Source: Candidatus Iainarchaeum sp. (lineage in GTDB: Archaea > Iainarchaeota > Iainarchaeia > Iainarchaeales > 0-14-0-20-34-12). Taken from it: a stretch of 31,485 bases of DNA. A model generated the notes under the pieces. That model saw nothing but the letters and a program-made list of their open reading frames with translations. It had not been told where the DNA came from and did no database searches. The stretch covers positions 1 to 31,485 of the forward strand of contig JAUSKK010000011.1 in assembly GCA_030649345.1 (NCBI GenBank). Direction: 5' to 3'. Within the stretch, counting starts at the first letter, position 1. The number at the start of each line of letters is the position of its first letter. A program made the position numbers and the translations under genes. Shown here piece after piece: positions 1 through 31,485 of the stretch.

Positions 1-37
1 GCTAATCTTGAAACATTAACTTTTGGCATTAAGTGTT

Positions 38-763
38 CTATTTTTTGTTTAAAACTCTCAAAGAATAAAAATGCAATAACAAACCCATAGGCACTGCAAA
101 AGTTGGCACTAAAGCCATTGGAAAAACTGTCATAATTTCAGTTGTAATTGTTACAGGAATAATCTGGAAAGGCACAGGAAATGCCAGCAAAACTCCTAAA
201 CTAATTGCTAAAATCAAGTCTAATATTCCAAAATAGTTCCAAACAATTGCAAACTTTTTTGCGCCTTGTTTTTTAGCCCAATACCAATAAGCCACAACTA
301 TGGCCAGTAGTCCTGTAATCATATCTCCGAACGCAGAAGGAATAGCAAACAAAGCCGGTAATTGCCCTTGATCCATTAACCCCAGAAATACAATTCCTAA
401 AACTCTGGGAACTTGAAGCAAAAAAAGCCAATGCAAAGGAAATGCATCTAGTAATTGTTCGAAATATTTCCATTTAGGAATTACCTTCAAACCCAATACC
501 ATTGCTAAAACAAAAAAGATGGGAATTCCTGGCGAAATTAAATTAGAGCTTACATGCAAAGCATCCAGTACGGCCAAAGTTAATGCAAGCAAAAACCAGC
601 CAACTACGAAAACAAATCCTGTTCGAAAAATTAATTTTTTTTCATTTTCAGGCAGACTTAATTTTTGTGTTGCTTTATGAATTCCGAAAAGTAAACCCAA
701 AATAACCAAAGTCTGCAAGGCTATACTAATGACCGCTGAACTTTCTGCAATAAGTAATGCCAT
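38..763 (-). CDS. Polytopic integral membrane protein, function unknown
   Basis: 241-aa ATG-initiated ORF with about seven hydrophobic segments (VISIALQTLVILGLLFGI, FVFVVGWFLLALTLAVL, LLAIVVAYWYW). No catalytic motif recognised. Confidence 0.6.
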   Translation of the reverse strand: MALLIAESSAVISIALQTLVILGLLFGIHKATQKLSLPENEKKLIFRTGFVFVVGWFLLALTLAVLDALHVSSNLISPGIPIFFVLAMVLGLKVIPKWKYFEQLLDAFPLHWLFLLQVPRVLGIVFLGLMDQGQLPALFAIPSAFGDMITGLLAIVVAYWYWAKKQGAKKFAIVWNYFGILDLILAISLGVLLAFPVPFQIIPVTITTEIMTVFPMALVPTFAVPMGLLLHFYSLRVLNKK

Positions 764-797
764 AAAAAATACAGGTTTTTCAAATTAAAAAACATAT

Positions 798-1595
798 CTA
801 CTTGAAATAATTGACTGCATTTTGAAAAACTTTTAATCCAGGCCCATATTTCGGCAAAGGCTTTTCAGCTAGCTTGAATTGTGCTTTTAGTAAATTCCAA
901 TGAGGCAATTGAGTAAAATAAAGCGCTCGGTCTGGGTGAGGCATTAATCCAAATACATTGCCTTGTTCATTTGTAATTCCGGCAATATCTTCCATAGATC
1001 CATTTGGATTGCTTTCCAAATTTTGCATTGTGCAAATTTCGCCTTGCACATATTTGCAGGCAATCAAATTTTTTGCTTTTAAACTTTTCAAAATTTCGGG
1101 TTCTGCAAAAAATCTTCCTTCTCCATGTGCAATTGGCACAGAAATTGTTTCAATATTTTGCGTCCAAGGGCTCTTAATTTTTTGAAACTCTAAATCAATC
1201 CAGCGTACAGTATACCGTGCAGTATTGTTATGCAATAAGGCTACTTGTCGTTCTCCTGCTTTATTGTTTAATCCTGGCAAAATCCCTAAATTGACCAATA
1301 TCTGAAAACCATTGCAGATTCCAATCGCTAATTTTTTTTCTTCAACAAATTCAACCAAATCAGTCCATAAATGATTTCTTAGTTTATTGGCCATGGCATT
1401 TCCTGAACCAGTGTCATCTCCATAAGAAAATCCGCCAGGCACAGCTAAAATTTGATAATCAGCTAGTTTGATCGTTCCGTTAATTAAGTCATTTATGTGA
1501 ACAATATCTGCTTTTCCTCCAGCCAATTCAAATCCTTGTTTGGTTTCTTGTTCACAGTTTAATCCATAACCGCTTAAGACTAACGTTTTAGACAT
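798..1595 (-). CDS. purQ: Phosphoribosylformylglycinamidine (FGAM) synthase, glutaminase subunit PurQ
   Basis: Class-I glutamine amidotransferase motifs: AIGICNGFQILV (nucleophile Cys) and GLMPHPDR (His). Its ATG shares one base with the purL stop (TAATG), which implies translational coupling. Confidence 0.92.
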   Translation of the reverse strand: MSKTLVLSGYGLNCEQETKQGFELAGGKADIVHINDLINGTIKLADYQILAVPGGFSYGDDTGSGNAMANKLRNHLWTDLVEFVEEKKLAIGICNGFQILVNLGILPGLNNKAGERQVALLHNNTARYTVRWIDLEFQKIKSPWTQNIETISVPIAHGEGRFFAEPEILKSLKAKNLIACKYVQGEICTMQNLESNPNGSMEDIAGITNEQGNVFGLMPHPDRALYFTQLPHWNLLKAQFKLAEKPLPKYGPGLKVFQNAVNYFK

Positions 1596-4555
1596 TAATA
1601 GTCCCTCGAAGTTTTTTTGTAAGCTTGAGTTAATTCGTCCACTGGAATGTTTGCAATTTCTTTTCCATTTAATCCATTTATTTTTACATTGTTTCCAGTA
1701 ACTTTTCCAATTTCTTTGAATGCAATTCCTTTCAATGTTTGTTCAAACTCTTTTTTGTTTTCTGGATTTATTGTTGCAATAATTCTTCCTTGGCTTTCAC
1801 TAAACAAAGCATATTCGTTTCTGAAAACAGTTCCAGGCAATTCATGTAAACTAATTTCACAGCCCAGTTGTCCAGCAATACTCATTTTGGTTACGGCAAT
1901 TCCAAATCCACCGAGTCCAATGCTTTGGGCTGAAGTAATTAATTCTTTTTCTATGGATTGTTCTATTTTTTCATAAATTTGTTTGTTTTTTTCACCATTT
2001 ACTTTTGGAACACTGTTGCCTAAACCTTGTTCGATCATTCGATAATATTCGGATCCACCTAATTCTTCGAAGGTTTCTCCGATTATGTAAATCAAATCAT
2101 TTTCTGTTTTGAAGTCTAGAGAAATTGTTTTTTCACAATTTTCAATTACTCCAATGGATGTAACCAATAATGTGGGTGGAATCGAAATTTTTACTGATTC
2201 TCCAATTTCGTTAAATCCTTTAAAGTCATTGAACATGCTATCCTTTCCGGAAATAAACGGAGCGCCATAAACTGTTGCATAATCATAACATGCTTTGACT
2301 GCTTGTTTTAATTGCCCCAATCTTTCGGATTCAGTTGGACTACACCAACAAAAATTATCTAATAACGCCATTTTTTTCAAATTAGCTCCGGCACAAATTA
2401 CATTCCGAATAGCTGTATCAATGGCGCAGGCAGCCATGGCGTATGAATCAATTTCGCTGTATCCTGGATACAATGCTTGCGATAAAACAACTCCTTTGTC
2501 TGAATCCAGTAAAGGTTTGGATACTGTTGCATTTGAGTTTACTCTTCCTTTTCCTTGCAATGGTTTTTGCACAGATCCTCCTTGGACTTCGTGATCGTAT
2601 TGTTTGGAAATAAATTCATAGCTTGCAATATTCAGTCTTTGAATCATTTTCAATAAATCTGAATTTAAATTTTCTTTTTCTTGAATTAATGGTTCTGGAA
2701 AATTGGGTTTTGTGTACGTTGTCTTCAGTTGTTTTTTAGGCAATCCATTATGTAAGAATTCTAAATCTAATTCCATTATTTTTTTTCCATTAAACATTAC
2801 TTCGCATTTTCCAGTGTTCATGAATTCTCCAATGATTGTTGCTTCGACTCCGCGTTGATTCATTAATTCTTCAAATTTTTCCCATTTTTCTTTTGGAATA
2901 CTTAAAGTCATTCGTTCTTGAGATTCAGAAATCCAAATTTCCCAAGGCTGTAGTCCAGGATATTTTAAAGGAACTTTATTTAATTCAACAAAACAGCCAT
3001 TGCTTTCTTTTGCCATTTCTGCAATCGAACAAGACAAGCCGCCTGCTCCATTGTCTGTAATGCTGGAATACAATTCTAGATCGCGAGCTTCTTTTACTAT
3101 TGCATCGCTTAATTTTTTTTGAGTAATTGGATCTCCAATTTGTACTGCAGTTACTGGGCTTCCAGCATCCATGGCTTCGGATGAAAATGTTGCACCGTGA
3201 ATTCCGTCTTTTCCTACTCTGCCTCCAATGACTACAACATACTCTCCTGAATTTGCTTTTTTTTCATGCAATTTTTTATATTTGTTTGTTTTTGGAATCA
3301 ATCCAACAGTTCCAACAAACACTAAGGGTTTTCCTTTGTATCTAGAGTCAAAGTACATGAATCCTTGCGGTGTAGGAATCCCAGACTGATTGCCTCCGGC
3401 ATTGACTCCTTGAATAACGCCTAACATGATTTGTTTTGGGCTTAACATTTTTTGAGTAAAATTAGCTCCTTTATACAAAGGCTGTGCGTCTTTAGGGTCT
3501 CCAAAACAAAAACCATATTGATTCATGACTGGTTTAGCTCCTAAACCAAATCCAATGCAGTCTCGATTAACTCCTACAATTCCTGTAATGGCTCCACCGA
3601 ATGGATCTAAAGCGCTGGGACTATTGTGTGTTTCTACTTTGTGAGTAATGGCATAATTTTCATCAAAGTCTATGGCTCCAGAATTGTCTGTGAAAACAGA
3701 AATACAGAAATCTTGTGCTCCTTTTTCTTTTCTAATTTTTTCTGTGGCTCCCTTAATGTATGTTTTGTACAATCCTTTATCCAATTCATCTATGGGGCCT
3801 GCAAAAATTGTGTGCTTGCAGTGCTCTGACCAAGTTTGTGCCAATGATTCTAATTCAATGTCTGTTGGATTTCTATTTAATTCTTTAAAGTATGCTTGAA
3901 TTGTTTTCAAGTAATCTAAACTTAAAGCCAAAGGACCTCTTCTCGAGCTATCCTTGTTTTGAATTCCTTTTTTGCCCAATTCTTCTAATTCTAAGTCAGT
4001 CATTTCCAAAATTTTAACTAAATCTACTTTAGTTTCTTGGCTTAGTTTTACTTTGGGTACAATTTTGTTCATTCCTTTTTGTTTTTGAAATTGTTCAAAA
4101 TTTTTAATATGAATCCGTTGAATTAATGGATTGGCTAAACCATTGCCAATTTGAATTGCTTCTTGTTCAGTTAATTTTCCTTGAATAAAAGTTATTTGCG
4201 AACTATACGCATGTTCTTCTGTTTTAAATTTTCGTTTCAGCAAGTCTTCGATTTCTTCTTGAACTGTGTTTCCTATATTGTCTGTAACTCCAGGCAAATA
4301 TCCTATTTCAATAGCATAATCAAATTGATTTACTTGAGCTGGTTGGTTAATAAAAGCAATTTCTGAAACTGGATTATGCAATGAGTTGGCAATTTGTTGT
4401 AATTCTTTTTCTGAAAAGTTTCCTTCAAGAGTATACACGTCCACAATTTCTATTTGCTGGATTTTTTTTCCAAAATCAGTTTGTTCTAGTTGCTTTTTTC
4501 GCACTTCAGCTCGAGTATCCAAATGTTTGCTTTTAACTTCAATTCTGTGGATCAT
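1595..4555 (-). CDS. purL: FGAM synthase PurL with two N-terminal PurS-like domains (PurS-PurS-PurL fusion)
   Basis: PurL core motifs WSEHCKHTIF, VETHNSPSALDPFGGA and ITDNGAGGLS. About 190 extra N-terminal residues form two PurS-like repeats. The track start at 4573 is a TTG. The first ATG is at 4555 (MIHRIEV) and lies 25 nt downstream of a TATA-like box, so I prefer 4555. Confidence 0.9.
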   Translation of the reverse strand: MIHRIEVKSKHLDTRAEVRKKQLEQTDFGKKIQQIEIVDVYTLEGNFSEKELQQIANSLHNPVSEIAFINQPAQVNQFDYAIEIGYLPGVTDNIGNTVQEEIEDLLKRKFKTEEHAYSSQITFIQGKLTEQEAIQIGNGLANPLIQRIHIKNFEQFQKQKGMNKIVPKVKLSQETKVDLVKILEMTDLELEELGKKGIQNKDSSRRGPLALSLDYLKTIQAYFKELNRNPTDIELESLAQTWSEHCKHTIFAGPIDELDKGLYKTYIKGATEKIRKEKGAQDFCISVFTDNSGAIDFDENYAITHKVETHNSPSALDPFGGAITGIVGVNRDCIGFGLGAKPVMNQYGFCFGDPKDAQPLYKGANFTQKMLSPKQIMLGVIQGVNAGGNQSGIPTPQGFMYFDSRYKGKPLVFVGTVGLIPKTNKYKKLHEKKANSGEYVVVIGGRVGKDGIHGATFSSEAMDAGSPVTAVQIGDPITQKKLSDAIVKEARDLELYSSITDNGAGGLSCSIAEMAKESNGCFVELNKVPLKYPGLQPWEIWISESQERMTLSIPKEKWEKFEELMNQRGVEATIIGEFMNTGKCEVMFNGKKIMELDLEFLHNGLPKKQLKTTYTKPNFPEPLIQEKENLNSDLLKMIQRLNIASYEFISKQYDHEVQGGSVQKPLQGKGRVNSNATVSKPLLDSDKGVVLSQALYPGYSEIDSYAMAACAIDTAIRNVICAGANLKKMALLDNFCWCSPTESERLGQLKQAVKACYDYATVYGAPFISGKDSMFNDFKGFNEIGESVKISIPPTLLVTSIGVIENCEKTISLDFKTENDLIYIIGETFEELGGSEYYRMIEQGLGNSVPKVNGEKNKQIYEKIEQSIEKELITSAQSIGLGGFGIAVTKMSIAGQLGCEISLHELPGTVFRNEYALFSESQGRIIATINPENKKEFEQTLKGIAFKEIGKVTGNNVKINGLNGKEIANIPVDELTQAYKKTSRDY

Positions 4556-4575
4556 ACAAAGAGTATTTAGCAAAT

Positions 4576-4584
4576 CTTTAAAAA
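4576..4584 (-). promoter_or_regulatory. TATA-like box for purL (leaderless spacing)
   Basis: The minus strand reads TTTTTAAAG, centred about 25 nt upstream of the ATG at 4555. Confidence 0.4.
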
Positions 4585-4602
4585 GTAAGTTCTTTTTTGT
4601 AC

Positions 4603-5484
4603 TTATTTTCTGTGCCTGGCAGACACGCGAACTGCGTTTGCGCGCGTACTTAAATCTCCTGTAAACAATTGAGGTCTTCGAAATGCATGCATAACTGGCA
4701 TTGCATATCTATGCAATCTTCGGTTTCTTTGAATAATTCTTCTTACACCCATATGTCCTTGGCTGGCGAATTTTTCTACAATCCCTGCAACTGGTTTAAT
4801 ACTTTTTCCTGCAAATACTACGGAAGGATTTTCGCGAATTAAATCTTCATGTGCATTGAATGCTATGCCTAAGCCTCCTTTTTCAGCTATTTCTTTCAGC
4901 ATTGCGCCATCGGTTAATGTATCTCCAATTGCAATCATTTTTCGTATAGGAGTTCTAGAATTTGCTGAAATTAATTGGATTGCTCTTGCTTTATGAATTC
5001 CTCCTCTGGCTGAACCCATTGTTCCATACACTACACCATCTTCTCTATATCTTAGTTGAGTGGCTACAACATTTTTTGCTGGAATGCCCAATCGTTCTGC
5101 AATTACTTCAGCTGCAGGTTCATAAGCTGAACTGACAACATAAACATCTTTTACATTTGGGTTACTCTTTAATTTTTGAATTAATTCTTTTGCTCCAGGC
5201 ATTAGTCTTTCTTTTCTGGCCAATGCTTGAATTTCTTGTACAGTTATTCTTTCTCCGGCTTTTACTGCTTCTCTTAAAACATATTCTAATGTTTGTGCAG
5301 GATACGCTGGTTTTCCATCAAATGATTTTCCTTGTTTTATTGCTGTAATAATTTCACTGCTTGTTTGTTTAAAAAATCCTGCAAGGCCATGGTTTCTGAA
5401 CAAAGAAATAGCTAAATCTCCGGAAACCATTACACCATCTAAATCAAATACTACAATAACTCCTTGATTTTTATTTGCAGGCAT
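4603..5484 (-). CDS. HAD-superfamily hydrolase, phosphoserine-phosphatase-like (HAD-IB), with an unusual Arg-rich C-terminal tail
   Basis: HAD motif I is VVFDLDGVMV. The motif III region is IAIGDTLTDGAML. The last 60 residues or so are strongly basic (RRIIQRNRRLHRY...RVSARHRK). Confidence 0.7.
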   Translation of the reverse strand: MPANKNQGVIVVFDLDGVMVSGDLAISLFRNHGLAGFFKQTSSEIITAIKQGKSFDGKPAYPAQTLEYVLREAVKAGERITVQEIQALARKERLMPGAKELIQKLKSNPNVKDVYVVSSAYEPAAEVIAERLGIPAKNVVATQLRYREDGVVYGTMGSARGGIHKARAIQLISANSRTPIRKMIAIGDTLTDGAMLKEIAEKGGLGIAFNAHEDLIRENPSVVFAGKSIKPVAGIVEKFASQGHMGVRRIIQRNRRLHRYAMPVMHAFRRPQLFTGDLSTRANAVRVSARHRK

Positions 5485-5555
5485 ACTCTAATACTGTTTC
5501 TTAGTTTTTTAATTGTTTTCATTCCTTTGCAAGTGTTGTATTCTCTTAATTAGAC

Positions 5556-5562
5556 TTATAAA
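5556..5562 (+). promoter_or_regulatory. TATA-like box for asd (leaderless spacing)
   Basis: TTATAAA, centred about 26 nt upstream of the ATG at 5585. Confidence 0.4.
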
Positions 5563-5584
5563 CTATTATTTTCACTTTTATTAT

Positions 5585-6619
5585 ATGACTAAAATTAAAG
5601 CTGGAATTTTGGGTGCTACAGGAATGGTGGGTCAACGATTTATTGAATTGTTGGAAAATCACCCTTGGTTTGAATTAACAGATTTGATTGCTTCCAGAGA
5701 AGAATCTGGTAAATCCTATGGTGAAGTCATGCAAGGAAAATGGGTGCAAGAAAAAGAAATTCCAAAACAAGCTGCGTCCATGATTGTCAAACATTCCGAT
5801 GAACTTGTATCTTGTCAAGTTTTATTTTCAAGTATCCCTGCAGACATTGCTTTCAAATTAGAATTGGATTATGCTAGAAAAGGAATTGCAGTTATCAGCA
5901 ATGCTTCGGCTCATCGTATGTCCAAGAATGTTCCTTTATTGGTTCCAGAAGTAAATGCAGAACAATTGGATTGGATTGAATTGCAAAAAAAAGAAAATCA
6001 ATCTCAAGGTTTTATTGTTACGAATCCAAATTGTTCAACTGTTCCTTTAACTATTATTCTCAGAGCACTCGAACAATTTGAGCCAATTCAATTAATGGTT
6101 ACAACCATGCAAGCAGTTTCAGGTGCAGGTTATCCAGGTGTTCCTTCTTTGGATGTCTTAGATAATATTGTGCCCTATATTGGCGGAGAAGAACAAAAAA
6201 TTGAATCAGAAACTATTAAAATTACTGGAATGAAAAATTTGAAAGTCAGTGCCAGTTGTAACCGCGTTAATGTCAAAGATGGTCATTTAGAAAGTATTTC
6301 GATTAAATTTAAAAACAAGCCTTCTCAAGAACAATTAATTCAAGCTTTGCAGAATTTTGAAGCAGAACCTCAAAAATTAAATTTGCCTACTGCACCCAAG
6401 CCATGCATTGTAGTGCGAACTGAACAAAATAGGCCTCAGCCTAGATTGGATCGAATGAATGGAAATGGAATGGCTATCACAGTTGGAAGAATTCGGCCTT
6501 GTCCAATTTTAGACTATAAAATGACTATTCTAGGTCATAATACGATTCGGGGTGCAGCTGGAGCAGCTGTATTGAATGCTGAATTGTTGTATGTAAAGGG
6601 TTTTTTTGAAAAAAAGTAA
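5585..6619 (+). CDS. asd: Aspartate-semialdehyde dehydrogenase (archaeal-type)
   Basis: N-terminal Rossmann motif GILGATGMVGQRF and active-site Cys context TNPNCSTV. The track ORF begins at 5513, but residues 1-24 are Cys/Phe/Tyr-rich junk upstream of the TATA box. MTKIKAG at 5585 is the likely start. Confidence 0.9.
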   Translation: MTKIKAGILGATGMVGQRFIELLENHPWFELTDLIASREESGKSYGEVMQGKWVQEKEIPKQAASMIVKHSDELVSCQVLFSSIPADIAFKLELDYARKGIAVISNASAHRMSKNVPLLVPEVNAEQLDWIELQKKENQSQGFIVTNPNCSTVPLTIILRALEQFEPIQLMVTTMQAVSGAGYPGVPSLDVLDNIVPYIGGEEQKIESETIKITGMKNLKVSASCNRVNVKDGHLESISIKFKNKPSQEQLIQALQNFEAEPQKLNLPTAPKPCIVVRTEQNRPQPRLDRMNGNGMAITVGRIRPCPILDYKMTILGHNTIRGAAGAAVLNAELLYVKGFFEKK

Positions 6620-6624
6620 TTTAT

Positions 6625-7953
6625 TTATTCAATCAATTTTTTGTGCAAAATTTGCATTGCTTTAATTCCATATTTTTCCTGCAAAACCAAAGTCATGTTT
6701 AATTTGCTGGCTCCAATGGAGACTACTTCGATTGGAATTCTTTTTTCGCTTAAAGTTTTTAAAATCGTACTGGTTACTTTTCCATTTTCAGCCAAACCTT
6801 TTCCTACTATGCACAGTGCGCTTAGACTTGGTTTTACGGTTACTGTGAAAAGTTTGGATAATTTTTTGACTGCATTCTGCAAATTTACTGGATTGGGTTT
6901 ATCAACCACTACAGTTACATTGGCTGTGCTGGTAGTAATGACATCCACTGATATTTTTTCGTCTCGAAATACTTCAAACAAAAACGCCATGAATCCATGC
7001 TGGTCAATCATTTCCGGCGAATGCAAATCAATTAAAGTCATATTTTTTTTCAACGAAATGGCTTTAGCTCCTTGGCTGACTTTTTTAGAGTTGGCAAAAA
7101 TAGTTGTACCTTTATCTTTAGGCCTAAATGTATTCAGTATTTTGACTGGAATATTTTTTTGCAAAGGCAAAATAATTGTTTTCGGATGCAATACTTTAGC
7201 CCCAAAATAGGAAAGCTCAGCAGCTTCATCAAATGCAATGTTTTCAATTTTTTTGGCATTTGGAATAAATCTTGGATCAGCACTGTACAATCCAGAAACA
7301 TCTTTCCAGATCTCTAGGGCACTGGCAGTTAATGCATATGCAAAAATGCTGGCACTATAATCTGAACCGCCTCTTCCCAGTGTAGTAATTTCTCCGTGCC
7401 GGTCTTTTCCAATAAACCCTGTAACCACAGGCACTATTTTTAGTTTTGATATTTTTTGTTTAATTTTTGAAAAACTTTCCTTTAAGGGTTTGGCATTTCC
7501 AAAATTAGAATCTGTAGTCAATCCCAGATCCCAAGAACAAAAAGATTTTGCGGAAATTCCTTTTTGATTTAATACTTCGGCCAAGATTTTTGCAGCCATT
7601 CGTTCTCCAAAACTAATCACATTGTCTGCTAATTTTTCTGAATCAGCTACTTTGCTTTGGGCTTTCCGTAAAGCATGCACTGCATCCAATAATTCTTTTA
7701 ATTCTTGAAATTCTGCATTCAATAAGTTTGAATCCAGTTTTGCTTCTGTCAGCAAATGTAGGTGTTTTTGTTTGATGATTTCGAATGATTGTTTATTTTT
7801 TAATGAATCTAAAAGTAAATCTGTAACTCCTGCAATGGCTGAAACAATAATCACTGGTTTTTGATTCAATTTTTTTCCAATAATTTGAGAAATGGTTTTT
7901 AAATTTTCAGCAGAACCCATGGAAGTTCCGCCGAATTTGAATACAATCGCCAT
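6625..7953 (-). CDS. lysC: Aspartate kinase
   Basis: N-terminal VFKFGGTSMGS kinase motif, GRGGSDYSAS, and a C-terminal ACT-like region. It is adjacent to asd. Confidence 0.9.
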   Translation of the reverse strand: MAIVFKFGGTSMGSAENLKTISQIIGKKLNQKPVIIVSAIAGVTDLLLDSLKNKQSFEIIKQKHLHLLTEAKLDSNLLNAEFQELKELLDAVHALRKAQSKVADSEKLADNVISFGERMAAKILAEVLNQKGISAKSFCSWDLGLTTDSNFGNAKPLKESFSKIKQKISKLKIVPVVTGFIGKDRHGEITTLGRGGSDYSASIFAYALTASALEIWKDVSGLYSADPRFIPNAKKIENIAFDEAAELSYFGAKVLHPKTIILPLQKNIPVKILNTFRPKDKGTTIFANSKKVSQGAKAISLKKNMTLIDLHSPEMIDQHGFMAFLFEVFRDEKISVDVITTSTANVTVVVDKPNPVNLQNAVKKLSKLFTVTVKPSLSALCIVGKGLAENGKVTSTILKTLSEKRIPIEVVSIGASKLNMTLVLQEKYGIKAMQILHKKLIE

Positions 7954-7975
7954 ATTTTATTGAATAAAAGACACG

Positions 7976-7988
7976 CTTATATTTATAT
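7976..7988. promoter_or_regulatory. Shared central TATA-like element of the divergent lysC / ABC promoters
   Basis: CTTATATTTATAT sits in a 54-nt intergenic region. Its centre is about 29 nt from the lysC ATG (7953) and about 26 nt from the ABC ATG (8008). Confidence 0.35.
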
Positions 7989-8007
7989 CTAAAACTAATT
8001 TAATTGC

Positions 8008-8706
8008 ATGGATAGAAAAACTCCTTTATTGGAAGTTAAAAATGTCAACAAAGTGTATTCTTTAGGTAAAGTTACAGTTACTGCATTGAAAAAAATCGAT
8101 TTGCAAATATTTGAACAAGACTATATTTCAATTATGGGTCCGAGTGGTTCGGGTAAAACTACTTTATTGGATGTGATAAGCACTTTACTGCGCCCTACTC
8201 AAGGAGATGTTTTGATTGAAGGAAAATCTACTCAAGCTATGGGTGATGAAGAGCTTGCAAAAATTCGCGGAAAAACCATTGGATTTGTTTTTCAAACATT
8301 TAATTTAATTCCGACTTTAACTGCTTTGGAAAATGTTTCTCTGCCTTTATGGTTTCAAGATATTCCTATTCAAGAACGCGAAAAGATTGCACAAGAAAAA
8401 TTACTTCAAGTTGGATTAAGCGATCGAATGCACCATAAACCCAATGAATTGAGCGGAGGGCAAAGGCAACGCGTTGCTATCGCTCGTGCTTTGGCTGTGA
8501 ATCCTAAAGTAATTGTAGCCGATGAGCCAACTGGAAATTTAGATTCTTCTTCAGGCGATCAAATACTTAAATTGTTTGATTCTTTGAATCAAGAAGAACA
8601 CAAGACTGTAATTATGGTTACGCATGAACGCAGTGTAGCTGAACATGCTCAAAAAATTATTTATATTAAAGACGGTTTAATTGACCGGATTGAACAACAC
8701 AGGTGA
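8008..8706 (+). CDS. ABC transporter ATP-binding protein (MacB/LolD-type)
   Basis: Walker A GPSGSGKTT, signature LSGGQRQRVAIARAL, Walker B VIVADEPTGNLD. Confidence 0.92.
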   Translation: MDRKTPLLEVKNVNKVYSLGKVTVTALKKIDLQIFEQDYISIMGPSGSGKTTLLDVISTLLRPTQGDVLIEGKSTQAMGDEELAKIRGKTIGFVFQTFNLIPTLTALENVSLPLWFQDIPIQEREKIAQEKLLQVGLSDRMHHKPNELSGGQRQRVAIARALAVNPKVIVADEPTGNLDSSSGDQILKLFDSLNQEEHKTVIMVTHERSVAEHAQKIIYIKDGLIDRIEQHR

Positions 8707-8712
8707 TGGAAA

Positions 8713-9951
8713 ATGAATTGGAAAAATGGTTTGATAATATTATTTTTGTTTTTATTTTGTTTAAATTCTTTGGCTTTAACTTTTTCAATTACCAATGTTC
8801 GGTACGATCCTATTCCAGCCATTCCTGGAAAAACCATTGATTTATTTGTTACTGTAAAAAATGATTCTACTTTGCCGGCGGAGAATTTTGAATTTGTTTT
8901 AAATCTTCATCCGGATGGAAAGCCTTCGGATTTTCCTTTTTCTTTGGCTGGAGATTCTTTAACCAAGACAGTTTCTTCTTTGGTGGGTGGTCAAAGTACA
9001 GTTATTAAATATACTTTATTAATTGACAACCGGGCTCCTTCGGGTGCTTATTTAATTCAATTTTCATACGGTGCAAGAAATGACGTAAAAAATACTGCAT
9101 TGTATTCTGTTTCAGTTATTGGAAGAAAACCTCAATTGGAATTAATTGAAGTTCCTTTACTGCAAGGTAGACCGGGCGGAATTTTAGAAACTGCTTTGGT
9201 TATAAAAAATGTAGGTGACTCTGATGCGTTTGGTATTTTGGTTGGAGTGGAAGAAGATCGAACAGTTACCACTGCAGGTACTGTAGTTGAACGAGAAATT
9301 TTACCCATTGGATTAAGTTCTACATTTGTGGCAAGTCTTAAAGCAGGAGAACAACAGACTGTAACTTTAAATTTAGGCATTGCCCCCAATATTGCTTTGA
9401 AAACGTATTTTGTTCCAATTAAAATTAGATTCAAAGACTTTAATGGAACTGAATATTTGGTTACTCGAACAATTGGAATTCAAGTGAATGCAGATGCTGG
9501 TTTAGATTTTAGTCTTTCTCAAATTAAGCCTTTGGCTTTTCCTGGACAAACAGTTGAATTATCTTTTGATATTTTTAATCTAGGAGAAGGGCCGGCAAAG
9601 TTTACAATCGTATCTTTGACAGCAGATACTGAAACTGGAATTTTTTTAAATCCAAAAACATATATTGGAACATTGGAATCCGATGATTTTGATTCTTTTA
9701 AAACAAAACTAGAAATTAATTCTGCAAGCTCTACGGGTCAAAAAATTATAACCGTTACAGCTGCCTACAAAGACCAATATGGTTCCGAAAAATCTGTTTC
9801 AAAAACACTTTTTTTGGAAGTATATTCTGAAGCTCAAGCTAAAGCTAAATCAGGCCAGTCTTCGAATGGAATTTTGGATTTAGTTTTGTTAATTGTTGGT
9901 CTGGGAATCATTTTTTGGGTTTATAAAAAATTTATAAAAAAATCCAAATAA
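8713..9951 (+). CDS. Exported, C-terminally anchored surface protein with three beta-sandwich (CARDB/COG1361-like) repeats
   Basis: N-terminal signal-like helix and C-terminal TM plus basic tail (LVLLIVGLGIIFWVYKKFIKKSK). Three internal repeats share the pattern P-G-x-T/I-x-L-x(3)-hydrophobic-x-N-x-G/S. An AGGTGA Shine-Dalgarno sits 7 nt upstream. Confidence 0.6.
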   Translation: MNWKNGLIILFLFLFCLNSLALTFSITNVRYDPIPAIPGKTIDLFVTVKNDSTLPAENFEFVLNLHPDGKPSDFPFSLAGDSLTKTVSSLVGGQSTVIKYTLLIDNRAPSGAYLIQFSYGARNDVKNTALYSVSVIGRKPQLELIEVPLLQGRPGGILETALVIKNVGDSDAFGILVGVEEDRTVTTAGTVVEREILPIGLSSTFVASLKAGEQQTVTLNLGIAPNIALKTYFVPIKIRFKDFNGTEYLVTRTIGIQVNADAGLDFSLSQIKPLAFPGQTVELSFDIFNLGEGPAKFTIVSLTADTETGIFLNPKTYIGTLESDDFDSFKTKLEINSASSTGQKIITVTAAYKDQYGSEKSVSKTLFLEVYSEAQAKAKSGQSSNGILDLVLLIVGLGIIFWVYKKFIKKSK

Positions 9952-9957
9952 TTTGAG

Positions 9958-11196
9958 GTGCTGTTGGTGGATTTTGAAACCTTGAGTGTTGCATTTCGTA
10001 ATCTTCGACGCGAAGGAGTTAGAACTTATCTGACTTTAATTGGAGTCATTATTGGAATTGCTGCAATTGCTGCTTTGTTGTCCATAGGTCAAGGCTTAAA
10101 TTTTGCAATCGAAGAACAATTTCAGCAATTGGGTACAAATACTATTTTTATTACGCCTGGCGGTTTAAGTCCAGGGACTTCGAGTGCTCGCAGTGCTGCA
10201 GTAGCCAGTAGAACTTCTTCTGTTTTGCATGATGCTGATTTGCGTGCTATTGAATCTTTTTCTGAAGTAGATGAAGTGATTCCTCTTTTTTCGTTTAGTT
10301 CGCTTGTAAAACATGCTGCAGAAACTGTTAATTCCAGTATTTTGGCTTTTGATCCAGTAAAAGCAGAGTCTTTGTTGGCCACTGGTTTTATTGAAATTAA
10401 TGAAGGAAGATCCTTTGTTGAAAATGATGTGTTTACTGTTTTGGTTGGAAAAGATTTAGCCGAAAATGGTTTTTTGCGAGAAATTAAACCGCATACTTCA
10501 ATTGAAATTAATGGAAAACGTTTTCGAGTGATTGGAACATTAAAACAAGGCGCTCAAAGTATTGGCGGCGGACCCAATATTTCAAATACTTTAATTTTAA
10601 CCGAGAAAGGATTCAAGCAAGCATTTGGTTCAAGTCAAAGTCCTTTGTTTGTAATGGTGAAAACATTTGATCAAGATTCTACTCTTTCAGCTAAAGAAAA
10701 AATTGACCGTTATTTTGAACGACAATTTGGAGAAAAAGTTTTTACAGTAACCACTTCAGAGCAAGTATTAGAACAAGTAACTCAAGTTTTGGGTTTAATT
10801 TCTTTATTTTTGGTTGGAATTGCTGCCATTTCTTTGGTGGTAGGTTCTCTAGGAATCATGAATGCCATGGTTACCAATGTATTGGAGCGAACTACGGAGA
10901 TTGGCGTCATGAAAGCTATTGGTGCAACCAATTCCAGAATTCTTTCATTGTTTTTAACAGAAGCTGCATTAATTGGATTGATTGGAGGCATTATTGGCTT
11001 GATTTTGGGTTTCTCAGCATCTCAATTGGTCGCTATTCTAGGTCAATCTGCTGGCTTTAACTTAAAAGCTATTTTAGACATTCCAACTATTTTATTCATT
11101 TTAGGCTTTTCAATGTTTATTGGAATGATTTCAGGCTATTATCCTGCCTTGCGTGCTTCTCGCATGGATCCAGTGGATGCCTTACGAAGAGAATAA
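9958..11196 (+). CDS. ABC transporter permease, FtsX/MacB family
   Basis: N-terminal TM (RTYLTLIGVIIGIAAIA), a large extracytoplasmic domain and three C-terminal TMs, ending YYPALRASRMDPVDALR. The start is uncertain: GTG at 9958, or TTG/GTG at 9964/9967 downstream of GAGGTG. Confidence 0.85.
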   Translation: MLLVDFETLSVAFRNLRREGVRTYLTLIGVIIGIAAIAALLSIGQGLNFAIEEQFQQLGTNTIFITPGGLSPGTSSARSAAVASRTSSVLHDADLRAIESFSEVDEVIPLFSFSSLVKHAAETVNSSILAFDPVKAESLLATGFIEINEGRSFVENDVFTVLVGKDLAENGFLREIKPHTSIEINGKRFRVIGTLKQGAQSIGGGPNISNTLILTEKGFKQAFGSSQSPLFVMVKTFDQDSTLSAKEKIDRYFERQFGEKVFTVTTSEQVLEQVTQVLGLISLFLVGIAAISLVVGSLGIMNAMVTNVLERTTEIGVMKAIGATNSRILSLFLTEAALIGLIGGIIGLILGFSASQLVAILGQSAGFNLKAILDIPTILFILGFSMFIGMISGYYPALRASRMDPVDALRRE

Positions 11197-11203
11197 TTTA
11201 GAC

Positions 11204-11926
11204 TTATTTTTTGTGTTTATTAATTTCAGCCCATAACTGTTTATGAACTTGCCCATATTCATCCAGCATTCGTTTAATTCTTTTATATTTCTCTTTATCC
11301 AGCCAGCCTTTATTTTGTTTTAAATATTCTCTAATTTTTTCCGGATGTTCTAATTCTACTTCATAAGCTGCTGGCCGGCTGGGATTTGCAATTGAAATAT
11401 TTGCCGGATTAGCATCTAGTCTAAATCCTGTTTCTTCGAAATCTTTTTTTAATTGCCGTACACTTTCTGTTTTCCTGGATCGAGTTAATCTTTCACCAGC
11501 TTGTTCTACTTCTCTTTGAAATATTCTTGCTTGAAGTTCAGCCCAAGACAGCTCACCGGCGTCCATAGCCCTGAATGCTTTTGCTCTTTTCTTATTTGCT
11601 TTTTGCCAGACTGCCATAGCCTCTTGCAATACTTTATCAGGCTTTGTTTTTTTCGAACGAATTCTATTTTTTTTAGAATCCAAGTCAGTTACTCGAATTA
11701 CTCTTCTTGGAAAAAGTTCGTATGCTAATTTCATGGAAAGATAACGTAACCGAGTATGTAACCTGCGTTCCGGAACTAAATTTCGTCTATGGATGGGTGT
11801 TCGAATAATGGTTCCTTTTTTTCGCTTTCCTTCCAGTTTACTAATTTCCCAAGCACGCGCTGTTCCACCCATTCCAATTAAACGAAAAGTCTTTCCATTC
11901 AGTCTTCGAGTATATTGTCGATTCAT
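11204..11926 (-). CDS. Family-A basic protein of unknown function (paralog of 25417..26025), with possible kinase-like motifs
   Basis: Shares these motifs, with identical spacing, with the other copy: GK[TS]xxLIGxGxxxxAW, LA[YW]xLFP, D-x4-N-x4-NPSxPxxYE, and a C-terminal [ML]L[DE]EY. Lies 15 nt downstream of the preceding gene. Confidence 0.55.
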   Translation of the reverse strand: MNRQYTRRLNGKTFRLIGMGGTARAWEISKLEGKRKKGTIIRTPIHRRNLVPERRLHTRLRYLSMKLAYELFPRRVIRVTDLDSKKNRIRSKKTKPDKVLQEAMAVWQKANKKRAKAFRAMDAGELSWAELQARIFQREVEQAGERLTRSRKTESVRQLKKDFEETGFRLDANPANISIANPSRPAAYEVELEHPEKIREYLKQNKGWLDKEKYKRIKRMLDEYGQVHKQLWAEINKHKK

Positions 11927-11941
11927 AACAGTTTCAATTAA

Positions 11942-13036
11942 TTATTTTCCGAATGCAATAATTTCAATCAAAATTAGTATAACAATAATCAATTCCAACA
12001 CAACCAACAATATTTCGTAAATAGTATTTTGTTTGGCAATACGCATGTCATTCAATTTGCCGTAAATTTCATCCAAGTATTTCATTCGTTCTTCCACGCT
12101 TTTTTCCCATTTTTGCATTTGAAATTCTTCCAAAGCAAACTTGTAAATTTTAGTCAAATATAAGTCTCCAATTGGCTTTAATGCATTTTCTACTTTTTCA
12201 AAAATTTCCACAGACCATAACTTAAATTTAGTAATATCAGTTAATGCTTGTTCTAAATTCTTGGGTTTTCCTGCATGGGCCAATTCTGGGTAAATGCTTT
12301 CCAGTTTTTTATCCAGCAAAGAATCATAAAATCTTAGTTCCAATAACTGGACTTTAGCATACTCTAAAATGTCTATGCTGTCTGAAGATTCAGCTTCATC
12401 TACAATTAAACTGGCTGCAAAATCTACAATCACTAAATCAGTTTCATAATACGACAATGTTCGATTGACACTGGAATAAATTGCTTGTTTGCTTAAAGGT
12501 TGAGTTTCAAATTTTAACAATTGAGCAATTTGTTTTTTGTTTTTTTCTAAAAAATTTTTTCCAGTTAAACTTTTTTCCTGCTGGTAAATATGGAAAATCA
12601 TGTATTCTTCAATGAATTTTTCATGAATTCCTGGGTGAACTGTTGCAGGTATAATTTTTTCCAATAATTCATTGGCTGTTTGTTTTACTTTCTTTTTTTG
12701 TTCTAAATCATTTTCTAATTCAATGGAAAATTGATTTAATTCTTTTAAAGTTCCTTCAAAATCAAAATATTGCATAATGGATAAGACACCGAATTCAAAA
12801 ATTTTAATTTTTTCATCGTATCCCAATGGATTGTTTCCAATATCCATTTTTTTGGTTTGTTTTAACAAAATAGGCGGCACATCATATGTCATGTATTTAG
12901 GTGTATGTCTTCGAATCTGAATTTGCCCAAAGTCTGTTTTTGTCGGTCCCAAAATCTGTTCAGCTTTAGGCAAAAGAATTTCTTCAGCTATGTCAAACAA
13001 GTAAATTTTGATGACTTTGACTTTAAGCTTTTTCAT
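11942..13036 (-). CDS. RMD1/YagE (DUF155)-like protein with a C-terminal TM helix
   Basis: Family assignment is from memory of the DUF155 architecture: a soluble domain followed by a terminal TM with an embedded Glu (YEILLVVLELIIVILILIEIIAF). Not verified by search. Confidence 0.45.
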   Translation of the reverse strand: MKKLKVKVIKIYLFDIAEEILLPKAEQILGPTKTDFGQIQIRRHTPKYMTYDVPPILLKQTKKMDIGNNPLGYDEKIKIFEFGVLSIMQYFDFEGTLKELNQFSIELENDLEQKKKVKQTANELLEKIIPATVHPGIHEKFIEEYMIFHIYQQEKSLTGKNFLEKNKKQIAQLLKFETQPLSKQAIYSSVNRTLSYYETDLVIVDFAASLIVDEAESSDSIDILEYAKVQLLELRFYDSLLDKKLESIYPELAHAGKPKNLEQALTDITKFKLWSVEIFEKVENALKPIGDLYLTKIYKFALEEFQMQKWEKSVEERMKYLDEIYGKLNDMRIAKQNTIYEILLVVLELIIVILILIEIIAFGK

Positions 13037-13088
13037 GCATATATTGAATTCAAACTAGAATAAATGCCTTCGCTGGCTGATTTACAGC

Positions 13089-13502
13089 TTACTGGTCTTT
13101 GTGTTCAATTCTGTATTCTTTCCAGCTAACTTTTCCTTTTTGCACGCTTTCTTTCAGGCTTTTTTCTTGTGCATTCAGCTGGCTTTGTCCTGTTTTAATT
13201 TCTAAGAAAACAATTTCTTCAATTTGTTTTTGATCCATTCCTTTGAATACAATAAAATCTACTGGTTTTCCCAAGAATTTAACTTCAGTTGGAGAATACG
13301 GAAAATTTGGAAAATAGGGTGCAATCTGTTCCGAAAATTGTCCGCTTAAAACAGCACGTGATCGTTTAACTGCATCTTCGCGTTCAAATTGCAGGTTGTT
13401 TTCAGTTTCTTTTTTTGCAAATTTTTTTCCAATAAAAATTCCCAATAGTGTGGCAAATCCTAAAAGAATAATTGCAATAAAAAATATTCCGAATTCAGTC
13501 AT
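13089..13502 (-). CDS. Membrane-anchored endonuclease related to archaeal Holliday-junction resolvase (COG4741-like)
   Basis: N-terminal TM, then RSRAVLSGQFSEQIAPYFP...KFLGKPVDFIVFKG...VFLEIKTGQSQL. This matches my recollection of the family signature. Confidence 0.5.
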   Translation of the reverse strand: MTEFGIFFIAIILLGFATLLGIFIGKKFAKKETENNLQFEREDAVKRSRAVLSGQFSEQIAPYFPNFPYSPTEVKFLGKPVDFIVFKGMDQKQIEEIVFLEIKTGQSQLNAQEKSLKESVQKGKVSWKEYRIEHKDQ

Positions 13503-13552
13503 GACATATTAGTGGTTTAAGATATTTTAATCCTTCTGTTTTATGGATTTTT

Positions 13553-14752
13553 TTACAGTACTTGCTGGCTGTTTTCGATTTCAGGTTTGTAGAAAAACTT
13601 AATTGTTATTGTGGTAAATAATATGGTTAAAAAAATCACAATAAATGCAATGCTTGCAAATAGCTCTGAATTCGGCAAACCATAGGTTGCTGGAAGCTGG
13701 GACATTACAGCTGCCGCCAGTCCTCTGGGCCCCATAAACCAAATTAACTGAATGCCATTTTCAGTTAATCCAGTTTTGCTCATGCTGATATTGGTTCCAA
13801 TATATCGGGCAATCAATATAACAGCTGTTACAGTTATTCCCATTAAAATGAATTCTGGCTTAATTACAAAAATGAGTCCTAAATTTACAAAAAAGAATGA
13901 TCGGATAAAAAAAGTTACTTCTTCTTGAAAATCTAGCAAGTTTTTTGGAAACAATTCTTCTTTGAATCCAGTAAGGCCTGCAAATATTGTACGGTTAGCT
14001 AAAGTTATTCCAAAGACCAATGCCGCGATAGCTCCGCTTCCGCTTAATAATTCGGTTGTAACATACAAAAAAAGAATCAATGCCAAAGTAATCATGTAGG
14101 TAAGTGAATGATCTGTTAGTTTGGGCATTATCATTAACCAAATCAATCCAAAAAATAATCCTAAGACAGTGCCAATAGAAAAAGCACTGGCAATTACTGC
14201 CCACGGAGAATTTCCAGTCATTGGAATTAATAATCCAATGACTGCAACTACAATCACAATTGTAAATGGATCCGTAATAATGGATTCCAATGAAAGCATT
14301 GTTTTAATTTTTTCATTGGCTTGAATTCTGTTTACAATAGATAAGACAACTGCTGCACTGGTTCCTGAGACAATGGCTCCCACTAAAAATGCTTTGATTG
14401 GATCCAGTTGAAAAATAAAAATTAAACTAGTGCTAACCAATAGAATGCTTAATAAAAGATTTACAAGAGAAAGCTTGGTTGAATTTACAAATTCTTTTAA
14501 AAGTTCATTTAATTTTAAGCTTAATCCGCCTTGAAATAAAATAATAATTAATGCAATTGCCGCAAATAAAGGAGTTGCTAGAACAAATAATTCTGTATTA
14601 ATTAATCTAAAAGTTGGGCCAACCAGTACTCCGAATAACATTAACCATAAGACATCAGGTATTCCGGTTTTTTTGAAAATAATTGCTCCAATATATCCTA
14701 AAATAATGGTTAGAGCAATCAAAGTCAGAATGCTTAAAACATTTAAAGCCAT
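13553..14752 (-). CDS. Na+/H+ (cation:proton) antiporter, CPA1/NhaP-type
   Basis: 399 aa with about 11-12 TMs. The N-terminus GAIIFKKTGIPDVLWLMLFGVLVGP is typical of the Na_H_exchanger family. Confidence 0.8.
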   Translation of the reverse strand: MALNVLSILTLIALTIILGYIGAIIFKKTGIPDVLWLMLFGVLVGPTFRLINTELFVLATPLFAAIALIIILFQGGLSLKLNELLKEFVNSTKLSLVNLLLSILLVSTSLIFIFQLDPIKAFLVGAIVSGTSAAVVLSIVNRIQANEKIKTMLSLESIITDPFTIVIVVAVIGLLIPMTGNSPWAVIASAFSIGTVLGLFFGLIWLMIMPKLTDHSLTYMITLALILFLYVTTELLSGSGAIAALVFGITLANRTIFAGLTGFKEELFPKNLLDFQEEVTFFIRSFFFVNLGLIFVIKPEFILMGITVTAVILIARYIGTNISMSKTGLTENGIQLIWFMGPRGLAAAVMSQLPATYGLPNSELFASIAFIVIFLTILFTTITIKFFYKPEIENSQQVL

Positions 14753-14791
14753 TCAAAAATTAAGGGCTTTGTTATTAAAAAGTTGAGTGCT

Positions 14792-16918
14792 TTATTCAAT
14801 ATACACTGGATAGTCTGGTTCAGGTTCTTTTTCAAACAAAGTTAATTGTTTAATTAAGCTTAAATCATTCAAGTCATTGATCAAAATTTTTCTATCAGAA
14901 AAAGTATACAATGCATTGTCTATGTACAAGCTTCTTTTTACATCGGTTCCATCTCCCCAATAATAATATCCTGATTTCTTGAAGGCATCTGGATCATCTT
15001 GGTGAGTAATTCTTCCTTGTTCAGTAAATCCATTTTCTAAGTTTACATTGTATACAAAGGCTCCTTGAATTACATAATCTCCATAGGCATTGGCTCTTTC
15101 ATTGCTCGGCAAATTTTTTTGTTCTTCGGTTAATTCAGCTAACAAAACTGGAATAACCAATAATTGTTTTTCTCGATCAAACAAGAAAGCCTTATGGTCT
15201 TGTAATGCATACGAGTCTGTTCCTCGGTCTCCAATAACAATTTTATGCAATTCAATCGGATGCTCTACATCGCTGACATCAAAGATGGCTAATTTGACTC
15301 CTTGATACCATGCAAAGTCTAAATTTCTATTGGACGTTTCTTCTTCACTGGCATCTAAGGCATCTTTTCCTACTCCAATAATGTGAGTTTCATCAAATGG
15401 ATGCAAATAGTCAGAGTATCCAGGAATTTTTAATTTTCCCAAAACTCTTGGATTGCTTGCATCACTTAAATCTAAAACAAACAATGGATCTACTTTCTTA
15501 AATGTAACCATATATCCTTTGGCGCCCATAAATCTCATGGAATAAATTTTTTCTCCAGGTGCTAAATCTTCTAATTTTCCAACCAATTTCATGTCAGCAT
15601 CAAATACATACACATTATTGGTGCTTGGTTTTTCTGAGTCCCATACTTCGCCAATCGTAGTTGCAATTCTGAAATTGTTTTCAAATTCATCCATGGAAAA
15701 TTGATTCAAAATATGTCCTTTGGCTGAACCATTTCCTTGGTATTCAATTGCTCCATCGTCTAAAGCAAATTTGTGTACAATGGTTTCTTCAGTATTTTCT
15801 TCTTGATTTGGATTTACACTATCCATCATCAAAGGCTGATTGTAATAATTATAATTTACTTCAGCTAAATAAAAATTATTTAAAGAAGCATACACATTTT
15901 CTCCAGAGGCTACAACAGTTTGTTTTACAATTTCTCCTGTAAAATCATCCAAAGGAATGCTGGCCAGAGTAATAAAGTTTTCAGTTTGTACTGGCGGCAA
16001 ATATCCAATATCTCCGCATTCGCCTACAGGTTCAAATCCAGTACCTTGTTCTGTTTCCAATTGTCCTTGTTCTCCTAAACTATCCTTATACAAGGGCAAT
16101 ATTTTTTGATCCAATTTAGGCAAAGGAACATTTAATTCTTTAGCTAAAGAAATCAATTGAGTCCAGCGATAATCTGGATAAGACTGAACAGCTACGTAAG
16201 CATAATTTCCAATTTTTCTGGAACTCAAATAACTTCCTTCAAAATCAATTGTTCGCTGAACATTGGGGTTGCTTTTATTGGTCATATCCCATACTTGAAT
16301 GGTTGCAAAATTTTTAGAATTATACTGCGGATAATAATCTGGAGCAATTCTGGATTGTGCAGGCAAAGGTTCAGTTTCTTGCCATTCTACCTGTTCATAG
16401 GTTGAACCCAATAATACTAAAGTATTTCCTTGAATAAACATCTCTGTTGCATTAAATTGATTCAAATCTTGTTTGAATAAAACTTCAGCTTCGTCTCCAG
16501 GGAATGCTTTGGCTATAATTAAGTGATTTTTAGAAATAATGTATAAATATTGTCCGTCTGTTTTCACAAAGTCTGCTTCATCGACTCCTTCTACTTGAAC
16601 ATTGGTTGAAGAATAATTCGTTGGCCCGGAAGAGGCTGCAGAGGTTTCAGAAGCTCCAACAGATGGCATGGCCGAAGATACTGTCATCATAACTTTGTCA
16701 TAAATTCCATAACCACGATTGGATGAAGGAACTTGAGCAAAAGCTTGCCCTATGGCTGAACAAGATTTAAAGGTTGGAATTTCAGAAAAGCTTGCGCGAA
16801 CTTGAGTAAAGTCATTGACGTCTTGTAATTCGCTTGGATCAGCTCTTTCAGTATCATCTTCTAAACAGCCGGCAATTAACAAAATAGTTAAAATTCCAAG
16901 AATCCAGATTTTTTTCAT
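14792..16918 (-). CDS. Secreted/lipobox beta-propeller domain protein (COG4880 / Beta_propel family)
   Basis: Signal peptide with lipobox (LLIAGC) and the hallmark motif NVQVEGVDEADFVKTDGQYLYII. Confidence 0.8.
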   Translation of the reverse strand: MKKIWILGILTILLIAGCLEDDTERADPSELQDVNDFTQVRASFSEIPTFKSCSAIGQAFAQVPSSNRGYGIYDKVMMTVSSAMPSVGASETSAASSGPTNYSSTNVQVEGVDEADFVKTDGQYLYIISKNHLIIAKAFPGDEAEVLFKQDLNQFNATEMFIQGNTLVLLGSTYEQVEWQETEPLPAQSRIAPDYYPQYNSKNFATIQVWDMTNKSNPNVQRTIDFEGSYLSSRKIGNYAYVAVQSYPDYRWTQLISLAKELNVPLPKLDQKILPLYKDSLGEQGQLETEQGTGFEPVGECGDIGYLPPVQTENFITLASIPLDDFTGEIVKQTVVASGENVYASLNNFYLAEVNYNYYNQPLMMDSVNPNQEENTEETIVHKFALDDGAIEYQGNGSAKGHILNQFSMDEFENNFRIATTIGEVWDSEKPSTNNVYVFDADMKLVGKLEDLAPGEKIYSMRFMGAKGYMVTFKKVDPLFVLDLSDASNPRVLGKLKIPGYSDYLHPFDETHIIGVGKDALDASEEETSNRNLDFAWYQGVKLAIFDVSDVEHPIELHKIVIGDRGTDSYALQDHKAFLFDREKQLLVIPVLLAELTEEQKNLPSNERANAYGDYVIQGAFVYNVNLENGFTEQGRITHQDDPDAFKKSGYYYWGDGTDVKRSLYIDNALYTFSDRKILINDLNDLSLIKQLTLFEKEPEPDYPVYIE

Positions 16919-16981
16919 ACAATTACTAGGGTTGTTCCATTAATTAACCTTTTCGGAACTGTTCGGAATTAACCGAATGAA

Positions 16982-17836
16982 TTAAACCAATGCAATTAGC
17001 ATTAATCCAGCCACAATTCCAACTACAGCCAAATATTTGATTTTTGGAATTTGTTCTTTTAAAAATATGCGGGAAAGAATAACTGAAAGTGCTGAATTTC
17101 CGGAATAAAAAAATGCAGTTAAAGCAATTCCAATGCTTCCGATGGAAAAATTATAGGCTAAAATAGCAATGGTTGAAATAATGCTGGCAATTCCAATACT
17201 AGGAATCTCTGAAAATCCTATGTCTAATTTTCTTCGAGTTAAAACAAAATAAACCAGCAGGCAGATAAAAATTCCTGTTTCAGAATAAAAAATAATATTA
17301 AATGGGTCTAATTCTTGGCTTAAAATTTTCAGAATGGAAAAATAAAAACCCCAGCCCACCAATGTAATAATTGCAGGAGAAATTCCTTTTTCAAAATTTT
17401 TAAATTCAAATCTCTGCAATGCAATAACCAAAGCTCCAATTAAACCAATTCCGGCGCCAGCCAACTGTGTTATTGAAAGTGTTTCATGGAATACAAAAAT
17501 TCCAAATAATAAAACAATTAAAACATGGGCGCTGGAAAAAGGCAAAACTATGGAAAGCTTTCCTTCCTTCATAGCCTTATACAATGCCAAAATTGCAATC
17601 GTTCCAATCAAAATATTTGCGGCCAAAAATGGAATCATATTGGAACTGGGTAATTGAATTTTTGAAAAAATTAACAAAGCTGCCAAAGTTAAAATAAATG
17701 CAAAAAAATATCGAACCAGAATAGTAAAATCTGTGCCTAATTTTTCTAAAGGTTTTTTTACAAATAAATTCGTTGAACCAAAACCCAACAAAGCTAAAAT
17801 TGCATATTCAAAAGATGCCAGAAAAAACCAACTCAA
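16982..17836 (-). CDS. EamA/DMT-family transporter
   Basis: 284 aa with about 10 TMs and a two-fold internal architecture. There is no ATG for 66 codons. The only plausible start is the TTG that directly abuts the upstream TAA. Confidence 0.75.
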   Translation of the reverse strand: MSWFFLASFEYAILALLGFGSTNLFVKKPLEKLGTDFTILVRYFFAFILTLAALLIFSKIQLPSSNMIPFLAANILIGTIAILALYKAMKEGKLSIVLPFSSAHVLIVLLFGIFVFHETLSITQLAGAGIGLIGALVIALQRFEFKNFEKGISPAIITLVGWGFYFSILKILSQELDPFNIIFYSETGIFICLLVYFVLTRRKLDIGFSEIPSIGIASIISTIAILAYNFSIGSIGIALTAFFYSGNSALSVILSRIFLKEQIPKIKYLAVVGIVAGLMLIALV

Positions 17837-19072
17837 TTAACTAAAAAATATTTTAATAAAAAACTTTAAGCCGCCGATTTTTTCCTGTGTATTTTCATTG
17901 ACTAAAGTTCCGCCAATAAAGTCAGCCAGTTTAGGATTTCGTTTGGCTTTTCCGGTAACCCAATTCAACAAAAATGTATTCGAAGCAACTTTTTGCAATT
18001 TGTAACTATTCATTAATTCTGGGCGTAAAATTTTTTCCACTTGATCTTGGTATTCTTTTAAAACAGAATGGCTAAAATCGTTTTTTTCAAATGCTTTGAC
18101 TATAACTTCACTGGCTAACTTTCCGGAAGTCATGGCATTGCCTATTCCTTCGCCAGTAAATGGATCAATTAAGCTGGCTGCATCGCCTACCAATACAAAA
18201 CCATTGCCGGCACATTTTCTAACTTTGGAACCCAAAGGCAAATTCCATCCTTTTACTGGAGAAACTTTTTTTGCATTCTTGAATCGTTCTTTGAATAAAG
18301 GATTTTCTTCAATGGCTTTAAACATGGCTTTTTCTAAATTAACTTTTTTCTTTTTCAAATCTTTAACAATCATTCCAACCCCTACATTACATTCTCCTTT
18401 TTGGTTGCCTTCAATGGTTGGAAAAATCCAAAAATATCCAGGAATTAATTCTGGCACAAAATGAATTTCAATTTTGTTGGTTAAATCAGTTACGCCTTCG
18501 TAATACAAACGCAAAGCAACAATGTAATGTTTTTCATCAATTTCATTTAAGCCCAATTCTTTGGCAACAATTGAATGTGCACTGTCTGCCCCCACTACAA
18601 TTTTAGCAGTGTATTGTTCTTCTTTTCCTGAAATCAAATCTTTTCCTTTTACTCCAACAACTTGATCTCCTTCTTTTAATAGTCCTGTAACCATAAATTT
18701 TTCTTTAACTGTAATATTTTTTTGTTTTTTCATATTTTGAAACAAAAAATTATCATACACCATTCGTTTGCAAACATATCCGTTATTTTGCACGCCTGTT
18801 TTTGGAATATTGACATCCAATAAAGTTCCATTCGGAGAAGAAATAGTGACTCCATCAATATGAATTTGTTCCAATTGATCCATTTCTTTTTGTAAACCCA
18901 ATTCTCTTAAAATTTTGACACTTTTGCCTGAAACCGCATCTCCGCAAGTCTTGTCTTTAGGATATTGTTCTTTTTCCAATAAAAGCACTTTTTTACCTGC
19001 CTTTGCTAGAAAGACTCCTGTGGTTGATCCTCCTGGACCTCCACCGACAACAATTACATCAAAATCAGTCAT
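17837..19072 (-). CDS. Geranylgeranyl reductase family FAD-dependent oxidoreductase (archaeal lipid saturation)
   Basis: FAD fingerprint DVIVVGGGPGGS, KTCGDAVS and LVGDAASLIDPFTGEGI. The track start at 19117 is a TTG. The ATG at 19072 (MTDFDVIVVGGG) is preceded by the TATA-like CTTTATATTC about 29 nt upstream. Confidence 0.85.
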   Translation of the reverse strand: MTDFDVIVVGGGPGGSTTGVFLAKAGKKVLLLEKEQYPKDKTCGDAVSGKSVKILRELGLQKEMDQLEQIHIDGVTISSPNGTLLDVNIPKTGVQNNGYVCKRMVYDNFLFQNMKKQKNITVKEKFMVTGLLKEGDQVVGVKGKDLISGKEEQYTAKIVVGADSAHSIVAKELGLNEIDEKHYIVALRLYYEGVTDLTNKIEIHFVPELIPGYFWIFPTIEGNQKGECNVGVGMIVKDLKKKKVNLEKAMFKAIEENPLFKERFKNAKKVSPVKGWNLPLGSKVRKCAGNGFVLVGDAASLIDPFTGEGIGNAMTSGKLASEVIVKAFEKNDFSHSVLKEYQDQVEKILRPELMNSYKLQKVASNTFLLNWVTGKAKRNPKLADFIGGTLVNENTQEKIGGLKFFIKIFFS

Positions 19073-19114
19073 ATTTAGTATTCTTAACAAAAAAAAGAAT
19101 ATAAAGCCTGCAGT

Positions 19115-19157
19115 CAACCGGGGTGCCGGTTGGTAGCACGTGGTGCTAAAGCACCAC
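19115..19157 (-). other. Two adjacent perfect 7-bp GC-rich hairpins (terminator or small structured RNA)
   Basis: Plus strand: CAACCGG-ggtg-CCGGTTG (19115..19132) and GTGGTGC-taaa-GCACCAC (19140..19157). They lie between the HxlR stop (19185) and the reductase promoter and are strongly GC-rich against the AT-rich background. Confidence 0.35.
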
Positions 19158-19184
19158 TGATTGTAGATTTACTTAGCCTTTGGC

Positions 19185-19577
19185 TTATTTCAAGCTAATT
19201 TGAATGCAGTCTGCGCAAGTCATTTTTCCACAGTTTCTTTTTTCACAGTCTTTGTTCCATTTGGATTCCCATTTTACAATTTCGTGCAGTACTTCCTGCA
19301 ATTCTTTTCCTTTTTCAGTAAGTAAATACTCTGACTTTTTTACTTTTTTGACGGAAGATTGTTTTTTTTCAATTAAAGACCATTGTTCTAATTTTTTTAA
19401 TCTTTGACTTAAAACTTTAGGCGTAATTCCATTTAAGATTTTTGTTAAATCATTAAAATGCATGGCTTTTTTGGATTCAAAGCAGAGCAAAAGTGCACAA
19501 ACCCATTTTTTTCCTAAAACGTGTGTTGTATTGTTAATTGGGCATTCTTGAAAAAATGTGCGAACCTTTGAATTCAT
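19185..19577 (-). CDS. HxlR-family winged-helix transcriptional regulator with a C-terminal four-Cys extension
   Basis: N-terminal CPINNTTHVLGKKW (the conserved HxlR Cys-Pro context), followed by the HTH. The tail carries C-x4-C-x4-C-x2-C (DCEKRNCGKMTCADC). Confidence 0.8.
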   Translation of the reverse strand: MNSKVRTFFQECPINNTTHVLGKKWVCALLLCFESKKAMHFNDLTKILNGITPKVLSQRLKKLEQWSLIEKKQSSVKKVKKSEYLLTEKGKELQEVLHEIVKWESKWNKDCEKRNCGKMTCADCIQISLK

Positions 19578-19610
19578 ATTTTCCTCGATAGCTTTCTAAA
19601 AAGATACTGT

Positions 19611-19626
19611 AGTTAATTAATTAACT
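19611..19626. promoter_or_regulatory. Perfect 16-bp palindrome in the divergent HxlR / MsrQ-like promoter region
   Basis: AGTTAATTAATTAACT is its own reverse complement. It lies 34-49 nt from the HxlR ATG and 25-40 nt from the 19651 ATG, at TATA-box distance for both genes. Confidence 0.4.
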
Positions 19627-19650
19627 TAATGTTTTAAATTATCTAATACC

Positions 19651-20259
19651 ATGAAAGAGCTCAAGCCTCATTTAATTTCAATTCTAGTAATTCTTATTCT
19701 TTCCTGGTACTATTTCATTTACTCTGGCCGTCCTTTGGCTTTAAATTTTGTAAATGCAGTAACTGCATTTTCATCCACATTCATTATTGGCTTGTCTTTT
19801 CTCTGGGGTCCTTTAGCTCGCTTTATTCCAATTTTCAAGCATACTTTAAGTTACCGTAAGCCTTTGGGCTTATGGGGTTTTGGCTTGGCTGCCCTTCATG
19901 TCTTGTTGGTTGTATTTGTTTTATTGGGTAATTCTCGTGAAGTGACTTTTGCAGACATTGTATCCATTGGTGTTGCAGCAGTTGCGTTTGTAATCTTTTC
20001 TTTAATGGCTTTGACTTCCAGCAATGAATGGGTTGTCAAGTTAGGTTACTCTAATTGGAAAAGCTTACAGCGCACAGGTTATCTTGCTTTTGCGTTTGTT
20101 TTATTTCATATTGTTTTATTAGAAAAAGGAATTTTTTTAAGTCGATTAACTGGACAAATTGCCATTGGATTTATTTTAGTTATTTTTTTACTGCGTGCTT
20201 TGGTTTTATTGTTTAAAATTCCTTTGCCTGAACAGCCTATGAATCCAACTGCAAAGTAA
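19651..20259 (+). CDS. Ferric-reductase-like / MsrQ (YedZ)-like haem-b membrane protein
   Basis: Six TMs. His-bearing helices GLWGFGLAALHVLLVV and GYLAFAFVLFHIVLLE. ALTSSNEWVVKLGYSNWKSLQRTGY resembles the MsrQ core. Confidence 0.7.
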   Translation: MKELKPHLISILVILILSWYYFIYSGRPLALNFVNAVTAFSSTFIIGLSFLWGPLARFIPIFKHTLSYRKPLGLWGFGLAALHVLLVVFVLLGNSREVTFADIVSIGVAAVAFVIFSLMALTSSNEWVVKLGYSNWKSLQRTGYLAFAFVLFHIVLLEKGIFLSRLTGQIAIGFILVIFLLRALVLLFKIPLPEQPMNPTAK

Positions 20260-20315
20260 TGAAATCCTAACGTAAAATAATAGGCTGGAAATTTTTCCTT
20301 AATTCGTTTTTTTCT

Positions 20316-21044
20316 TTAATTCGTTTTCTTATTTTTTAATGAATCTTGTTTCAATTCGCCTACATGTTCTCCGAACTGTGTTCTTTGCTGAATTTGCACA
20401 AAAATCAATCCAATTCTTACCATCAAAGCAATAATGGCCAATGCTAAAAAAAGTTTTCCGAAAGGACGGACATCCAATCCAATTTCGGGTTTGGTTTCCA
20501 AAATAACAAAATGAATTGCACTCAAAAATAAAGCAATGTATCCTGTGGTTTGCAATTTTTTCCAGTTTGCATAACCCATTTTTTCTACAGATTTTTGAGT
20601 AGACGTTAAAGCCATCAGCATGAAAATAACAAAAGCAATTACTCCGGCTAAAATTCCTTCTAGTTTTGGATTATTAAAAATCATTTGGTCTAAGCTTAAA
20701 TTGTAAATAAAAATTACTGAATACAAAACATGCAGTGCAATTAATCCAAATCCGAATAATCCCAAAAATTTTCTCCAAACCAAAAAGCGGGCAAATTTTT
20801 TGGGAAACATTCGCGACAACGGACCCATTAAAAAAGTAATGGCCAATAAACCAATGCCGGCTAAAGCAGCTACTTTATTTAATTCTTTAAGCGAAAAACT
20901 CAAATCTTGAAACGAAATAACTTGAATTGTTTTTCCAAAATCTAAAGCCTGCGTTTTTTTATCATACCCGGTATAAAATAAAAGCAATGAAACAATTACT
21001 GCCAATGCTACAATCCATTGACCGAATTTTGGAACTGTAGTCAT
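20316..21044 (-). CDS. Second MsrQ (YedZ)-like haem-b membrane protein (paralog of 19651..20259)
   Basis: GLFGFGLIALHVLYSV, ALTSTQKSVEKMGYANWKKLQTTGY and SAIHFVILE align with the neighbouring copy. Confidence 0.7.
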   Translation of the reverse strand: MTTVPKFGQWIVALAVIVSLLLFYTGYDKKTQALDFGKTIQVISFQDLSFSLKELNKVAALAGIGLLAITFLMGPLSRMFPKKFARFLVWRKFLGLFGFGLIALHVLYSVIFIYNLSLDQMIFNNPKLEGILAGVIAFVIFMLMALTSTQKSVEKMGYANWKKLQTTGYIALFLSAIHFVILETKPEIGLDVRPFGKLFLALAIIALMVRIGLIFVQIQQRTQFGEHVGELKQDSLKNKKTN

Positions 21045-21086
21045 TCAATCAATCCTTAATCCATTGTCCTGTGTTGAAAACTTATT

Positions 21087-21599
21087 TTATTCAATTAGTC
21101 CTTCTTTAAGTTCTTTTTTAAATTTAATAATATTGGTTTTTCCCAATTCTTGTTTTTCAATTACTCCTTTATCCATTAATTTCAAAATAACTCGATGCGA
21201 TTTCAAGCGGGTCATTCCCGGCAGTCTCGAAACTTCTGCCTGTAAGGCTTGTCCTTTGCCTTCAATTAATTTATTCACTAAAGTTTGTTCGTCTTTGTCT
21301 AAAAATTGCAACAATACTTCAATATTGGATTTCAATGCTTTTTGTTTGGTTTCTACTTTTCCAGTCATTAAATAATATGTTCCAGCCCCAACCAGCAAAG
21401 CAATACTTACCAATAAAGGAATAACTTGAGTTAAAATTTCCACTTTTTGTTCATATGGGCAAATACCTTGTTCATTGACATGTATAAATTCTAATTGAGA
21501 TTCAGGGATTGGAGCAAATACTTGAATTCCAATTAAAACAAATAAAATAAAAGAAACTAAAATAACTATTCCTAAAACAATTTTTTTATTCGAATTCAT
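21087..21599 (-). CDS. Membrane-tethered winged-helix (MarR/TrmB-like) regulator
   Basis: Two TMs flank a roughly 30-aa outside loop with one Cys (NEQGICPYEQ). The C-terminal wHTH reads LVNKLIEGKGQALQAEVSRLPGMTRLKSHRVILKLMDKGVIEK. Confidence 0.6.
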   Translation of the reverse strand: MNSNKKIVLGIVILVSFILFVLIGIQVFAPIPESQLEFIHVNEQGICPYEQKVEILTQVIPLLVSIALLVGAGTYYLMTGKVETKQKALKSNIEVLLQFLDKDEQTLVNKLIEGKGQALQAEVSRLPGMTRLKSHRVILKLMDKGVIEKQELGKTNIIKFKKELKEGLIE

Positions 21600-21615
21600 G
21601 TTATTTATCCTTTAG

Positions 21616-21669
21616 CTTTGTTTTTAGTTGTTCAATCTTTGTTTCAAGATTTGCTATATATTGTTTCAA
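21616..21669 (+). promoter_or_regulatory. Phased direct repeats (TTGTTT core; TTGTTTCAA twice) flanking a TATA-like box
   Basis: CTTTGTTT occurs at 21616 and 21637. TTGTTTCAA occurs at 21639..21647 and 21661..21669. Spacing is 21-22 nt. GCTATATATT lies at 21653..21662. Confidence 0.3.
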
Positions 21670-21709
21670 TAGTAGTTATTATAAGAATTTGTAAAACGAG
21701 GTGTTTTGA

Positions 21710-21814
21710 ATGGATGACTGTTGTAGTGAAAAAAACAAAAAAAAGGAAAAAATAGAACTGAAGACTGACTGTTGCGGTGCCTGTGTTGTTTCAGAAGAAA
21801 CTGCCGAAAAGTGA
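21710..21814 (+). CDS. Unannotated 34-aa Cys-rich micro-ORF (MDDCCSEKNKKKEKIELKTDCCGACVVSEETAEK)
   Basis: ATG preceded by GAGGTG (21698..21703) with a 6-nt spacer, and a TATA-like box about 50 nt upstream. It has five Cys arranged as CC-x15-CC-x2-C and lies directly upstream of the DsbA-like gene. It is below the ORF-track length cut-off. Confidence 0.45.
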   Translation: MDDCCSEKNKKKEKIELKTDCCGACVVSEETAEK

Positions 21815-21864
21815 ATCTGAGTCTAAGATAAAAATAGATTGTTTATCAAAAAATATGTGAAATT

Positions 21865-22812
21865 ATGGCGATTATTTGCATTGCAGCAGCACTTATTTTA
21901 GGAATCTTAGGCTTGTTTTCAGCCAAATATAGGCCTTTAGCTAAAGAAGCTTTTAGCTGTGCTTTTCGAACTCTAACTTTACGAAAATGTGACTCTAATT
22001 TAGAGCAAAAAATTAAAGCAAACATAACTGGTTTTACTAGCAAAATTTCACCCAAATTAGGCCAAATTACATTCAAGCATTTTTCAGTTATTTCCACTAT
22101 TTTTGTTTTATTGATTTTCGCAAGTTCAATTGGAATGATCTGGGGTATCTGGAACTTTTATCAGTATGGTAATTGCAATGGCCCAGAAAGCACAGATTTT
22201 TGTATCTTTGATCCAACTGGAACAGGAGAACAAGGATTTTCCAGAATCAATGCTCAGCAATCTTTGCAACAACCTTTAAACTTGCAGGGAATTAGTTACG
22301 GAAACGAAAATTCTGAAATTATTGTATACGAGTATGGTTGTTATTTGTGCCCGTATACAAAAAAAGCAGAACCTGTAGTCCAGCAATTACGCGAAGAATT
22401 CAAAGACCAAGTACATTTTGTATTCAAGTCTTTTCCTTTGCCGAAACACAATCAAAGTTTTGATGCGGCCAAAGCAAGCTATTGTGGAAAAGATCAAAAC
22501 AAATACTGGGAAATGCGCGAATTATTATTTTCCATGCAAGATTCTTGTGTTAGTCCGGATGTGAATGCTGAAATTTTTACACAAATGGCTGTACAATTAG
22601 ATTTAAATCAAACTCAATTTGAAATTTGCATGCAAAATCCAGATGTGAATACATCCGTTCAATCTTTGTACGATGAAGCTGTTCAAATTGGAGTTTATGG
22701 AACGCCTACATTTTTTATTGGAGAAAAATCATTTGTTGGCTCAGTAACCTATGATCAATTAAAGCAAGCTATTGAAGCAGAAATTGCAAAAAAACAAAAT
22801 GGTGGAAATTAA
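21865..22812 (+). CDS. Membrane-anchored DsbA-family thiol:disulfide oxidoreductase (2-TM N-domain fused to a thioredoxin fold)
   Basis: TM1 (residues 1-20), then a basic loop with C-x10-C (SCAFRTLTLRKC), then TM2. The DsbA-like domain carries GCYLCP (CxxC) and the cis-Pro loop YGTPTFF. Confidence 0.75.
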   Translation: MAIICIAAALILGILGLFSAKYRPLAKEAFSCAFRTLTLRKCDSNLEQKIKANITGFTSKISPKLGQITFKHFSVISTIFVLLIFASSIGMIWGIWNFYQYGNCNGPESTDFCIFDPTGTGEQGFSRINAQQSLQQPLNLQGISYGNENSEIIVYEYGCYLCPYTKKAEPVVQQLREEFKDQVHFVFKSFPLPKHNQSFDAAKASYCGKDQNKYWEMRELLFSMQDSCVSPDVNAEIFTQMAVQLDLNQTQFEICMQNPDVNTSVQSLYDEAVQIGVYGTPTFFIGEKSFVGSVTYDQLKQAIEAEIAKKQNGGN

Positions 22813-24023
22813 TGCTAAATGTAGAAAAAATTCGTGCAGACTTTCCAATGTTTTCAAATAATCCAAAAATGATTTACTTAGACAATGCCTGCACTACCTT
22901 TAAACCTAAACCAGTACTGCAAAGTATGAATGACTATTATGAAAAATTCAGTGCTTGTGCTGGACGAAGCCAGCATTTTTTAGGAAAATACGCTGAACAA
23001 TTATTCGAACAAGCTCGCAAAGACATCTCTGACTTTGTTCACTGTAAGCCTGAAGAAGTTGTATTCACTAAAAATTGTACTGAAGCCATTAATTTAGTCG
23101 CCAATGCGTATCCGTTTAGTTCTTCTAAAAATCAAGTTTTGACTACAGTCTTAGAACATCATTCTATGTTTTTGCCTTTTTATCAACAAGCTCAAGCTAA
23201 AAAAATTGAACTCAAAATAATGAATCCTTCCCAAGAAGGATTATTCACGCAAACAAATTGGAGTGAGGAAATTTCAGAACAAACAGGACTTGTTGCAATT
23301 CATGGGATGAACAATACTTTAAGCACTCAGCCGGATTCAGAAAAAATTGTGAAAGCAGCTCATGCAAAAAATGCAAAAGTTTTAGTGGATGGCGCTCAAT
23401 TAATTCCGCATACTGATTTTAATTTCAAGAAGTCTGATGTGGATTTTTTGGCATTCTCAGGCCATAAGATGGTTGGCCCTACTGGCATTGGCTGCTTGAT
23501 TGCTAAAAAAGAACTCTTGGAAAAATTAAATCCTTTTTTAGTAGGTGGAGAAACCATTGAAAGTGTTTCTTTAAATCAAGTGATTTACACAAAAGCACCC
23601 CATAAATTTGAAGCAGGAATTCAGAATTATTCTGGCGCCATAGGTTTAGCTGCAGCGTGTAAGTATTTGAAAAAAATCGGATTAAAAAACATTGAAGTAC
23701 AAGAACAAAATTTAATGAAAATCTTGCTTTCAGAAACTTCTAAAATTTCAAACTTTAAACTAATCGGGCCATCCAATGCCGCTCAAAGAAACGGAATTTT
23801 AACATTTAATTTAGGAAACGCACATCCACATGAAGTTGCTATTATGTTGGATTCTTTGAATAAAGTTTGTGTTCGCTCTGGAGTATTTTGCGCCCAGCCT
23901 GGAATGACTTTTCTAGGTTATCCAGATGGAGCTGTTCGTGCTAGTTTATACTTGTATAATTCAGAACAAGACATTCAAGTGTTTTTAGATACTTTGAAAA
24001 AGGTTTCGAAAATAGTTAGTTAA
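22812..24023 (+). CDS. Cysteine desulfurase (class V aminotransferase, SufS/CsdA-like)
   Basis: PLP-Lys motif FSGHKMVGPTGIG and catalytic Cys context RSGVFCAQPG. Its ATG overlaps the upstream stop (TAATG). Confidence 0.88.
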   Translation: MLNVEKIRADFPMFSNNPKMIYLDNACTTFKPKPVLQSMNDYYEKFSACAGRSQHFLGKYAEQLFEQARKDISDFVHCKPEEVVFTKNCTEAINLVANAYPFSSSKNQVLTTVLEHHSMFLPFYQQAQAKKIELKIMNPSQEGLFTQTNWSEEISEQTGLVAIHGMNNTLSTQPDSEKIVKAAHAKNAKVLVDGAQLIPHTDFNFKKSDVDFLAFSGHKMVGPTGIGCLIAKKELLEKLNPFLVGGETIESVSLNQVIYTKAPHKFEAGIQNYSGAIGLAAACKYLKKIGLKNIEVQEQNLMKILLSETSKISNFKLIGPSNAAQRNGILTFNLGNAHPHEVAIMLDSLNKVCVRSGVFCAQPGMTFLGYPDGAVRASLYLYNSEQDIQVFLDTLKKVSKIVS

Positions 24024-24047
24024 TGAAGTGCCTGGGAGGAATTTTAA

Positions 24048-24404
24048 ATGAGTAAATTATTTTTAGCCAGTATAGGAATTTTGTTATTGGTAATTTTGGC
24101 TGGATGTACTGCTGAAGTACCTAAATTTGTGGATTCTGCGTCTCCAGTAATGTATTTTCAAAGTCCAAAATGTCATTTTTGTATTCAACAAAAACCAATC
24201 TTGTTAGAATTAGCAGATGAAGGCTTTCGTTTAAAAGACATGGATGTTTTAGCCAATCCAGGTTACTGGCAGGCATACAATATTTCTGGAACTCCTACAT
24301 TTTTAGCAGACAATGGCGATCGATTAGTCGGATTGCAATCCAAAGATAAACTCAGAGACTGGCTTGAAACACATGGCGCCAAAATTGCAGTAAGCGGAAA
24401 CTAA
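24048..24404 (+). CDS. Thioredoxin-fold lipoprotein (CxxC = CHFC)
   Basis: Lipobox LAGC, SPKCHFC, and cis-Pro loop SGTPTF. A GGGAGG Shine-Dalgarno sits about 9 nt upstream. Confidence 0.75.
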   Translation: MSKLFLASIGILLLVILAGCTAEVPKFVDSASPVMYFQSPKCHFCIQQKPILLELADEGFRLKDMDVLANPGYWQAYNISGTPTFLADNGDRLVGLQSKDKLRDWLETHGAKIAVSGN

Positions 24405-24434
24405 TTCCGCTTTCTATTTTTCTTTTTTATTTTT
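24392..24434 (+). terminator. Hairpin plus T-tract terminator closing the DsbA-SufS-Trx operon
   Basis: AAGCGGAA-actaa-TTCCGCTT forms an 8-bp stem with the stop codon in its loop. It is followed by TCTATTTTTCTTTTTTATTTTT. Confidence 0.5.
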
Positions 24435-24460
24435 ATCGTCAATTGTTCATTGCTTAACCA

Positions 24461-24468
24461 TTTAAATT
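24461..24468 (+). promoter_or_regulatory. TATA-like box for lipA (leaderless spacing)
   Basis: TTTAAATT, centred about 25 nt upstream of the ATG at 24489. Confidence 0.35.
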
Positions 24469-24488
24469 AACTCAAACATTATTTTTCT

Positions 24489-25430
24489 ATGACCTCAGAT
24501 ATTTTGCCTGTAATTAATTCTTTTGAAGCGCCAGTGCCTAAAACCAACAAACCAGAATGGCTGAAAATTAGGCCTCCAACCACAGAAGAATATGCAAAAA
24601 TTAAACTCAGAATTAAATCTCTTAAACTAAACACAGTTTGCCAAGAAGCACATTGTCCGAATATGAGTGAATGCTGGTCTGGTGGAACAGCCACTTTTAT
24701 GGTAATGGGTGATACTTGTACTCGGGGCTGTAAATTTTGTGCAGTAAAAACTTCCAGAAAACCTTTGCCTTTAGATCTCCAAGAACCAGTCAAACTAGCT
24801 GAAGCCATTAAAGAAATGAATTTAGATTATGTTGTAATTACTTCAGTGGACAGAGATGATTTAAATGATCAAGGAGCCAATCATTTTGCTGAATGCATTC
24901 AAGAAGTCAAGAAACAAAATCCTAAAATTTTAATTGAAGTATTAACTCCAGACTTTCGAGGAAACACGGACTGCTTGGATATTGTATTGAATGCAAAACC
25001 AGATGTTTTTGCTCACAATATTGAAACAGTTCAAAGACTGCAAAGCACTGTACGTGACCCTAGAGCAAATTATGTTCAATCTTTATTTGTTTTAGATTAC
25101 ATTAAAAAACAAGATTCTAAAATGTACACCAAGAGTTCAATCATGGTTGGCTTAGGCGAACAAGATTCAGAAATTTTACAAACCTTAGATGATTTGAGAT
25201 CTAAAGGTGTTTCAGTTGTAACTTTTGGACAATACTTGCAGCCATCGCAGAATCATTTAACTGTAACTGAATTTGTGACTCCAGAAAAATTCAAATGGTT
25301 TGAAGAACAAGCATTGCTGAAAGGTTTCCTTTACTGTGCTTCTGGTCCATTTGTCCGCAGTTCCTATAAAGCAGGAGAATATTTTTTAAAAAACGTAATT
25401 CATTCAAGTGAAATCAATGCGAAACCTTAG
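24489..25430 (+). CDS. lipA: Lipoyl synthase
   Basis: N-terminal auxiliary-cluster motif CQEAHCPNMSECW and radical-SAM motif CTRGCKFCAV (C-x3-C-x2-C). Confidence 0.93.
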   Translation: MTSDILPVINSFEAPVPKTNKPEWLKIRPPTTEEYAKIKLRIKSLKLNTVCQEAHCPNMSECWSGGTATFMVMGDTCTRGCKFCAVKTSRKPLPLDLQEPVKLAEAIKEMNLDYVVITSVDRDDLNDQGANHFAECIQEVKKQNPKILIEVLTPDFRGNTDCLDIVLNAKPDVFAHNIETVQRLQSTVRDPRANYVQSLFVLDYIKKQDSKMYTKSSIMVGLGEQDSEILQTLDDLRSKGVSVVTFGQYLQPSQNHLTVTEFVTPEKFKWFEEQALLKGFLYCASGPFVRSSYKAGEYFLKNVIHSSEINAKP

Positions 25431-26025
25431 ACCTAGATTAGCTCGAAGAAGAATGATTCACGGAAAATCAATTCAATTAATTGGAATTGGTGATGAAGGA
25501 AAAGCTTGGAAACTTAAAAGTTTTGGAAAACGAAAACCTATAGTCGTAAAAGTGTATAAAAAAACAGCCAATCCCAAAAAAGTTAGACATGATTATATTG
25601 CCCGGCAAATTGCTTGGTTATTGTTTCCTAAAAATTTTCCAAAATCGTATTCAATGACAATTCATAAAAGCCGCATTCGAATTGCACAACAATACCGCGA
25701 ACCCAATCCTGAACTTAAAGCATTGCAAGTGGAAATGATTGAAGGCACTCCCGAAAGCGAACACACAGCTCATCTTATTCAAATGTTTGCTGGAAACGAT
25801 AATTCGACAAAACGTTTGATTGAAATTCGTGCAGCTGGTCTTTCACCAGATTCTTTTGCCGCCAATTATGGTTTTTTTAATCCCAGCGAACCTGTGGTTT
25901 ATGAATTAAAACGATTGAATTCCAAAAGAGTTCGCAGTTATTTGGCAAAACAAGCCATGCCGGTTCGAAGACGTAGACAAATTTTAAAATTATTGGAAGA
26001 ATATGAACGTATGGAAAAATTTTAG
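25417..26025 (+). CDS. Family-A basic protein of unknown function (paralog of 11204..11926)
   Basis: Carries the same ordered motifs as 11204..11926. The track start is GTG at 25408. The ATG at 25417 aligns best with the paralog N-terminus. Either start overlaps the lipA 3' end (by 14-23 nt). Confidence 0.55.
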   Translation: MRNLRPRLARRRMIHGKSIQLIGIGDEGKAWKLKSFGKRKPIVVKVYKKTANPKKVRHDYIARQIAWLLFPKNFPKSYSMTIHKSRIRIAQQYREPNPELKALQVEMIEGTPESEHTAHLIQMFAGNDNSTKRLIEIRAAGLSPDSFAANYGFFNPSEPVVYELKRLNSKRVRSYLAKQAMPVRRRRQILKLLEEYERMEKF

Positions 26026-26518
26026 TCTTTTGGCTGTTCTTTTTGGTTTCTCCAATTTTCTTCAAATAATCTCAAAAAAGGGAAAGGTGTTACTCCAGCT
26101 TCATGTGCATTGATTGTCATTCGAATAGATTTTTTATACGCCAATACAGCTGCTTGTAAGTCAGTTCTCAAGTCACGCAGTGTGCATTCGTGTGCAATTA
26201 GATCAATTAACCTATTTGCAATTAGTCTGCTTTCGTTTAGAGTAATGCCTGGCTCGAATAACTTTTTGCCACCAAGCGATATGCTTGGCCACGTTCAGGC
26301 TTGTTGTATCTTCCAGTTAAGTGTTCTAAATTGTATTTTTTGATTAATGTCCGTAATACAGATGATGAAATTTTTCCCAGAACATATTGATCTAATCTAT
26401 GCTGAGCAGCTAAAGGATTTGTAGGAAATTTTTTGTCCAATCGAGATTTCTTTTTTTCGCCTTTTAGATCAAAAATTTGCCTAACTCTGCTCCGTAATTT
26501 TTTAGGTGGGCGAATCAT
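26022..26518 (-). pseudogene. Family-B basic protein interrupted by a 1-nt frameshift (paralog of 29527..29901)
   Basis: The track ORF 26237..26518 stops after ...RLVAKSYSSQALL. A second frame is open from 26294 down to a TAA at 26022..26024. It encodes KLFEPGITLNESRLIANRLIDLI..., which continues the alignment with the paralog (RIFLDPNS...SEARIQISSLL). The two frames can be joined at the A5 run (plus-strand T5, 26263..26267). Confidence 0.6.
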
Positions 26519-26522
26519 TTTA

Positions 26523-27110
26523 TCAACTCAAAATTCCAGTTCTCAAATAGCTAACCGCAATTGCAATTAAAATCAATCCAATAATTTTGGATAAAACCAT
26601 TAATCCTTTTTCACCCAAGACTTTTTTTAAGTCCAAAGACAAAATCAAAAGAATGGCTGTTAAAATTAATGCAATGCTTAATGCAATTGCCACTACAGTA
26701 AAATTAAACTGAGTTTGTAAAACAATCAAACTAGTAATCAAACCCGGGCCAGTCAATAAAGGAGTTGCAATTAACAGCAGAGCACTGTCTTTGTTTTCGT
26801 GTTTTTTGCTTCCTTTCCAAAACTCTATTCCTAAAACAGTTTCAATTCCCAATAAGCCTAAAACTATGCCTCCGGCAACTTTGAAGTCATTGATTCCAAT
26901 ATTTAATGCACTTAAAATTGAATTTCCTGTAAACAAGAAAAAGAATGCAAGTATTCCAGCTAGGCCTACAATTTTAAGAGCACATTTAATGCATACTTCT
27001 CTGGATTCTTTGTGAGTAATATCTAGAAATGGAAGAATGCTGGGAAATGGATCCATGACTACAAAAATAGTAATTAATGAAATTAGAATCGAACCAATGA
27101 ATGTAATCAT
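26523..27110 (-). CDS. MarC-family (UPF0056) integral membrane protein
   Basis: Six TMs and the N-terminal VVMDPFPSILPFL motif typical of MarC. The track start at 27116 is a TTG. The ATG is at 27110. Confidence 0.72.
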   Translation of the reverse strand: MITFIGSILISLITIFVVMDPFPSILPFLDITHKESREVCIKCALKIVGLAGILAFFFLFTGNSILSALNIGINDFKVAGGIVLGLLGIETVLGIEFWKGSKKHENKDSALLLIATPLLTGPGLITSLIVLQTQFNFTVVAIALSIALILTAILLILSLDLKKVLGEKGLMVLSKIIGLILIAIAVSYLRTGILS

Positions 27111-27134
27111 ATACAAAGAAAGCTTTCTGTGTTT

Positions 27135-27908
27135 TTATAAATTTGCATGCTTTTGCACGAATAGCATTGCTTTTTCAGTTATTTGATCCAATTCTTCTTG
27201 TTTTAAAAAATAGTGATCGGATTCCGGAAAAATTTCCAGTTTAGAACCTTTAATTAAAGCATAGGCTTTTTTGCTTTGATTTACAGAAACTTTAGTATCT
27301 TTGGCTCCATGAATAATTAAAACAGGCACAGTAATTTTTGGGGCAAATTCATATCCATTATTTTTTTCAGCATCATCAAACAAGTCATACTTTAATTGAA
27401 TTACCACTCCGTTGTGCTTGGTGTAATCCATAGTTCCTTTGGTTTTCCATGCATTTACTTTTTCCATGCCTAAATCATCCATTGCTTTTTCTTGATAATT
27501 CCATAAAGGTGCAATCAAAACTAGAAATTGAATATTTTTAATTTGAGTACTCGCAATTACTGAACATAAGGTTCCAAAACTTTCTCCAATTAAACCAAAT
27601 TTTTTATATCCTTTTTTTTGCATTAATTTTAAAGCAGAAATTAAATCTTGAACTCCTTGCGTAAGAGTGGTTGCCTCCAAATTTCCTTGGCTTTCTTTAT
27701 GGCCTGTAAAATCAAATCGAAAAAAAGGAAATCCTTTTTCTCCCAATACTTTTTCCAAATGAACTGCTTTTCGTGTATCTTTACTGGAGCCAAAACCATG
27801 CGCAAAAATGATTAAGGGTTTAGAAAAATCTTTTTTAGAGTCTGCTAAAATTCCGCACAGTTTAATTCCTTGTGTGCTTTCAAAAAAAAGTTTTTCATGC
27901 AAGTGCAC
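27135..27908 (-). CDS. Alpha/beta-fold hydrolase
   Basis: IIFAHGFGSS oxyanion region, nucleophile elbow GESFG, HGAKD, and a C-terminal SDHYF His. GTG start, 14 nt after the upstream stop. Confidence 0.75.
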   Translation of the reverse strand: MHLHEKLFFESTQGIKLCGILADSKKDFSKPLIIFAHGFGSSKDTRKAVHLEKVLGEKGFPFFRFDFTGHKESQGNLEATTLTQGVQDLISALKLMQKKGYKKFGLIGESFGTLCSVIASTQIKNIQFLVLIAPLWNYQEKAMDDLGMEKVNAWKTKGTMDYTKHNGVVIQLKYDLFDDAEKNNGYEFAPKITVPVLIIHGAKDTKVSVNQSKKAYALIKGSKLEIFPESDHYFLKQEELDQITEKAMLFVQKHANL

Positions 27909-27922
27909 GGCAATCCCTTTAT

Positions 27923-28615
27923 TTATTCTGGCAAAGCCGGTAAATCTGCTGTACTGGGATCGCCATAAGTTGGTTGTTTGAAATTTAATTCACAGGCATT
28001 TTCAAATTTAGTAACCAAAATAGTTCCAGTTAAACTTGAATAATTTCCAGCAAACAATTCTTCTGCAGTTTTAGTTTCCCATTTGTTTTGTTCTGTATTA
28101 AATGAATACATTCTTTGAATGGAACAATGGACAAACAATTCTCTTGGATTGTTAGATTTTAAATAATCTGTAATTGCAATAAATTGCCAGCCTTGTGCAA
28201 TTTTTTTAGGCAAATAATCTGGACTGGCTTGATTCCAATATTTTTCATTACTGGGTTCATAAGTAATGGAACAATTTTGTCTGGAATATCTCCATTTTCC
28301 GCCATACCATGCATAAAAATATCCTTCAGCATTGTCTCTTTGGTACTGATCAATATTCACTTGATTGGTTGGACTTACTACCATGGAAACATATTTTTTC
28401 AAGGAAGGCAAATAATAATATTCTAAGACATCTTCGCATGTGCTGCTGACGACATTGAATGTTGGAACCAAATTCCATCCTTTAAAAATTTGAACAGTAA
28501 TTTGAGAATTCATGCTGGCAAGTTCAGCTCTTTGTTCATCCGTTAATTCTGGTGCTTGAGCAAATAAAGAAAACGAAAACAAAATAATTAAACCAAATGC
28601 AAGTATTTTTTTCAT
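27923..28615 (-). CDS. Secreted Cys-containing protein of unknown function ending in ...LPALPE
   Basis: Signal peptide MKKILAFGLIILFSFSLFAQA. No motif recognised. The C-terminal tail is shared with the upstream gene. Confidence 0.6.
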   Translation of the reverse strand: MKKILAFGLIILFSFSLFAQAPELTDEQRAELASMNSQITVQIFKGWNLVPTFNVVSSTCEDVLEYYYLPSLKKYVSMVVSPTNQVNIDQYQRDNAEGYFYAWYGGKWRYSRQNCSITYEPSNEKYWNQASPDYLPKKIAQGWQFIAITDYLKSNNPRELFVHCSIQRMYSFNTEQNKWETKTAEELFAGNYSSLTGTILVTKFENACELNFKQPTYGDPSTADLPALPE

Positions 28616-28624
28616 AAAATCACG

Positions 28625-28843
28625 TTATTCTTCCGGTAAAGCTGGAGGCGGAGGAATTTGTTCTTCTTGTGCTTGAGTTCCAGTTCCAGTCTGAGAATTA
28701 TTTCCTAAATTTTGTGTGTTAGTTAAATCGGTATTACTTTCATTTCCAGATGTTTCAGAAGTATTGGTTTGAGTGCATCCAAGTAAAATTAAAAAAAGAA
28801 AACTGAAAACTATAATTTGTTTTAATTTAATTTCGAAATTCAT
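28625..28843 (-). CDS. Small low-complexity lipoprotein ending in ...PPPPALPEE
   Basis: Lipobox LLGC, a T/N/S/Q-rich linker with N-x-S/T sequons, and a Pro-rich acidic C-terminus. A TATA-like TTTAAA sits about 24 nt upstream of the ATG. Confidence 0.5.
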   Translation of the reverse strand: MNFEIKLKQIIVFSFLFLILLGCTQTNTSETSGNESNTDLTNTQNLGNNSQTGTGTQAQEEQIPPPPALPEE

Positions 28844-28947
28844 ATTGTTAATAGGATTGAAGGGTTTAAATGTTTACCTTTTTGTGAACTTTTTTTCTTT
28901 TTTTTGGTGATTTATTCTCAAATTTAAATTTAGTTGTCTATGTAACT

Positions 28948-29523
28948 TTAGACCTTTAGCCAGCCACGAAACGCTCTAGCACTATAGTAAGAAGGTGCAC
29001 TGTTGTGGTATACAAATACTTTGCCGTAGCGGCGATCAGCAAAAAGGGCGCCACCGAGTTTTCTAATATCTAAAGGTGTTTTCACCCAGCTGGATGTCTT
29101 TAAATCGAAATTTCCAAGCTTCTGCAATTCTCGATATTGTTCTTCGGTTAAAAGCTCAATGCCCATGGCAGCTGCCATATCCATTGCATTATTTTTTGGT
29201 TTAAATGTTTTTCTGAACTCCAGTCCTTCTCGGTCGTAACAAACATTTCTTCGGCCATTGGGACTTTCCGTTGAACAATCATAAAAAATATATTCGCCTG
29301 TCTTTTTATCCTGGCCAACAACATCGGGTTCACCGTCCGTTCTTTCCATTTCATTGAGTGACCAAAGTTTTTCAGTATTTGCTTCCAGCTTTGCTTGTAT
29401 TTTAGTCCATTCAAGACCTTTATGGCGATTCATGTTTTTTTCAAAACGAGCTTTCAATACTTTGAGTAATTCTTTACATTGCTCGGGTGACAACTTTTTT
29501 TTATTGTTATTATTTTTGTTCAT
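28948..29523 (-). CDS. DUF4256-family protein (mainly bacterial family)
   Basis: Long runs match my recollection of DUF4256: LWSLNEMERTDGEPDVVG, MAAAMGIELLTEEQYRELQKLG, TSSWVKTP and IRKLGGALF. Its 3' part is markedly GC-richer than its neighbours. Confidence 0.6.
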   Translation of the reverse strand: MNKNNNNKKKLSPEQCKELLKVLKARFEKNMNRHKGLEWTKIQAKLEANTEKLWSLNEMERTDGEPDVVGQDKKTGEYIFYDCSTESPNGRRNVCYDREGLEFRKTFKPKNNAMDMAAAMGIELLTEEQYRELQKLGNFDLKTSSWVKTPLDIRKLGGALFADRRYGKVFVYHNSAPSYYSARAFRGWLKV

Positions 29524-29526
29524 ATT

Positions 29527-29901
29527 TTAGATTACTCCTGTTAACTTTTTGAGTTCAGCCATTAAGTATTCATAGGCATCGACATCGTTTAATAAAGAAG
29601 ATATTTGAATTCTAGCTTCGCTTCTTTGTTTAACTTTTGAGTTTGGATCTAAAAAAATTCTTAACATTCTGTATAATCTGGCTCTTCTCGGATTTCTTTT
29701 TCCTTTCAAATAAGTCATATCAAATCTTAGAATGGCATTATTAACAATTGTGCCAGCCAGTTTATTTCTTCTAAATTTTTCTAAACGTTGCTTGGCCTCG
29801 ATTGGATTTTGCACCGTACGTTTAACTCTTCTTTCTTTTTTTTCAACCCTTGTTGAAAGCCTTTTTTGCACAAATCTTTCTTGCCTAATTCTAGAAATCA
29901 T
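29527..29901 (-). CDS. Family-B basic protein of unknown function (paralog of 26022..26518)
   Basis: A 39-position ungapped alignment with the other copy, starting at NP[IL]xAxxRL[ED]x[FY]. Its stop lies 3 nt before the DUF4256 ATG. Confidence 0.55.
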   Translation of the reverse strand: MISRIRQERFVQKRLSTRVEKKERRVKRTVQNPIEAKQRLEKFRRNKLAGTIVNNAILRFDMTYLKGKRNPRRARLYRMLRIFLDPNSKVKQRSEARIQISSLLNDVDAYEYLMAELKKLTGVI

Positions 29902-29975
29902 TTAATCTCCAAATAAATTATCCCAAATCCTTTTTATTCGCTTTCTGTCGAACATACTTTCGTTGTTGCATTGAC

Positions 29976-29985
29976 TTTATAAATA
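29976..29985 (+). promoter_or_regulatory. TATA-like box for the E1 alpha operon (leaderless spacing)
   Basis: TTTATAAATA, centred about 25 nt upstream of the ATG at 30006. Confidence 0.4.
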
Positions 29986-30005
29986 ATATTCTTCTAATAT
30001 ATTGC

Positions 30006-31094
30006 ATGCCTAAAGAAAAGGTATTTGAAGGAAAAATCGAATTTTTGCAAATTTTAGACGAACAAGGCAATTTAGATGATTCCTTAGAGCCTAAACTCAA
30101 AAACAGCGAATTGGACCATTATTACAAAACCATGGTTTTTTGCAGAATTGCAGACGATAAAGCTTTAGCCTTGCAAAGACAAGGCCGAGTTGGAACCTTT
30201 GCTCCTACTGCAGGTCAAGAAGCTGCTCAAATTGCCAGTGCCAGTTTACTAAGGAAGACAGACTGGTTAGTTCCAAGTTTTCGTGAAGCCATTGCAGCTA
30301 TAGTACGCGGTACTCCTTTGCATAAAATTTATCAATACATTTCTGGAGTCGAAGAAGCTTCTCGTTTGCCTGAAGGCTGTAAAGATTTGCCTGTAAGTAT
30401 TCCTGTAGGTTCTCAAATGCTGCATGCTGTAGGCTTAGGCTATGCTGAAAAATTAAAAGGAACTGATAATTTAGCTTTAACTTATTTTGGAGACGGTGCT
30501 ACCAGTGAAGGAGAATTTCATGAAGCAGCCAATTTAGCTGGAGTATATCAAACGCCTACTATTTTCTTTTGTCAAAACAATCAATGGGCAATTTCAGTTC
30601 CAAGATCAAGACAAACGCATTCAAAAACAATTGCACAAAAAGCATTTGCTTACGGAATGGCTGGAGTTCAAGTGGACGGAAATGATATCTTGGCAGTTCA
30701 TACAGCTACAGCGGATGCTATTGAACGTGCAAGAAATGGGCAAGGTCCAACTTTAATTGAAGCAGTAACTTACCGGCAAAAAATGCATACTACTGCAGAT
30801 GATCCAACCAAATACAGAGATCCTAAAGTTCACGATGAATGGATGAAAAAAGATCCAATTTCTCGATTTAAAATTTATTTAAAATACAAAGGAATTTGGA
30901 GTGAAGAATACGAAAAACAAGTTTGGGCAGACGCTCAAGCTAAAGTAGAAGAAGAAGTTAAAATTTTTGAAGCATTAAAAGCTCCACCAATAGAAGACAT
31001 GTTCAAGTATGTGTATGCGGAAATGCCAGAATATTTAATTGAAGAAATGGAAGAATTAAAGCAAGCAATGGCTGAAAAGGAATTAGAACAATAA
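30006..31094 (+). CDS. 2-oxoacid (pyruvate/branched-chain/acetoin) dehydrogenase E1 component, alpha subunit
   Basis: Thiamine-diphosphate motif YFGDGATSEGEFHEAANLAGVYQTPTIFFCQNNQWAIS. Confidence 0.9.
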   Translation: MPKEKVFEGKIEFLQILDEQGNLDDSLEPKLKNSELDHYYKTMVFCRIADDKALALQRQGRVGTFAPTAGQEAAQIASASLLRKTDWLVPSFREAIAAIVRGTPLHKIYQYISGVEEASRLPEGCKDLPVSIPVGSQMLHAVGLGYAEKLKGTDNLALTYFGDGATSEGEFHEAANLAGVYQTPTIFFCQNNQWAISVPRSRQTHSKTIAQKAFAYGMAGVQVDGNDILAVHTATADAIERARNGQGPTLIEAVTYRQKMHTTADDPTKYRDPKVHDEWMKKDPISRFKIYLKYKGIWSEEYEKQVWADAQAKVEEEVKIFEALKAPPIEDMFKYVYAEMPEYLIEEMEELKQAMAEKELEQ

Positions 31095-31099
31095 TTAAG

Positions 31100-31485
31100 A
31101 TGATTTTTATGGCTTTATTGAATTTAGTTCAAGCAATCAATCAAGGATTCATGCAAGAAATGGAACGCGATCCTACAGTTGTAGTTTTAGGAGAAGACGT
31201 AGGAGTTGACGGCGGAGTATTCAGAGTTACAGATGGATTGCATGCAAAATTTGGTTCTCAACGAGTTATGGATACTCCGATTGCTGAAATTGGGATTGCA
31301 GGAATGAGTATCGGAATGGCTATTGCTGGCTTAAAACCTGTTGGAGAAATTCAATTTGATGGATTTTCGTATCTTACTTTTAATCAAATGTTTAATCATG
31401 CAGCACGCATGAGATATAGAACTCGCGGAACTTTGCATGTTCCTATGGTTTTACGTTTTCCGTATGGTGGCGGAATTAAAGCCTT
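31100..31485 (+). CDS. 2-oxoacid dehydrogenase E1 component, beta subunit (3' end truncated by the window edge)
   Basis: My own translation gives M(IFM)ALLNLVQAINQGFMQEMERDPTVVVLGEDVGVDGGVFRVTDGL...DTPIAEIGIAG...EIQFDGF. The start is ATG at 31100 or 31109. The frame stays open to the window end. Confidence 0.85.
   Translation, partial: MIFMALLNLVQAINQGFMQEMERDPTVVVLGEDVGVDGGVFRVTDGLHAKFGSQRVMDTPIAEIGIAGMSIGMAIAGLKPVGEIQFDGFSYLTFNQMFNHAARMRYRTRGTLHVPMVLRFPYGGGIKA

Follow-up and report, generated by a model that had tools for sequence, protein, structure and literature searches.

DsbB, VKOR and MauE use quinone in the oxidation of thioredoxin-fold partners. In cyanobacteria such as Synechococcus, VKOR is fused to a thioredoxin domain, and MauE was recognised as a DsbB-like enzyme through the same kind of fusion argument (bioRxiv 10.64898/2026.03.05.709764).

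We analysed a window of 31,485 nucleotides (the whole stretch of DNA examined), in which the nine-gene region lies on one contig of a Candidatus Diapherotrites MAG, a DPANN archaeon (Table 1). The initial annotation had proposed that the nine genes form an undescribed envelope thiol system without canonical partners. All nine open reading frames were found again in the ORF listing of the window, and Pfam and NCBIfam scans upheld their domain calls. The Pfam scan took every window ORF of at least 90 aa other than antisense or embedded overlaps of annotated genes, and found no MsrP-type molybdoenzyme, DsbB, VKOR, CcdA/DsbD or SufB/C/D/E/U among them, in agreement with the partners reported as missing from the window. 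An undescribed envelope thiol system lacking these partners in the region is supported. The nine genes do not, however, form a single conserved system: the neighbourhood conservation on which the proposal had staked itself fails for seven of them, and only F and G, plus H by way of a fusion argument, behave together in other genomes. The conserved unit is F and G, and the functional unit is likely F and G with H as an extra client.

Table 1. Coordinates of the genes, domains and terminator discussed in the text.
Feature	Position	Strand	Description
A	19185..19577	-	HxlR regulator with four-Cys C-terminal tail; Pfam HxlR 69.5 bits
B	19651..20259	+	Stand-alone ferric-reductase-domain (FRD; MsrQ-like) membrane protein; Ferric_reduct 31.9 bits
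C	20316..21044	-	MsrQ-like paralog of B; Ferric_reduct 49.1 bits
D	21087..21599	-	2-TM protein with DUF7343 winged helix; Pfam DUF7343 30.2 bits
E	21710..21814	+	34-aa five-Cys peptide (CC...CCxxC); first gene of the operon
F, whole gene	21865..22812	+	Thioredoxin_4/DSBA with C159-Y-L-C162
F, N-terminal domain (aa 1-123)	21865..22233	+	Core new element
F, DsbA domain (aa ~136-315)	22270..22812	+	Predicted extracytoplasmic
G	22812..24023	+	Type II SufS-like PLP cysteine desulfurase; no signal sequence or TM helix
H	24048..24404	+	Thioredoxin-like exported lipoprotein; Pfam Thioredoxin_2 and Thioredoxin
Terminator	24389..24435	+	Hairpin and T-rich tract closing E-F-G-H; folding against shuffles

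A five-cysteine membrane domain at the N-terminus of F

The first ~120 residues of F are an unannotated, undescribed two-helix, five-cysteine membrane domain with no match in Pfam, NCBIfam, PDB sequences or PDB folds. This stretch had been described as a plain two-helix membrane anchor. The two hydrophobic helices are there by Kyte-Doolittle analysis, but that description missed both the most conserved and informative element of the region and its link to SufS. The domain consists of TM1 (aa 2-18), a basic, helical cytoplasmic loop (aa 20-72) and TM2 (aa 73-101), and a full-length AF2 model of F (pLDDT 78-94 over residues 1-100) places helices at 2-18, 20-37, 46-61, 63-71 and 73-101. On average the loop carries 12.5 K/R against 4.0 D/E and the linker after TM2 carries 1.7 K/R against 6.3 D/E, so that by its charges the predicted topology obeys the positive-inside rule, with the loop in the cytoplasm.

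C5 lies at the outer tip of TM1, C32 and C42 form an invariant CX9C in the loop, predicted to be cytoplasmic, and C104 and C113 belong to an outer-face motif after TM2, YGNC(104)NGPxSTxFC(113). All five cysteines are conserved at 99.5-100% among 407 distinct sequences, and R23 and S19 are likewise invariant columns of the alignment. None of the cysteines falls in the middle of the membrane, C5 and C104 being at the outer helix ends and C32/C42 in the cytoplasmic loop. A profile search with the domain recovered 356 clusters among 1.84 billion representatives. The domain is N-terminal in every member examined, and in the best 150 of the 356 clusters it starts within ~40 residues of the protein N-terminus, mostly at residue 1. 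Full-length F-type members are 35-45% identical to F of the window.

The N-domain may be followed by DsbA, by a small thioredoxin domain or by a tail rich in cysteine. A DsbA domain was found in 92 of the 149 best representatives scanned, and most of the remaining 57 carry either such a tail or a Trx-like domain with CxxC. The DsbA domain of F itself (Thioredoxin_4 84.8 bits, DSBA 58.5 bits) has the C159-Y-L-C162 motif and a TP cis-Pro loop (GTPTFF), and the alignment of F homologs revealed a second invariant cysteine pair, C207/C255. Its best Foldseek matches were alpha-DsbA2, ScsC, C. diphtheriae DsbA, TsdA and BdbD (E down to 1.6e-9). Some N-domain fusions bear the Trx type that in cyanobacteria is fused to VKOR: the best PDB match of the Trx domain of one such protein, P0243, was that of the Synechococcus VKOR-Trx fusion (E = 1.6e-20), which puts the module in the position of VKOR. 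H, which has an LAGC lipobox and a CHFC motif, matches the Trx domain at the C-terminus of another N-domain fusion protein, P0297, with 36% identity across 85 aa (E = 6e-21), and a fusion of the N-domain to an H-like Trx occurs in six metagenome loci with a SufS-like gene directly downstream. Since H is homologous to a domain that elsewhere is fused to the module, it probably belongs with F and G, as a second client of the module.

Linkage of the module to a SufS-like desulfurase

The start of G overlaps the stop of F in a TAATG, which was read directly from the sequence as annotated. G scores 377 bits against Aminotran_5 (Pfam) and 418 bits against the SufS subfamily TIGR01979 (NCBIfam), below its cutoff of 475. 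Nearly all aligned module-linked homologs of G retain the SGHKM motif of the PLP lysine and the RSGxxC motif of the catalytic cysteine, and by these motifs they are catalytically intact.

The link between the module and a SufS-like gene is both specific and tight. In 106 of 160 loci such a gene is found no more than 3 kb from the module gene and on its strand; it is the sole recurrent neighbour, the next real family reaching at most 11 of 160. Among loci whose two flanks each reach 1.3 kb or more, 36 of 59 species genomes and 19 of 32 metagenome contigs have it immediately beside the module gene, again on the same strand; a further 11 genomes have it within 10 kb, and a further 9 contigs within 5 kb. 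It lies downstream of the module gene in 43 cases and upstream in 8 among genomes, and downstream in 13 and upstream in 27 among metagenomes. In the window and in loci L086-L089 the two genes are separated by gaps or overlaps of 1-4 nt. The linkage spans at least five DPANN lineages, both gene orders and four C-terminal architectures. By fusion type, the SufS-like gene is adjacent in 20 and nearby in 7 of 38 Trx-like loci, adjacent in 7 and nearby in 1 of 19 with a Cys-rich tail, adjacent in 5 and nearby in 2 of 9 with a short tail, and adjacent in 6 and nearby in 0 of 12 with DsbA; most fusion-type loci without it have a flank below 1.3 kb. One stand-alone N-domain protein of 154 aa without DsbA is followed 2 bp later by the start of a SufS-like gene; another stand-alone N-domain gene has no adjoining SufS. 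The stand-alone case and the linkage in every fusion type show that the association tracks the N-domain and not DsbA.

Such linkage might arise with no physical coupling, F and G being co-expressed for cysteine or thiol homeostasis or as part of a metal/thiol stress island, or G being the cell's general desulfurase kept beside F by chance. Indeed, SufS is absent within 5-10 kb in about 12-20% of the long-flanked module loci, the regulators and metal genes around F-G vary, and G is an ordinary-looking type II enzyme. We nevertheless hold this to be quite unlikely, as the linkage holds in five or more DPANN lineages whose proteins share 35-45% identity, typically with a spacing of 1-4 nt, and all other neighbours turn over while SufS stays. 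Furthermore, a NifS/IscS-NifU pair also lies near the module in one genome, and the SufS-like enzyme is therefore not the only desulfurase there.

A proposed persulfide-driven route to disulfides

We propose, at a probability of roughly 40%, that desulfurase persulfide oxidises the module and, through it, the exported thioredoxin-fold domains, replacing DsbB or VKOR. G would turn L-cysteine into alanine, leaving a persulfide on its own catalytic cysteine. C32 and C42 would accept the sulfane sulfur in the manner of SufE or SufU and resolve the persulfide into a C32-C42 disulfide and H2S, the same chemistry by which DTT sets sulfide free in standard desulfurase assays. The oxidising equivalent would then cross the membrane to the outer trio C5, C104 and C113 and pass to the CxxC motifs of lipoprotein H and of the DsbA domain in F, which would in turn oxidise exported proteins. 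The electron sink would be cysteine-derived sulfane sulfur, and the module would fill the role of DsbB, VKOR and MauE with sulfane sulfur in place of quinone. The pairing of module and desulfurase in DPANN archaea hints at disulfide bond making outside the cell that is free of quinone. The lack of DsbB, VKOR, CcdA, SufE and SufU from the window agrees with this, although genes for DsbB, VKOR, SufE, SufU and SufBC may lie in other parts of the genome.

The direction of redox flow and the transfer of persulfide to C32/C42 are inferred, and the step across the membrane most of all. With no cysteine mid-membrane, a direct thiol-disulfide relay over ~30 Å is unexplained, and the crossing would depend on oligomerisation, a re-entrant loop, a cofactor or a sulfur species able to permeate the membrane. 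A persulfide is also a mild oxidant relative to typical DsbA potentials, and oxidation driven by it would rely on H2S removal and irreversible C-S cleavage.

The same SufS linkage and cysteine conservation would fit a sulfur relay, in which the N-domain is a membrane acceptor of the SufE/SufU type that takes sulfane sulfur from G and delivers it to C5, C104 and C113 on the outer face and to the Trx or Cys-rich domains, serving extracytoplasmic persulfidation, metal-sulfide or cofactor chemistry, or the hand-over of sulfur to a host rather than disulfides as such. Type II desulfurases normally require a dedicated Cys-bearing acceptor encoded alongside them, and none was found for G in the window. 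Many members have a Cys-rich tail only, without a Trx fold, and metal-handling genes lie near the module in a minority of loci. We regard such a relay as unlikely: it faces the same membrane-crossing problem, F is not similar to SufE, SufU or TusA at Pfam E < 0.1, and fusion to DsbA and to the Trx partner of VKOR favours dithiol/disulfide chemistry.

Another role for the cytoplasmic cysteine pair would be to bind an Fe-S cluster or metal, for instance with two cysteines per subunit across a dimer, G building a cluster that connects the module with a cytoplasmic electron carrier. With just two cytoplasmic cysteines and no invariant column that offers a His, Asp or Glu ligand, and with a dedicated desulfurase for one cluster site being unusual, we find this quite improbable, even though the CX9C is invariant within a basic helical loop, R23 and S19 are invariant too and desulfurase genes often adjoin their Fe-S clients. 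The Fe-S-dependent LipA encoded downstream of the operon would suit it, but LipA is a neighbour of the module in 0 of 160 loci.

The MsrQ-like genes and the operon surroundings

The initial annotation had put forward the hypothesis that the two MsrQ-like haem-b proteins carry electrons across the membrane, so that exported DsbA and Trx are reduced or re-oxidised. B and C are convergent paralogs at 39% identity. Two helices of B each retain one His (ALHVL, LFHIV), both common to C, which aligns with the transmembrane domain of STEAP2/STEAP4 so that its two His lie opposite one conserved His per STEAP segment, presumably the STEAP haem ligands. The axial His pair attributed to these proteins is therefore retained. 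FRD-like genes also lie near the module on the same strand in two loci (L148 and L080) and 2-6 kb from it in two others (L163 and L020), and L086 has a Ferric_reduct-TrxR-like-DsbA operon. However, FRD-like ORFs within the fetched flanks of an F-type gene amount to 4 of 160 loci, by our own estimate about what chance would give for 1-3 such genes in a ~1 Mb genome, and neither F nor SufS was found in four of four C-homolog neighbourhoods. In one genome, homologs of C and F share a 138-kb contig at a distance of ~30 kb. The families are small (20 clusters for B, 31 for C), and their named members come mostly from Diapherotrites, in contrast to a module found across DPANN lineages. All but one of the clusters are ~200-250 aa long, those of the B family ~200 aa; neither family has any recorded Pfam domain besides Ferric_reduct, and no FRD-Trx fusion is among them. 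Service of the haem proteins to DsbA and Trx is thus unsupported, and with the neighbourhood not conserved the model is already largely refuted; we consider it very improbable.

A, which shows weak similarity to the redox transcription factors RrpA/RrpB, pairs with B and not with the F-G module, and the divergent HxlR(-)/FRD(+) pair was seen again in L020 and L163. A-C make up a redox module of their own, restricted to certain lineages, that only happens to lie alongside in the window.

E-F-G-H is a sensible operon. E has GAGGTG 6 nt upstream of its ATG and was called as a gene in an independent Logan assembly too; lacking a hydrophobic segment, it is presumably cytoplasmic. No E-like peptide upstream of F homologs was conserved across 80 genomes. 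The proposed closure of the operon by a hairpin and T-tract was borne out by the T-rich run and the folding energy, the hairpin at 24389-24415 reaching -11.2 kcal/mol (z = -3.5), with 0 of 200 shuffles as stable. D is divergent from E-H, with its winged helix in the cytoplasm and one cysteine in a predicted outer loop. Of 80 genome loci, about 6-9 (L087 and L086, for example) have a D-like gene upstream of the module; D may be a local regulator in a minority of lineages. Beyond the operon in the window comes the gene for LipA, and elsewhere the minority of metal-handling genes near the module comprises a CopA-like ATPase (9 loci), a MerT/HMA-like protein and DUF411.

Gene content of the window

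The window is one complete contig of 31,485 bp, whose proteins NCBI assigns to a 'Candidatus Diapherotrites archaeon' MAG, and all nine ORFs of the initial annotation lie where it had placed them, with domain calls that are backed by Pfam and NCBIfam (see the table). F and G overlap at TAATG, a hairpin with a T-rich tract lies 3' of H, and the canonical partners MsrP, DsbB, VKOR, CcdA/DsbD and SufBCDEU are absent from the window. Thus, the initial observation describes the sequence correctly. B and C are paralogs with 39% identity. Neither tRNA genes nor Rfam elements were found in the window. Upstream of F homologs, small ORFs with at least four Cys share no homology, so that Cys-rich leader peptides of the kind seen in E were not recovered as a family there.

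Features of the window and of related loci (L handles) fetched around F-type genes
Feature	Sequence	Position (strand)	Description
A	window		HxlR winged-helix domain; PF01638 69.5 bits (cutoff 20.8)
B, C	window		ferric-reductase/MsrQ-like; PF01794 31.9 bits (B), 49.1 bits (C)
D	window		two hydrophobic helices and DUF7343 winged helix
E	window		34-aa peptide, five Cys
F	window		DsbA with CYLC active site
G	window		SufS-like cysteine desulfurase
H	window		thioredoxin-like; LAGC lipobox; CHFC
HxlR(-)/FRD(+) divergent pair	window	19185-20259
HxlR(-)/FRD(+) divergent pair	L020	15017-17700	U32 peptidase gene between the two
HxlR(-)/FRD(+) divergent pair	L163	3146-4445
Apparent operon	L086 (CAYPFW010000002.1)	17008-19329	Ferric_reduct 232 aa, Pyr_redox_2 TrxR-like 303 aa, DsbA 229 aa
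NifS/IscS-NifU_N pair and separate SufS-like gene	L175	1682-3275 and 9876-11090	both within 5 kb of an N-domain-Trx fusion gene
CopA-like P-type ATPase	L081	7709-9898
Metal-handling gene	L080	9225-9959
Metal-handling gene	L086	8349-8813
NVCHTIC protein, then ~99-aa protein	L163	1494-2227	unannotated small membrane protein first
LipA (lipoyl synthase)	window	24489-25430	416 bits; directly after operon terminator
E1 dehydrogenase component	window	30006-31094	4.6 kb beyond lipA
Basic ORF	window	25408-26025 (+)	205 aa; GTG start; 23-nt overlap with lipA 3' end
DUF4256 protein	window	28948-29523 (-)	301 bits, very strong match
Antisense ORF >100 aa	window	24479-24808 (-)	inside lipA
Antisense ORF >100 aa	window	21064-21375 (+)	inside gene D

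F joins an N-terminal two-TM domain with five Cys (the module) to a C-terminal domain that matched Thioredoxin_4 with 84.8 bits and DSBA with 58.5 bits, each above the Pfam cutoff. The C-terminal domain has a thioredoxin fold with an inserted helical domain, and its Foldseek matches were alpha-DsbA2, BdbD, C. diphtheriae DsbA and ScsC (E = 1e-9 to 1e-6; TM-scores 0.59-0.83 on the target). Both C159-x-x-C162 and the cis-Pro loop T280-P281 of the DsbA active site are invariant in 30 homologs. Judged by sequence and fold, this is an ordinary DsbA-family member. H is a predicted lipoprotein, in which a hydrophobic signal segment leads into a lipobox of the form [LVI][ASTVI][GAS]C (read as MSKLFLASIGILLLVILAGC). 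Its sequence is 36% identical (E = 6e-21) to the Trx domain of P0297, one of the N-domain protein representatives. Because an H-like Trx domain is thus fused to the module in P0297, H would, by Rosetta-stone logic, be a client of the module.

The N-terminal domain of F

Residues 1 to ~120 of F are conserved to the same degree as the DsbA domain, and the N-domain is, on its sequence, no generic anchor. Across 30 homologs, C5, C32, C42, C104 and C113 show no variation, nor do F18, S19 and R23, and the five Cys are 99.5-100% conserved across 407 distinct sequences. The AlphaFold model of F (pLDDT 86.8) has helices at 2-18, 20-37, 46-61, 63-71 and 73-101, of which only 2-18 and 73-101 are hydrophobic. 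The loop between these two has on average 12.5 K/R against 4.0 D/E, whereas the linker after the second has 1.7 K/R against 6.3 D/E. By the positive-inside rule, C32 and C42 would therefore be cytoplasmic, with C5, C104, C113 and the DsbA domain outside. In this predicted layout, the Cys are placed at helix ends and in the cytoplasmic loop, and none lies within the bilayer.

F homologs form 477 clusters, and all 120 listed are 290-327 aa long; nearly all of the listed matches that name a source come from DPANN archaea. A relative of F is encoded by 391 GTDB species genomes. The N-domain profile retrieved 356 clusters among 1.84 billion representative proteins, and in the best 150 listed of these 356 the domain starts no more than ~40 residues from the N-terminus, usually at residue 1. 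A DsbA domain is carried by 92 of the 149 best representatives scanned. In most of the other 57, its place is taken by a short tail, by a small CxxC domain of thioredoxin type or by a conserved tail of ~150 aa that is rich in Cys, and the invariance of the five Cys extends to these forms. Database entries of the family now bear the label 'thioredoxin domain-containing protein' or 'hypothetical protein'; the named non-DsbA ones, from Nanoarchaeota and Aenigmarchaeota MAGs, bear the second. One sub-family (P0171, P0198, P0232; L108, L125, L134, L148, L168) combines the N-domain with an extracytoplasmic Cys-rich tail that has no Trx fold and reads roughly CGSEHC..GC.C...C......ACEGNC.C....CG.

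Residues 1-135 of F are covered by no Pfam or NCBIfam match (Pfam threshold E < 0.1), the N-domain profile gave no match to PDB sequences at E < 10, and Foldseek of an N-domain-only AF2 model (pLDDT 74) against the PDB gave no fold match, with a best E-value of 6.8. The reading of the N-domain as a remote VKOR or DsbB was rejected on these three nulls; VKOR, for one, is present in the fold library. Full-text literature yielded no description of the N-domain or of a DsbA-desulfurase pairing.

VKOR, DsbB and MauE have four or five TM helices, against two in the module, which also lacks their CxxC or CXC and shows neither homology to their four-helix bundle nor any other similarity of sequence or fold. 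Unlike them, the module has an invariant cytoplasmic Cys pair, a desulfurase partner gene and no sign of a quinone. The likenesses lie elsewhere. Conserved Cys pairs on the outer membrane face are shared with VKOR, DsbB-DsbA and MauE, and the role proposed for the module, regeneration of oxidised DsbA or Trx, is that of DsbB, VKOR and MauE. Furthermore, VKOR-Trx fusions (Synechococcus VKOR, PDB 3KP9/4NV2) also place the membrane domain N-terminal to an exported Trx-fold domain. In the representatives P0243 and P0283, the best PDB relative of the Trx domain is the Trx domain of the Synechococcus fusion (E = 1.6e-20), which is the domain that VKOR oxidises; by this match, the N-domain takes VKOR's position.

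DsbD, CcdA and ScsB also have Cys on both membrane sides, tie a cytoplasmic thiol protein to exported Trx-fold clients and occur as Trx-like domain fusions. However, they have 6-8 TM helices with relay Cys in the bilayer and import reducing power from thioredoxin, whereas the module, with its two TM helices, carries no Cys in mid-membrane and gave no DsbD match in Pfam, and its partner yields an oxidant (sulfane sulfur) where theirs supplies reductant. Nevertheless, the N-domain resembles the DsbB/VKOR/MauE group in its fusion pattern and SufE/SufU in its gene context.

The SufS-like desulfurase and a possible mechanism

G matched Aminotran_5 with 377 bits and has the class V aminotransferase fold. 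Its PLP-binding Lys motif SGHKM and the catalytic Cys of its loop RSGVFCAQP, which fits RxGxxC, are kept in nearly every aligned linked homolog; the catalytic-Cys motif of the linked desulfurases comes in two subtypes. The SufS profiles gave lower scores than their cutoffs, with 418 bits for G on TIGR01979 (cutoff 475) and 303 bits on NF006791 (cutoff 661). Four other module-linked desulfurases scored 420-450 bits on TIGR01979, and in this range of 418-450 bits the linked enzymes always fall below the SufS cutoff. G thus reads as a divergent type II desulfurase.

The initial annotation had treated the nine genes as one candidate system, but they do not form a conserved unit. We compared the window proteins by phmmer with six-frame ORFs of 80 species-genome loci (up to 10 kb per side; Micrarchaeota, Woesearchaeota, Aenigmatarchaeota, Iainarchaeota and Nanoarchaeota), and only the SufS-like enzyme recurred around F homologs. 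HxlR was found at one locus, the ferric-reductase domain (FRD) at two, D-like proteins at about nine (weakly), and H and LipA at none, so that LipA is not a conserved neighbour in these 80 loci. Unsupervised all-against-all clustering of ORFs near F had the same outcome, SufS-like only. A second, independent sample comprised 80 metagenome loci from a scan seeded with non-DsbA forms (GTCDP-type alignment subset A4). Adjacency was counted where each flank measured at least 1.3 kb, using stop-to-stop ORFs matched by phmmer, which were compared with called genes at five loci. A SufS-like gene was directly adjacent and on the same strand in 36 of 59 species genomes, nearby (within 10 kb) in 11 and not found in 12; among 32 metagenome contigs, the corresponding counts were 19, 9 (within 5 kb) and 4. 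The 160 loci are not phylogenetically independent, although several DPANN lineages and either gene order are represented.

At most DsbA-type loci the SufS-like gene follows the module gene, at most others it precedes it, and the association is seen with every N-domain architecture. A stand-alone N-domain protein of 154 aa is followed after 2 bp by a SufS-like gene, and in the gene calls for the window and L086-L089 the spacing or overlap of the two genes is 1-4 nt. No other same-strand neighbour family of the module exceeds 11 of the 160 loci. One rival explanation is that F and G are merely co-regulated. The linkage is specific and tracks the N-domain, as shown by its presence with every architecture, by the stand-alone case and by the low counts of all other families.

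As in SufS-SufE, SufS-SufU and CsdA-CsdE, a type II desulfurase here adjoins, and is translationally coupled to, a small Cys-bearing region. A second rival holds that F and G traffic sulfur outward, and a third that G builds an Fe-S or metal site. Like the acceptors of SufS and CsdA, F presents an invariant Cys within a conserved loop (RKC-x-[ST]-G), and no other acceptor lies nearby. In contrast to SufE and SufU, however, sulfur would here be accepted by a cytoplasmic loop that belongs to a membrane protein, with no Pfam or NCBIfam match to SufE, SufU or TusA and without an adjacent SufBCD scaffold. SufE/SufU and the SufBCD scaffold neither accompany G in the window nor recur across the 160 related loci. 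In one genome (L175), a NifS/IscS-NifU pair coexists with the linked SufS-like enzyme. Copper or metal genes occasionally lie near related loci, at most 9 of 160, and are a point of likeness to the copper-tolerance system ScsABCD. Its ScsC is one of the best-scoring folds matched to the DsbA domain, and both operons encode a Trx-like lipoprotein along with a small product rich in Cys; the window operon differs in having no ScsB/DsbD-like protein and in a desulfurase without Scs counterpart.

The module is fused to exported dithiol/disulfide domains, carries invariant Cys on both predicted faces and is genetically coupled to a persulfide-forming enzyme. We consider it probable (about 80%) that F and G, with or without H, are a functional thiol/sulfur module built around a new domain. 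The module would be a membrane partner of exported Trx-fold oxidoreductases, which is a known kind of protein. The initial proposal of an undescribed envelope thiol system is supported for F-G(-H) and not supported for the MsrQ-like proteins B and C.

That the persulfide serves as the oxidant is a tentative model, to which we give somewhat less than even odds. The cytoplasmic C32/C42 pair would reduce the desulfurase persulfide, forming a disulfide and releasing H2S, and the oxidising equivalent would pass outward to the C5/C104/C113 cluster and then to the CxxC of DsbA and H. The terminal oxidant would then be cysteine (cysteine + 2 R-SH -> alanine + H2S + R-S-S-R), and F-G would substitute for DsbB/VKOR in DPANN archaea. 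Reduction of the persulfide by C32/C42 would be the simplest chemistry that joins the Cys layout, the fusions and the desulfurase coupling, and DTT reduces the desulfurase persulfide in standard desulfurase assays. The weak point of this persulfide-oxidant model is the membrane crossing, as no Cys lies within the bilayer. It is less likely than not that DPANN archaea make their extracytoplasmic disulfides by a machine of a new kind, namely a two-helix, five-Cys module unrelated to DsbB, VKOR, MauE and CcdA that is oxidised from the cytoplasmic side by a dedicated SufS-like persulfide and hands the disulfide to a fused or separate DsbA or Trx outside. That the underlying chemistry is categorically new is likewise a realistic prospect, at less than even odds.

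As a rule, DPANN archaea are taken to have neither quinones nor respiratory chains, and no account of how they make disulfides is known to us. They attach to hosts by surface proteins, on which they depend. The understanding of oxidative protein folding has an open gap in the regeneration of oxidised DsbA without quinones or oxygen. In 2026, a preprint on MauE restated that unknown DsbB-like enzymes must exist, and MauE shows that fusion logic still uncovers them (bioRxiv 10.64898/2026.03.05.709764). The N-domain offers a concrete candidate, a small, delimited family (356 clusters) with five invariant Cys, a specific partner enzyme and a fixed placement ahead of Trx-fold domains. If the model is true, sulfane sulfur would be a fourth de novo disulfide chemistry beside quinone, flavin/O2 and metal, and cysteine desulfurases would gain a role beyond Fe-S and thio-cofactor synthesis. 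The family merits annotation even if the mechanism is wrong.

MsrQ-like proteins and other neighbours

A further rival, the model of the initial annotation, is that the MsrQ-like proteins serve DsbA and Trx. B and C do retain the His pair of a ferric-reductase TM domain (PF01794); two of their helices each contribute a conserved His, a layout shared with MsrQ of MsrPQ (YedYZ) and with STEAP. Both His of C align opposite conserved His of STEAP2/STEAP4, which we take to be the STEAP haem ligands, and B has the same two. However, B and C reach 34.9 and 70.8 bits on the MsrQ equivalog NF003831 (cutoff 130), and no MsrP lies beside them in the window or in four C-homolog neighbourhoods. Their families are small (20 clusters for B, 31 for C; named members mostly Diapherotrites), and no member carries a fused Pfam domain. 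The link to DsbA/Trx genes was rejected: FRD-like ORFs (family HMM) occur at 4 of the 160 module loci, there are no fusions, and the four C-homolog neighbourhoods share nothing with the window except a second FRD paralog in two of them.

The divergent HxlR/FRD pair of the window recurs in two other loci, which suggests that the target of HxlR is the FRD gene rather than the operon with DsbA. Together with the lineage restriction of the families and their rarity near the module, this recurrence makes A-B-C an apparently separate small redox module. The apparent Ferric_reduct-DsbA operon of L086, 6-8 kb downstream of the SufS-F pair of that genome, may be a separate FRD-DsbA link.

Among other neighbours of the module, a CopA-like P-type ATPase is found at 9 of the 160 loci, and a minority of loci have a DUF411 protein or a membrane protein of MerT/HMA type. 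The NVCHTIC protein and the ~99-aa protein occur at five loci each. Both are present in L163, L020, L069 and L148, directly 3' of the module gene in L163, L020 and L148; L098 has the former alone and L002 the latter.

Since LipA and an E1 component are encoded in the window, this DPANN genome encodes lipoate-dependent metabolism. The basic ORF that overlaps lipA has no family match; the gene calls of the Logan assembly include it at 202 aa. Both antisense ORFs are most likely artefacts of AT-rich sequence.
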